Shown: positions 1-58,011 of the stretch, in pieces
Position numbering within the stretch: position 1 is the stretch's first letter
Layout of the letters: every line of letters starts with the position of its first letter
Origin: Vallitaleaceae bacterium
GTDB lineage: Bacteria > Bacillota > Clostridia > Lachnospirales > Vallitaleaceae
Direction of reading: 5' to 3'
NCBI GenBank assembly: GCA_029935405.1
Contig: JAOZKH010000002.1
Location: 18,122 to 76,132 of the forward strand
DNA length: 58,011 nucleotides
Notes under the pieces: model-generated
Told to the model about the DNA's origin: nothing
What the model saw: only the letters and a program-made list of their open reading frames with translations
Database searches by the model: none
Made by a program: the position numbers and the translations under genes

Positions 1-1
1 T

Positions 2-352
2 AAAACAACTAGGCATAAGCATAGTGACCATAAAACTAGTAATCATAAAACTAGTAATCATAAAACTAGTAATCATAAAACTAGTGAGCATAAAACTAGT
101 AGTCATAAAAGTAATGATTATGAAAAGAAACAATATAGTGCATCTAAATCTCATGAAAATCACAAATATAGTAGTGAACATAAGGCGAAAACACACTATG
201 TTGAGCCAAAAGGCACAATAAATCAACCTACCAAATCAAAACCGACTCCAAAAAGAGATATTGACTATAGAGAAGAAGCTAAGAAATTATTGGCAACCAA
301 TAAAAAACCAACATTTTTACAAAAAGTTACAACCATGTTTAGAGGTAAATAA
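2..352 (+). CDS. 3' end of a CDS truncated by the window edge; low-complexity His/Lys/Ser-rich tail ending in an amphipathic helix (possibly a DEAD-box helicase tail)
   Basis: Frame +2 is open from base 2 to TAA at 350-352: KTTRHKHSD(HKTSN)n...KKPTFLQKVTTMFRGK*. The stop lies 2 nt before the next ATG. Not in the ORF track because it has no start codon. Confidence 0.7.
   Translation, partial: KTTRHKHSDHKTSNHKTSNHKTSNHKTSEHKTSSHKSNDYEKKQYSASKSHENHKYSSEHKAKTHYVEPKGTINQPTKSKPTPKRDIDYREEAKKLLATNKKPTFLQKVTTMFRGK
29..118 (+). repeat. 15-bp tandem repeat (CATAAAACTAGTAAT), about 6 copies, coding HKTSN-type pentapeptides
   Basis: Units start at 29, 44, 59, 74, 89 and 104; the last three vary. Confidence 0.9.
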
Positions 353-354
353 TA

Positions 355-1371
355 ATGAAGTATGCATTAATGTTAAGACCAAATAATAATATCCCATATT
401 TTGAAGAAATGAAAAAGCTATGTATACATGAGATAAATCTAATGTTTAGTCGGCTAAAACTTGATCTGTTATCTTTAGAGGTGACAAAACTTGGGAGAGC
501 AACATACTTGATTGTGGAACTTGAAAATCTACTTGAAGATAAATTCTTTAAGCATATTAGTAGATTGTCTTTTTACTACTCTTTATTTGAGATTCAAGGT
601 GAAGTATTTAAACCTATTGACATACAAGAGAAACTAGCATTTGATGAAGACTTAAGTGTAAGACTTAAATATAACGGTAAAACTAATGAATCTTTTACTA
701 GGTTGCTTATTAATAGTGCATTGTATACATCCAATTATTTTAATGTAGATAAGACATTTGTTTATGATCCAATGTGCGGAAAAGGAACAACTTTATTTGA
801 AGGATTAATACAAGGCTATCAAGTATATGGTGCTGAGTTGAATAAAAAAGCGATAGATGAAATGTGGGTATATTTCAGTAGATATTTAAAAGAGGGCAAG
901 TATAAACATGAAATGATGAATGGAAAAGCTCAATTTAACGGCAAAACCCTCGGGGAAATATTTGAAGCTAAAGCTGCTAGAACTAAAGATACTTTTAAAA
1001 ATAACAGTAGTTCTATAAAAATCTTTAGAGGAGATACAACAAAAAGCAACTTGATTTTTAAGAAAAATTCAATGCATATTATTGTTACAGATTTACCGTA
1101 TGGTGTGGCACATATGGGGAAATCAGAAGAGGAATCTTCTAGAAATCTTTATAAACTATTAAATCATTCTTTTATTGCCTGGTACGAACTTTTAAAGAAA
1201 GGTGGAGCTTTAGCTTTATCTTGGAATACGTATACAAACAAAAGAGAAGATATTGTGAAACTTCTTGAAGATAATAATTATAAAGTTATGAATTCAAAGG
1301 AGTACACAAATTTCAAACATAGAGTTTCACAAGCGATTAATAGAGATATTATTGTTGCTTTAAAAATATAA
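355..1371 (+). CDS. TRM11/UPF0020-like SAM-dependent (RNA) methyltransferase
   Basis: YDPMCGKGTT motif I and TDLPYG motif IV. Confidence 0.8.
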   Translation: MKYALMLRPNNNIPYFEEMKKLCIHEINLMFSRLKLDLLSLEVTKLGRATYLIVELENLLEDKFFKHISRLSFYYSLFEIQGEVFKPIDIQEKLAFDEDLSVRLKYNGKTNESFTRLLINSALYTSNYFNVDKTFVYDPMCGKGTTLFEGLIQGYQVYGAELNKKAIDEMWVYFSRYLKEGKYKHEMMNGKAQFNGKTLGEIFEAKAARTKDTFKNNSSSIKIFRGDTTKSNLIFKKNSMHIIVTDLPYGVAHMGKSEEESSRNLYKLLNHSFIAWYELLKKGGALALSWNTYTNKREDIVKLLEDNNYKVMNSKEYTNFKHRVSQAINRDIIVALKI

Positions 1372-1428
1372 AATTTAATGGAAAACTTCATCATGAGTAA
1401 AGCTCATATGTAGTTGGTTGGAGTAATT

Positions 1429-3258
1429 ATGAATGTCTTAACTATTGAAAAAATATCTAAAAGTTATGGAATAAAAACATTGTTCAATGATTTAAGCTTA
1501 TCTATAAATGACGAAGATAAAATAGGACTTATTGGTGTGAATGGCACAGGTAAGTCCACTTTGCTTAAAATAATCCAAGGAATTGAAACTTCGGATAAGG
1601 GAGAACTAGCTTACAAAAAAGGTGTGAGAATTGAAGCACTTCATCAAACACAAGAATTTGATAATCAAGTCAATATATTAGAACAAGTTTTAAATGATGC
1701 TTCAAAAGTATCTAAAGATCAAGAGATATGGAATCTTGAGAGTCAAGCTAAAACAGTGTTAACAAAACTTGGTATACATGATTTTGAACGTAAGATTGAA
1801 AGTCTTTCAGGTGGTCAAAAAAAGAGAGTAGCTCTTGCGACAGCATTAATATCGCCATGCGATTTGCTTATCCTTGATGAGCCAACTAATCATATGGATA
1901 ATGATACGATAGATTGGCTTGAAGAGTATCTTAAGAGAAGAAAAGGTGCTCTTATTATGATTACCCATGATCGCTATTTTCTTGATAGAGTAGTTAATAA
2001 AATTTTAGAGTTAGATAAAGGTAGATTATTTGAATATCAAGGAAACTATACTAGTTTTATTGAAAAAAAAATAGAACGTATGGAAATGGAACAACGTGCA
2101 GAACAAAAAAACGAAAATTTGTTTAGACGTGAACTTGAATGGATAAAAAGAGGTGCAAAAGCTAGAAGCACCAAGCAAAAAGCACGAATTCAAAGATTTG
2201 ATGAAATAAAAGAAAGTCGTGGATTAATATTAGATGGTGAAGTGGAAATAGATGTTGCAAGTACAAGACTAGGTAATAAAACGATAGAACTTTCAAATAT
2301 AAGCAAAAGTTTTGGTGAACTAACGGTTATTAAAGATTATACGTATACCTTGCTTAAAGATGATAGAATAGGAATAATTGGAGATAATGGTATAGGAAAA
2401 TCAACGCTTCTTAATATTATTGCAGGAATACTAAAGCCTGATTTTGGAACTATTGAAGTTGGCTCGACAGTACGAGTTGGATATTTTTCCCAGGAATCAG
2501 AAGGCATGGATGAAAATCTTAAAGCTATTGACTATATTAAAGAAACAGCAGAAAATTTTGTAACACCTAAGGGTAAATATGTTGGTGCTTCAAAGTTAAT
2601 GGAAACATTTTTGTTTGATTCACAGCTACAATATACTGTTATTAATCAGTTATCAGGTGGTGAAAAAAGAAGATTATTTCTATTAAAGGTACTTATTGAT
2701 GAGCCAAATGTACTTCTTTTTGATGAACCTACTAATGACCTTGATATAGAAACCTTGAAAATATTAGAACATTATATAGATATATATGAAGGAATTGTAA
2801 TTACCGTATCTCATGATAGATATTTTTTAGATAGAACTTGTAATAGAATGTTTTCCTTTGAAGGAGAAGGTACTATTAAGGAATATATGGGAAACTACTC
2901 AGATTATCTTATAGAAAATAAAAGTAATAATCAAGCTAGAATCCTCAAAGCTACTATTGCAAATAGTGAGAATACAAATAATGAAAAAAAAACAGAGCAA
3001 AAAACAAGTAAGGTTAATTTGACAGCTAAAAATCCAAAATTAACTTTTAATGAAAAAAGGGAATTTGATATAATCGAAGACGAAATAGAAAAACTTGAAG
3101 AAAGACTTGATGAAATTGCTTTAGAAATTGAAGCAAGTACATCAGATTATACAAAGCTTCAAGAGCTCAACGATGAAAATGAAATTGTTGAGCTCAAGCT
3201 TCTAGAAAAAATGGAAAGATTTGAATACTTAAGTGACAAATATGAATTAAGTAACTAA
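1429..3258 (+). CDS. ABC-F family ATPase (Uup/YfmR-like)
   Basis: Two ABC domains (GVNGTGKST, LSGGQ, LDEPTN; GDNGIGKST, LSGGE), C-terminal coiled coil, no TM segments. ATG 1429 follows a GGAG RBS. Confidence 0.9.
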   Translation: MNVLTIEKISKSYGIKTLFNDLSLSINDEDKIGLIGVNGTGKSTLLKIIQGIETSDKGELAYKKGVRIEALHQTQEFDNQVNILEQVLNDASKVSKDQEIWNLESQAKTVLTKLGIHDFERKIESLSGGQKKRVALATALISPCDLLILDEPTNHMDNDTIDWLEEYLKRRKGALIMITHDRYFLDRVVNKILELDKGRLFEYQGNYTSFIEKKIERMEMEQRAEQKNENLFRRELEWIKRGAKARSTKQKARIQRFDEIKESRGLILDGEVEIDVASTRLGNKTIELSNISKSFGELTVIKDYTYTLLKDDRIGIIGDNGIGKSTLLNIIAGILKPDFGTIEVGSTVRVGYFSQESEGMDENLKAIDYIKETAENFVTPKGKYVGASKLMETFLFDSQLQYTVINQLSGGEKRRLFLLKVLIDEPNVLLFDEPTNDLDIETLKILEHYIDIYEGIVITVSHDRYFLDRTCNRMFSFEGEGTIKEYMGNYSDYLIENKSNNQARILKATIANSENTNNEKKTEQKTSKVNLTAKNPKLTFNEKREFDIIEDEIEKLEERLDEIALEIEASTSDYTKLQELNDENEIVELKLLEKMERFEYLSDKYELSN

Positions 3259-4208
3259 TTAAGGTTAAAGACATAGAATTTAAAAAACTTATAAATCTTA
3301 GAAATCAACTCAAAACTAGCTATTATTGCAATAATTGCAAAAATACTTCTAAAGCCTAATGCATTTGAAAAGTTTGTGAATAAATTAGAATCAAATATCA
3401 TAATGCTTATTATTATAAGACCGATACTTTCTTTAATAATATCAAATATAGCAATTGCTTTAGTCTTTTCTTGAAATACTAATATGAAAATATGATATAT
3501 AATATCTAAAAACCAACTAATACTTATAAAAATTAAATATTTTTTAAATACATCTATATTGATTCTATGTCCAAGTTCTAGAGTGCTTGTTTCGAATAGG
3601 TTTTCGGCGATGGTAATGAGAGCAGGAGAAATATTAATAAATACTAATGCAACGATAATAAAGATGATTGCAAAAATACTTTCAAAAATTGACTCCACTT
3701 TTGGAGAGACTTCAATATCTTTTAATTCATTAGGTGTCCAATCTTCATCAAGATCTATGATTTGATCTTTGTATAACCTAGTTATGATGATAAAAACTAA
3801 TGTTAAACATCCTATACTAGGAAGTATTGAATTAAATATATTAAGTAACAAGTCTAATAAACCAGTAGAAATAAAAATAGCGGTAAGTTTATTTTGGAAA
3901 AGAGTCACAATAAATTCAACACTAAACCCGAGAGATAATGCAAATAGAATTATTTTCATAATGAGAAAGTATAAATCTGTTAATCCTGTACCGATTATAA
4001 AACGATCATTTCTATATTGGTTGGCTACTTTACTAGGTGCACCGTATGCTGAAAGAAATTCTTCAACTTGTTCCTTAGTTGGATTATCTCCATACTTAGC
4101 TTCGATATTATCAAGAATAAGTGAGCGAATTTCAGATGTTATGTCTTTACGAGAATTATAGGGTAGTTTTTTTCTTATTGCATAAATGTATTGATCAACT
4201 AATTTCAA
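3255..4208 (-). CDS. Membrane protein with N-terminal HAAS-like domain, PadR-associated
   Basis: N-terminus LVDQYIYAIRKKLP...DITSEIRSLI...YGAPSKVA followed by several TM helices. TTG start at 4208 after AGGAGG, overlapping the padR stop. Confidence 0.75.
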   Translation of the reverse strand: MKLVDQYIYAIRKKLPYNSRKDITSEIRSLILDNIEAKYGDNPTKEQVEEFLSAYGAPSKVANQYRNDRFIIGTGLTDLYFLIMKIILFALSLGFSVEFIVTLFQNKLTAIFISTGLLDLLLNIFNSILPSIGCLTLVFIIITRLYKDQIIDLDEDWTPNELKDIEVSPKVESIFESIFAIIFIIVALVFINISPALITIAENLFETSTLELGHRINIDVFKKYLIFISISWFLDIIYHIFILVFQEKTKAIAIFDIIKESIGLIIISIMIFDSNLFTNFSNALGFRSIFAIIAIIASFELISKIYKFFKFYVFNLN

Positions 4209-4552
4209 TGTTGGCCTCCTTTTTGAATCATAGTATCTATTACAAATTGATTCTTTTGCCATTGTATTATCAGTTCATTAAGAACTTCTGTTCCTAAGGA
4301 ACTGATAATATAATATTTACGTGGTCTAGAACCTTCAGTGTCCCAATTACTACTTAAAAGTTCTTGTTTTTCTAAACGTCTTAATAGTGGATAAAGAGTG
4401 TTTTGCTCGACTTCGATTCCTTTTTCTTGAAGTGATTGTACAAGTGAGTAACCATAAGTTGGATTATCGACATTTAACAGAACACTTAGTACTAAAGTGC
4501 CCCTTTTTAATTCTAATAGTAAGTTATCAATGATTTTGGATTTGTCATTCAT
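4205..4552 (-). CDS. PadR-family transcriptional regulator
   Basis: ELKRGTL...YGYSL...TLYPLLRRLE...RPRKYY. ATG 4552 follows AGGAGG. Confidence 0.9.
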   Translation of the reverse strand: MNDKSKIIDNLLLELKRGTLVLSVLLNVDNPTYGYSLVQSLQEKGIEVEQNTLYPLLRRLEKQELLSSNWDTEGSRPRKYYIISSLGTEVLNELIIQWQKNQFVIDTMIQKGGQH

Positions 4553-4572
4553 TTTATTTTGCCTCCTGTGAT

Positions 4573-4605
4573 AATAGTATACTGTATGGCGCACACTATT
4601 GTCAA
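4573..4605 (-). promoter_or_regulatory. Sigma-A promoter of the padR operon with an imperfect palindrome (likely PadR operator)
   Basis: Minus strand TTGACA (4605-4600), 18 nt, TATACT (4581-4576). AATAGT...ACTATT inverted repeat at 4573-4600. Confidence 0.55.
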
Positions 4606-4686
4606 CCGTACATTAATTAATTGTGAATATTGCATAAAAACGCATGCAAATATTTGTAGGGTTTTCCTATTTATCAAAAGAAATAC

Positions 4687-4745
4687 TTGAACAAATGTTC
4701 AAAAATAATAATGTTGTTTACATATGTTCTGCGCGTTGATATAAT
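4687..4745 (+). promoter_or_regulatory. ulaA promoter with tandem SorC/DeoR-type operator pair
   Basis: TTGAACAAATGTTCAA (4687-4702) and GTTTACATATGTTCTG (4716-4731), 29 bp apart. TTTACA-17-TATAAT (4717-4745) with extended TG. Confidence 0.7.
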
Positions 4746-4803
4746 GCAATTATTAACAAAAGTCTTAACGACAAAACATTTATCGCATTGAAAGGGGTAT
4801 TAT

Positions 4804-6216
4804 ATGTTAGAACTATTTTTAAGTTTTATCAACAAATTTTTAGGCCAAGCGCCATTATTGCTTGGTACAGTAGTATTTATAGGTTATATGCTTTTGGGCA
4901 AAAAGTGGTATGAGTCACTTGCTGGATTTATTAAAACTTTTGTAGGTTTTAAAATTCTTCAAGTTGGTACAGGTGGTTTGGTAGGAACGTTTAGACCAAT
5001 TATAACAAGTTTGTCAGAGCGTTACGGTATTGAAGCATTTGTAATAGATCCATATTTTGGACAAACGTCAGCTACAGAGTTTTTGGATACAGTAGATTCA
5101 TTAGCATTTGTTGGTTACGTAATGTTAATCGCATTTGCATTTAATATTGTTTTAGTATTATTTAGAAAATACACTAAAATTCGTACTTTGTTTATTACAG
5201 GACATATTATGTATCAACAATCAGCAGTACTTCTTTGGGCAATGTATTGGGTTATTGAAGGAGTAGGCGGCAAATCTGTAAGTCCATTCTTAATAGCTGT
5301 TGTCGGTTTATTAATGGGTACTTATTGGTCAGTAATGTCAAACCTTATCATCGAAGCAACTCAAGAAGTTACTGATGGTGCAGGATTTACTATAGGTCAT
5401 CAACAAATGTTTGGTGCATGGGTAGCCTGGAAAGTGGCTGGCAAAATAGGAAATAAAGAGCATGACGTTAACAAAGTTAATACGCCTGGTTTCTTATCAA
5501 TATTAAATGATAACGTTGTTGCTAATGCATTGATTATGACAGTGTTTGTTGGAACGATTATGTTTATATTAGGCCCTGAAACTTTTGAATACAACAAAAC
5601 AAAATATTTCTTTGCAACATATGTTTGGGAAACTTGTGCTTACTTTGCAGTTTATATTACAATCCTTCTTACTGGTGTAAGAATGTTTGTTGCTGAACTT
5701 ACTGCATCATTCCAAGGTATTTCTGAAAAATTACTTAGTGGTGCTGTTCCAGCGGTTGACTGTGCTGTAACATTTGGTTTTTCACCTCAAGCTCCTTCAT
5801 ATGGTTTTATCTTTGGTTTCTTTGGTCAAATGATAGCAATATTTACACTTATATTATTAGAATCACCTGTACTTATTATTGCAGGATTTATATGTTTATT
5901 CTTTGATAATGGTACATTAGCAGTATTTGCTAATAAAGCAGGTGGTCGTAGAGCAGCAGCAATCATTCCTTTTGTAGCAGGACTTATTCAAGTATTTGGT
6001 TCAGCATTAGTTCTTACAGCTCTTAGAGGGCCAGAAGAAGTAATCGGTTGGATGGGTATGTTTGACTGGGCAACATTGTGGGCAGGTACTACATTGTTAA
6101 CTAACGTTGCTGGTATCATTGTGCCAATTCTCTTAATACCATTATTATTGATCATTCCTCAACTTCAATATAGAAGACATAAGGAAACATATTTTACAAC
6201 AATGAGAGATGAATAG
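4804..6216 (+). CDS. ulaA: PTS ascorbate-family transporter subunit IIC
   Basis: Multi-TM protein with FITGH, IGHQQ and PAVDC motifs of UlaA/SgaT. Confidence 0.88.
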   Translation: MLELFLSFINKFLGQAPLLLGTVVFIGYMLLGKKWYESLAGFIKTFVGFKILQVGTGGLVGTFRPIITSLSERYGIEAFVIDPYFGQTSATEFLDTVDSLAFVGYVMLIAFAFNIVLVLFRKYTKIRTLFITGHIMYQQSAVLLWAMYWVIEGVGGKSVSPFLIAVVGLLMGTYWSVMSNLIIEATQEVTDGAGFTIGHQQMFGAWVAWKVAGKIGNKEHDVNKVNTPGFLSILNDNVVANALIMTVFVGTIMFILGPETFEYNKTKYFFATYVWETCAYFAVYITILLTGVRMFVAELTASFQGISEKLLSGAVPAVDCAVTFGFSPQAPSYGFIFGFFGQMIAIFTLILLESPVLIIAGFICLFFDNGTLAVFANKAGGRRAAAIIPFVAGLIQVFGSALVLTALRGPEEVIGWMGMFDWATLWAGTTLLTNVAGIIVPILLIPLLLIIPQLQYRRHKETYFTTMRDE

Positions 6217-6229
6217 ATTTTAATAACTT

Positions 6230-6261
6230 AAAAGCTGCCCTTTAATAAGGGTGGCTTTTTT
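6230..6261 (+). terminator. Rho-independent terminator after ulaA
   Basis: AAAAGCTGCCCTT-TAAT-AAGGGTGGCTTTTTT. Confidence 0.8.
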
Positions 6262-6313
6262 AGTATAATTAAGATAAGAATACATAATGGGTATAGTTAC
6301 AAAATTACACTTA

Positions 6314-6372
6314 GTGCACATATGTTCAAACATAGCGATTATATTGACAAATGTTCAATAGAGATATATTAT
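6314..6372 (+). promoter_or_regulatory. Second ula promoter with tandem operator pair
   Basis: GTGCACATATGTTCAA (6314-6329) and ATTGACAAATGTTCAA (6343-6358), 29 bp apart. TTGACA-17-TATTAT (6344-6372). Confidence 0.7.
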
Positions 6373-6411
6373 ATTATTATAGAAGAGTATAATAATATTT
6401 GGAGGTATAAG

Positions 6412-6855
6412 ATGATAAAAGGATTTGAATTAACAGCAGATTATATACAATTTTTCGAAGAAGCTAAGGATTGGGAAGAAGCAGTTCAATTATCAGCCGA
6501 GCCACTACTTAATGGTGGAGAGATTCAACAATCATATATTGATGGTATGATTGAATCAGTTAAGGAACATGGACCATATATAGTTATTGCGCCTAATATT
6601 GCACTACCACATGCAAGGCCTGAAACAGGATCGTTAAAAATAGGTTATTCAATTATGAAATTAAACAAATCAGTATCCTTTCTTGAAGATGGAAGTGCAG
6701 ATGCACAGCTGTTTATAGCATTATCTTGTGTTGATGCAGATACACATTTGGAAATATTACAAGAAATAGTTACTATTTTATCAGATCAAGAAAAGCATGA
6801 TGCGATTTTTGCAGCAACAACTAAAGAAGAAATGTTGAAACTATTTAACAATTAG
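6412..6855 (+). CDS. ulaC: PTS IIA component (UlaC-like)
   Basis: GPYIVIAPNIALPHARP phospho-His motif. True start ATG 6412 after GGAGG. Confidence 0.85.
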   Translation: MIKGFELTADYIQFFEEAKDWEEAVQLSAEPLLNGGEIQQSYIDGMIESVKEHGPYIVIAPNIALPHARPETGSLKIGYSIMKLNKSVSFLEDGSADAQLFIALSCVDADTHLEILQEIVTILSDQEKHDAIFAATTKEEMLKLFNN

Positions 6856-6895
6856 TAAGACTGTATAAATAAATTATTAGGAAAGGAAAGATAGA

Positions 6896-7960
6896 ATGAG
6901 TAAAGTGAATGAAATATCACGAGAAAGCTGGATATTAAGTACGTTCCCAGAATGGGGAAATTGGTTAAATGAAGAAATCGAAGGAACAATAGTTAAACCT
7001 GGAACTTTTGCAATGTGGTGGTTAGGCTGTACTGGTATTTGGTTGAAAACAGAAGGTAATGCGAATATTTGTTTGGATTTATGGGTTAAATCAGGAAAAA
7101 GAACTCATGGAAATGGTTTGATGAGAGATCAACATCAACATCAAAGAATGATAGGTTGCAAAGCACTTCAACCAAACCTTAGAAATGTACCTGTAGTAAT
7201 AGATCCGTTTTTAATCAAAGACATCGATGCGGTAATGTCAACACATGACCATGGAGATCATATTGATGAAAATGTAGCAGCAGCTATTTGTCAAAATACT
7301 GATAACTCTGTAAAATTTATTGGACCAAAGGCTTGTGTTGAATTATGGAGAAATTGGGGAGTACCTGAAGAGAGATTAGTAACATTGGTTCCTGGTGATA
7401 CGTATAAGATTAAGGATGTTGAGATTGTAGCGTTAGAGTCATTTGATAGAACAGAATTAGTAACAGCACCTGCAGGAAAAGTTCTTAAAGATCAAATGCC
7501 ACAAGAAATGGACGAATTAGCGCTTAACTATCTATTTAAAACACTGGGTGGAAATTTATATCATAGTGGGGACTCTCATTACTCAAATTATTTTGCTAAA
7601 CATGGTAATGATCACAAAGTTGATGTAGCTTTAGGTTCGTTTGGTGAAAACCCTAGGGGAATGACAGATAAATTGACAGCTGAAGGAATATTGCGTATGG
7701 CAGAATGTTTGAAAACAGAAGTTGTTATTCCAATTCATCATGATATATGGACTAACTTTATGGCTGATCCACAAGATATTATGGTTATGTGGAATCGTAA
7801 GAAAAATAGATTGAAATATAATTTCAAACCATATATTTGGCAAGTTGGAGGAAAATTCACATGGCCAGATAATAAAGATGATATGGAATATATGTTTGAT
7901 CGTGGCTTCCATGATGCATTTGCAATGGAACCAGATTTACCGTTTAAGTCACTATTGTAA
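6896..7960 (+). CDS. ulaG: L-ascorbate-6-phosphate lactonase
   Basis: [22 protein letters not shown]-terminus and THDHGDH metallo-beta-lactamase motif. Confidence 0.95.
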
Positions 7961-7985
7961 TAAAAAACATACAGGAGGAATTAAA

Positions 7986-8267
7986 ATGTTAAAAGTGTTA
8001 GCAGCATGTGGTAATGGAATGGGATCAAGTTTAATCATTAAAATGAAAATCCAAAAAGTTCTTAAAGACATGGGACTTGAGTGTGATGTTCACCATGCAA
8101 GTGTTGGACAAGCAAAATCAGATGCAAGAAACTTTGATCTAGTATTGGTGTCAGAAATGTTTGTAAAAGAATTTGCAAATGCAGGTAATGCAAAAATTGT
8201 AGGGCTGATTAATCTATTGTCGGAAGAAGAAATCCGCACAAAAGTCGAAGCAGCTCTTGCAAAGTAA
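7986..8267 (+). CDS. ulaB: PTS IIB component
   Basis: ACGNGMGSS phospho-Cys loop. ATG 7986 after AGGAGG. Confidence 0.9.
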   Translation: MLKVLAACGNGMGSSLIIKMKIQKVLKDMGLECDVHHASVGQAKSDARNFDLVLVSEMFVKEFANAGNAKIVGLINLLSEEEIRTKVEAALAK

Positions 8268-8277
8268 TAGTAGTAAT

Positions 8278-9138
8278 ATGTATATATTAAAGAATAATCC
8301 TATAGGGATTTACGAAAAAGCTATTCCGAATATATATGATTGGGCGGCTAAGATTAAAATTGCTAAAGAGGCAGGTTACGATTTTATAGAGATATCTGTT
8401 GATGAAAGTGATGAACGCTTACGCCGTCTTGAGTGGAGCAAAGAAAAACGAGACTATATAAGAAAATTGCTTAATGAAAATGAGTTTTATATTAATTCAA
8501 TGTGCCTTAGTGGTCATAGAAAGTACCCATTTGGGTCTAAGAATGATATAATAAGAGCTAGAGCATACTCCATTATGGAAAAGGCTATTGAATTAGCTAT
8601 GGATTTAGGGATCCGAAACATTCAATTGGCAGGATATGATGTTTATTATGAAAAGGCAGATGAGGAAACAAAAGCCCTGTTTATTGAAGGTCTTAGGTTT
8701 GCAGTGAAAAAGGCATCAAGTGCAAACATAATGTTGTCAATTGAAATAATGGATACTGAATTTATAGGAACGATTACTAGATGTATGGAATATATTAATA
8801 TTATTAACTCACCTTGGTTACAGATTTATCCTGACTTTGGAAATTTGAGTCAATGGACTAAAACCCCTGAAGAAGAATTAGAAAAAGGTATTAACCACAT
8901 TGTAGGTATACATCTTAAAGATACTAAACCAGGAATCTTTAAATGTATACCTTTTGGGGAAGGTACTGTTGATTTTGTTAAACTTTTCAAGAAAATGGAT
9001 GAGCTTGAATTTCAAGGTCCTTTTTTAGTTGAAATGTGGGCTGATAATTCAATTTGTAATTCAATTGAAGAGAGTATAGCAATCATTAAAGAGGCTAAAG
9101 ATTGGTTAATAGAAAAGGCAGGTAAGCGGTTTGATTAA
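8278..9138 (+). CDS. ulaE: L-xylulose/L-ribulose-5-phosphate 3-epimerase
   Basis: GIYEKA, SVDESDERL, CLSGHRKYP, IQLAGYDVYY and HLKDT motifs. Confidence 0.92.
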   Translation: MYILKNNPIGIYEKAIPNIYDWAAKIKIAKEAGYDFIEISVDESDERLRRLEWSKEKRDYIRKLLNENEFYINSMCLSGHRKYPFGSKNDIIRARAYSIMEKAIELAMDLGIRNIQLAGYDVYYEKADEETKALFIEGLRFAVKKASSANIMLSIEIMDTEFIGTITRCMEYINIINSPWLQIYPDFGNLSQWTKTPEEELEKGINHIVGIHLKDTKPGIFKCIPFGEGTVDFVKLFKKMDELEFQGPFLVEMWADNSICNSIEESIAIIKEAKDWLIEKAGKRFD

Positions 9139-9841
9139 TAATAGAATTGAAAATTTGAAACAAGAAGTCTTTGAAGCAAATATAGAATTAGTAAATCAAG
9201 GATTAGTTATTTATACATGGGGAAATGTAAGTGCAATTGACAGAGAAAGCGGCTTAGTTATAATTAAACCAAGTGGAGTTGATTATGATGTGATGAAAGC
9301 TTCTGATATGGTAGTCATAGATTTAGAAGGAACTATAATTGAAGGTAAGTATAAACCATCATCAGATACACCAACACATTTGGCTATGTATAAAGAATAT
9401 GATACAATAGGAAGTGTTGTTCACACGCATTCAGAGTGGGCTACTTCTTGGGCACAAGCTAGAAGAGCAATTCCAGTGTATGGAACAACACATTCGGATT
9501 ATTTTTATGGTGATATACTTTGCACAAGAGAACTTTCAAAAGAAGAGGTAAATAAAGACTACGAGTTAAATACAGGTTTAGTTATGATTCAAACACTTAA
9601 AGAAAATAATAAAAATCCATTAGAGTTACCTGGGTTAATAATATCCAACCATGGTCCATTTAGTTGGGGTGAAACATCACAAAAAGCTGTTCACAATGCA
9701 AAGGTTTTGGATGAAATTGCAAAGATGGCATATAGAACAGAAATGCTTAATCCAAATATTCAGCCAGTTAACAAATATTTGTTAGATAAACATTATTTGA
9801 GAAAACATGGTGCAAGTGCATATTATGGACAAGTAAAGTAA
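9131..9841 (+). CDS. araD: L-ribulose-5-phosphate 4-epimerase (UlaF/AraD)
   Basis: TWGNVS, KPSGV, PSSDTPTH, HTHS and KHYLRKHG motifs. Confidence 0.92.
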   Translation: MINNRIENLKQEVFEANIELVNQGLVIYTWGNVSAIDRESGLVIIKPSGVDYDVMKASDMVVIDLEGTIIEGKYKPSSDTPTHLAMYKEYDTIGSVVHTHSEWATSWAQARRAIPVYGTTHSDYFYGDILCTRELSKEEVNKDYELNTGLVMIQTLKENNKNPLELPGLIISNHGPFSWGETSQKAVHNAKVLDEIAKMAYRTEMLNPNIQPVNKYLLDKHYLRKHGASAYYGQVK

Positions 9842-9872
9842 TGTGAATCAAGGTTTATGAAGGGATATTAAT

Positions 9873-10823
9873 ATGCTAGACAAAGAAGAATATCAATTAA
9901 CTATTGATGCATCTGTATTATATTATCTTGAAGGAAAAACGCAAAGTCAAATCGCAAAAGAACTGTTTTTATCTAGACCTAAAGTTTCTAGATTGCTTAA
10001 GAAAGCAAGAGAACTTCAAATAGTAGATATTTCAATTAACTATCAAAATGAAGATATTGAACGTTTACAAGGTGAAGTTAGAAGAAAATTTAATGTACCT
10101 AATGTGATAGTAGCAAAAACGCTTACAGATGAAAATGAAACTCTTAGAGAAGTAGGAAAAGCAGCAGCAAAGGAATTAGCAATGTATTTACATGATAATA
10201 TGACATTAGGAATATCATGGGGAAAAAATGTGAGAATGACTGCTAGTTATCTTAAAAAACATAGATATATAAATATGCGAATAGTTGAGTTGTTTGGAGC
10301 AATAAGCTACGATTTAAATGAGACTGATATGTTAAGTATCGGACGTAGTATATCAAGTAAACTTAACGGAAAATTATATCCATTACCATCACCGATTTAT
10401 ATTAATGATCCTAATGCAAGAAAGGCAATAATTGAAACACCATTAATTCAGAACACATTATCAAAAATAAGTGATTGTGATCTTATACTAACAGGAATTG
10501 GTGCAATTGATAGTGAAGCGTTACAAACTCTTTGGGATAGTTATGTAGAAGCAGATATGAAAGAACAAATTATAGGAAATGGTGGAGTAGGGTTTATACT
10601 TGCTCACTTCTTTGATAAGAATGGCGAGTTTTTAGATATAACTGTTAATGAATGTGTTATTGGTATACAGACAGAAACAATTAAAACCAAAAAAATATTT
10701 GCAATAGCTTCAGGCAAAGAGAAGGCTAGAGCAATATATGCATCCCTTAGGGGTGGACTTATTAACACTTTGATTTCTGATGAAGAAACATTAAAAACAG
10801 TTTTAAAAATGACTGAAAAATAA
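9873..10823 (+). CDS. SorC/DeoR-family sugar-binding transcriptional regulator
   Basis: N-terminal HTH (YYLEGKTQSQIAKELFLSRPKVSRLL), GISWG sugar-binding domain. Confidence 0.9.
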   Translation: MLDKEEYQLTIDASVLYYLEGKTQSQIAKELFLSRPKVSRLLKKARELQIVDISINYQNEDIERLQGEVRRKFNVPNVIVAKTLTDENETLREVGKAAAKELAMYLHDNMTLGISWGKNVRMTASYLKKHRYINMRIVELFGAISYDLNETDMLSIGRSISSKLNGKLYPLPSPIYINDPNARKAIIETPLIQNTLSKISDCDLILTGIGAIDSEALQTLWDSYVEADMKEQIIGNGGVGFILAHFFDKNGEFLDITVNECVIGIQTETIKTKKIFAIASGKEKARAIYASLRGGLINTLISDEETLKTVLKMTEK

Positions 10824-10851
10824 AAATGATTTTAGAAAGGATGGGAGTAAA

Positions 10852-12567
10852 ATGATTCGTGGAATTGGTGCTAGTGATGGAATAAGTATAGGTAAAGTTT
10901 ACAAGTATAATCAAGCAGAATTAATTATTGAAAAACTTGCAGTAGAAGATACCGCTAGAGAAATTAAAAAGTTTAAAGAAGCTTTAGTAATTAGTGAAGA
11001 AGAACTTTCTGCAATTAGAGATAAAACCGAGAAAAATGTAGATGCGGAAACTGCTGCGATTTTTGGGGCGCATATAGAAATATTAAATGATCCGGAACTT
11101 AGTGGAGCAGTAGAATCAAAAGTTATAGATGAAAATGTAAACGCAGATTATGCGCTTAAAGAAGTTGCAGATACATTTGTTAGTATGTTTGAAGCTATGG
11201 ATAATGAATACTTTCGAGAACGAGCAGCAGATATTAAAGATGTAACAAAACGTGTTTTAATTCACATCCAAGGATTAGAAATCTCATCATTATCTGAAAT
11301 CAGTGAAGAAGTCATTCTTGTAGCTAAAGATTTAACACCTTCAGATACAGCGCAGCTTAATAAGAAATTGGTCAAAGGTTTTATCACTGATATAGGTGGA
11401 AGAACGAGTCACAGTGCAATAATGGCAAGGACTTTAGAAATTCCTGCAGTTGTTGGAACTAAGACAGGATTTGAAGAATTAAATACAGGTGATCAAGTTA
11501 TTTTAAATGGATCTACAGGTGAAATTGTATTAAATCCTACACAAAGTGAAGTAGATGATTATATAGCTAAAATCGAAGAATATAATAAACAAAAAGCTCT
11601 GTGGAGTGTATACAAAGACAAGAGTAGTTTAACTAAAGACGGCAAACATATTGAGATTGGTGCAAATATTGGTAATCCAGAAGATCTTGAAGGTGTATCT
11701 AAAAATGGTGGGGAATGTGTCGGCCTTTATAGAACAGAATTCTTATATATGGGAAAAAGCGATTATCCTAATGAGGAAGAACAATATAAAGCATATAAAG
11801 CAGTTCTTGAAGGAATGGAAGGTAAACCTGTTGTTATTAGAACATTAGACATCGGCGGGGACAAGGAACTTAGTTATCTGAAAATGGAACATGAGATGAA
11901 TCCATTCCTTGGAAACCGAGCATTAAGACTATGCTTAAATATGCCTGAAGTATTTAGAACGCAAATACGTGCATTGTTAAGAGCAAGTGTTTATGGAGAC
12001 CTTCATATTATGTTTCCAATGATTGCAACGGTTGATGAACTAAGAACAGCTAAAGAATTTATTGAAAACGTTAAAAATGAACTTATTAAAGAGGGTAGAG
12101 AAGTAAGTGATAAATACAAAATTGGTATTATGATTGAAATACCTGCGGCAGCTATTGCTTCAGATATTTTAGCAAAAGAAGTTGACTTTTTCTCGATTGG
12201 TACTAATGACTTAATTCAATATACATTTGCAGCAGATCGTATGAATGAAAAGGTATCATATTTATATCAGCCGTTTAATCCTTCACTGTTAAGACTGATA
12301 AAAATGGTTATAGATAATGCCCATAAAGAAGGTAAATGGGTTGGTATGTGCGGAGAAATGGCTGGTGAAATAAAGGCTTTACCTGTGCTTATTGGTTTGG
12401 GCCTTGATGAATTTAGTATGAGTGCACCAGGAATACTAAGAGCAAGATATTTAGCAGCAAAAATCGATACAAATGAGGCATCAGAACTAGCCGAGAAAAC
12501 TTTATCATGTGCTAATCAAGCAGAAGTGTTAGAATTAGTAGATGATTTTATTACAAAATTAGATTAA
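10852..12567 (+). CDS. ptsI: PTS enzyme I
   Basis: GGRTSHSAIMAR phospho-His, GLYRTEF and DFFSIGTNDL motifs. Confidence 0.97.
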   Translation: MIRGIGASDGISIGKVYKYNQAELIIEKLAVEDTAREIKKFKEALVISEEELSAIRDKTEKNVDAETAAIFGAHIEILNDPELSGAVESKVIDENVNADYALKEVADTFVSMFEAMDNEYFRERAADIKDVTKRVLIHIQGLEISSLSEISEEVILVAKDLTPSDTAQLNKKLVKGFITDIGGRTSHSAIMARTLEIPAVVGTKTGFEELNTGDQVILNGSTGEIVLNPTQSEVDDYIAKIEEYNKQKALWSVYKDKSSLTKDGKHIEIGANIGNPEDLEGVSKNGGECVGLYRTEFLYMGKSDYPNEEEQYKAYKAVLEGMEGKPVVIRTLDIGGDKELSYLKMEHEMNPFLGNRALRLCLNMPEVFRTQIRALLRASVYGDLHIMFPMIATVDELRTAKEFIENVKNELIKEGREVSDKYKIGIMIEIPAAAIASDILAKEVDFFSIGTNDLIQYTFAADRMNEKVSYLYQPFNPSLLRLIKMVIDNAHKEGKWVGMCGEMAGEIKALPVLIGLGLDEFSMSAPGILRARYLAAKIDTNEASELAEKTLSCANQAEVLELVDDFITKLD

Positions 12568-12591
12568 ACAAAAACTATTGGAGGTATCAAA

Positions 12592-12852
12592 ATGGCTAAA
12601 CAAACAGTACATATTACTAATGAAACAGGATTACATGCTAGACCGGCATCAGAATTTACAAAAATGGCAGCTGGTTTAAAATGTGAAGTTTTTCTAGAAA
12701 AAGAAGGTAAAAAAGTTAATGCAAAAAGTATTTTAGGAATCCTTTCACTTGCAATAGGTAAAGGTAATCAAATTGATATCATTACTGAAGGCGAAGGAGA
12801 AGAAGAAGGTTTATTAAAGTTAGTAGAATTTGTAAATGGATTAAATGATTAG
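12592..12852 (+). CDS. ptsH: Phosphocarrier protein HPr
   Basis: GLHARPA (His15) and NAKSILG (Ser46). Confidence 0.95.
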   Translation: MAKQTVHITNETGLHARPASEFTKMAAGLKCEVFLEKEGKKVNAKSILGILSLAIGKGNQIDIITEGEGEEEGLLKLVEFVNGLND

Positions 12853-12894
12853 TAAATTGAGTGTTAGATTGACAACAAAACCAAGGATAAAATA

Positions 12895-13158
12895 ATGGAA
12901 CAAATATGGATAGTATATGCTTTGATTAATGTCATTGTTTTTAGTATTTATGGAATAGATAAAGTAAAAGCTATAAGAAATAGTTACAGGATACCTGAGA
13001 AAATTTTAATTTTATTAGGTATCCTTGGGTCTTTTGGAGCTTTGTTTGGAATGCTTGCCTTTAGACATAAGATACGAAAAATCAAGTTCACAATAATTAT
13101 TCCACTATTTGTGATTATACATTCTATTTTGATTTTGTATATAAAATTTAGGAGTTAA
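12895..13158 (+). CDS. DUF1294-family membrane protein
   Basis: YGIDKVKA...RIPEK...GM..FRHK pattern. Confidence 0.85.
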   Translation: MEQIWIVYALINVIVFSIYGIDKVKAIRNSYRIPEKILILLGILGSFGALFGMLAFRHKIRKIKFTIIIPLFVIIHSILILYIKFRS

Positions 13159-13177
13159 AAACAAGTTTCACTAAATA

Positions 13178-13197
13178 TTTTTGACATTCTAACCATA
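13178..13197. repeat. Degenerate single arm of the REP-like palindrome
   Basis: TTTTTGACATTCTAACCATA versus consensus GTTTTGACACCTTAACCATA. Confidence 0.5.
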
Positions 13198-13249
13198 TAA
13201 TTAGTAATTAGAAAGGATTGCATCATTATAATGATCAGGTGGTAAGATA

Positions 13250-13822
13250 ATGGGCACTAAACTAAAGATTAAGTATCGTAAAAAAGAAGATATGTATGTA
13301 GTTGATTATTCAAGAGTTGCAAATCGTAAAAAGACACGTTTTGAATTACTTCAAATATTAAATAAAGATAAAGAACTTGTTATTTTTATTGATACTAGTC
13401 TCGGGAAAATTGATAAAAAACATAGTACGGGTGATTATTATGATTTTGAAAATGAAAATTCTAGAAAAACTCTTGTTGATTATTTAATAGAGCAACATTT
13501 AGAATACAGATTAAGATCAAGAAAGCGAGAATCATCTGTGAAGATGTTTGGGATATCAACTGGCAAGAGGAAAATTGTAGAAGACATATTAGTGGCGGTA
13601 GTGGTAGAAAAGGAAAAACTATCAGAAGAGTTGTTTGATTATTTATTGTGTACACATGACTATAGCATTGGTATTGATGCTACTAAAGATTTGAGTTCAA
13701 TAATCAGAGAATTTTCCAATGCAGATTATATAAGATTGGATGAAATGGAGTGGTTTGATACAACCTTAGTGGATTCTCATTTCTTAGGATTTATGTATAC
13801 AGGATATAAGTTTGAAGTTTAA
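13250..13822 (+). CDS. Hypothetical protein (190 aa)
   Basis: Long ORF with AGGTGG RBS; no recognisable motif. Confidence 0.7.
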   Translation: MGTKLKIKYRKKEDMYVVDYSRVANRKKTRFELLQILNKDKELVIFIDTSLGKIDKKHSTGDYYDFENENSRKTLVDYLIEQHLEYRLRSRKRESSVKMFGISTGKRKIVEDILVAVVVEKEKLSEELFDYLLCTHDYSIGIDATKDLSSIIREFSNADYIRLDEMEWFDTTLVDSHFLGFMYTGYKFEV

Positions 13823-13834
13823 TAACAAGAAAAT

Positions 13835-13873
13835 TAGTTAAGGTGTCAAAACTTTGTTTTGACACCTTAACTA
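13835..13873. repeat. REP-like perfect palindrome, copy A
   Basis: TAGTTAAGGTGTCAAAAC-TTT-GTTTTGACACCTTAACTA, 18-bp arms, between convergent genes. Confidence 0.9.
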
Positions 13874-13876
13874 TAG

Positions 13877-14518
13877 TTATATCTTTTGCATTTCTGTTAG
13901 AAAAGCTTGAATAGGTTGATTTCCAACTAATTCATATTCATCATTAATAACTATTTTTGGAACGCCTGATACATTGAACTTATTAGATATTTCCATAAAT
14001 GTTTGAGCTTCGATCATCTCAGCATCAATATTTTTATTCATTAGTGCAAGTTTGTGAGCTTTTTGAACAGCACCGGCACAATGTGGGCAAGCAAGAGTTA
14101 CAAAAACCTTAATGTTAATTGCTTTATCGAAACTTTTAATTTCTTTAGTAATATCTTCAGGTAATTCGCTTGTAGCACCTGATACTTCTAATAAAGCCGG
14201 AATAAGAGAGTTGATTTCATGACCAGCAGGTATTCCGTTAAATTTCACACCTTCATATTCACCTTTGGCATTTAATAATACAATACTAGGAACCATTGTT
14301 ACATTGTATTCTTTAGCTAGGTCGACATTATCAGTTGTAGTATATAATTTTACAAATAATTTTTCGCTTAACCCAGATAATTCTTCCATAAAGGATTTGG
14401 TTTCATTACAAGTTTCACAATCACCACCATCAGTAAATAAGGCTATTGTAACATTATCCTCTAATTTTTCAAAAACTTCTCTTAATTGATCTTGTAACTC
14501 TTTATTTAACATTTCCAT
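13877..14518 (-). CDS. Protein disulfide oxidoreductase (AhpF-NTD/glutaredoxin-like, two thioredoxin folds)
   Basis: CETC and CPHC motifs, GIPAGHE, VSGVP. Confidence 0.88.
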   Translation of the reverse strand: MEMLNKELQDQLREVFEKLEDNVTIALFTDGGDCETCNETKSFMEELSGLSEKLFVKLYTTTDNVDLAKEYNVTMVPSIVLLNAKGEYEGVKFNGIPAGHEINSLIPALLEVSGATSELPEDITKEIKSFDKAINIKVFVTLACPHCAGAVQKAHKLALMNKNIDAEMIEAQTFMEISNKFNVSGVPKIVINDEYELVGNQPIQAFLTEMQKI

Positions 14519-15512
14519 AATTTTCGATCCTTTCTTTTGCTTTTTGCATATTTATATAATCATTTGCAGCTAGTGCGGCTTTTGCTCCATCGCTAGTTGC
14601 AATAATAATCTGTTTGTAATTTACAATTGTTACATCTCCTGCAGCATATATTCCCGGGATATTTGTTGCACATTTTTCATCAACAATAACTTCCCCAAGG
14701 TCATTAAATTCAACTAAACCTTTTAATAAATAACTATTTGGTACGTTGCCTATTTCGATAAAAATACCATCTGCTTCAACAATAAAATCAGAATTATTTT
14801 CCTTATCTAATACATTGATATGAGTCATAAATTCTTCGCCTTCAATGGATTTGATTTGGGACTGAAGATGGATATCGATTTTAGAGTTATGATATAACTC
14901 ATCAATAAGAACTTTGTCAGCTCTAAATTGGCTACGGTGAACAATGGTAACATGATTGGCAACTTTTGCTAAATCAAGGGCAGCTTCTACAGCTGAATTA
15001 CCACCACCAGCAATAATTACATTTTTGTTTTTGTACAATGGAGCGTCACAGATTGCACAATATGCTACTCCACGACCAGCTAATCGATCTTCACCTTCAA
15101 CATCTAAATGTCTATGATTAGTTCCTGTTGCAAGAAGAATAGTACGACCTTTAAAAATTCTATTATCCGTTAATTTTACGGAATGTTCATTAACAGCTGT
15201 ATTTGGTGTTATCTCTTCTACATCAACATATTCAGCAATTTGTACGTCTAATGATGAGACGTGAGATTTGAAAGTTTCTACTAACTCCACACCTGTTGAA
15301 TTCTTAGTACCTAAATAGTTATCTACAGATGAAGTGTTTATTATTTGGCCGCCGATTTGTCTTGTGAGTATTGCAACGTCTAATCCTTTTCTTTTTGCAT
15401 ATAGTGCTGCGTTTAATCCTGCTGGTCCACCACCTATAATAATTAGGTCATAAAGCGTATCAGGTGTAGGTTCTTTAATATTGTGATTGTCTAAACTAAA
15501 TTGAAATGCCAT
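14502..15512 (-). CDS. trxB: Thioredoxin reductase
   Basis: IIGGGPAG FAD motif, GVAYCAICD redox CxxC, GGGNSA NAD(P)H motif, YAAGD. Confidence 0.9.
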   Translation of the reverse strand: MAFQFSLDNHNIKEPTPDTLYDLIIIGGGPAGLNAALYAKRKGLDVAILTRQIGGQIINTSSVDNYLGTKNSTGVELVETFKSHVSSLDVQIAEYVDVEEITPNTAVNEHSVKLTDNRIFKGRTILLATGTNHRHLDVEGEDRLAGRGVAYCAICDAPLYKNKNVIIAGGGNSAVEAALDLAKVANHVTIVHRSQFRADKVLIDELYHNSKIDIHLQSQIKSIEGEEFMTHINVLDKENNSDFIVEADGIFIEIGNVPNSYLLKGLVEFNDLGEVIVDEKCATNIPGIYAAGDVTIVNYKQIIIATSDGAKAALAANDYINMQKAKERIENYGNVK

Positions 15513-15555
15513 GATATTTCCTCCTTAGCATCCTTGTTAAAGGTGCTGAACTATT

Positions 15556-16221
15556 TTATGAATTCAAAATTTTGCTAACAGATGATTCTGATATTCCTCC
15601 AAATAATTCGCCTAAACTTTTAAGAGAAAGGGTTGAATTTTTTCTGAAAGCTTTTATTAATTCGTTTCTTTGTTTTTTGTCTGCAGTAAGTTCTGGAACA
15701 TTTGTACCTTTTAATGTGGCGATTTGTGATAGCTTTTTTGAAGCACTACTTATACTAGTTATACAATTATTACAATCTTCAAAATCTACTATGCTTTGTA
15801 TTACTGGTTGGATTTCATCAAAACACATATTATAGCAAATATTTGAATCAGTTGAGATGTTAAGATTATTAATCTGCAACTTGATATCATGCAGCGCGTT
15901 AGGGCTTTCAAGCTCATAACTTTTGTATCTATCAATAAAAAGCTTGCCGTCACATTTTGTATACATTGCATATGCGATATTAATACTTTTCATGATTTTT
16001 GAAAGATCACCACCATTTACATCAATAACTAAATCGTAAGAGTTGTCATCTAATAAGCAAAAACTGTGGAGAATAAAATCATATTTTTGTTGCGTGTTTT
16101 TTAGAATGGAAATAAATTTATCTTTATCATCATTACAAGTAAAAAGATTTCTACAGTGACCACCTTTTTGAATAATGTGATAAGTGCCAAATTCAGATTT
16201 GATTCTTGCTTGTCTTGCCAT
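15556..16221 (-). CDS. RAYT/IS200-like (Y1_Tnp) transposase derivative, predicted catalytically dead, Cys-rich, with C-terminal HTH
   Basis: MARQARIKS..GTYHIIQKG...LF...DKDKF...FCLL..N...LSKIMKSIN..YA...GKLF.DRYKS follows the clostridial RAYT pattern. HUH position reads NSYDL and the YIHxNP position reads QINNLN. C-terminal LSLKSLGELFGGISESSVSKIL HTH. Intact RBS AAGGAAAGGTGA. Confidence 0.75.
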   Translation of the reverse strand: MARQARIKSEFGTYHIIQKGGHCRNLFTCNDDKDKFISILKNTQQKYDFILHSFCLLDDNSYDLVIDVNGGDLSKIMKSINIAYAMYTKCDGKLFIDRYKSYELESPNALHDIKLQINNLNISTDSNICYNMCFDEIQPVIQSIVDFEDCNNCITSISSASKKLSQIATLKGTNVPELTADKKQRNELIKAFRKNSTLSLKSLGELFGGISESSVSKILNS

Positions 16222-16287
16222 GTAATCACCTTTCCTTTGATGAGTAAAGTATATTATAATTCGAGACGAAATTCAAGTACCGTCCCT

Positions 16288-16312
16288 AAATGTTAACAAT
16301 TTGTTCACATTT
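16288..16312. promoter_or_regulatory. Near-perfect 25-bp palindrome upstream of the RAYT-like gene; candidate operator
   Basis: AAATGTTAACAA-T-TTGTTCACATTT. Confidence 0.5.
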
Positions 16313-16352
16313 AAGTTTTTTTTTAAGACCAAATGCATTATATTTCTTTACA

Positions 16353-16397
16353 TATGGGGTAAAGAAGCATAAAATTAGTTTTGACACCTTAACCATA
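16353..16397. repeat. REP-like copy B (intact right arm, decayed left arm) upstream of the RAYT-like gene
   Basis: GTTTTGACACCTTAACCATA at 16378-16397. TATGGGGTAAAGAAGCATAAAAT before it resembles a decayed left arm. Confidence 0.8.
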
Positions 16398-16432
16398 ATT
16401 AAGATGATTTCTTAATTCTAAAGGAGAATATT

Positions 16433-18130
16433 ATGGAAAAATTCAGTGAATTACAGTATGAACCTATCAATTTGAAACAGTTTATGACAACTATTGAAAT
16501 ATTATTAAATGAATTTCAAAATGCGGACAATGTTAAAGAACAGCTTCATGTTTTTGAGGAAATTAATATAGAACGAAATCATGTTATGACAATGTTCGAA
16601 CTATGTTATGCTAGATATACCTTAAACACTAAAGACGAGTATTATGTTGCACAAATGGATTATGTTGACGAGATTGAACCTGAAATAAAAGGTGTGGAAT
16701 CTAAAATATATAAAGTTATTCTAAATTCTAAGTTTGTAAAAGAATTAGAAGAAGAGATTGGTACACTGTTTTTCCAAAAAGCAAAGTTTGCAATAAAAGC
16801 CTTTTCTGAAGAAGTAAAGAAAGAATTAGTTGTAGAGAACAAATTAACTAGTGAGTATACAAAAATAATGGCTTCTGCACAAATAGATTATAAAGGTGAA
16901 GTTAAAAATTTATCTCAAATGAAACCATATATGATTTCGAAAAATCGTAATGAAAGAAAAGAAGCAAGTGAAAAGTACTATGGGTTTCTAAAGGATAAAC
17001 AGGGAGAATTAGATAGAATATATGATGAATTAGTTAAAGTAAGAACAAGTATTGCAATAAAACTTGGATTTAAAAACTTTATAGAGCTTGGATATATTCG
17101 TATGTATAGATTAGACTATAATGAAGAAATGGTTGCTAACTTTAGGAAGCAAGTCTTAGAAGATATTGTTCCTATATCTTCTGAATTAAGGAAAAGACAG
17201 GTAAAACGTTTAAATCTTGAAACACTTGAATATTATGATATCGATTATATGTTCAAAAATGGAAATCCAAAACCACAGGGTAATCATGACTGGATTGTTG
17301 AACAGGGAAAATGTATGTATCAGGAATTGTCTGATGAAACAGCAGAGTTTTATACAATGATGATAGAAAGAGAACTAATTGACCTAGTTGCAAAGCCAGG
17401 GAAAAGCGGTGGCGGTTATTGTATGTATCTTCCAGACTTTAAAGTACCTTTTGTATTTAGCAATTTTAATGGCACAGAAGGAGATATTACTGTTTTGACA
17501 CATGAAATGGGGCATGCATTTCAAAGTTATCAATCAAGATGGATAAAAATACCTGAATTATGTAATCCGACTTATGAATCTGCGGAAATACATTCTATGA
17601 GCATGGAGTTTTTAACATACCCTTGGATGGAAAGATTCTTTGTACAAGATACAGATAAGTTTAAGTTTTTTCATATGTCAGATGGTATTTTATTTATACC
17701 TTATGGCGTATTGGTTGACCATTTTCAACATTATGTATATGATAATCCAACAAAAACGCCATCTGAGCGTCGTAGTATGTGGAGAGAACTAGAGAAAATG
17801 TATTTGCCGGCAGTAACATATAACGATAATTTGTATCTTGAAAATGGTGGTTATTGGCAAAAACAATCTCATATATTTGAAGACCCATTTTATTATATTG
17901 ATTACACATTGGCACAGATTTGTGCATATCAATTTTATGTTAAAGATTTAGAAAATCATAATGATGCGTGGCAAGATTATATGAACCTTTGCTCAGTTGG
18001 TGGAAGCAAACCATTCCTCGAACTATTGGAATTAGCCAACTTAAAATCACCATTTGAAGACGGAACAGTAAAGGATGTAATGAAAATTTTTGACAAAAAA
18101 CTTAAAGCTATTGATGATTCGAAATTCTAA
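16433..18130 (+). CDS. M3-family oligoendopeptidase
   Basis: HEMGH zinc motif, AEIHSMSME, HIFEDPFYYIDY. Confidence 0.92.
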   Translation: MEKFSELQYEPINLKQFMTTIEILLNEFQNADNVKEQLHVFEEINIERNHVMTMFELCYARYTLNTKDEYYVAQMDYVDEIEPEIKGVESKIYKVILNSKFVKELEEEIGTLFFQKAKFAIKAFSEEVKKELVVENKLTSEYTKIMASAQIDYKGEVKNLSQMKPYMISKNRNERKEASEKYYGFLKDKQGELDRIYDELVKVRTSIAIKLGFKNFIELGYIRMYRLDYNEEMVANFRKQVLEDIVPISSELRKRQVKRLNLETLEYYDIDYMFKNGNPKPQGNHDWIVEQGKCMYQELSDETAEFYTMMIERELIDLVAKPGKSGGGYCMYLPDFKVPFVFSNFNGTEGDITVLTHEMGHAFQSYQSRWIKIPELCNPTYESAEIHSMSMEFLTYPWMERFFVQDTDKFKFFHMSDGILFIPYGVLVDHFQHYVYDNPTKTPSERRSMWRELEKMYLPAVTYNDNLYLENGGYWQKQSHIFEDPFYYIDYTLAQICAYQFYVKDLENHNDAWQDYMNLCSVGGSKPFLELLELANLKSPFEDGTVKDVMKIFDKKLKAIDDSKF

Positions 18131-18255
18131 GTTGTTTCAACAAGTCACATAATCAAGTCATACAATGCGAATTGTATTAGTAAGTTAAATAATCTAGTTG
18201 TATGACCAAATGAAATAATTTGATAAAAGATTATCTATAGCTAAAAAAGTTAGGA

Positions 18256-19143
18256 GTGGTACGAGTGACAACAGAACAATATAAAGTTTTTTATCAGGTG
18301 GCAGAGAGTGGAAGTATATCTCGAGCTGCAAAAGTAATGTTTGTATCACAGCCTGCGGTTACAAAGTCGATTAAAATACTTGAAAATGAATTAAATGTTA
18401 TATTATTTATAAGAAATTCTAAAGGAGTAACGTTAACTAGAGAAGGAGAAGTGTTGTATTCTTATGTGAAGGAAGCCTTTGAAAAATTAGAACAAGGTAA
18501 AAAAAGAATGAGACAACTTAAGAATAATGAATATGGTAGTATTCGAATAGGTATAAGTAATATATTATGCAAATATTTTTTCATACCATATTTGAAGGCT
18601 TTTCATGAACGGTATCCTAACTTGAAAATAGAAATTATCAATAGAACAAGTCCTGAAACCTTGGAATTGTTGGAAATGGGACGCATTGATTGTGCGATAA
18701 TTAGTGATATTGGAAGAGGTAAATCTTATCATTATACAAGTTTGATGAACATTCAGGATACATTTGTAAGTAAAAATAAACCGCCAGAAGAAATTATAGA
18801 TATTAAAGAGCTTGAAAACTATCCATTATTACTACTAGAAAAAAAGAACGCAACTAGAACATCCTTTGATGAACATTTTTTAGAACATCAAGTTAATGTT
18901 AATGTTGAAATAGAAATATCTAGTATGGAATTTCTAATTGAATTTGCCAAAATTGGTTTAGGAGTTTCAGCTGTTATAGGGGAATTTGTAGAAGAAGAAT
19001 TGGGAAATGGAAGTCTTTATGAATGGAAAGTAAAGCCAATGTTACCTGTTAGAAGTGTAGGTTTGTTATATAAGTCAAGAGAACCTTTATCCATTGCTTC
19101 AAAAACTTTTATTGAATTTATGATTAATAAAAACCAGGATTAG
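18256..19143 (+). CDS. LysR-family transcriptional regulator
   Basis: SISRAAKVMFVSQPAVTKSIKILE HTH plus substrate-binding domain; start is approximate (GTG). Confidence 0.92.
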   Translation: MVRVTTEQYKVFYQVAESGSISRAAKVMFVSQPAVTKSIKILENELNVILFIRNSKGVTLTREGEVLYSYVKEAFEKLEQGKKRMRQLKNNEYGSIRIGISNILCKYFFIPYLKAFHERYPNLKIEIINRTSPETLELLEMGRIDCAIISDIGRGKSYHYTSLMNIQDTFVSKNKPPEEIIDIKELENYPLLLLEKKNATRTSFDEHFLEHQVNVNVEIEISSMEFLIEFAKIGLGVSAVIGEFVEEELGNGSLYEWKVKPMLPVRSVGLLYKSREPLSIASKTFIEFMINKNQD

Positions 19144-19168
19144 AGTTTAACCATAATCCTGGTTTTTA
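19128..19168. terminator. Bidirectional terminator
   Basis: TAAAAACCAGGATTA...TAATCCTGGTTTTTA between convergent genes. Confidence 0.75.
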
Positions 19169-19191
19169 ACATATTTTATCACTAATAAGCT

Positions 19192-20679
19192 TTAAAGCAC
19201 TAATTCGTCAAATTGACTTAGAAAATCTTTAATAAACTCCTCGGCCAAATGACAACCGTTAATTTGATCAGATTCAATATTAATTGGTATTACCGGATCA
19301 TGTAATGACATTCGTATTAATAACCAACCTGTATTATTCTGTATATTATAGTTTACACGGATACCTTCATAATTAGGAGATACAACTTCGAAGCGAGAAT
19401 CATTAGATACAAGTTTTTCGAATGTAGTTAATACATTTTTACCATAATCAACAAATTCTTCAAGTCCTATCTTAATTCTTATGCTAAGTTCATCTTTTGG
19501 TTCTACTAAAGTGGAAATTAAATCAGATATATCTTTACCTTCTTGTTTGAGTTGAGCAAGTTTTATAAGGATTTTAGTTACTATATAAGCACCATCATCT
19601 AAGAAGTGATTTTCTTTAAAGGCTCCATGTCCTGAAGTTTCTATTGCTAAAGTACTCATAGTACCTTCGTTATTGAGTCTGATAGACTCATCAATTACAT
19701 TTTTGTAGCCACGACGGTATCTGTGATGTTTTCCACCAAGGCTTTCTATAAATGATTGTAAACCGTCAGAGGTGACTGAGTCAGTTACAATTGTTGAACC
19801 TGGTTGTTCTTCTATTGCAATAGCACTCATTAATGCGATTAGCTTATTTCTATTTATTGCCTTACCCTTTGAATCTATTACTGCAGCCCGATCAACATCA
19901 GTGTCAAAAATGATTCCAAGATCAGCTTTAGCTAGTTTTGTAGCATCGATAATTGAATTTATTGCATCTGTATCTTCAGGATTTGGTATGTGGTTAGGGA
20001 AGTTACCATCAGGATCTAAAAACTGGCTGCCAGTTGTATCTGCGCCAAGAACTTTTAATACTTTATCGGCAAAAAAACCTCCTGCACCATTACCCGCATC
20101 AACGATTATCTTCATGTCTTTGAGAGGTTTGTCGCTATTAGTGCTTTTTCTAATAATATTAACAATATGTGATGAATATTTGCTAACTAAGTCAAAAGAT
20201 TTTACGGTAGAGATATCCTCCAAATATTCTTTGGATTCGTTAATATTAGTTAATAATTCCTTGATATCGGTTTTGTTAAGTCCACCTTCTTTAGTGAAAA
20301 ACTTCATTCCATTTTTATTAAAAGGAAGGTGACTTGCAGTAAGCATAATACCTGCATCAGCGTTACTTTCTTCGAAAATTGTACTCATAAATACAGACGG
20401 AGTTGAAGTGATTCCACAATTTAGTGGTGTAATTCCAAGTGAAGCTAGTCCACTAAAAATGCCAATCTTTAGATCGTCACCACTTAATCTTGAATCACAA
20501 CCAATTGAAATAGTTAAACTATCAGTACTTTTATTAAGTTTTTTAGATAGCCATTCACCAAAGGAAACTGCTAGATAATAGGTTTCGTTTTTGCTTAAAT
20601 TAATTTTTTCGCCAGGCACACCTTCAAGTGCTACTCCGCGAACATCTGAACCGTTTTGAAGTTTGAAATAGTTTAACAT
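19192..20679 (-). CDS. Phosphomannomutase/phosphoglucomutase
   Basis: TASHLP phosphoserine, FDTDVDR metal loop, IETSGH. Confidence 0.92.
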   Translation of the reverse strand: MLNYFKLQNGSDVRGVALEGVPGEKINLSKNETYYLAVSFGEWLSKKLNKSTDSLTISIGCDSRLSGDDLKIGIFSGLASLGITPLNCGITSTPSVFMSTIFEESNADAGIMLTASHLPFNKNGMKFFTKEGGLNKTDIKELLTNINESKEYLEDISTVKSFDLVSKYSSHIVNIIRKSTNSDKPLKDMKIIVDAGNGAGGFFADKVLKVLGADTTGSQFLDPDGNFPNHIPNPEDTDAINSIIDATKLAKADLGIIFDTDVDRAAVIDSKGKAINRNKLIALMSAIAIEEQPGSTIVTDSVTSDGLQSFIESLGGKHHRYRRGYKNVIDESIRLNNEGTMSTLAIETSGHGAFKENHFLDDGAYIVTKILIKLAQLKQEGKDISDLISTLVEPKDELSIRIKIGLEEFVDYGKNVLTTFEKLVSNDSRFEVVSPNYEGIRVNYNIQNNTGWLLIRMSLHDPVIPINIESDQINGCHLAEEFIKDFLSQFDELVL

Positions 20680-20820
20680 ATAGACCTCCTAAGACCTAGT
20701 TGGTTATTGTTTGCATAAGGAATAAATTCATGTTTATTCATAAAGATTATAGCATAAGGAGGAAGAAAAAAACAGATGGGTATGTTATTATGGATAGTAT
20801 AATAAGTGTTGGAGGTAGTT

Positions 20821-21360
20821 ATGATTCATTTAGTTACAGGCGGAATGAGAAGTGGAAAGAGTTCTTATGTAGAAGAGCAATTGAAATCATGTACTAAAAT
20901 ATTATATATAGCGACAAGCATGATTACAGATGATGAAATGAAAGAAAGAGTGAGAATTCATAAGAGCAGAAGGGGTGAAAGATATAGAACTTTTGAAGGA
21001 CATAATAAATTACATAAGGTGATTAGTGAAGCTATAGAAGAAAATATTATGCTTGAGTGTGTTGGTACACTAATAACAAATATGATATTTGACAGATATA
21101 GTGATGTTGAAGAGTTAACTATAGAACAAACAAATAAATTAGAGGAAGAGATATTGATAGAAATAAACAAAATAATAGATGTGTCTATTAATAAGAATAT
21201 CTATATTATAACAAATGAAGTTGGTATGGGGTTAATATCAGAGTATAAATTAAGTAGGGTTTTTACAGATATAATCGGTAGAGTTAATCAAACCATAGCA
21301 AGAAAATCAGATAAAGTTACGCTAATGGTGAGCGGAATACCAATGCTTATAAAATCTTAA
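20821..21360 (+). CDS. cobU: Adenosylcobinamide kinase / adenosylcobinamide-phosphate guanylyltransferase
   Basis: TGGMRSGKS P-loop, EMKERVRIHKSRR, TNEVGMG, GRVNQ. ATG 20821 after GGAGG. Confidence 0.9.
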   Translation: MIHLVTGGMRSGKSSYVEEQLKSCTKILYIATSMITDDEMKERVRIHKSRRGERYRTFEGHNKLHKVISEAIEENIMLECVGTLITNMIFDRYSDVEELTIEQTNKLEEEILIEINKIIDVSINKNIYIITNEVGMGLISEYKLSRVFTDIIGRVNQTIARKSDKVTLMVSGIPMLIKS

Positions 21361-21365
21361 TATGA

Positions 21366-21394
21366 ATTTTATGAGTAGAAACATCTCATAAAAT
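21366..21394. repeat. Small hairpin, second repeat family (related copy at 48520-48549)
   Basis: ATTTTATGAG-TAGAAACAT-CTCATAAAAT. Confidence 0.55.
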
Positions 21395-21437
21395 GTCAAG
21401 GAAACTTTACTTCCAGCTTGCGAAATATAAGCTGCGC

Positions 21438-22892
21438 TTATAACGAGGCTGCGCCTCTTTTCTTATCAGAGTACATTTTTATGTCTGAAATTGTTAGTAA
21501 TCCGTCAATAGTATCTGCATCAATAGGATAAGTAGCTATACCGTAGCTGAAGCGTCCTTTAAATTCGTAGTCTTCATCTTCTATGACAAGTTGAGTGTAG
21601 AGTGTTTGAAGAAGTGTAAGTTTTTTCTTAAGAGTCAAATGATCAGTAGTTGAAAAAATGCCTAAAAATTCATCTCCACCAATTCTTGCAAAAGTATCTG
21701 TTGAGCGAAACTGAATCTTTATAAAAGATGCGAAGTGCTCTAGGTATTTATCTCCAGCAGCATGACCAAAATTATCATTAATAATCTTTAGACCGTCTAA
21801 ATCAAACATAACTAATGAAAGCATTAATGTATCTCTCTTAGCAAGTAGTAATCTGTCTTCAAATATAGTTGTGAAATAACCTCGGTTCATAAGCCCTGTT
21901 AAAGAGTCATAACGTGACAATATTAGGGTTTCTTTATTGAGTGAATATATTTGATATATGATGGGTATCTGAAGTTGAATATATTCTGCAATGTTTATAT
22001 CTACTTGGTTAAATGAAGCAACAGAAGCACTTTCAAGGACGATAACAATTGTGCAATTTTCGTTCAGTTCTACAGGAATATAAAGACATGAATTTACTCT
22101 ACGTCCATCTAAAGTAGCTAGCCACTTCGGATAGTCACTTGAAAAATAAATATTAAGGTCGTCAATTATATCAGCAGTTTTAAATATTCCATGGGAATGT
22201 TCTGTAATATACCAATCGCTAATAGGTATGGTAAATTCATCTATATCATCTGAGTTATGTCCTATATTTGCAAGCGTTTTTATTCTATGGTCGCAAATCT
22301 CATATATTGCTCCATAATTAACATGTTCAAAATTATTAACCAATTCATCTAATAATAAATTATGAAAATTAATTCTATCTGAATTTTGATTGATGATATG
22401 ACTAATATTAATCATTACGTCTTTTATTATGTTCTGGCGCTGTATTAAACGTTCAGTGTTTTTTTGTGTTGTGATATCTACCATTACGCCGACTAAACCT
22501 ATCGCATTATGATGTTCGTCCATATGGGCTGTTTTATGGTACATAACATCATGAAGTGAGCCGTCGTGATATTTGACCCTAGATTCATAAATCTGAGTTG
22601 ATTGGCTTTGCATTAAATCAAGATCAGATTGATGATATTCATGGGCAAGGTTAATTGGAGCAATATCAAATACAGTGTGTTTGATAATTGATTCTTTAGT
22701 CATACCTAAATAATCACAAAAAGCTTTGTTGCAAAATTGATAAACCCCTAAGTTATCCTTATAAAAAATTGGACTTGGGATTATTTCCATTAATGTTTCT
22801 AAAAAAGACACATCTTTAGCGGCCTGTAAAACTTTTGTAATGGCATCTATTTCATTTTTAGTAAAATGTTTGTTTGAATTATCAATCTTCAT
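21438..22892 (-). CDS. PAS-(GAF-like)-GGDEF diguanylate cyclase
   Basis: PAS (IPSPIFYKD...CNKAF), DSLTGLMNR, DLDGLKIIND.FGH..GD, ARIGGDEF. Confidence 0.9.
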   Translation of the reverse strand: MKIDNSNKHFTKNEIDAITKVLQAAKDVSFLETLMEIIPSPIFYKDNLGVYQFCNKAFCDYLGMTKESIIKHTVFDIAPINLAHEYHQSDLDLMQSQSTQIYESRVKYHDGSLHDVMYHKTAHMDEHHNAIGLVGVMVDITTQKNTERLIQRQNIIKDVMINISHIINQNSDRINFHNLLLDELVNNFEHVNYGAIYEICDHRIKTLANIGHNSDDIDEFTIPISDWYITEHSHGIFKTADIIDDLNIYFSSDYPKWLATLDGRRVNSCLYIPVELNENCTIVIVLESASVASFNQVDINIAEYIQLQIPIIYQIYSLNKETLILSRYDSLTGLMNRGYFTTIFEDRLLLAKRDTLMLSLVMFDLDGLKIINDNFGHAAGDKYLEHFASFIKIQFRSTDTFARIGGDEFLGIFSTTDHLTLKKKLTLLQTLYTQLVIEDEDYEFKGRFSYGIATYPIDADTIDGLLTISDIKMYSDKKRGAASL

Positions 22893-22964
22893 TACTACTC
22901 CTTAGAGTTATTTCATAAATCTATTTTATCATAAGGTCGTAAAAGATAAAAGAGTTAATTATAT

Positions 22965-23024
22965 GGTTAAGGTGTCAAAACTACATAGTTAAAATTAGAG
23001 AAACTTAGTTTTGACACCTTAACC
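22965..23024. repeat. REP-like copy C: 19-bp inverted arms around a 22-nt spacer (REPIN-like)
   Basis: GGTTAAGGTGTCAAAACTA-CATAGTTAAAATTAGAGAAACT-TAGTTTTGACACCTTAACC. Confidence 0.9.
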
Positions 23025-23342
23025 TTATATTTTAACACAAGAAATAAGCAATAAAAATAATATGTATAGGTTGAAAAGACGAGTATTACTTGACTGAATA
23101 AGGCAAAAATATTACGCAATAATAAGTGGCATATTTATTGTATTTAAAATATGATAAAAAATCATAGCAATTAGACAGAAAAAAACAATAGAAAAAGTCA
23201 AGAAAATAAACGTATAATTAATTATAATAATACGCCGATAATTATTGTGTGAAAAAATATTAATTTTAATTGTTTTTATTATTGATTTATGGTATTATCT
23301 ATATAATGAGGAAAAAGGAAAAAGGAAAAAGGAGAGCATAAA

Positions 23343-23558
23343 GTGCCTAGATTTAGAAATATGAGAGAACGTGTGGAATACGCATATGATGAATTAAATG
23401 TAGATATATATTATGAAGGCGATTATTATTACACAATATTGGATCACTCACGGGACAAATTTGTTAAGATGTTGACAGAAGAAGAGCTTGATGTTGAGTT
23501 AGAACGTATTTGGATAGACCTGAATATATCAAGCGCGACTAGTGGGAGAAGCATATGA
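23343..23558 (+). CDS. Small acidic, Tyr-rich hypothetical protein
   Basis: GTG start after GGAG; ATGA coupling to the next ORF. Confidence 0.6.
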   Translation: MPRFRNMRERVEYAYDELNVDIYYEGDYYYTILDHSRDKFVKMLTEEELDVELERIWIDLNISSATSGRSI

Positions 23559-23746
23559 GAAAGTTTCAGACAGTGCCAACTGATGTATTGATTAATAGTG
23601 AAGACCTTAGAAGACGCTTTAAAGATGTTAAAGAAATTGTACATGAAAAGGGAAATGTAGGCGTTTTGGTAAACAACAGAGTAGATATGATCATGATGGA
23701 TGTAAATGTATATAATGATTTGATGAACCAACTTGAAGATAGATAA
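23555..23746 (+). CDS. Phd/YefM-like antitoxin-fold protein
   Basis: INSEDLRRRFKDVKEIVHEKGNVGVLVNNRVDMIMMDVNVYNDL matches the Phd pattern (i-s-s-dlr-f-..v..g.v.i..nn....v.m....y..l). Confidence 0.65.
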   Translation: MRKFQTVPTDVLINSEDLRRRFKDVKEIVHEKGNVGVLVNNRVDMIMMDVNVYNDLMNQLEDR

Positions 23747-23779
23747 CACATTTGAGAAATATCAAATGTGTTATTTTTT
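23743..23779 (+). terminator. Rho-independent terminator after the two-gene cassette
   Basis: ATAACACATTTGA hairpin with TCAAATGTGTTAT followed by a T tract. Confidence 0.75.
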
Positions 23780-23803
23780 AATTACTATGGTATGATATTA
23801 ATA

Positions 23804-23844
23804 ATGGTTAAGGTGTTAAAACTTGGGATTGATAGCTTAACCAA
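23804..23844. repeat. REP-like copy D (degenerate palindrome)
   Basis: ATGGTTAAGGTGTTAAAACT-TGGGATT-GATAGCTTAACCAA. Confidence 0.7.
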
Positions 23845-23874
23845 TAATGGAGCTTGCAAACGGGGGTATTTGAA

Positions 23875-25485
23875 ATGTATAAACTTATGATGGTCGATGA
23901 TGAAGATACAGTCAGAAAACGTGTGATTAATAATATTGATTTTAGTGAATTTGGAATGGAATTAGTTTGTGAAGCAGAAAATGGAAGTGAAGCATATGAA
24001 ATGTTTTTAGCTCATGAACCTGATGTTGTCATTACAGATATTAAGATGCCGTTTATGGATGGGTTAGAATTATCGGAAAAAATACTTAATGATTATCCCT
24101 ATACTAAGATTATTATATTAACAGGTTTTGATGAGTTTGAATTTGCAAAAAAAAGCATTGAAATACATATAATGAAATATATTTTGAAACCAGTATCAAT
24201 GAAAGAACTTGTTAAAATTCTTAGAGATACCAAAGAAAAAATAGATGAAGAAATAGATGAAAGAAGAAGTTTAGAGCGATTAAAAGAACATTATGATCAA
24301 AGCTTTCCATTAATGCGTCAAAAGTTTCTTGAAGGATTGATCCAAGGCGAATATACCGATGAAACCATTAATAAATGGTTATTGTATTATCATGTTCCTA
24401 TTGAAGGAAATATGTTTAATGTTAGTGTTGTTCAAATTGACGGGTTTTATGCGGATAAAATTGTTAAACGTTCAAGTGAAATTGAACTTCGTAAAATTGC
24501 GCTCCTTGATATGGTTAATGAAATCAGCAGACGATATGAAATTGGAGCTTACTTCTTATATAATGATTATGTTGTTATTATTAATAGTATGGAAACAAAA
24601 GATGAGCAAGAGTTCTTGCAAAGAACAATATCAACTATGGATAAATTAAGGCAAGGTATTGGTAGGTTTTTAGACTTTACAGTAACAATAGGAATTGGTT
24701 ATGTTATTAAAGATAAAACACAAATGAAATCAAGTTATAAAAGTGCTATGAATGCACAAGATTATAAACTAGCCTTAGGTCAGAATCAAGTTATATATAT
24801 CAATGACATGGAACCTAATAATATGATGAGTTTGGACTTTAGTGACTTGGAAGAATCAACGATAAAAAGATTATTAAAAACTGGTTCAAAGGAAAAGTAT
24901 ACGACCTATATCAATAAATTGTTTGAGAAAATGGTTGTTAATATTCAAAAGTCAGATGATATGAGAATATATATATTAGAATTGGTGACAACTCATATGA
25001 AAACAGCTAAAGAAACAGGCTGTGCTATTAATACAAACGATGAAGGTACAGATTTAAATGAAATACTTGAGCATATAGAAAATATTAATTTTGTTAAAAG
25101 TACAATACTTATAAATGGTTATAAGATTATTGAAGGTGTTTCATCTACAAGAGTGGATTCGTCTAAGAGTCTTGCAGCTGAGGCTATGAAATATGTCAAA
25201 CTTAATTATACGAACTGGGAGCTAAACGTTGAAAGCATTAGCGCATATCTTCACTATAGCCCTAATTACTTTAGCAGTGTATTCAAAAAAGAAACAGGAA
25301 TAGCTTTTATGAAGTACCTACTCGATATCCGTCTTGAAAAAGCAAAAGAATTATTACAGACAACTAATATGAAAAACTTTGAGATAGCTGTTGAAATCGG
25401 ATTCTCTTCAGCTAACTATTTTTCGTTTTGTTTCAAGAAAGAATTGGGGATATCGCCATCACAGTTCAAAAAAACAAATAAGTGA
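23875..25485 (+). CDS. YesN-type response regulator (receiver plus AraC HTH)
   Basis: VDDE, ITDIKMP, YILKP; C-terminal AraC (YFSSVFKKETG...GFSSANYF). Confidence 0.92.
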   Translation: MYKLMMVDDEDTVRKRVINNIDFSEFGMELVCEAENGSEAYEMFLAHEPDVVITDIKMPFMDGLELSEKILNDYPYTKIIILTGFDEFEFAKKSIEIHIMKYILKPVSMKELVKILRDTKEKIDEEIDERRSLERLKEHYDQSFPLMRQKFLEGLIQGEYTDETINKWLLYYHVPIEGNMFNVSVVQIDGFYADKIVKRSSEIELRKIALLDMVNEISRRYEIGAYFLYNDYVVIINSMETKDEQEFLQRTISTMDKLRQGIGRFLDFTVTIGIGYVIKDKTQMKSSYKSAMNAQDYKLALGQNQVIYINDMEPNNMMSLDFSDLEESTIKRLLKTGSKEKYTTYINKLFEKMVVNIQKSDDMRIYILELVTTHMKTAKETGCAINTNDEGTDLNEILEHIENINFVKSTILINGYKIIEGVSSTRVDSSKSLAAEAMKYVKLNYTNWELNVESISAYLHYSPNYFSSVFKKETGIAFMKYLLDIRLEKAKELLQTTNMKNFEIAVEIGFSSANYFSFCFKKELGISPSQFKKTNK

Positions 25486-25494
25486 GGTTAAATA

Positions 25495-27237
25495 ATGAAG
25501 ATATTTTCAAAATTGAATAACCTACAGTTTATTATAGCAATCTCAAGTATACTTCTGGCAATTATTCCAATGACATACACATCATACTCATTGTATAGTA
25601 GATACTCAGATGAATTGATTGTTAATTCCCAAGTATTTACATCTCAGATAATGGATCAGTTAAGATTTAATATTGATGAATATTTAAGAAATGCAACTAC
25701 AACAAATGAAGATATTGAGAAAATACTGAATAATAGTAATTTTATGATTGACTCAACATTTAGAACTGAAGTAAATTCATATTTTTCGTCAAGAAATGAT
25801 ATTGTTTCAATTAATATATATGATGAGCATGGAAATATGGAGTTTGATTTACCAGGGAAAACTTTACGAACAAGTTATGATATACAAGATGAAGTATGGT
25901 TTGAACCTATGTTAACTGGTAATAGTTTATATTATTTTTCGAAGCCTCATGTGCAATATACTTATAGTAATGATCAAAGGTGGGTTATTTCCGTTGTTAA
26001 AATGCTTAATATTGGTCAAGGAAATGAACTCAAAAAAGGATTGTTGAAAGTGGATATTAGTATTAAACAGTTAGATGATTTGTGTAAATCGCTTAATCTT
26101 GGTGGAAGTGGTTATGTGTTTATTACTGATTCAGATAATAGTATTATATATCATCCACAACAAGCGTTGATTTATGCTGGTTTAAAAGAAGAGATTGTAC
26201 CAGGTAAATTTGAACAATCAATTCAATTAGAAACTCCGCAAGGTTTTGAGGTGATTTCAATAACAAAATCTTTAAGTTTTGTTGATTGGAAATTAGTGGG
26301 TGTAACACATATTGATGCAATAACTAAAAATAATAGTAGAATATTAAGTGAAGTTCTTGTGATTATACCTATTATTGTATTTGCAATTATTCTAATATCT
26401 TGGTTTATTTCAGGAATGATTACATCTCCTATTAGAGAGCTCGAGAGTAAAATGCGTAGAGTTCAAAAAGGAGACTTTAAAGCATTGGTTAATCTTGAGT
26501 ATGGAGAAAAAGAGGTTGTAGAATTAGCCAATTCCTATAATGCAATGGTCGTTAAGATAGAAGATCTTATGCGTAAGAACAAAGAGGAACATGAAGCGAA
26601 AAGACAGAGTGAACTTAATGCGTTGCAAGCTCAAATCAATCCTCACTTTTTATATAACACCCTAGATTCAATTATGTGGATGGCAGAAAGTGGGCAAAAT
26701 GAAGAAGTTGTTGATATGGTAACAGCCTTAGCTAGATTGTTTAGAATCAGTATTAGTAAAGGGCAAAAACGTATTTTTGTTAGTGAAGAACTAGAACATG
26801 CAAGAAACTATTTACTTATTCAAAAGAGAAGATATAAAGAAAAATTTCAATTTCATATAGAATCTAATGAAGAAATTGATAACTTGATTACGCTTAAGCT
26901 TATATTACAACCAATTATTGAAAATGCAATTTATCATGGTATTGAATATATGGTGGATGAAGGAGAAATTAAAATTTCCGTTATTGCAACAAAGGACAAA
27001 CTTATTTATACAGTTGAAGATAATGGGCTAGGTATGAATGAAGAAACAAGATTATCACTATTACACTCTAGCGAAGGTGTAGAACCTACAAAAGGTGGTT
27101 CAGGTGTTGGCGTTCGTAATGTTGATGAACGGATTAAATTGAGTTATGGCGATGATTATGGGTTGGAAATAGAAAGCGTAATAGAAGAGGGTACAACGGT
27201 TAGAATTGTTTTACCTAGGATAGAAGGTGATCGTTAG
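25495..27237 (+). CDS. YesM/LytS-type sensor histidine kinase (dCache-HAMP)
   Basis: LQAQINPHFLYNTL, LQPIIENAIYHG, DNGLG, GVGVRNV. Confidence 0.92.
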   Translation: MKIFSKLNNLQFIIAISSILLAIIPMTYTSYSLYSRYSDELIVNSQVFTSQIMDQLRFNIDEYLRNATTTNEDIEKILNNSNFMIDSTFRTEVNSYFSSRNDIVSINIYDEHGNMEFDLPGKTLRTSYDIQDEVWFEPMLTGNSLYYFSKPHVQYTYSNDQRWVISVVKMLNIGQGNELKKGLLKVDISIKQLDDLCKSLNLGGSGYVFITDSDNSIIYHPQQALIYAGLKEEIVPGKFEQSIQLETPQGFEVISITKSLSFVDWKLVGVTHIDAITKNNSRILSEVLVIIPIIVFAIILISWFISGMITSPIRELESKMRRVQKGDFKALVNLEYGEKEVVELANSYNAMVVKIEDLMRKNKEEHEAKRQSELNALQAQINPHFLYNTLDSIMWMAESGQNEEVVDMVTALARLFRISISKGQKRIFVSEELEHARNYLLIQKRRYKEKFQFHIESNEEIDNLITLKLILQPIIENAIYHGIEYMVDEGEIKISVIATKDKLIYTVEDNGLGMNEETRLSLLHSSEGVEPTKGGSGVGVRNVDERIKLSYGDDYGLEIESVIEEGTTVRIVLPRIEGDR

Positions 27238-28196
27238 TGCGAAAAAAAAGCTTTAGATTTATGGTTGTTCTTATACTACTGTTTTTATTAGCAGCTCTTT
27301 TGGTTAATATTGATTTACCTAACGATATAGAAGAAGTAAAGATTGATATGATTATTAAATCTAAGTATGGTAGTCAATGGGAGTTGATAAGTCTAGGAGC
27401 ATATGCAGCAGCTAATGAATATGGTGCACAATTAGCAATATTAGCACCAGATTATGAAAAAGATGTTTTGGCTCAGAAAAGTCTTTTGCTTAATGCAAGG
27501 AATGAATCAGGAGATGTTATTATATTAGCTCCAATTAATTATAGTCAGTTAAAAGAGCCAGTCGTTGAGATTTCTAACCATGGAATTCCTGTTATGACAA
27601 TAGTTTCAGAGTGGGAAACAACTGATGTGTATTCAAGCTTAACAAGTGATTATATTGAAGTTGGTAATATGCTTGGAGAGGCCTTGGTAAGAGAAATTGG
27701 CTTAGAGGGAAATATTGTTATTGTGGCAACTGTTAATGATGCACTTATTATTGAACAAAAATTGCAAGGACTTAATGAGTTTTTAGATATGAAAACTAAT
27801 ATAAAGTTACTTGAGATTATCTATACTGCAACAGATATATATTCCGTTGAAAGAAGATTTTATAATTATTTACAAGAAACTAACATAGATGGAATTATTA
27901 CGTTAGATACAGTGTCGACAATTGGTATTGGCAAGGCAATCGAAAGACTTGATATAAATATTGGAGCAATTGGTACGAATATTTATGAAGATGATCTTTA
28001 TCTATTAGATGAAGGATATTTTGATCAGATAGTAGATGAAAACTTTTTTGCGATAGGTTATCTAGCGGTAGAGAACTCTATTAATAAAATAAAAGATAAT
28101 GATGTGTTTGTACATAAGAAGATATCAGCATATGTAATTAATAAAAATAACATGTATGATAATGATATTCAGAAGATAATATTCCCAATAAAATAG
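27237..28196 (+). CDS. Sugar-binding periplasmic-type protein coupled to the kinase (probable sensory binding protein)
   Basis: N-terminal membrane anchor, RbsB-like pattern; GTG overlaps the kinase stop. Confidence 0.75.
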   Translation: MRKKSFRFMVVLILLFLLAALLVNIDLPNDIEEVKIDMIIKSKYGSQWELISLGAYAAANEYGAQLAILAPDYEKDVLAQKSLLLNARNESGDVIILAPINYSQLKEPVVEISNHGIPVMTIVSEWETTDVYSSLTSDYIEVGNMLGEALVREIGLEGNIVIVATVNDALIIEQKLQGLNEFLDMKTNIKLLEIIYTATDIYSVERRFYNYLQETNIDGIITLDTVSTIGIGKAIERLDINIGAIGTNIYEDDLYLLDEGYFDQIVDENFFAIGYLAVENSINKIKDNDVFVHKKISAYVINKNNMYDNDIQKIIFPIK

Positions 28197-28330
28197 TCGT
28201 AATATATTACAAAAATATTACGATACAGTTGGAATTCGATAATTAATCGTAGTTTTTCTACGTCTTTTTCATGGTAAATACTATATACTAACATTTGTAA
28301 CGATAACGAATTATTATTAGGAGGGCACAC

Positions 28331-29347
28331 ATGAAAAAAACATTATCACTTTTATTAGTATTAGTAATGGCAGTTAGTTTATTCGCAGGATGCGCAGGCG
28401 GAGATGACGGAAAAACAATTATCGGTTTTACAATTTACAAATATGATGATAACTTTATGTCATTTGTAAGAAGAGCAATTGAAAAGAATGAAGATCAAGT
28501 TGATGAACTTCTTATGAACGATTCACAAAATGATCAAGCTAAGCAAAATGAGCAAGTTGACGTTATGATTGAAAAAGGCGCTGACTCACTAGCAATTAAC
28601 TTAGTTGATCCACAAGCGGCTTCAACTATTATTCAAAAAGCTAAAGATGCTGAGATTCCAGTAGTATTCTTTAACAAAGAGCCATCAGCTGAGGACCTTA
28701 ACAGCTATGATCAATGTTGGTATGTTGGAACAACTTCATCAGAAGCTGGTATTATTCAAGGTGAATTAATTAGAGATGCATGGAAAGCTCATCCAGAGTG
28801 GGACACTAATGGCGACGGCGTTTTACAATATGTTTTACTTAAAGGCGAACCAGGACATCCTGATGCAGAAGCTCGTACTAAATTTGCGATTTCTACAGTT
28901 GTAGATGCAGGAATTAAAGTAGAAGAATTAGAACTTCAAACAGCTATGTGGGATTCAGCAAAAGCTAAAGACCTTATGGATGCATGGTTAAGTAAACATG
29001 GCGAAGGAATTGAATTTGTTGTTGCTAATAATGACGGTATGGCACTTGGTGCTATCGCTTCATTGCAAGGTAATGGATATTTTGAAGGCGACCTATTCAT
29101 GCCAGTTGTTGGTGTAGACGCTATTCCTGATGCATTATCAAAAATTGAAGAAGGTTCAATGGTTGGTACAGTTCTTAATGACGCAACTAATCAAGGTCAA
29201 GCTACATTTGATTTAGCTAAAAATGTTGCAGAAGGCAAAGATCCTCTTGAAGGAACTAGCTGGGTATTACAAGATAAAGCAGTTCGTGTTGCTTATGTTG
29301 CTGTAAACATTGACAATATTGAATTTGGTAAAAAAGCATACGAGTAA
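28331..29347 (+). CDS. mglB: Galactose/glucose ABC transporter substrate-binding lipoprotein
   Basis: Lipobox LFAGC, IYKYDDNFMS, NDSQNDQ, LKGEPGHPDAEART, NNDGMALGA. Confidence 0.9.
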   Translation: MKKTLSLLLVLVMAVSLFAGCAGGDDGKTIIGFTIYKYDDNFMSFVRRAIEKNEDQVDELLMNDSQNDQAKQNEQVDVMIEKGADSLAINLVDPQAASTIIQKAKDAEIPVVFFNKEPSAEDLNSYDQCWYVGTTSSEAGIIQGELIRDAWKAHPEWDTNGDGVLQYVLLKGEPGHPDAEARTKFAISTVVDAGIKVEELELQTAMWDSAKAKDLMDAWLSKHGEGIEFVVANNDGMALGAIASLQGNGYFEGDLFMPVVGVDAIPDALSKIEEGSMVGTVLNDATNQGQATFDLAKNVAEGKDPLEGTSWVLQDKAVRVAYVAVNIDNIEFGKKAYE

Positions 29348-29372
29348 GATAAAATATTAATGTAATATAAAC

Positions 29373-29403
29373 TATGCCGGAGGCATCACGTGTCTCCGGC
29401 ATA
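29373..29403 (+). terminator. Stem-loop after mglB (partial terminator or mRNA stabiliser)
   Basis: TATGCCGGAG...CTCCGGCATA. Confidence 0.65.
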
Positions 29404-29432
29404 AATTTTACGGTAAGAAACAGGAGGTAACT

Positions 29433-30962
29433 ATGTCAGAAATGGTCGACAGAACGGAAATACTAAAGAATAAAAGACTTATATTAGAAATGAAAAATAT
29501 GCATAAGACCTTTCCTGGTGTTAAAGCCCTAGATGCAGCACAGCTTTCGCTAAGGGAAGGAACTGTACATGCTTTAATGGGAGAAAATGGAGCCGGCAAG
29601 TCTACCTTAATGAAGTGTTTATTTGGCATCTTTGATGAAGATGAAGGTGATATTTTCTTTGATGGAAAGAAATTTAAAGTTAACAATGCGAAACAAGCAC
29701 TTGATCATGGAATATCAATGGTACATCAAGAATTAAACCAGGTAAAAGATACAAGAATAATGGATAATATTTGGTTAGGAAGATTTCCTAAAAAAATATT
29801 GTTTGTTGATGAAGATAAAATGTTTCATGATACAAAAGAAATATTTGAAAGTTTAGATATAAATCTTGACCCAAAAAGAAAGGTTAGAACCCTTTCTGTA
29901 TCTGAAGCTCAAATGGTTGAAATTGCAAAAGCAGTTTCTTATAACTCGAAAGTAATTGTACTTGATGAACCTACATCGTCACTGACAGAAAAAGAAGTTA
30001 GTCACTTGTTTAGAATTATTAATAATCTTAAAGACAAAGGTGCAGGAATCATATACATTTCTCATAAAATGGAAGAAATAAAAGTCATCTCAGATGAAGT
30101 AACAGTCATGCGAGATGGCAAATATATAGCAACGCTTAATTCACATGAAGTAACGACAGATGAAATAATCAATTTGATGGTTGGTAGAGATTTAACAAAT
30201 CGTTTTCCACCTAAGCATAATGAACCAGGTGAAGTTATACTTGAAGTAAAGAATATCCGTTCATTAGTTCAACCTTCTGTTGTTGATGCTTCCTTTGAAC
30301 TTAGAAAAGGAGAAATATTAGGTGTTGCTGGTCTTGTTGGATCAAGGAGAACAGAACTTGTAGAAACTATTTTTGGTTCTAGACATATGGAAAAAGGTGA
30401 ATTAATTCTTCATGGAAAGCCAATTAGTAATAAACATCCAGAAGAAGCAATCAAAAATGGATTTGCTCTAATTACAGAAGAACGTCGTGAAACTGGAATA
30501 TTTGGAGTTTCAAATGTCACATTTAATTCTATTATTGCAAACATTGGTGAATACGTAAAAGGACCGTTTTTAGATGAAAAAAAAATGGTTGTTGATACGG
30601 ATTGGGTTATCGATAGTATGTCAGTAAAAACGCCATCACAAAAAACTACAATTGCCACTTTATCAGGTGGTAACCAACAAAAAGTTATTATTGGTAGATG
30701 GATGCTTACAGAGCCTGAAATATTATTGATGGATGAACCGACAAGAGGTATTGATGTTGGCGCTAAATATGATATTTACGAACTTATGATTCAGCTGGCA
30801 GAAAAAGAAAAAGGTGTTATAATGGTTTCATCAGAAATGCCAGAGCTACTTGGAATTACCGATCGTATACTTGTTATGAGTAACGGACGAGTTGCAGGTA
30901 TTGTAGATACTAAAGAAACAACTCAAGAAGAAATTCTCAAGTTGGCAGCTAAATACTTATAA
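29433..30962 (+). CDS. mglA: Galactoside ABC transporter ATPase
   Basis: GENGAGKST, tandem ABC domains, [20 protein letters not shown]. Confidence 0.9.
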
Positions 30963-30973
30963 GGAGTAAAATT

Positions 30974-32008
30974 ATGGACAATAATGTAGTAGAGCAAAGA
31001 TATAGCAAGAAGAAAATTTTAGAATGGATGATGAATAATGCAATATATCTAGTGTTAGTAACACTTCTAATAGTCATTATTATAGTAGAACCAAGATTTG
31101 TTTCTCTTAGAAACTTTTCAAATATTTTGGCGCAAGCATCAACGCGTGTTATTATGGCACTTGGTGTAGGTGGTATCATTATATCAAAGGGGACTGACCT
31201 TTCACTTGGACGTCAAGTAGGTTTAGCAGCGGTAATTAGTGCATCGTTATTACAAGCAGGTGATTATGAGTACAGAATGTACCCTGAATTAGGTGTATTA
31301 CCACTAGTCTTACCGATTTTATTGGTTATGGTTGTAACAGCACTATTTAGCACGTTAAATGGTGTCGTAGTTGCTAAGTTAAATGTAGATCCTTTTATTG
31401 CAACTCTAGGTATGATGATTATTGTATATGGAGTAAACTCGATTTATTATGATAGACCTCCTTATGGTGCACAACCAATTGGTGGATTAGATAAACGGTT
31501 TTTAGAATTTGCACAAGGATCAATTAATATAGGTAGTTTTAAATTACCCTATCTAATAATATACGCAGCAGTTATTACTATTATTATGTGGATTATATGG
31601 AATAAAACCAGATTTGGTAAAAATATATTTGCAATAGGTGGCAATAAAGAAGCTGCATTAGTATCAGGTGTAAATGTTACAAAATATACTATTTTAATAT
31701 ATACAGTAGCTGGTTTGTTATACGGTTTAGGCGGTTCTCTAGAGGCTGCCCGTATCGGTTCAGCAACTAATAACTTAGGTAATATGTATGAACTTGATGC
31801 AATTAGCGCCTGTATTGTTGGTGGACTATCATTTAATGGTGGTATTGGTTCTATATCAGGTATTGTAACAGGTGTTCTTATATTCCAAGTTATCGCTTAT
31901 GGACTTGCATTTATTGGCGTTAATCCTTACCTTCAATTTATCATCAAAGGTTTAATTATTATTTCAGCAGTAGCGATTGACTCTAGAAAACATAGTAAGA
32001 AAAAATAA
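30974..32008 (+). CDS. mglC: Galactoside ABC transporter permease
   Basis: GTDLSLGRQVG, YELDAISAC motifs. Confidence 0.9.
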   Translation: MDNNVVEQRYSKKKILEWMMNNAIYLVLVTLLIVIIIVEPRFVSLRNFSNILAQASTRVIMALGVGGIIISKGTDLSLGRQVGLAAVISASLLQAGDYEYRMYPELGVLPLVLPILLVMVVTALFSTLNGVVVAKLNVDPFIATLGMMIIVYGVNSIYYDRPPYGAQPIGGLDKRFLEFAQGSINIGSFKLPYLIIYAAVITIIMWIIWNKTRFGKNIFAIGGNKEAALVSGVNVTKYTILIYTVAGLLYGLGGSLEAARIGSATNNLGNMYELDAISACIVGGLSFNGGIGSISGIVTGVLIFQVIAYGLAFIGVNPYLQFIIKGLIIISAVAIDSRKHSKKK

Positions 32009-32035
32009 GCTATAAAGTTTCTTAGGAGCATAGTA

Positions 32036-33061
32036 ATGATATATAAGCAGAAGTTGAAAATGCTGATTGGTATTCTGATAGTCCTATTGATATCAGGATG
32101 TCAGTCAGATATATCTACAAATGAAGAAAATAATAATCAAGATTCTATTCGGATTGCTATTTTAATATATCGATTTGATGATGAGTTTGTTAGTTATGTA
32201 ATGGAAGAGATAGAGAAAGAAAGAGAACTACTAGATGATTTAAGTAATAAGCAACTAGTAGTTGATTTTATTGATGGAAATAATCAATCAGATCTTCAGT
32301 TAGACCAAATAAAAGATAGTATAGAAAATAAATATGATGTACTAGCAATTAATCTTGTGGACCGTTCACAGGCAGCAAGAGTTATTGACATGGCTAAAAA
32401 TGCAGATATTCCTATTGTGTTTTTTAATAGAGAGCCAGTACAGGTAGATATGGCAAGATGGGATAAAATATATTATGTTGGTTCAAAAGGTGAAGATGCA
32501 GGAAGAATTCAAGGTGAGATAATTGCAGAAACCTGGAACAATAACCCTAGAATTGATAAAAATAAAGATGGAATATTGCAATATATTATGATTCAAGGGC
32601 AACAGGGACATCAAGATGCTTTACTCAGAACAGAGTGGAGTGTGAAAGCAATTGAAGCTAATGGTATTAAAGTAGAACAACTTGTATCAGATACAGCTAA
32701 TTGGCAGCGCCAAGAAGCAAAAGAGAAAATGCTTAATTACCTTAATGTTTTTAGTGAAGAAATAGAATTTATTATTTCTAATAATGACATGATGGCGTTA
32801 GGTGCGGTAGATGCGATGAAAGAACTTGAGTTTGAAGAGTACATTCCTATTGTAGGGGTAGATGCTATAGATATTGCGGTTAATGCGCTAGAACGTGGAG
32901 AATTAACAGGAACGGTATATAACGATCACGTTAAACAAGGGCAAATGGTAATAAGAATGGCTTATTATCTAGCAATTAATGAAGATCCGAAAGACTATAT
33001 TGATAGTATTGAAAATGGTAAGTACTACCGAGTTGAATATCAAAAAGTAATCAAGAAATAG
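32036..33061 (+). CDS. Second MglB-like binding lipoprotein
   Basis: Lipobox ISGC, IYRFDD, AINLVD, FFNREP, GHQDA, NNDMMALGA. Confidence 0.85.
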   Translation: MIYKQKLKMLIGILIVLLISGCQSDISTNEENNNQDSIRIAILIYRFDDEFVSYVMEEIEKERELLDDLSNKQLVVDFIDGNNQSDLQLDQIKDSIENKYDVLAINLVDRSQAARVIDMAKNADIPIVFFNREPVQVDMARWDKIYYVGSKGEDAGRIQGEIIAETWNNNPRIDKNKDGILQYIMIQGQQGHQDALLRTEWSVKAIEANGIKVEQLVSDTANWQRQEAKEKMLNYLNVFSEEIEFIISNNDMMALGAVDAMKELEFEEYIPIVGVDAIDIAVNALERGELTGTVYNDHVKQGQMVIRMAYYLAINEDPKDYIDSIENGKYYRVEYQKVIKK

Positions 33062-33257
33062 ATTAATATGGGAATTAGGTTGACATAGTGGTGAAAACAA
33101 GGTAAAATTCATAAGATAAAGTATAATGGGAAAATGCTTTTTTAAAAAGGATTTTCTTTAATTATGTACATAAAAATATTGTTATATCTTATATCTTATA
33201 TATAACATATATATTTTGAGAATAAAGTTGTATGAAATACTAATAGGAGGTCAGAAA

Positions 33258-35126
33258 GTGAATATTAATGAATTATTTGATTTTAATGAAGAAATAAGTG
33301 ATATTGTTGCACATGCTCCTTCAATTACAATACCTGAGGACCGTGCTCATATCTTGAGAATGGCAACAGGTGGTGGACAAGATGAGTTCAAAGTTAACTT
33401 CGAAGTTGAAGGAAAAGGACTTGTTAAAGAAGTAACAGTTATGAAATGTAAAAATGGTGTATCGGTTAACTACATTGAACCATACATGAGAAGAAGAGAT
33501 CCAAAATGTATGTGTATTGGTGATGATTTGCCAACGGATAAAACTACATATAAAGAAAGATTTGGTAAAGATTTTGAAGATCTTCGTCAAGAAACTTTTG
33601 AATGGCTTAAAGGACAAGAATTAATTATTATGCCATTTACATCAGGAGATCCTAAACATGGTGGATACGAATCAATAATAATTGCGCCACGTAATACAGC
33701 ATTTTTCGTTGGTGGGCTAGGAGATCTTCAAGGATTTATTCCTAAGGATCAAATACGTAAAGGGTTTAAACCAAAAGCTGTTATTTATCTAGCACCTACA
33801 TTTAGACATACACATTTTGATGGTAAACAAGTAGTAGTTCATAATCGTTTAGATGAAATACACGAAGTTTATTCATTTAACTTATATCCAGGACCTAGTG
33901 CCAAAAAAGGTATATACGGTGTTCTTTTGACAATTGGTGAAAAAGAAGGTTGGATTACTGCGCATGCTTCAACAGTGAGAGTTGTAACGCCTTATGATAA
34001 TTCAGTTGTAATTATGCATGAAGGTGCAAGTGGTGGCGGTAAATCTGAGATGATTGAAGAAATTCAACGTCAGGCAGATGGAAGTGTTGTACTTGGTTAT
34101 GATGAAGAGCAAGACGAAAAACTTATAATTGAAGTTGGAGATACATGTGAAATGTATCCAGTAACTGATGATATGGCGCTTTGTCATCCATCATATCAAA
34201 AAGGAAGAAAGTTAGTTGTTTCTGATGCGGAAGCAGGTTGGTTTTTAAGATTTGACCATATTAAAGAATATGGAACATCTCTTGAACATGAAAAACTAAC
34301 TATTCATCCACCAGAGCCATTGATTTTCTTGAATATGGATGCATCACCAAATTCAACTATCCTAATTTGGGAACATAAGATGGATGCACCTGGCAAACCT
34401 TGTCCAAATCCTAGAGTTATTATGCCGCGTCATTTTGTTGACAGAGTAATTGACGAGCCGGTTGAAGTAGATATTCGTTCATTTGGTGTTCGTATGCCAC
34501 GTTGTTCAAAAGGAGATCCTACATACGGCATTGTAGGATTGTTACATATTCTTCCACCTGCATTGGCCTGGATTTGGAGACTTGTTTCACCTAGAGGTTA
34601 CGCTAATCCGAGTATTGTTGATACTGGCGGAATGAGTAGTGAAGGTGTTGGTTCATATTGGCCATTTGCTACAGGTAAATTGGTTACTCAAGCAAATCTT
34701 TTACTCGATCAAATTGTAAGAACACCAGACACAAGATATGTACTTATTCCTAATCAACATATTGGTTCATATAAAGTCGGTTTTGTTGCTGAGTGGCTAG
34801 ATAGAGAATTCCTTGCAAGAAAAGGTAATGCTAAGTTTAGGCCTGATCAACTTGTTGAATCTAGATGTCCTACTCTTGGTTATTCATTAAAATCACTAAG
34901 AGTTGATGGTTACGATGTTCCAAAAGGGATGTTAAGGACTAATCATCAATTAAGTGTTGGAGATGAAGCATACGATAAAGGTGCTAAGATTCTTAATGAT
35001 TTCTTCAAACAAGAATTATCTAAGTATTTAGTTGAAGGTTTAAACGACTTAGGACGCGAGATTATTGAAGCATATATGAATAACGCTCCACTTAGTAAAT
35101 ATGAGGAATTAATTCAAGTAGACTAA
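33258..35126 (+). CDS. DUF4914-family protein with a PEPCK/HPrK-like P-loop
   Basis: YMRRRDP, NLYPGPSAKKG, HEGASGGGKSEM, VTDD. GTG 33258 after AGGAGG. Confidence 0.75.
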   Translation: MNINELFDFNEEISDIVAHAPSITIPEDRAHILRMATGGGQDEFKVNFEVEGKGLVKEVTVMKCKNGVSVNYIEPYMRRRDPKCMCIGDDLPTDKTTYKERFGKDFEDLRQETFEWLKGQELIIMPFTSGDPKHGGYESIIIAPRNTAFFVGGLGDLQGFIPKDQIRKGFKPKAVIYLAPTFRHTHFDGKQVVVHNRLDEIHEVYSFNLYPGPSAKKGIYGVLLTIGEKEGWITAHASTVRVVTPYDNSVVIMHEGASGGGKSEMIEEIQRQADGSVVLGYDEEQDEKLIIEVGDTCEMYPVTDDMALCHPSYQKGRKLVVSDAEAGWFLRFDHIKEYGTSLEHEKLTIHPPEPLIFLNMDASPNSTILIWEHKMDAPGKPCPNPRVIMPRHFVDRVIDEPVEVDIRSFGVRMPRCSKGDPTYGIVGLLHILPPALAWIWRLVSPRGYANPSIVDTGGMSSEGVGSYWPFATGKLVTQANLLLDQIVRTPDTRYVLIPNQHIGSYKVGFVAEWLDREFLARKGNAKFRPDQLVESRCPTLGYSLKSLRVDGYDVPKGMLRTNHQLSVGDEAYDKGAKILNDFFKQELSKYLVEGLNDLGREIIEAYMNNAPLSKYEELIQVD

Positions 35127-35149
35127 TAAAATAGTATATACAATTAATA

Positions 35150-35197
35150 TAAAACAGCTGTAAAATTGATATAATGCTATCAATTACAGCTGTTTTA
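35150..35197 (+). terminator. Rho-independent terminator
   Basis: TAAAACAGCTGTAA...TTACAGCTGTTTTA. Confidence 0.7.
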
Positions 35198-35253
35198 ATA
35201 TATAATAAACAACTATATATTAAACAACTATATATTAAATAGAGAGGCAACTC

Positions 35254-37077
35254 ATGAAATATAATATTTTAAAAAAACATTTTGGATATGAAACCTTTAG
35301 AATTGGACAAGAAGAAATTATTGACCATATTATGGATAATAAAGATGTTTTAGGAATTATGCCTACAGGTGGAGGGAAATCTATTTGTTATCAGATTCCT
35401 GCTATGTTAAAAGAAGGCATTACAATAGTTGTATCCCCACTTATTGCACTTATGAAAGATCAGGTAGATGGATTAATTGAAAATGGGATACCTTCAACCT
35501 TCATAAATTCAACACTATCTTATAAAGAAACTTCAAAACGACTTAACGATGCACTGCAAGGTGAGTATAAGTTGTTATATGTGGCACCTGAAAGATTATT
35601 GACAGAGAGTTTCAAAAATATAGCTGGGTTAATGGATATTATGTTTGTTGCAGTTGATGAAGCACATTGTATCAGCCAATGGGGACACGACTTTAGGCCA
35701 AGCTACAAAGACATTCCTGTGTTTATTAATTCACTTAAAAAAAGGCCAGTTATAGGAGCCTACACTGCAACTGCGACAAAAAGAGTAGTTGCAGAAATCA
35801 AAATATTATTAGGACTTGATAATCCATATGAATTATTATCAGGTTTTAATAGAGAAAATTTAATTTATAGAGTAATAAAGCCTATAGATAAATATAGATA
35901 TATTAAGAAATATATTGAAAATCAAGAAAATAATTCAGGAATTATCTATTGTTCTACTAGAAAATCTGTTGAATCTTTAGCAACTAAACTACAAAAAGAT
36001 GGATTTAGTGCAGCAGGATATCATGGAGGAATGGACTCTCTTATAAGGACAAATGTACAGGAAAGTTTTATGTATGATAATAACAATATTATTGTTGCAA
36101 CTAATGCGTTTGGTATGGGAATTGATAAACCAGATGTTAGATATGTCATTCATTATAATATGCCTAAGAATATGGAATCATATTATCAAGAAGCAGGCAG
36201 AGCAGGTCGTGATGGTAAGGAAAGTGATTGTATTCTTATGTATTCACCTTCCGATGTTGTTAAACAAAAGTTATTGATTGGTCAAAATGCTTTTGATGAA
36301 ACAAGATTGAAAATTCAGTTTGAAAATCTTCAGTATTTAGTTAATTACTGTCATTCAGATAGTTGCTTGCGTAACGAGATTACAGAGTACTTTGGTGAAA
36401 AAGGGCATATGGATAACTGTAGAAGCTGTGGTAATTGTTTAGATGAAACAGATTTTGTTGATATGACAATTGAAGCACAGAAGATTATGTCTCTTATATA
36501 TAGAAGTGGCCAAAGATTTGGATTAAGCCTTATGATTCAAACCCTTAGAGGTTCAAAGAATAAAAGAGTTATAGAGTGGAGACTTGATGAACAATCAACA
36601 TATGATTCACTTAAAGACTATTCTGAAGGAGCTCTTCGAGAAATTATCATGAATCTTATAGCAAGAGGTTATATTCATATGACGACAGATAAATTTCCTG
36701 TCCTAAGATTAACTAATCTATCTAAACCTGTTCTTATAGGTGACGAGAAAATTATGGTTAAAAAAGATCGAAGAGAAATAGAAGATAAGAAATCTAAAAA
36801 GAAAAAATCTAGGAAATCAAATTCATCATCAAAATCTGGTAAAATATTAGAGTATGATGAAGAACTATATGAATTATTAGCACAAAAACGTAAGGAAATA
36901 GGCATAACTAAAAAGGTACCGCTATATATTATATTCAGTAATGCCACTTTAGAAGAAATTGCCTTTTACAAACCAAAGACAAAAGAAGAGTTTTTAGAGA
37001 TAAATGGCGCAGGTGAAAAAAAGTATAGTACTTATGGAGAAGTATTTATGCAAATTGTTAAGGAATTTAATCTTTAG
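35254..37077 (+). CDS. recQ: ATP-dependent DNA helicase RecQ
   Basis: PTGGGKS, VDEAHCISQWGHDFRP, QEAGRAGRDG, Zn-binding Cys cluster, RQC and HRDC domains. Confidence 0.97.
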   Translation: MKYNILKKHFGYETFRIGQEEIIDHIMDNKDVLGIMPTGGGKSICYQIPAMLKEGITIVVSPLIALMKDQVDGLIENGIPSTFINSTLSYKETSKRLNDALQGEYKLLYVAPERLLTESFKNIAGLMDIMFVAVDEAHCISQWGHDFRPSYKDIPVFINSLKKRPVIGAYTATATKRVVAEIKILLGLDNPYELLSGFNRENLIYRVIKPIDKYRYIKKYIENQENNSGIIYCSTRKSVESLATKLQKDGFSAAGYHGGMDSLIRTNVQESFMYDNNNIIVATNAFGMGIDKPDVRYVIHYNMPKNMESYYQEAGRAGRDGKESDCILMYSPSDVVKQKLLIGQNAFDETRLKIQFENLQYLVNYCHSDSCLRNEITEYFGEKGHMDNCRSCGNCLDETDFVDMTIEAQKIMSLIYRSGQRFGLSLMIQTLRGSKNKRVIEWRLDEQSTYDSLKDYSEGALREIIMNLIARGYIHMTTDKFPVLRLTNLSKPVLIGDEKIMVKKDRREIEDKKSKKKKSRKSNSSSKSGKILEYDEELYELLAQKRKEIGITKKVPLYIIFSNATLEEIAFYKPKTKEEFLEINGAGEKKYSTYGEVFMQIVKEFNL

Positions 37078-37152
37078 AATAAAATCAAGCAAATTATTGG
37101 TAACTGCAATATTTAACCAACTATAACAGGTTAAGAAATAGAAAGGAGTAAC

Positions 37153-38325
37153 ATGGGTATATCTAAAACTTATCAAGAAATAAATGAACGTATTAAGTCA
37201 GGTGAGGCAGTAGTTGTTACTGCAGAGGAAATTATTAAAATTGTAGAAGAAAAGGGTATAAAACAAGCGACTAAAGAAGTAGATGTTGTGACTACAGCTA
37301 CATTTGGTCCTATGTGTTCAAGTGGTGCATTTTTAAACTTTGGTCATTCAGATCCTGCAATGAGGATGGAAAAAATTCGACTAAATAATGTTGAAGCATA
37401 TGGTGGATTAGCAGCGGTTGACACATATATTGGTGCAACTCAGGAGTCAGAATCTGAGGGATACGAATATGGCGGAGCCCATGTTATCTATGACTTAATT
37501 GATGGTAAGGATATTAATCTTACAGCTAAAGCGAAGGGAACTGACTGTTATCCACGTAAAGAAATAAATACATATATCAATATTGAAACAATTAATGAAG
37601 CTTATCTATATAACCCAAGAAATTGTTATCAGAATTATGCTGCAGCAATAAACACTTCAAATAAAAGATTATTTACTTATATGGGAGTGCTAAATCCTAA
37701 TAGTAGTGTTGTTACTTATTCTACATCAGGGCAATTAAGTCCACTGTTAAATGACCCACTATATAGAACTATTGGTGTAGGAACTCGTATCTTCATTGGG
37801 GGAACTACAGGTTACGTTTCTTGGAGAGGAACACAGTTTAAATCAGGTGTGACAAGAGATAACAATAATCTACCTAAAGTACCAGCAGGAACTCTTGCAT
37901 TAATCGGTGATTTAAAAGCTATGAGTACTAAGTATATTAAACCTGCAGTGTTTGAAAAGTACGGTACATCTATGTATATTGGTGTAGGAATTCCAATACC
38001 TGTTCTAGATGAAGACATAATGAGGCAGTTGGCAATTAAAGATGAAGAAATCATGACAAGTATATTTGATTACAGTGTACAAGAAGGTCCAAAACCTATT
38101 TTAGGTGAAGTTAGTTATAAAGAGCTTCGTAGTGGAAAGATTAGGGTTAATGGTAAAGAAGTCAAAACAGCACCACTTTCAAGTCTTAAAAAGGCAAGAG
38201 AAATAGCAGAAGAATTAAAAACATGGATTAAAAGTGGGGAGTTTTTATTACAGGAACCAATTGAAACATTTCCAACAGACAATACTTTAAATGGTCTAAA
38301 TAGTACTAAGAAAGGGGCAAAATAA
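37153..38325 (+). CDS. Homocysteine biosynthesis protein / aspartate-semialdehyde sulfurtransferase (DUF39, MA1821-like, no CBS domains)
   Basis: VDVVTTATFGPMCSSG, GLAAVD.YIGAT, RNCYQNY, SPLLNDP, GVGIPIP. Confidence 0.88.
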   Translation: MGISKTYQEINERIKSGEAVVVTAEEIIKIVEEKGIKQATKEVDVVTTATFGPMCSSGAFLNFGHSDPAMRMEKIRLNNVEAYGGLAAVDTYIGATQESESEGYEYGGAHVIYDLIDGKDINLTAKAKGTDCYPRKEINTYINIETINEAYLYNPRNCYQNYAAAINTSNKRLFTYMGVLNPNSSVVTYSTSGQLSPLLNDPLYRTIGVGTRIFIGGTTGYVSWRGTQFKSGVTRDNNNLPKVPAGTLALIGDLKAMSTKYIKPAVFEKYGTSMYIGVGIPIPVLDEDIMRQLAIKDEEIMTSIFDYSVQEGPKPILGEVSYKELRSGKIRVNGKEVKTAPLSSLKKAREIAEELKTWIKSGEFLLQEPIETFPTDNTLNGLNSTKKGAK

Positions 38326-38726
38326 TGAAACAGATAATATTATTTGATTTTCCTAGAGAAGAGTCCCGTCATCCGATTGTAAACGATCTTATTAAAATAT
38401 ATGATTTGAGTGTTAATATACTTAGGGCTTCCATAGATTTTAATGCAAGAGGATTTTTACTTGCAGAGATTGAAGGAGAAGAAGAAGTAATTGAGAAAGC
38501 AATGGAACATGCTAAAAAATGTAATGTTATTACTAATTATGTTGAATCGGCAATATTAATTGATGAGGAAGAATGTGTTAATTGTGGTGCGTGTACAGCG
38601 GTATGTGTTGTTGATGCCTTGTATTTAGATGAAAAAGCCACTCTGCAATTTGACACAGATAAATGCCTTGATTGTAAATTATGTGTTACAGCATGTCCGG
38701 TAAGAGCTATTAGAGATGTTTTATAG
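38325..38726 (+). CDS. NIL domain plus 2x[4Fe-4S] ferredoxin (MA1822-like)
   Basis: PIV..L...YDLSVNILRA NIL domain; CVNCGACTAVC and CLDCKLCVTACP. Confidence 0.88.
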   Translation: MKQIILFDFPREESRHPIVNDLIKIYDLSVNILRASIDFNARGFLLAEIEGEEEVIEKAMEHAKKCNVITNYVESAILIDEEECVNCGACTAVCVVDALYLDEKATLQFDTDKCLDCKLCVTACPVRAIRDVL

Positions 38727-38733
38727 GTGAAGA

Positions 38734-39519
38734 ATGGCGTATGAAGAGAGATTTTATAGAAAATATCATAACAATCTTAATCAATTAAAGTTTATAGTGT
38801 GTGTTGAGGAAACTGACTTGTTGATTATTATGGATGATGTGGATGATATTAGTATTCTAAAGCAGTTGATCAAATGCATGGTGTTAGAGATACGAAAAAA
38901 AATCATATCTTTTTCAAAAATCGATCCTGAATTTTTAACAGCCCTTAAGCCAATAATAATATCACCAGAAATAATAGAATCACAAAAAAAAGGACAAGAT
39001 ATAATAATAAATAAAAATATAATAAAAATGATGTATGATGGTTCTATAACTTGTAACGTAGGTCCAATGGCAACAGTCGCTGGAGTAACGGCGCAAGTTA
39101 TAGTAGAATCATTGATTAGTAAGTATGGGAATATTAATATTATTATAGAAAATGGTGGAGATATTTTCATGAATACGTTAGTAGCAAAGAAGGTTTCAGT
39201 ATATGCAGGAAATTCATCCTTGTCAAACAAACTAGCCTTATTAATTCAACCAGAAGATACACCGATTAGTATATGTACATCTTCAGGAACGATAGGCCAC
39301 TCGCTTAGTTTTGGAAAAGCTGACGCTGTTGTAGTTGTATCTAAACAAAGTGCCATTGCTGATGGTGCTGCCACATATTTATGTAATCAAATTCAAAGTG
39401 CTAAAGATATTAATAAAACACTATCTCTTGCTAAATCAATTAATGGTGTAATTGGTGTTATAATTATTGTCGGAGAACAAATGGGTATTGTTGGCGATAT
39501 AAATATAACAAAGATTTAA
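38734..39519 (+). CDS. UPF0280/ApbE-like protein (COG2122, MA1715-like)
   Basis: ETDL, VGPMATVAG, ENGGD, CTSSGTIGHSLSFGKAD. Confidence 0.88.
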   Translation: MAYEERFYRKYHNNLNQLKFIVCVEETDLLIIMDDVDDISILKQLIKCMVLEIRKKIISFSKIDPEFLTALKPIIISPEIIESQKKGQDIIINKNIIKMMYDGSITCNVGPMATVAGVTAQVIVESLISKYGNINIIIENGGDIFMNTLVAKKVSVYAGNSSLSNKLALLIQPEDTPISICTSSGTIGHSLSFGKADAVVVVSKQSAIADGAATYLCNQIQSAKDINKTLSLAKSINGVIGVIIIVGEQMGIVGDINITKI

Positions 39520-39522
39520 TTA

Positions 39523-39561
39523 TGGTTAAGGTGTCAAAACTAAGTTTTGACACCTTAACCA
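39523..39561. repeat. REP-like perfect palindrome, copy E
   Basis: TGGTTAAGGTGTCAAAACT-A-AGTTTTGACACCTTAACCA, 19-bp arms, filling a convergent intergenic gap. Confidence 0.92.
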
Positions 39562-39562
39562 A

Positions 39563-40489
39563 TTATAATTTTGAAAATTCAACAGCAATTTGACCGCCAA
39601 CTTTTGCATTATTATATACAAGTTCGATATTTGATGCTAAACTGTCGCCACCTGTATTATCCTTGATCTTTGAAAGTAGGAAGGGCGTTGTCTCTTTTCC
39701 CTTAATACCAAGTTCTTTTGCTTCCTTAAGAGCATCAAAAATTGCTTTGTTAATAATATCAACATCCATTGCAAGTTCATCAGGAATAGGATTTCCGATA
39801 ACTATCCCACCTTTTAGTGAAAGGTCCCATTTAGATTTCATAACATTGGCAATTTCATTAGGAGTTTCCATTTTATAATCTGCCTTGAAACCACTTTGTG
39901 AAGTATAAAAAGCAGGGAATTCATCTGTTTGATAGGCAAGAACAGGAACTCCTTGAGTCTCAAGATATTCTAGTGTAAGTCCAATATCAAGAATGGATTT
40001 AACTCCTGCACAAATAACAGCAACGTCAGTATTTGCAAGTTCACTAAGATCAGCTGAAATATCAAATGTTTCTGCAGCACCTTTGTGAACGCCACCAATT
40101 CCACCAGTTACAAAAACTTTAATACCAGCAAGTGAAGCACAAATCATAGTGGTTGCCACGGTTGTTGCACCATTTAATTTTTTTGAGATAACAATAGGTA
40201 GATCTCTTCTTGAAACTTTTAAAATTTCTGACTCTTTACCCATAAATTCGAGTTCTTCATCAGTTAATCCGATTTTAATTCGGCCATTGATGATACCTAT
40301 CGTAGCGGGAACAGCACCTTGTTCTCTTATTATATTTTCAACGATTTTAGCAGTTTCAACATTTTGAGGATAAGGCATTCCATGAGAGATAATAGTTGAT
40401 TCTAAAGCAACGATAGCCTTCTTAGCTTTAATGGCTTCTTTAATCTCGGGTAATATGTCTACATAATTGTTAAATAATTCTTTATTCAT
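39563..40489 (-). CDS. psuG: Pseudouridine-5'-phosphate glycosidase
   Basis: VALESTIISHGMPYPQN, KVSRRD, GATTVA, DISADL, TPFLL. Confidence 0.95.
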   Translation of the reverse strand: MNKELFNNYVDILPEIKEAIKAKKAIVALESTIISHGMPYPQNVETAKIVENIIREQGAVPATIGIINGRIKIGLTDEELEFMGKESEILKVSRRDLPIVISKKLNGATTVATTMICASLAGIKVFVTGGIGGVHKGAAETFDISADLSELANTDVAVICAGVKSILDIGLTLEYLETQGVPVLAYQTDEFPAFYTSQSGFKADYKMETPNEIANVMKSKWDLSLKGGIVIGNPIPDELAMDVDIINKAIFDALKEAKELGIKGKETTPFLLSKIKDNTGGDSLASNIELVYNNAKVGGQIAVEFSKL

Positions 40490-40506
40490 AATTAATCTCC
40501 TTGTAA

Positions 40507-41577
40507 TTATAATTTTAAATCTGTTTGTGATAAGTTTTTATTAACAGTATCTTCAGTGTTTAAAGCGATAGTGGCTGCTTTTTGACCGCACATAACAATG
40601 TTCGAAATAGTAAAATTATTAAAAAATCCATAAGAAATCCCAGCGGTGAAGGCATCTCCAGCTCCATTGGCATTAATTATTTGAGTTACTATAGGTTTTA
40701 GTATTTCGACTTTTTGATTGTTAAGATAAGCGATGCCTTTTTTGCCAAGGGTAATCATTGGATGATTAACACCTTTTGAATGAAGGGTAATTAATGCGTT
40801 TTTGATTTCTTCCATAGTATTAAGTGGTTTATTAATTATTGCAGAAGCTTCCAATAGATTTGGTTTAAGGCAAAAAATATTTTGTAAATGAGATTTGATT
40901 TTTGTAGATTTTGAAATACTAACAGTATCAACAATAAATCGGCTTTCTTGAAAGTTAAGAAGTAAAAAGTCAATTACTTCTTGATCAAGATTTGTATCAA
41001 TAATTATATGTTCAGCATTGGTAATTAAGTTGCTATTGGACTTGATATAACTGATATTAATCTCTTTAGTTATATCCATATGAGATATAGCAACTTTCAT
41101 GTCATTGTGGTCATCAAGAATAGACATATATATAGAAGTTGATGCAGTTGATAGACGTTTAACATGGTGAATATCAACACCGGCGCTTTGGGTCTGATTT
41201 AAGATTTGTTCACCATAAGAATCGTTGCCAACAGCAGATAAAAGTTTTGTTGCTACACCTAGATGAGCAAGGTTTTCAGCTATATTTCTTCCAACGCCTC
41301 CTGGAGAGGTGGTAATTGTTCCAGGATTTGAATCTTCCATAATTAGTTTCGTTGTTGGAGTTCCAAGTATATCCATATTAGAACCACCGATAACTAGAAC
41401 ATACTTTTCAGGTTGCAATAAATAACCCTTACCCTTAATAACGCCTTTTTTAGTAAGGTTGGAGATATGAACAGCAACGCTAGATCGTTCTATTCCAAGG
41501 ATATCAGCTAACTCCTGTTGAGAAATCATTGGATTTTGTTTCAAATAAGATAATATTTCGGTTTCTCTTTGTGTCAT
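40507..41577 (-). CDS. psuK: HTH-fused PfkB kinase (pseudouridine kinase)
   Basis: N-terminal HTH (ISQQELADILGIERSSVAVHISNL), GGVGRNIAENL, GAGDAF. Confidence 0.85.
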   Translation of the reverse strand: MTQRETEILSYLKQNPMISQQELADILGIERSSVAVHISNLTKKGVIKGKGYLLQPEKYVLVIGGSNMDILGTPTTKLIMEDSNPGTITTSPGGVGRNIAENLAHLGVATKLLSAVGNDSYGEQILNQTQSAGVDIHHVKRLSTASTSIYMSILDDHNDMKVAISHMDITKEINISYIKSNSNLITNAEHIIIDTNLDQEVIDFLLLNFQESRFIVDTVSISKSTKIKSHLQNIFCLKPNLLEASAIINKPLNTMEEIKNALITLHSKGVNHPMITLGKKGIAYLNNQKVEILKPIVTQIINANGAGDAFTAGISYGFFNNFTISNIVMCGQKAATIALNTEDTVNKNLSQTDLKL

Positions 41578-41612
41578 TTTATATCAACTTTCCTTCCATT
41601 TGTGAAGTTTTG

Positions 41613-41677
41613 TAAACAATAGTTTGCCTGATAAACATTTGTTTACTCAGTATAATATAAATCTAATGATAATGCAA
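41613..41677 (-). promoter_or_regulatory. psuKG promoter with two palindromic operators
   Basis: Minus strand TTGCAT (41677-41672), 17 nt, TATACT (41654-41649). TAAACATTTGTTTA (41632-41645) and TAAACAATAGTTTG (41613-41626). Confidence 0.6.
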
Positions 41678-41795
41678 GTATAAATATTATTTTATTTATG
41701 ATATACTAGCATAAATAAAACAGAGGAAATAAAAGTATAAGAGCAAATATTTATTTTTCGAAAATTTATAAATAATAAGATTTTAGGAGGATGTT

Positions 41796-42980
41796 ATGAT
41801 ATCAAATAAAATGGCTGATTTAGTTGCAGGCAGTTCGTTGATTCGAGCTATGTTTGAAGAGGGGAAGAGACTTTCGAAAATTCACGGAATAGAAAATGTA
41901 TATGATTATAGTTTAGGTAATCCTAATGTTGAGCCACCTGAAGCTATAAAAATAGCTATTAGTGAAATCTTAAGTGAAGAAGCGCCTGGAATGATACATG
42001 GATATATGAATAATTCAGGCTATGAAGATGTTAGGCAAGATATTGCAGAGTATACTAATAAAATAAATGGAACAAATGTTTCAAAGGACCATGTAGTGAT
42101 GACATGTGGAGCAGCTGGTGGATTGAATATTACTTTTAAAACTCTCTTAAATCCAGGAGATGAAATATTAGTATTTGCTCCTTATTTTGGTGAGTATAGA
42201 AATTATGCTAGTAATTTTGATGCTAAACTTGTTGTTGTGCCGCCAGATACTAGCACGTTTCAACCAAATTTAGAATTACTGCCTGAATATATTAATGAGA
42301 AAACTAAAATAGTAATTGTTAACTCACCTAATAATCCATCAGGTGTTGTATACAGTGAAAAAACAATTATTGATATGGCAAAAGTTTTAAAAGATAAAGA
42401 AAAAGAATATGGTCATAGTATCTTCTTGCTTTCTGATGAACCTTACCGTGAAATTGTATATGATGATATAAAAGTTCCTTATCTTTTGAATTATTATAGT
42501 AATACAATTGTTGGTTATTCATATTCTAAATCATTATCTTTGCCGGGAGAACGAATAGGTTATTTAGTTGTTCATCCAGAGATTGAAGACCTTAATCAAG
42601 TTATGTCTTCATTAAATGTAGCTAATAGAATTCTTGGCTTTGTTAATGCACCTTCTTTGTTTCAACGTGTTGTGGCAAAGACTTTAGATGCAAGGGTAGA
42701 TATAAATGTATACAAGAAAAATCGTGATATATTATATAATCATATAAGAGAAGTTGGATTTGAAGCACTTAAACCTGAAGGAGCTTTCTATTTGTTTATG
42801 AAAACACCTATTGAAGATGATGTTAAATTTTGCGCAGATGCAAAACAGTTTAATCTGCTATTAGTACCAGGTACTGCGTTTGGATGCAGCGGCTATGTAA
42901 GATTGTCCTATTGTATTTCATATGAACGTATTGTCAATTCATTGCCTGCTTTAAAGAAGTTATGGGACTTGTATAAGTAA
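41796..42980 (+). CDS. PLP-dependent class I aminotransferase (aspartate aminotransferase-like)
   Basis: NSPNNPSG, SDEPY, SYSKSLSLPGERIG. Confidence 0.9.
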   Translation: MISNKMADLVAGSSLIRAMFEEGKRLSKIHGIENVYDYSLGNPNVEPPEAIKIAISEILSEEAPGMIHGYMNNSGYEDVRQDIAEYTNKINGTNVSKDHVVMTCGAAGGLNITFKTLLNPGDEILVFAPYFGEYRNYASNFDAKLVVVPPDTSTFQPNLELLPEYINEKTKIVIVNSPNNPSGVVYSEKTIIDMAKVLKDKEKEYGHSIFLLSDEPYREIVYDDIKVPYLLNYYSNTIVGYSYSKSLSLPGERIGYLVVHPEIEDLNQVMSSLNVANRILGFVNAPSLFQRVVAKTLDARVDINVYKKNRDILYNHIREVGFEALKPEGAFYLFMKTPIEDDVKFCADAKQFNLLLVPGTAFGCSGYVRLSYCISYERIVNSLPALKKLWDLYK

Positions 42981-43037
42981 AGATTTCAACAATATTAAAT
43001 TGATAGAAATAAATTGATAGCTACAAGGAGTGAATTC

Positions 43038-43271
43038 ATGATTACTTATGAAGTATCAACTGAGCCAGTGGGCTTTATAGTATATGCAATGTTAGATGGA
43101 GAAAAATTATCTCTAGGCGCATTTGCAAAAGCGGCATCAATAGAGATTCTCGAAGTGATGAAAATTATGACTTTGGAAGGTGGATTTAAAGCTGAACCTA
43201 ATGATGCACTTGCTTTTTTTCTATTTGAAGATCGAGCTCAAGCATTTATTTTAACATTAAGTGATATGTAG
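43038..43271 (+). CDS. Small hypothetical protein
   Basis: ATG 43038 after AAGGAG; co-oriented in the gene run. Confidence 0.6.
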   Translation: MITYEVSTEPVGFIVYAMLDGEKLSLGAFAKAASIEILEVMKIMTLEGGFKAEPNDALAFFLFEDRAQAFILTLSDM

Positions 43272-43331
43272 AATTAAAACAGAATAGAATTAAAACAGAA
43301 TAGAATTAAAAAAGTTAAGAATTAAAAAAGT
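43269..43331 (+). repeat. Intergenic tandem repeat (TAGAATTAAAACAGAA x2, then AGAATTAAAAAAGT x2)
   Basis: Read directly from the sequence. Confidence 0.75.
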
Positions 43332-43342
43332 AAAGGGGATTT

Positions 43343-43918
43343 ATGAGTAAAATTCAATGGAAACCAGGGAATATGTTATATCCTCTTCCAGTAGTTATTG
43401 TGACTTGCGGTGAAACTACTGAAGAATATAACGGGATAACGATAGCATGGACAGGAACGATTTGTACTAATCCGCCGATGACTTATATCTCAATAAGACC
43501 TACAAGACACTCTTATGATATTATTAAACGTCAAGGAGGTTTTGTCATTAATCTTACGACAGAGGAAATGGCATTTGCGACAGATTATATTGGTGTAAAA
43601 ACTGGAGCAAAAGAAGCTAAGCTAGATAAAATGAAATTAGACTATGATATCGGAGAGATAATAAAAGCTCCTCTATTAAGAAACAGCCCTGTATGTATAG
43701 AATGTGAAACAACAGAAATACTAGAACTAGGTTCACATCACATGTTTATGGCAAAAGTTGTAAAAGTTCATGTGGAAGAAAATTTGATGGATGATAGTAA
43801 TAAATTTCATCTAGATAAGAGTAAACCAATTGTGTACAGTCATGGGAATTATTATGGACTAGGAGAATATAAAGGAAAGTTTGGATATTCTGTTTCGAAG
43901 AAAGGAAAAAGGAATTAA
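43343..43918 (+). CDS. Flavin reductase-family protein
   Basis: YPLPVVIV, TIAWTG, ISIRPTRHSY, IEC, LGSHHMF. Confidence 0.88.
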   Translation: MSKIQWKPGNMLYPLPVVIVTCGETTEEYNGITIAWTGTICTNPPMTYISIRPTRHSYDIIKRQGGFVINLTTEEMAFATDYIGVKTGAKEAKLDKMKLDYDIGEIIKAPLLRNSPVCIECETTEILELGSHHMFMAKVVKVHVEENLMDDSNKFHLDKSKPIVYSHGNYYGLGEYKGKFGYSVSKKGKRN

Positions 43919-43919
43919 G

Positions 43920-44420
43920 GTGGGTAATAATGAAGTAATTAGTAAAAAGGCACAAGTTTATGATTACTTAAAACAAATGAAAATCGAATATAAAAAGGTT
44001 AAACATACCCCGGTTTTCACAATAGATGAAGCAAAAGCTTTAGGTGAAGTCATAGAAGGACAACAATGTAAAAACTTGTTCTTAAAAAACAAAAAAGGCA
44101 GGGAACATTACTTAGTTATTATGCCTGAGAATTTAGAATTTAATATTAAGGAATTTAAGGAAAAGTTTTCTTTGACAAATCCTTCTTTTGCATCTAAAGA
44201 GCGGTTGTATAAGTATTTAGGTGTTTCACCAGGATCTGTAAGTGTATTTGGCCTCTTAAATGATACGAATAAAGAAGTGAAGGTTTTTGTTTCAAAAGCA
44301 TTTAATAAAAAAGAAGCTATAACTTTTCATCCAAATAGTAACGATGAAACTTTAGCTATTTCCTATAATGATTTTATTACTTTTATCGGAAGTTTAGAAT
44401 ATGAAATCAGGTTTTATTAA
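43920..44420 (+). CDS. YbaK/ProX aminoacyl-tRNA editing protein (ProXp-ala/PrdX-like)
   Basis: H.PVFT, CKNLFLKNKK, LGVSPGSVS, FHPNSN. Probable GTG start at 43920. Confidence 0.85.
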   Translation: MGNNEVISKKAQVYDYLKQMKIEYKKVKHTPVFTIDEAKALGEVIEGQQCKNLFLKNKKGREHYLVIMPENLEFNIKEFKEKFSLTNPSFASKERLYKYLGVSPGSVSVFGLLNDTNKEVKVFVSKAFNKKEAITFHPNSNDETLAISYNDFITFIGSLEYEIRFY

Positions 44421-44443
44421 CGATTAGTCATAGGAGGAATTTA

Positions 44444-45448
44444 ATGTATTTATCAGAAGAAAAAGTAATAAAATTACTCGAAATTACTGAAAGTGTTGAT
44501 AAAGAATTCAGGTCACAGGAACAATTTTATAAACGATTTATTGCTATTAATAGTTTAAAGCACAGTAAAAAAATCAATATTCAGGAAATTAAATTGTTAA
44601 TGAAATTTATTAAACAAAATACAGGTTTGTTTTCACCTTTTCGAAATAATGTATTTATACTAAGTTCACTTTTAAGTATGAGCCGTAAAAAGCCAGAAGA
44701 TGCGTTTATGAGAATGATTGATCATTTGAATTTATTAAAAAGTAATGGATTCAAAAAATCACAGTATTTGCCGATGACAAGTTATACTATTGAAACGTTG
44801 ATGTTTGATGATAACATTCAAGACATGGCTATTCAAACAGAAAGTTATCGCGTGAGTTTACTTAATAAAGCTAAAAAAATATATGATGAAATGAAGTTAA
44901 ATCACCCATGGTTAACAGGTGGAGAGGATTATCCATTAGCAATATTAATAGCTCATAGTGATAAAGATATTGATCGTATTGAGAGTATATATTCTAAACT
45001 CTATGAAGGTGGTCTTAAAAAAGGTAATAATCTTCAAAGCATGGCAAATATCGCATCTTTATCTGATATAGAAGAAGTTATAATCACTGAAAGAGTATTA
45101 GAAATAGTTGAATTTTGTAAAAATGAAGGATTTAAAGTTAATCAAACCATGTATTCAGGAATTGCTTTGTTAGCAATTGTTTCAGAACAAAAGGAACATA
45201 TAGAACATGTTATTGAAACTACTAATATACTTAAGAAGACCAAGAAATATAGATTAATAGATAAGAACTTATTATTTATGTTTGCAGTAAACTTAGTAAG
45301 TGAAGATATTAAAAAGGAACTTAGTACAAAAACAATAACTGAAACCACACTAAGTATTACGATTGAACAGTTGATTATGGCGCAAACAGCAATTATGATA
45401 GGAGCAATTGCAGCAAGTACTGCTGCTACTACAGCAACTATTACCTAA
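44444..45448 (+). CDS. DUF4003-family protein
   Basis: IKQNTGLFSPFR, YDEMKLNHPWLTGGEDY, KKGNNLQ, Ala/Thr-rich C-terminus. Confidence 0.75.
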   Translation: MYLSEEKVIKLLEITESVDKEFRSQEQFYKRFIAINSLKHSKKINIQEIKLLMKFIKQNTGLFSPFRNNVFILSSLLSMSRKKPEDAFMRMIDHLNLLKSNGFKKSQYLPMTSYTIETLMFDDNIQDMAIQTESYRVSLLNKAKKIYDEMKLNHPWLTGGEDYPLAILIAHSDKDIDRIESIYSKLYEGGLKKGNNLQSMANIASLSDIEEVIITERVLEIVEFCKNEGFKVNQTMYSGIALLAIVSEQKEHIEHVIETTNILKKTKKYRLIDKNLLFMFAVNLVSEDIKKELSTKTITETTLSITIEQLIMAQTAIMIGAIAASTAATTATIT

Positions 45449-45490
45449 GAAACAATTTACGTATAATATATTTTTTGAAGGAGGATTTTA

Positions 45491-46051
45491 ATGAAATTAG
45501 ATTTAAGAGATATGATTTTGGTTAGTTTGTTTGCAGCATTAATGGTAGTCGGTGCTTATATAAAAATACCTACTCCTTTTGGTGTTTATATAACATTTCA
45601 ATTATTTTTTGCAATTTATGCAGGATTACTATTAAAACCTGTAGCTGCTTTTATGTCCCAGATTATTTATATACTTTTAGGATTAATAGGTTTGCCTGTA
45701 TTTTCATCAGGTGGAGGAATTGCTTATATATTTAATCCGACTTTTGGATATATTATTGGTTTTGCCGTAACTGCTTGGATTATTGCATTTTTAATGAGTC
45801 GAGTTAAGGATATTAGTATTCTAAGAGTATTGAAAATTTGTGTAATTGGATACCTTACAACATATTTAATAGGTAATATATATTTTTATTTGATAATGAA
45901 TTTAGTAGTGGGAAAGAATATATCTATATTTAATGTATTTAGTATGATGGTTATGTACATGTTAAAAGATTTTGTTTTATTGATATTGGCTTCATATACA
46001 TCAACATTAATTATTCCGGTTCTTAGAAAAAATGAATTTGCAAGGGGGTAG
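45491..46051 (+). CDS. bioY: Biotin transporter BioY
   Basis: ITFQ, Y.LLGLIGLPVFS.GGG...PTFGYIIGF. Confidence 0.9.
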   Translation: MKLDLRDMILVSLFAALMVVGAYIKIPTPFGVYITFQLFFAIYAGLLLKPVAAFMSQIIYILLGLIGLPVFSSGGGIAYIFNPTFGYIIGFAVTAWIIAFLMSRVKDISILRVLKICVIGYLTTYLIGNIYFYLIMNLVVGKNISIFNVFSMMVMYMLKDFVLLILASYTSTLIIPVLRKNEFARG

Positions 46052-46128
46052 TTAAATGATTGAAATACATGGAGAAACACCTAAATTTTGTGGTTCATGT
46101 GGTAATGCCTTATAGCAATTAGTAATAA

Positions 46129-46172
46129 ATAACAAGTAAATTCCTTGACAAACGGAATTTACTTGTTATAAT
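46129..46172 (+). promoter_or_regulatory. thrS sigma-A promoter embedded in a perfect 16-bp inverted repeat
   Basis: ATAACAAGTAAATTCC-TTGACAAAC-GGAATTTACTTGTTAT. TTGACA 46145-46150, TATAAT 46167-46172. Confidence 0.7.
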
Positions 46173-46184
46173 TAATTTAACTAA

Positions 46185-46403
46185 AACGTTGAAGAGATGA
46201 GTAAATTATTGTTGTTATAATAGAGAGGAAATTATTTTGCTGAAAGATTTCTTGTAACAGGTAATTGAAAACTAACTCTGAGTGGCTCTAACTAAGCCCG
46301 GTGACTCCGTTATCGTTTTTATAAGTGGTAGATTTCTACAATTAGGGTGGAACCGCGGGTAATCTCGTCCCTTGCAAAAGCAAGTGATAGAGGTTCTTTT
46401 TTT
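46185..46403 (+). ncRNA. T-box riboswitch (Thr) leader of thrS
   Basis: AGAGAG and GCTGAAAG stem I motifs, GAAA-ACT-AA specifier (ACU at 46271-46273), CCGTTA, T-box AATTAGGGTGGAACCGCGG at about 46340-46358, terminator with T tract at about 46403. Confidence 0.9.
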
Positions 46404-46521
46404 GATATTATTCTAAATTTAATGAAAATTTGTGGGATGATGATTTACTAATCTTACAAAGAAGGATCTCTGTACCACAATTGGATTGTGAGTTTAACTC
46501 ACGTATAGGAGGTAAGGTAAT

Positions 46522-48414
46522 ATGATTATTACACTTAAAGATGGTAGTACTAAAGAATTTGATGGAAATAAGTCGGTACATGAGATAGCTAGAGGTATAA
46601 GTGAAGGTTTAGCTCGTGTATCATTTGGTGGAGAAGTAAACGGAGAAGTAGTTGATCTTCGCACAGTAGTTAAAGAAGATAGTGAGGTTAATATTCTTAC
46701 TTTTAGGGATTTAGAGGGTAAGAAGGTATTCTGGCATTCTTCAAGTCACTTGTTAGCTCAAGCAATTAAGAGACTATATCCTGAGGCAAAACTTGCAATT
46801 GGACCTGCAATAGATAATGGTTATTACTATGATATTGACTCAGAAGTAATTATTACAGCGGATGATCTTGAGAAAATAGAAGGAGAAATGAAAAAAATAG
46901 TTAAGGAAAATTTGGACATTACTCGATTTGAACTTCCAAGAGATGAAGCGATTAAACTTATGGAAGAAAAAGAAGAAGATTATAAAGTAGAATTGATTAA
47001 CGATCTTCCAGAAGATTCTATTATTTCATTTTATCAACAAGGTGATTTTATAGATTTATGTGCAGGTCCACATCTTTTTAGAACTAAGGATATTAAAGCT
47101 ATAAAACTTATGAGTGTTGCAGGTGCCTATTGGAAAGGTTCTGAAAATAATAAAATGCTTACTAGGATTTATGGAACAAGTTTTCCTAAGAAGAAGGAAC
47201 TTGACGAGTATTTAGTAAGACTCGAAGAAGCTAAGAAACGTGATCATAGAAAACTTGGTAAAGAACTTGAACTATTTACTATGTATGAAGAAGGTCCTGG
47301 ATTTCCAGTGTTTTTAAACAAAGGTGTTCTTCTTAAAGATACATTGATTCAGTATTGGAAAGATGTGCATAAAGCTCATAATTACGTTGAAGTATCAACT
47401 CCAATTATCCTTAACAAAACTTTGTGGGAAACTTCAGGTCACTGGGGTTATTATCGTGAGAACATGTACACTACTGAAATAGATGGTGAGGATTATGCAA
47501 TTAAACCAATGAACTGTCCTGGAGGAATGTTAGCATATAAAGCTAAAAAGCATTCATATAAAGATCTTCCAATTAGAATGGGAGAACTAGGATTGGTGCA
47601 TCGTCATGAGATGAGTGGTGCATTACATGGGTTGATGAGAGTTAGAAGTTTCACACAAGATGATGCGCATATCTTTATGACCAGAGAACAAGTTAAAGAT
47701 GAAATAAAAGCTGTTATTGATCTTATTGATGAAGTATATGCTAAGTTTGGATTCACTTATCATGTTGAGTTATCAACTCAACCAGAAAAAAGTATTGGAG
47801 CTAAGGAAGACTGGGATATGGCAACTGAGTCGCTTAGACTTGCTCTTGAGGAAAAAGACATGGACTATATTCTCAATGAAGGAGATGGTGCATTTTATGG
47901 TCCTAAGATTGACTTTCATTTGGAAGATTGTATCGGTCGTACATGGCAGTGTGGAACTATTCAGTTAGATTTCCAATTACCACAGCGATTTGATCTTGAG
48001 TATACATCACATGAAGACAAAGCAGAAAGACCTATTATGCTTCACCGTGTAGCATATGGTTCAATTGAAAGATTTATTGGTATATTAATAGAGCATTATG
48101 CAGGTGCTTTTCCATATTGGTTAGCCCCTACTCAGGTTAAAATTATTTCGGTAGCTCCTGGTTTTAATGACTACTGTTATGAAGTGGCTAAACAATTAGA
48201 AGCGCAGGGTACTAGAGTTGAAGTAGATGATAGAAACGAGAGAATCGGATATAAAATCCGCGAAGCTGGAATGCAGAAGATTCCTTACTTATTTATATTA
48301 GGTGAAAAAGAGCAAGAAGCAAAAACTGTATCAATTAGACCTCGTGGACAAGTTAAGAATGTTGAAATTAGTGTTGAAGAGTTTTTGGTTAAGGCTGATA
48401 AGGAAGAAATTTAA
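46522..48414 (+). CDS. thrS: Threonine--tRNA ligase
   Basis: TGS domain, HSSSHLLAQA, DLCAGPH, RDHRKLG, KPMNCP, AFYGPKID. Confidence 0.98.
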   Translation: MIITLKDGSTKEFDGNKSVHEIARGISEGLARVSFGGEVNGEVVDLRTVVKEDSEVNILTFRDLEGKKVFWHSSSHLLAQAIKRLYPEAKLAIGPAIDNGYYYDIDSEVIITADDLEKIEGEMKKIVKENLDITRFELPRDEAIKLMEEKEEDYKVELINDLPEDSIISFYQQGDFIDLCAGPHLFRTKDIKAIKLMSVAGAYWKGSENNKMLTRIYGTSFPKKKELDEYLVRLEEAKKRDHRKLGKELELFTMYEEGPGFPVFLNKGVLLKDTLIQYWKDVHKAHNYVEVSTPIILNKTLWETSGHWGYYRENMYTTEIDGEDYAIKPMNCPGGMLAYKAKKHSYKDLPIRMGELGLVHRHEMSGALHGLMRVRSFTQDDAHIFMTREQVKDEIKAVIDLIDEVYAKFGFTYHVELSTQPEKSIGAKEDWDMATESLRLALEEKDMDYILNEGDGAFYGPKIDFHLEDCIGRTWQCGTIQLDFQLPQRFDLEYTSHEDKAERPIMLHRVAYGSIERFIGILIEHYAGAFPYWLAPTQVKIISVAPGFNDYCYEVAKQLEAQGTRVEVDDRNERIGYKIREAGMQKIPYLFILGEKEQEAKTVSIRPRGQVKNVEISVEEFLVKADKEEI

Positions 48415-48455
48415 CAGATGTAAAGAGTGAAAATAACCTTAACCATTTATAAGAT

Positions 48456-48497
48456 AAAAAAAGGTGCAAATTTCTAAATGAAATGTGCACCTTTTTT
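48456..48497. terminator. Bidirectional terminator
   Basis: AAAAAAAGGTGCA...TGCACCTTTTTT between convergent genes. Confidence 0.8.
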
Positions 48498-48519
48498 CGT
48501 GAAACTAAAATATCTACAT

Positions 48520-48549
48520 ATTTTATGAGTAGAAATATACTCTGAAAAT
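48520..48549. repeat. Second copy of the small hairpin family
   Basis: ATTTTATGAGTAGAAATATACTCTGAAAAT; first 16 nt identical to 21366-21381. Confidence 0.5.
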
Positions 48550-48554
48550 TAAAG

Positions 48555-49748
48555 TTATTTTCTTTCTGGTAACAATTCCTCGTTTAATAGTATACCTAAA
48601 CGTTTGATACCGATTAGAATATTTTTTTCATTCATGTTTGAAAAATTTAGGCGCATAGTATTTTTGGTATCACTATTTGGAAAAAATGATCCACCTGGCA
48701 CAAAAGCAACTTTATTCTTTACTGCTTTGACCATTAGAGCGTTTGTATCGATTTGCTCAGGTAATTCCACCCAAATAAACAATCCACCTTCAGGAACGGT
48801 ATATTTTGCTTGTTTTGGGAATGATTTATGCATCATGTCTAACATTAAATCTCTGCGTACCTTATATACACTAATAAGTTTTTTGATATGAGTATCTAAA
48901 TCGTATTTGTCTAAATATGCGGATAGCTCCCTTTGGTTGATTGAACTAGTTTGTAAATCAGAAGCTTGTTTAATAAGAATATATTTATTTAGAATTTCAT
49001 CTTCAGCACAGACCCATCCAATTCTTAGACCAGGTGCAAATGTTTTAGAAAATGTACCTAAATACACAACACACCCCTTGGTATCTAAAGATTTTACAGC
49101 TGGTAAACTTTCGCCTTCATACCTTAATTCACCGTAAGGATTATCTTCTATTATGATAAGGTCATATTTATTTGCCAATGTGATTAGTTCTTCTCTTCTA
49201 TTTAAACTCCAAGTTTTTCCAGAAGGGTTTTGAAAGTCAGGAACAATATAAATAAACTTGGCATTAGGATTGTCAATAATTGTTTGTTCTAAAATATCCA
49301 TTTTCATACCATAATCATCTGTTTCAACTTCTCTAAATTGACACTGATAAGTATTAAAAGCATTGATTGCACCTAAATAACTTGGACTTTCGCAAATTAC
49401 AATATCATCTGGGTCTAAGAAAATTTTCCCTGAAAAATCTAAGCCTTGTTGTGAGCCATTGGTTATTAATATGTTTTCATAAGTTGTTTTGACTTGCATT
49501 TTACTCATACGATTAACAATATGATTTCTAAGAGGTTTAAAGCCTTCTGTTGTGCTATACTGTAATGCTAATTTGCCATCATTATGAATGACTTCTTTAG
49601 AAACAGCTTCCATTGCTTCAAGTGGAAACAACTCTGGAGCAGGTAAGCCACCAGCAAACGAGATGAGCCCTTCAATCTGTGTAAGTTTCAATATTTCTCT
49701 AATTTCCGATGCTTTTATTGTTGTCATGCGCTCTGAGTATCTAGACAT
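48555..49748 (-). CDS. PLP-dependent aminotransferase (LysN/MocR-type, no HTH)
   Basis: SEIREILK, ISFAGGLPAPELFP, FQNPSG, EDNPY, TFSKTFAPGLRIG. Confidence 0.9.
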   Translation of the reverse strand: MSRYSERMTTIKASEIREILKLTQIEGLISFAGGLPAPELFPLEAMEAVSKEVIHNDGKLALQYSTTEGFKPLRNHIVNRMSKMQVKTTYENILITNGSQQGLDFSGKIFLDPDDIVICESPSYLGAINAFNTYQCQFREVETDDYGMKMDILEQTIIDNPNAKFIYIVPDFQNPSGKTWSLNRREELITLANKYDLIIIEDNPYGELRYEGESLPAVKSLDTKGCVVYLGTFSKTFAPGLRIGWVCAEDEILNKYILIKQASDLQTSSINQRELSAYLDKYDLDTHIKKLISVYKVRRDLMLDMMHKSFPKQAKYTVPEGGLFIWVELPEQIDTNALMVKAVKNKVAFVPGGSFFPNSDTKNTMRLNFSNMNEKNILIGIKRLGILLNEELLPERK

Positions 49749-49772
49749 TTTTCCTCCTGTAGTGTGTAAAGT

Positions 49773-49815
49773 TTGACATGGAATTAATAATAATATGAAT
49801 TTAATTTCATGTCAA
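49773..49815 (-). promoter_or_regulatory. Promoter of the aminotransferase overlapped by a 15-bp inverted repeat (operator)
   Basis: TTGACATGGAATTAA...TTAATTTCATGTCAA. Minus strand TTGACA (49815-49810), 17 nt, TATTAT (49792-49787). Confidence 0.6.
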
Positions 49816-49956
49816 GATAAGCAAGAATAATATATAAACAATCATTGTACTTGAAATAATACTAGTAAAAGGGTAAACTAAACTGAAAGTTAAAGTTAAC
49901 AGGGAAGTTGAACAATTAAAAAGGTATTTAGTTTACTATATACAAGAGGTGTTTAA

Positions 49957-50508
49957 ATGACAAAAAATATTCAGAATCAATTATTTATTATTACCATATT
50001 ATTTTTCTTAATCGGAATAGTTCATATATCATTTTCCATAATAGGACTACTATGTTTTATACTACCCTTTATTTTGTATTACAAAACTAAGGATAAAGTT
50101 TGGTGTAAATATTATTGTCCAAGAGCGGGAATGTTTGTTAAGTTACTGAGCAAGATAAGTCTTAGAAAAAAAGCACCTAAGTGGCTAACAGGGCAAAGAA
50201 TCAAGAAGATTGTTGTATACTATTTTGGAATTAATGTTTTCTTTGCAACTATGTCAACTATTATGACGTCCATTGGAAAAATAGAGGCTATTGATTATGT
50301 CAGATTTTTGATTGTTTTTAAAGCTCCTTTTGAATTACCCCAATTAATGGATATCAATATGCCTATGGGATTAATACATTTTAGTTATAGAATTTATTCT
50401 ATGATGTTTACATCTGTAATAGTTGGTATTATCCTTGGAATTATCTATACACCTAGAATATGGTGTGTTATTTGTCCAATTCAAACATTAACGACAAAAA
50501 AAATGTAG
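49957..50508 (+). CDS. Membrane protein with CxxxCP-type motifs (NapH/YccM-like, no ferredoxin domain)
   Basis: WCKYYCP and WCVICP motifs with TM helices. Confidence 0.75.
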   Translation: MTKNIQNQLFIITILFFLIGIVHISFSIIGLLCFILPFILYYKTKDKVWCKYYCPRAGMFVKLLSKISLRKKAPKWLTGQRIKKIVVYYFGINVFFATMSTIMTSIGKIEAIDYVRFLIVFKAPFELPQLMDINMPMGLIHFSYRIYSMMFTSVIVGIILGIIYTPRIWCVICPIQTLTTKKM

Positions 50509-50609
50509 TTATTGACTATAATCATTATTTTGATTATACTTATATGGTAGTAGAAGTAGAGGAACTTGTTTTTGAAACTATAATAATTAATACTCAAAGG
50601 AGAAAACGT

Positions 50610-51170
50610 ATGAAAAAGTATTTTGAAGTAAACACAAAAACTATTGTTGCAACGGCACTTGGTGCTGCCTTATTTACTTTGCTTTTTATGTTTGTAAAAG
50701 TACCTTCACCTATTCCTGAAACGAGTTTTCAAACAGCTTACGGTCTTAGTGCATTCTTTGCTATGTTGTTTGGTCCAATAGCAGGTGGATTAATTGCATT
50801 TATCGGCCATGGACTTAGTGATGCACTACAATATGGATCACCATGGTGGAGTTGGGTTATCGCTTCTGGTGTTGCTAGTTTTATCTTTGGATTTGCTTTT
50901 AAAACATCTAAAATAGAAGATGGCGAATTCGTTCTTAAAGATATTATAAGATTTAATATAATTCAAGTAGTAGGAAATCTTGTAGCTTGGGTTGTTGTTG
51001 CACCGGTTTTAGATATATTAATTTATGCTGAGCCTGTTAACCTTGTATTTACACAAGGAATCATCGCTGCAGTTATGAATATAATTAGTGCTGGTGTTAT
51101 TGGTACATTGTTATTAATTGCTTATTCTAAAACAAGAGTTAAAAAAGGAAGTCTAAATAAAAATGACTAA
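50610..51170 (+). CDS. ECF transporter S component (UPF0397-like)
   Basis: IVATALGAALF, P.P.T, FGPIAG, GH.LSD...YGSPWWSWV. ATG 50610 after AGGAG. Confidence 0.85.
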   Translation: MKKYFEVNTKTIVATALGAALFTLLFMFVKVPSPIPETSFQTAYGLSAFFAMLFGPIAGGLIAFIGHGLSDALQYGSPWWSWVIASGVASFIFGFAFKTSKIEDGEFVLKDIIRFNIIQVVGNLVAWVVVAPVLDILIYAEPVNLVFTQGIIAAVMNIISAGVIGTLLLIAYSKTRVKKGSLNKND

Positions 51171-51208
51171 AGTAGCAATAAAGATTGATATTAAACAGTA
51201 AAATAAAG

Positions 51209-51248
51209 CAGGATATGTGGAAGCGAAAACTGCACTTCACGTATCCTG
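51209..51248 (+). terminator. Stem-loop after the S-component gene
   Basis: CAGGATATGTG...CACGTATCCTG. Confidence 0.55.
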
Positions 51249-51269
51249 TTAATAATATGTGGAGTTATT

Positions 51270-52982
51270 ATGAAAAATAAAGTAGTGGTAAAATTTAAAG
51301 ATTTTTCTTTTCAATACTATAGTCAGGCAGAACCAACATTAACTGATATTAATATCGACATTAAATCAGGTGAAAAAATTCTTATTGTTGGACCTAGTGG
51401 AAGCGGTAAAAGCACATTAGGTCATTGTCTAAATGGTTTAATTCCTTTTTCCTATAGAGGAATTATGAAAGGCGAATTAGAAGTAGGCTCGCTAGTAACT
51501 AAAGATCACTCTATCTATGATCTTTCGAAGGTTATTGGCACAGTTTTGCAGGATTCAGATGGCCAATTTGTAGGATTAACTGTTGGTGAAGATATTGCCT
51601 TTGCTATGGAAAATGACGAGACGGTAAGTTCCATAATGCATACAAGAGTTAAATCAGTATCAGAAATGGTTGGTATGGATCAATTTCTTGGCTCTTCACC
51701 ATTTGAATTATCAGGTGGACAAAAGCAACGCACGGCCCTTGCAGGGGTTATGATTGATGATGTTGATATAATTCTATTTGATGAACCATTAGCAAATTTA
51801 GACCCTGCAACAGGTAAAAGGGCTATTGAGATAATAGATGAAATTCATCAAACTACAGGAAAAACAGTAATTATTATTGAACATAGACTTGAAGATGTTC
51901 TTCATTGTCATATGGATAGAATCTTACTAATTAACGATGGAAAAGTTGTAGCAGATATGAATCCAGATGAAATGGTGTCATCGGATTTATTAATACGTTA
52001 CGGAATAAGAGAACCATTGTATGCAACAGCACTAAAATATAGTGGTGTTAAAATTGAGAGTACTATAAAGCCAGGGCATATGAGTACTCTTAGTTTACCT
52101 CTAGTTAAAGAATCGATATTATCATGGGATGCAAAGGTAGAATATGAAATAATAGATACCAAGCATGAGGAAATATTATCGGTAAAACACTTGAATTTTT
52201 CCTATGATGGAACAAGAGAAATATTAAAAGATATTAACTTTACAATCCATAAAGGCGAAATGATTGCAGTGGTAGGAACTAACGGAGCAGGAAAGTCAAC
52301 TATTGCCAAGGTTTTGTGTGGATTTGAGAAAGAAACAACAGGAACAATCAATTATCTTGGAGAAAGTATTGCAAACCTAAGCATAAAAGAAAGAGCCGAA
52401 ATAATAGGTTATGTTATGCAAAATCCTAATCAAATGATTTCGAAAAATTTGATATATGATGAAGTGGCTCTAGGTCTTAGACTCAGAAATATCAGTGAAG
52501 AAGCTATTAAAGATAAGGTTGAACACGCACTTAAAATATGTGGGTTATTACCTTTTATGGATTGGCCTATTTCTGCTCTTAGTTATGGTCAGCGAAAAAG
52601 AGTAACGATTGCCGCGATTTTGGTGTTAGACCCTAAGATATTGATTCTAGATGAGCCAACGGCAGGGCAAGACTATAAACATTATAGCGAGATTATGAAC
52701 TTTCTTGAAGAAATTAATGAAATGGGTATAACGATTATTATGATTACTCATGATATGCATTTAATGCTTGAATATACAAAAAGAGCTATTGTATTATCAA
52801 AAGGTGAGATTATAGCAGATGCTTCAACAGCAGAAGTAATGACAGATGACCTGATAATTGAAGCGGCTAATTTAAAAGAAACATCTTTATATACATTAGC
52901 AAAGGCAGTGAATATTAAAAACCCTACATCTTTTGTACAGCATTTTATAGAGTATGAACGACGGGAGGTGCGAGGAAGATGA
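51270..52982 (+). CDS. ECF transporter fused dual ATPase
   Basis: GPSGSGKST and [14 protein letters not shown] and LSYGQ, DEPLANLDP. Confidence 0.9.
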   Translation: MKNKVVVKFKDFSFQYYSQAEPTLTDINIDIKSGEKILIVGPSGSGKSTLGHCLNGLIPFSYRGIMKGELEVGSLVTKDHSIYDLSKVIGTVLQDSDGQFVGLTVGEDIAFAMENDETVSSIMHTRVKSVSEMVGMDQFLGSSPFELSGGQKQRTALAGVMIDDVDIILFDEPLANLDPATGKRAIEIIDEIHQTTGKTVIIIEHRLEDVLHCHMDRILLINDGKVVADMNPDEMVSSDLLIRYGIREPLYATALKYSGVKIESTIKPGHMSTLSLPLVKESILSWDAKVEYEIIDTKHEEILSVKHLNFSYDGTREILKDINFTIHKGEMIAVVGTNGAGKSTIAKVLCGFEKETTGTINYLGESIANLSIKERAEIIGYVMQNPNQMISKNLIYDEVALGLRLRNISEEAIKDKVEHALKICGLLPFMDWPISALSYGQRKRVTIAAILVLDPKILILDEPTAGQDYKHYSEIMNFLEEINEMGITIIMITHDMHLMLEYTKRAIVLSKGEIIADASTAEVMTDDLIIEAANLKETSLYTLAKAVNIKNPTSFVQHFIEYERREVRGR

Positions 52983-53812
52983 GAACAAAGCTCTTTTCTT
53001 ATAATTACTTAGATACGCCTATTCACAAATTGTCAGGATTAACAAAAATATTATCATTTTTATTATTAACATTTGCAGTGATGTTTTCTTACGATATTAG
53101 ATGTATAACTGGTATAATGATTTTTGCATTTATCATATTTAAAATGGCGAAAATCCAGTGGTCACAAGTTAAGTTAATGGTCGTTTATGTAATTGTTTTT
53201 GTATTAACTAATGCAATAATCACCTATTTGTTTGCACCTGAACACGGGGTGGAATTATATGGTACAAGGCACGAACTCATCAAAATTTTTGGTCGTTATA
53301 CAATGACTTTAGAACAACTTTTTTATCAAGGTACAAAATTAGTGAAATATGCTTCGGTAATTCCTTTTGGTATCATATTTCTTATGACAACTAATCCAAG
53401 TGAGTTTGCGGCATCTCTTAATAAGGTTGGAGTGCATTATAAACTTGCTTACCCTGTATCGTTAACATTACGCTACTTTCCAGATATTCAAAGAAATTAC
53501 CAAGACATTAGTTTAGCTCAACAAGCTAGAGGATTAGAGATGTCGAATAAGGCAAGTTTAAAAAGTCGTTTTAAAAATGCTTTGATGATTATTATTCCAT
53601 TGATTTTTTCTACTATTGATAGGATTGATGTAATTAGTAATGCAATGGATCTTAGAGGGTTTGGCAAAGGAAAGAAAAGAACTTGGTACAGTGGCAAGAA
53701 ATTAGCAAAAATAGACTATATTGCATTAGGATTATCGCTTTTGATTTTTATGATTACTATTTATGTATCAATATTCATAAACCATAGTAGATTTTATAAC
53801 CCATTTATTTAA
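52979..53812 (+). CDS. ECF transporter T component
   Basis: TTNPSEF, LRYFP, AQQARG, AMDLRGF. Confidence 0.9.
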   Translation: MRTKLFSYNYLDTPIHKLSGLTKILSFLLLTFAVMFSYDIRCITGIMIFAFIIFKMAKIQWSQVKLMVVYVIVFVLTNAIITYLFAPEHGVELYGTRHELIKIFGRYTMTLEQLFYQGTKLVKYASVIPFGIIFLMTTNPSEFAASLNKVGVHYKLAYPVSLTLRYFPDIQRNYQDISLAQQARGLEMSNKASLKSRFKNALMIIIPLIFSTIDRIDVISNAMDLRGFGKGKKRTWYSGKKLAKIDYIALGLSLLIFMITIYVSIFINHSRFYNPFI

Positions 53813-53841
53813 CAAAATAATTGTATTAAGGAGGAGATTTG

Positions 53842-54684
53842 ATGAATAGTTTACTAGTTTTCCAAACAGATTTTACATATAAGGAGGGCGCAGTATGTGC
53901 TATGTATGGCGTTGTAAAAAGCGTCGAACGCACATTAGATATTATTGATGGTACACATGAAATACCAAGATATGATACTTGGAGTGCATCATATAGACTC
54001 TATCAATCCATGAAGTTTTGGCCAGAGGGTACGGTGTTTGTATCTGTTGTAGACCCAGGTGTTGGTACGCCTAGAAAGGCAAGTGTTGCTAAAACAAAAG
54101 ACGGTTATTACGTAGTGACCCCTGATAATGGTTCGTTGACACATCTTGCAAAGTGGGTTGGTATAGATGAAATAAGAGAAATTGATGAAACAATTAATAG
54201 ATTAAAAGGAAAAGGAACTGAAAAAGTTAGCATATTCCATGGAAGAGATTTATTTGCTTATTGTGGTGCAAGACTTGCTGCAGGTATTATCACATATGAA
54301 CAAGTGGGAGAATCTTACCCAGTAGAATCAATCATTAGTCATTTAATAGTTGAACCAAAGATAAAAGATGGATATGTTCAAGGAATATTTGAAATAAATG
54401 ACCCGAATTTTGGGAACCTATGGACAAATATTATGACAGAAGATTTTATAAAAGCCGGATTTAAATACGGTGACTACGTTGATGTGGTTATCAAGGAAAA
54501 TGATGTAGTACGTTATGAGGCTAATGTTCTTTTTGAAAAATCCTTTGGATTTGCACAAAAAGGGGAGGTCATGATTTACAATAATGAGTTAATGAAAGTT
54601 TCTATGGCGATGAATCAGGACAGTTTTTTTGAAAGTCATGATCTTTCTTATGGACCTGAGTGGACGGTAACATTTAATAAATAA
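53842..54684 (+). CDS. DUF62 SAM hydroxide adenosyltransferase (SAM hydrolase), paralogue 1
   Basis: QTDF, VVDPGVGTPR, TPDNG, FHGRD, D.NFGNLWTN. Confidence 0.88.
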   Translation: MNSLLVFQTDFTYKEGAVCAMYGVVKSVERTLDIIDGTHEIPRYDTWSASYRLYQSMKFWPEGTVFVSVVDPGVGTPRKASVAKTKDGYYVVTPDNGSLTHLAKWVGIDEIREIDETINRLKGKGTEKVSIFHGRDLFAYCGARLAAGIITYEQVGESYPVESIISHLIVEPKIKDGYVQGIFEINDPNFGNLWTNIMTEDFIKAGFKYGDYVDVVIKENDVVRYEANVLFEKSFGFAQKGEVMIYNNELMKVSMAMNQDSFFESHDLSYGPEWTVTFNK

Positions 54685-54704
54685 AATTGACGGAGGAATT
54701 ATTT

Positions 54705-55550
54705 ATGAGAAGTATTTTGGTAATGCAAAGTGATTTTGGGATTGTGGATGGTGCAGTTGCAGCAATGTATGGTGTAGCTCATGAAGTAGATATGGATTTA
54801 AAGATTTATAATCTTACCCATGACGTACAACAATATAATATTTGGGAGGCTTCTTACAGACTTTATCAGTCTATGGAATACTGGCCAGAAGGAACAGTTT
54901 TTGTTTCAGTAGTTGACCCAGGAGTTGGAACAAAGAGAAAAAGTGTTGTTGCAAAAACTAAAGATGGGCATTATGTGGTAACACCTGATAATGGAACACT
55001 AGTGCATTTAAAGAAATTTGTCGGAATTGAAGCTGTTAGAGAAATTGAAGAATCAAAACATAGACGACAAAACACAGAGTATTCACACACTTTTCATGGT
55101 CGCGATGTTTATGCTTATACAGGTGCAAAACTTGCATCAGGACAAATTACGTTTGAAGAAGTAGGTGAACTTCTGAGTGTTGAAGAAGTTCTTGAACTAG
55201 AAATAGGAGTTGTTACAAAAACTGAAAATTCAATTAAAGGAAGTATTGATATTCTTGATATTAGATTTGGAAGTTTATGGACTAATATTTCTCGTGAAGA
55301 TTTCAGTGAATTAGGAATAGATTATGGCGATAGAGTTGAAGTTATAATACATAACGGAAACACTTTAGCTTATAATAATCGAGTGAGTTATGGTAAATCC
55401 TTTGGAGATGTTTATGTAAGTGAGCAGGTTATATATGTTAATTCCCTATATAATATGGCATTAGCAATTAATCAAGGAAATTTCGCTAAAGCATATAATA
55501 TTGGCACAGGTATTCATTGGAGTATTGAATTTCGTAAAATTAGTGAATAA
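54705..55550 (+). CDS. DUF62 SAM hydroxide adenosyltransferase (SAM hydrolase), paralogue 2
   Basis: QSDFG, VVDPGVGTKR, TPDNG, TFHGRD, D.RFGSLWTN. ATG 54705 after GGAGG. Confidence 0.9.
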   Translation: MRSILVMQSDFGIVDGAVAAMYGVAHEVDMDLKIYNLTHDVQQYNIWEASYRLYQSMEYWPEGTVFVSVVDPGVGTKRKSVVAKTKDGHYVVTPDNGTLVHLKKFVGIEAVREIEESKHRRQNTEYSHTFHGRDVYAYTGAKLASGQITFEEVGELLSVEEVLELEIGVVTKTENSIKGSIDILDIRFGSLWTNISREDFSELGIDYGDRVEVIIHNGNTLAYNNRVSYGKSFGDVYVSEQVIYVNSLYNMALAINQGNFAKAYNIGTGIHWSIEFRKISE

Positions 55551-55580
55551 TATGGCATATTATAGAATGTAAATAAGTAG

Positions 55581-55634
55581 ATTAAAGACATTAAAGACAT
55601 TAAAGACATTAAAGACATTAAAGACATTAAAGAC
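55581..55634 (+). repeat. 9-bp tandem repeat (ATTAAAGAC) x6
   Basis: Six perfect units read directly. Confidence 0.92.
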
Positions 55635-55692
55635 CTATGGTGATTTATAATATATTAAAAAATGTATATTATAGAAATCTAAAGGTCTTTTT
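55629..55692 (+). terminator. Long imperfect hairpin / terminator after the ECF-DUF62 operon
   Basis: AAAGACCT...TATAATATA...TATATTATA...AGGTCTTTTT. Confidence 0.55.
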
Positions 55693-55705
55693 GTGTAAAA
55701 AAATA

Positions 55706-55753
55706 TACATAGTGATTGAATTAGAGAAACTTAGTTTTGGCACCTTAAGCATA
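55706..55753. repeat. REP-like copy F: spacer plus right arm, homologous to copy C
   Basis: TACATAGTGATTGAATTAGAGAAACTTAGTTTTGGCACCTTAAGCATA versus copy C TACATAGTTAAAATTAGAGAAACTTAGTTTTGACACCTTAACC. Confidence 0.8.
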
Positions 55754-55838
55754 AAAATATGCTGACAGATAGTTGACAGAGAAAATTAATAATAATTGAG
55801 TTATAATTAAATTAACAAAAATGAAATAGGAGGAAATT

Positions 55839-57278
55839 ATGTATTTTGTGTTTAGAGCATTAAAGTATTTAAGAAAAAAAATTGGGAAGACCATTTTTAT
55901 GGGTATTATATTTTTTGTTATAGCAAACTTTGTTTTAGCGGGCTTATTGATTCAACAAGCAAGTAGGATTGCAGAAGAGAATACAAGATTAGCAATTGGA
56001 AGTGAAATTAATTATATACAAAGCTTTGATGCGATTGTTAAAGATCTTGAAAAGGGTGTATTAGATAGAAGTGTAATGGGCAAGATTAAAAGTGAGGATA
56101 TTCTTAGTAGCGCAGATTTTACTATTAATGGAGCTCCAACAGTTAGTAATATAAAATTGGCAGTTGACTCAGAATATATTGATAGTTATCAAATATCTTA
56201 TGAAATACAGGTAAATGGAGATAATTATACTCAAGTACAAATTGAAAGTGGTGGAGCAGATAATGGACTATATAATGTAAAACTGTATGAGAATAATATA
56301 CCTGAGGGATTTGTATCCGGAACTGATAAACTTGTGGCAGGTAGAATGATTTTTGAAGAAGAACTTGAAAATGGTAGTCAAGTAATTATGATAGAAGAAA
56401 GATTCGCTTTACAAAACAAACTAGAAATCGGAGATATGTTAACAGTAACTTACCCTGAAGTAAATGGAATTTCGTATAAAATTGATCATGAAATTGTTGG
56501 TATATATACTTCAAGTGAAGAGGCGAGTCAGTCTATAATTCAATCAAGTAATGTGACGAGATTTTCAGCTAATCAGTTTTATGCCCCTTTATATATATTT
56601 AATTCAATTGGATATGATAAAGAAATAATAAATCACTTGGTAATAAACAATAATGTTATACGCTTAAAGGATCCAGAGGATATAGATGTCTACAAACAGA
56701 GTGTTGGGGATATGATTAATATGCGATATGGTGTATTAGATGCAAATGATGATCTTTATGATTCCTTAGTTGGTCCAATTATGATTGTAGGATTGATATC
56801 TAATATTGCAGTTATTGTAATCCTTATAACCGGAGGTCTTATTATTGGCTTGATTACAGCATTAACAGTTAATGAACGTAGAAGTGAGGTTGGAATTTTA
56901 TTAGCAGTAGGTGAAAGAAAATCTAAAATAGTGATGCAGTTTGTTCTTGAGGTATTAATTATAGCAGTTATCACCTTTAGTTTATCTATTATTTCAGGAG
57001 GCTTTATTGGTAAGGAAATAAGTGAGAGTCCAATTGCTTCTGAGTTTATTGAATCGAATGAGGAAGACGTAAAATTAAATATAAGAGGTGGAAAAGGAGG
57101 ATTTAGTAAAGAGAAAATAGAAGTGGATCAACCAAAACTAAAAGTAATATTAAGTATAGATATTATAGCGCTATTATTCCTGATAGGAATATTATTGACG
57201 GTAATAAGTACAATTATTCCAGCACTATATGTTATGAGGTTTAATCCAAAACAAATATTAAATAATAAAGTGTCATAG
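55839..57278 (+). CDS. MacB/FtsX-family ABC permease
   Basis: N-terminal TM, large extracellular loop, ERRSEVGILLAVGERK...QF..E, C-terminal TM helices. Confidence 0.88.
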   Translation: MYFVFRALKYLRKKIGKTIFMGIIFFVIANFVLAGLLIQQASRIAEENTRLAIGSEINYIQSFDAIVKDLEKGVLDRSVMGKIKSEDILSSADFTINGAPTVSNIKLAVDSEYIDSYQISYEIQVNGDNYTQVQIESGGADNGLYNVKLYENNIPEGFVSGTDKLVAGRMIFEEELENGSQVIMIEERFALQNKLEIGDMLTVTYPEVNGISYKIDHEIVGIYTSSEEASQSIIQSSNVTRFSANQFYAPLYIFNSIGYDKEIINHLVINNNVIRLKDPEDIDVYKQSVGDMINMRYGVLDANDDLYDSLVGPIMIVGLISNIAVIVILITGGLIIGLITALTVNERRSEVGILLAVGERKSKIVMQFVLEVLIIAVITFSLSIISGGFIGKEISESPIASEFIESNEEDVKLNIRGGKGGFSKEKIEVDQPKLKVILSIDIIALLFLIGILLTVISTIIPALYVMRFNPKQILNNKVS

Positions 57279-57288
57279 GAGGAGAATA

Positions 57289-58011
<723 letters not shown>

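What the first reader, a model, noticed from the sequence alone, without database searches (positions are those of the whole stretch)
15556..16221. Catalytically dead, Cys-rich RAYT/Y1 transposase at the head of a thioredoxin reductase operon: candidate domesticated redox regulator
Seen: the 221-aa ORF is intact, has a good RBS, and follows the clostridial REP-associated tyrosine transposase pattern (MARQAR..YH..G..F..D...F...CL..N; LSKIMK.IN..Y; G.LF..RYKS; C-terminal HTH). Where these enzymes have the metal-binding HUH (NHxH) it reads N60-S-Y-D63. Where they have the nucleophilic Tyr (YIHxNP) it reads about Q116-INNLN. A few residues before GKLF also appear deleted. It has 8 Cys (23, 29, 55, 90, 129, 133, 150, 153), including CxxxC and CxxC just before the HTH. 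It lies 43 nt upstream of, and co-oriented with, trxB and a two-CxxC disulfide oxidoreductase. Established: HUH plus Tyr are essential for IS200/IS605 TnpA and RAYT cleavage. Inference: a transposase scaffold has been kept without nuclease chemistry and repurposed as a DNA or hairpin-binding protein, perhaps thiol-, Zn- or Fe-S-switched and tied to the TrxB system. I know of no description of such a system.
Basis: partly seen in the sequence, partly recalled or inferred. Interest (0 to 1): 0.88.

Follow-up and report, generated by a model that had tools for sequence, protein, structure and literature searches.

The report
Dead transposase turned thioredoxin-operon repressor
A gene descended from a jumping-gene enzyme has lost its DNA-cutting residues but has been kept intact next to the same thioredoxin-system genes in dozens of anaerobic bacteria, and the old transposon end now sits on their promoters, so the protein likely works as a new kind of transcription repressor, possibly switched by oxidation.

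Summary
Confirmed and extended. The minus-strand ORF (221 aa) is a TIRYT-type Y1 transposase derivative: RAYT fold (4ER8, Z 14.2) plus a DnaA-like HTH. It belongs to one clade in which 0 of 94 members keep both HUH histidines or the catalytic Tyr (20 of 20 relatives do), under purifying selection (dN/dS 0.05-0.3). All 80 related loci have trxB and/or PDO adjacent; 0 of 18 intact relatives do. New: a 14-mer, GGGACGGTACTTGA, one base from the terminal inverted repeat of intact sister elements, lies upstream in 80 of 81 loci and supplies the -35 of a near-consensus promoter. An inverted copy precedes trxB in 48 of 81 and fills the promoter spacer of trxB/PDO in 15 of 15 loci of a divergent branch. 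Best reading: a domesticated transposase that represses its operon by binding its ancestral ends; DNA binding is inferred. The cysteine switch is plausible but weaker than proposed: most of the eight Cys are not conserved. No wide regulon. Not found in ten literature searches; this scan noted the same system earlier on another genome (e1-2740990).

The parts
15556..16221 (-). Catalytically dead TIRYT (TnpA-Y1 subclass 2.1) derivative, 221 aa: Y1 fold (about 1-135), Cys-bearing linker (C133, C150, C153), DnaA-like HTH (about 154-221)
16033..16044 (-). Codons 60-63, N-S-Y-D, in place of the metal-binding NHxH
   Evidence: alignment with 20 intact relatives
15874..15876 (-). Codon 116 (Gln) in place of the nucleophilic Tyr
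16273..16286 (-). Conserved 14-mer GGGACGGTACTTGA, derived from the left terminal inverted repeat; predicted operator; single strong copy in this genome
16271..16276 (-). Predicted -35 hexamer TTGAAT, overlapping the last 4 bases of the operator
16248..16253 (-). Predicted -10 hexamer TATACT, 17 nt from the -35
16226..16235 (-). Ribosome-binding site GGAAAGGTGA
15513..15555 (-). 43-nt gap with a small hairpin (15527-15547) and the trxB RBS; the downstream inverted operator found in many homologous loci is absent in this allele (best PWM score -13.7)
14502..15512 (-). Thioredoxin-reductase-like flavoprotein (TrxB, CAIC), 336 aa
13877..14518 (-). Protein disulfide oxidoreductase (PDO, two Trx folds, CETC and CPHC), 213 aa

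Best explanation
The gene is a TIRYT-type Y1 transposase that has lost its catalytic HUH and Tyr and has been kept by selection at the head of a trxB-PDO operon, where it likely binds the site derived from its own terminal inverted repeat and so likely represses the operon's promoter. Shown: loss of catalytic residues across one clade, purifying selection, fixed linkage to trxB-PDO, origin of the site from the TIR of intact sister elements, and placement of the site on predicted sigma-70 promoters. Inferred: the protein (conserved N-terminal R3/R6 arm and C-terminal HTH) recognises GGGAC-N5-TTGAA in double-stranded DNA, as the ancestral transposase presumably did at its ends, where the left TIR already held the -35 of the transposase promoter; binding would occlude RNA polymerase (site over the -35, or inside the 17-bp spacer in the divergent branch), and the second, inverted site before trxB would act as an auxiliary operator or roadblock. 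Least certain (about 45% given the rest): disulfide or oxidative stress modifies the newly acquired cysteines (C133; C150/C153), releases the protein, and induces TrxB-PDO, which would re-reduce it and close a feedback loop.
For: Both His retained in 0 of 94, nucleophile Tyr in 0 of 94, versus 20 of 20 in intact relatives. Dead proteins form one side of a branch, SH-aLRT 100 (81 rows, quick IQ-TREE; 94 rows, FastTree). dN/dS 0.045-0.295 in the 35 pairs with dS 0.05-0.9; median 0.19, max 0.62 over 86 of 3240 pairs with dS 0.05-1.5. Synteny: 73 of 80 gene>trxB>PDO, 5 gene>trxB, 1 gene>PDO, 1 with trxB-PDO inverted; divergent branch 14 of 15 with trxB, the other with PDO; 0 of 18 intact relatives have trxB or PDO within about 3 kb. 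Same 9 of 41 relatives carry both this gene and the close PDO, the other 32 neither; in a 401-genome phylum sample the only two other genomes with a >60% PDO are the two with the dead gene. Upstream 14-mer exact in 76 of 81, one mismatch in 4, one locus truncated; a -10 follows its TTGA hexamer at 16-18 nt in 78 of 80 (71 at 17) versus 87 of 1360 shifted controls. Intact sisters L100 and L101 have TIR GGGGACGGTTCTTGAATT, one base from the site, and the same HTH motif. Inverted copy before trxB with up to 2 mismatches in 48 of 81; in 15 of 15 divergent loci it fills the spacer between near-consensus -35 and -10 (14 at 17 bp). In L007 trxB-PDO is detached and inverted, and its promoter carries both copies with no gene between. 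In L064/L065 a further copy gives the -35 of a divergent ArsP-type permease gene. 23 of 24 distant PDO loci from genomes without the gene score under 11 on the site matrix. HTH residues R185, S213, K217 are nearly invariant across both branches.
Against: No binding, repression or expression datum exists here. Binding of TIRYTs to their TIRs has itself not been shown; Quentin et al. [quoted passage not shown] The exact site is confined to the cassette in 33 of 33 genomes and looser matches elsewhere (44) equal the reversed-pattern control (39), so site-protein co-occurrence cannot be separated from co-inheritance of the cassette. 28 of 81 loci, including this window, have no downstream copy; 7 of 13 divergent loci lack the upstream copy. 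In the clostridial branch the downstream copy is followed by a -10-like hexamer in only 6 of 51. For the redox step: C150/C153 are absent in 13 of 13 divergent-branch proteins, C55 is inherited from intact transposases (19 of 20) and is Ser in 5 of 13, C133 counts 66-77 of 81 depending on the alignment. One distant PDO locus (L173) scored 18.4 on the matrix.
Confidence: 0.7

Rival explanations
1. Same protein and same site, but it activates (or is a dual regulator): bound at about -45 to -32 it would contact sigma region 4 or alpha-CTD like a class II activator, switched on by oxidation.
For: The GC-rich half of the upstream site lies just upstream of the -35, a typical activator position, and is almost invariant.
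Against: The promoters are already near consensus (TTGAAT/TTGACT/TTGACA, 17 bp, 41 of 80 with extended -10 TG). In 15 of 15 divergent loci the site lies inside an optimal 17-18 bp spacer, not the long 19-bp spacer that MerR-type activators need (recalled).
Confidence: 0.13
2. The site is read by another host factor (or only by RNA polymerase), and the dead transposase has a different job, for example a thiol/metal-binding partner of TrxB-PDO or a dominant-negative guard that silences intact TIRYT elements.
For: The window's genome holds several decayed TIRYT copies with a related TIR. The TTGA part of the site is explained by the -35 alone.
Against: The site is the TIR of the closest intact relatives, and it diverges in step with the protein in the divergent branch while keeping GGGAC and TTGAA. 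The TIR of this genome's other TIRYTs (GGGACGGTTCTTATTGATT) does not reach the matrix threshold of 15. The HTH is the best-conserved part.
Confidence: 0.1
3. An inert relic: an old TIRYT insertion that donated a promoter to trxB-PDO and decays slowly.
For: The left TIR does supply the -35; the gene is below all family cut-offs.
Against: Open frame and dN/dS 0.05-0.3 across proteins only 32-60% identical; ordinary TIRYT copies in the same genome are internally deleted or truncated; both sites are retained in L007 without the gene between them.
Confidence: 0.04
4. Still an active nuclease or recombinase using substitute residues (for example Y62 or Cys-bound metal) that inverts or mobilises the cassette between the repeats.
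For: Y62 is invariant in 81 of 81 and H63 is kept in 49 of 81; the cassette is patchy in distribution and one locus is inverted.
Against: Y62 is the inward hydrophobic 'U' position and is Phe in 13 of 13 divergent proteins; the second His is freely replaced (D, E, Q, K, R, G); one copy per genome; orientation fixed in 79 of 80.
Confidence: 0.03

Closest known systems
TIRYT / TIRtron (Di Nocera et al. 2013, PMC3733652) = TnpA-Y1 subclass 2.1 (Quentin et al. 2018, PMC6006769) = RAYT Group 1 (Bertels et al. 2017, PMC5581495)
   Same: Y1 fold with C-terminal DnaA-like HTH, no REP hairpins, flanked by inverted repeats starting GGGGAC (fits their GGGGWSAS-type motif approximately); direct ancestor by tree and by TIR sequence.
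   Different: HUH and Tyr are conserved in all TIRYTs they aligned and absent here; Quentin et al. discarded motif-less sequences as non-functional. Fixed gene neighbourhood, extra cysteines, and repeats placed on the trxB promoter are not described.
E. coli TnpA-REP / RAYT (PDB 4ER8)
   Same: Best structural match, Z 14.2, rmsd 2.9 over 131 residues.
   Different: Active ssDNA nuclease on REP hairpins, no HTH tail; here no catalytic residues and a non-hairpin site.
TldR, TnpB-like nuclease-dead repressors (Wiegand et al., PMC10705468, abstract read)
   Same: Transposon-encoded nuclease domesticated, catalytically dead, repurposed as a promoter-binding repressor.
   Different: TldR comes from TnpB (RuvC) and is RNA-guided; this comes from the HUH/Y1 transposase itself, has no guide RNA in evidence, and would use the element's own ends as operators over a redox operon.
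Thiol-based regulators of thioredoxin systems (Spx, OxyR, PerR, HypR/MarR types; recalled, not from a call)
   Same: Predicted logic: a Cys-bearing DNA-binding protein controls trxB and a disulfide oxidoreductase.
   Different: No sequence or fold relation found in Pfam, NCBIfam or PDB searches; redox sensing here is untested.

Membership tests
TIRYT / TnpA-Y1 subclass 2.1 | Y1 (HUH-superfamily) core fold | tested here: met
   4ER8 Z 14.2; IS608/ISDra2 TnpA top Foldseek hits
TIRYT / TnpA-Y1 subclass 2.1 | HUH motif NH[VYF]H | tested here: not met
   N60-S-Y-D63; both His in 0 of 94
TIRYT / TnpA-Y1 subclass 2.1 | Catalytic Tyr in YxxxNP | tested here: not met
   Q116; Tyr in 0 of 94 at that column
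TIRYT / TnpA-Y1 subclass 2.1 | C-terminal DnaA-like HTH | tested here: met
   1J1V Z 7.6, rmsd 2.1 over 64 residues; aligns with intact sisters
TIRYT / TnpA-Y1 subclass 2.1 | Flanking terminal inverted repeats | tested here: met
   Left copy in 80 of 81, right copy in 48 of 81 loci; right copy missing in this window
RAYT / REPtron (subclasses 2.2, 2.5) | Flanking GTAG-type REP hairpins amplified genome-wide | tested here: not met
   Site is single-copy in this genome and confined to the cassette in 33 genomes; the abundant repeat nearby is a separate MITE
TldR | TnpB/RuvC origin with guide RNA | tested here: not met
   Fold and family hits are Y1/HUH; Rfam was not searched
Domesticated nuclease-dead transposon-derived transcription factor (works-like class) | Catalytic loss with purifying selection and fixed locus | tested here: met
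Domesticated nuclease-dead transposon-derived transcription factor (works-like class) | Sequence-specific promoter binding and transcriptional effect | not testable with these tools
   Only promoter geometry and conservation
Thiol-switch regulator | Conserved sensing cysteine(s) | tested here: inconclusive
   C133 66-77 of 81 and 13 of 13, new relative to intact TIRYTs; C153 79 of 81 but 0 of 13
Thiol-switch regulator | Oxidation-dependent DNA binding | not testable with these tools
   needs EMSA with oxidants

The most novel reading that the evidence does not exclude
A whole transposon was domesticated as a ready-made regulatory module: the HUH/Y1 transposase became a cysteine-based redox-sensing repressor, its two terminal repeats became the operators of a thioredoxin reductase-PDO operon, and the cassette spread among anaerobic Clostridia and Bacilli/Mollicutes-type lineages. 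This would be a new family of bacterial redox transcription factors and the first described regulator built from a Y1 transposase.
Probability: 0.4. Interest if true: 0.9.

Novelty: new variant of a known kind. Interest (0 to 1): 0.8.

Why it matters
It would show how a bacterial transcription factor and its operator can arise in one step from a mobile element, with the intact ancestor (one base different in its repeat) still available for comparison. It offers a direct test of an open question on TIRYTs (do they bind their TIRs, and through which domain) and names a candidate regulator for the thioredoxin system of anaerobes where the gene is now annotated 'transposase' or 'hypothetical'. It also shows that motif-less Y1 sequences, filtered out as non-functional in the published classification, can be a selected family.

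Tried and rejected
RNA evidence: no RNA holder was listed, so co-transcription was not tested. Homodimer prediction gave no answer (score 0.00; not evidence either way). ESM Atlas returned no result. Wide regulon: rejected; 44 loose matches outside the cassette versus 39 control matches in 33 genomes, and 3 versus 3 matrix hits in the window's genome. I fetched 15 of those 44 outside matches, chosen by likeness: most lie inside ORFs; 4 (two lineages) lie upstream of Fer4_5 membrane-protein genes, left as a lead. The 226-hit repeat GGTTAAGGTGTCAAAACT (copies at 13838-13870 and 16379-16392) was considered as the target and rejected: it is a genome-wide 33-115 bp MITE, unlike the conserved site. 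CxxxC 129-133 and C23/C29/C90 as conserved metal ligands: rejected. Y62 as substitute nucleophile: rejected (Phe in 13 of 13). Plasmid search found only two partial, distant transposase hits. The careful IQ-TREE run did not finish; the quick tree is reported and no AU test was run. Literature searches without a description of this system: 0 papers; 0; 0; the library lacks most subscription journals, and supplements were not read.

Full report
Observation. The ORF lies on the minus strand at 15556-16221 and gives an uninterrupted 221-aa protein, 43 nt upstream of a TrxB-like gene (14502-15512) and a PDO gene (13877-14518; TIGR02187 above cut-off). It scores only weakly on Y1_Tnp (17.6 bits) and REP_Tyr_transpos (17.8 bits), but the AlphaFold model (pLDDT 78.7) matches TnpA-REP 4ER8 (Z 14.2, rmsd 2.9, 131 residues) and, for residues 154-221, DnaA domain IV (Z 7.6, rmsd 2.1, 64 residues).

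A family, not a decayed allele. A protein search gave 187 homologues, the 120 listed at 41-65% identity. A scan of GTDB genomes confirmed 123 loci, of which the best 80 were returned; their titles name Vallitaleaceae, Acidaminobacteraceae, Fusibacteraceae, Clostridiaceae, Tissierellaceae, Haloplasmataceae and others. A profile search of 50%-identity representatives showed a more divergent branch (two clusters have members labelled Erysipelotrichaceae and Acholeplasma), recovered from 13 further genomes and 2 metagenome contigs. Against 20 relatives with intact motifs (18 from a phylum sample, and 2 from the window's genome), 0 of 94 family members have both His, 0 of 94 have the Tyr, and a 4-residue deletion is shared by 92 of 94. 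The dead proteins form one side of a branch with SH-aLRT 100 in a quick IQ-TREE run of 101 rows (careful run unfinished) and in FastTree with 114 rows; the root is not inferred, and derivation from intact enzymes rests on the HUH/Tyr state being general in the superfamily (PMC6006769). Nei-Gojobori dN/dS is 0.045-0.295 for the 35 pairs with dS 0.05-0.9, median 0.19 (max 0.62) for the 86 of 3240 pairs with dS 0.05-1.5; the window's own allele has no unsaturated close partner. The family is uncommon: 2 of 400 other genomes in a phylum sample, 15 of 400 in a second sample, 6 of 7 in the window's genus and 8 of 24 in its family. By contrast, the ordinary TIRYT copies in the window's genome are internally deleted or truncated.

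Fixed neighbourhood. Of 80 loci, 73 read gene>trxB>PDO, 5 gene>trxB (2 cut by the contig end), 1 gene>PDO and 1 has trxB-PDO inverted. In the divergent branch 14 of 15 have trxB next and 1 has PDO. None of 18 intact relatives has either gene within about 3 kb. Among 41 relatives the same 9 genomes carry the gene and the close PDO. Pairwise identities of the protein and of TrxB correlate over 78 loci (Pearson 0.78, Spearman 0.39), as expected of a cassette inherited as a unit.

The DNA site. Reading upstream regions revealed GGGACGGTACTTGA, exact in 76 of 81, one mismatch in 4, with one locus truncated; in the window it is 16273-16286. Its last four bases begin a -35 hexamer, and a -10 follows at 16-18 nt in 78 of 80 cases (71 at 17 nt) against 87 of 1360 shifted controls. 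An inverted copy lies between the gene and the trxB RBS in 48 of 81 (up to 2 mismatches), is absent in 28 including the window. The closest intact relatives L100 and L101 are flanked by GGGGACGGTTCTTGAATT and its inverse: the site is the ancestral terminal inverted repeat. This identifies the parent class as TIRYT (PMC3733652, passages read), which Quentin et al. equate with TnpA-Y1 subclass 2.1 (PMC6006769, abstract and sections 6, 11, 15 part 1 read). Three natural experiments argue that the repeat now works as an operator. In L007 the detached, inverted trxB-PDO has a promoter with both copies 90 bp apart and no gene between. In 15 of 15 divergent loci the inverted copy fills the spacer of a separate near-consensus promoter in front of trxB or PDO (e.g. 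TTGAAA-17-TATAAT), while 7 of 13 have lost the upstream copy. In L064/L065 an extra copy supplies the -35 of a divergent ArsP-type permease gene. Distant PDO loci in genomes without the gene lack the site in 23 of 24 cases. Across branches the constant part is GGGAC-N5-TTGAA.

Limits. The exact site is confined to the cassette in 33 of 33 genomes, and loose matches elsewhere (44) do not exceed the control (39); the regulon is local. Because site and gene travel together, co-occurrence alone does not prove binding, and Quentin et al. leave open whether the HTH of subclass 2.1 recognises the repeats. The cysteine case is mixed: median 7 Cys against 2 in intact relatives; C133 is new and kept in both branches (66-77 of 81 by alignment, 13 of 13); C153 79 of 81 and C150 60 of 81 but both absent from the divergent branch; C55 is ancestral; C23, C29, C90, C129 are variable. 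No RNA run was listed.

Mechanism. Most likely (0.7) the protein binds the TIR-derived site through its conserved arm and HTH and blocks RNA polymerase at its own and the trxB-PDO promoter; near-consensus promoters and the in-spacer position favour repression over activation (0.13). Release by thiol oxidation, with reset by TrxB-PDO, is the natural signal given the regulated genes but is untested (about 0.45 given binding). A different reader of the site (0.1), an inert relic (0.04) and residual catalysis (0.03) are less likely.

Known and new. It works like TldR (PMC10705468, abstract read) in being a nuclease-dead transposon protein turned repressor, but derives from the HUH/Y1 transposase and would be protein-guided to the element's own ends. 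It fails membership of TIRYT/RAYT on catalytic residues. Ten literature searches and passages of PMC5581495 and PMC5138195 gave no description; subscription journals and supplements were not covered. After I had reached this reading (recorded), a look-up showed that this scan noted the same system on another genome (e1-2740990; also e1-2741376); those are unchecked AI notes and are not counted as support. Verdict: real, conserved, undescribed in the searched literature; new variant of a known kind; interest 0.8.

Noticed in passing
window 13838-13870, 16379-16392, 22967-23022, 23808, 39526-39558, 55735-55748: Genome-wide MITE family with terminal repeat GGTTAAGGTGTCAAAACT: 226 core matches (control 3), 28 full elements of 115 bp and 14 minimal 33-bp palindromes; no autonomous partner found between paired ends. 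One palindrome sits right after PDO and may end the operon transcript.
   Followed up: partly
G000 contigs C71:1017-1632, C24:7614-7895, C100, C128, C213, C216: A second TIRYT family in the same genome with TIR GGGACGGTTCTTATTGATT; the assembled copies are internally deleted or truncated (C71 keeps NHVH and YVH but lacks the middle).
   Followed up: partly
G000:C108:15857-16675: A divergent TIRYT-like gene with intact SHIH and YIHQKP motifs and no GGGAC repeat seen; long branch; possibly another domesticated but active copy.
   Followed up: no
L081:1987, L082:2056, L085:1978, L086:2037: Operator-like sites upstream of Fer4_5 (4Fe-4S) membrane-protein genes in two lineages; a similar gene lies next to the cassette in other loci. 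Possible extra regulon members.
   Followed up: partly
L119, L120, L121 (upstream gene); L126, L129; L128: Other redox genes join the cassette: Fe/Mn superoxide dismutase upstream, a rhodanese lipoprotein upstream (the gene then has no upstream site), thioredoxin and rhodanese downstream.
   Followed up: no
L156, L158, L159, L161-L165, L167, L169-L171: Distant PDO homologues with one in-frame TGA, probably selenocysteine forms; the PDO of this window has none.
   Followed up: no
window 1-135 and 57945-58004: A 15-bp tandem repeat at the window start and an (AGAT)n run at the end.
   Followed up: no
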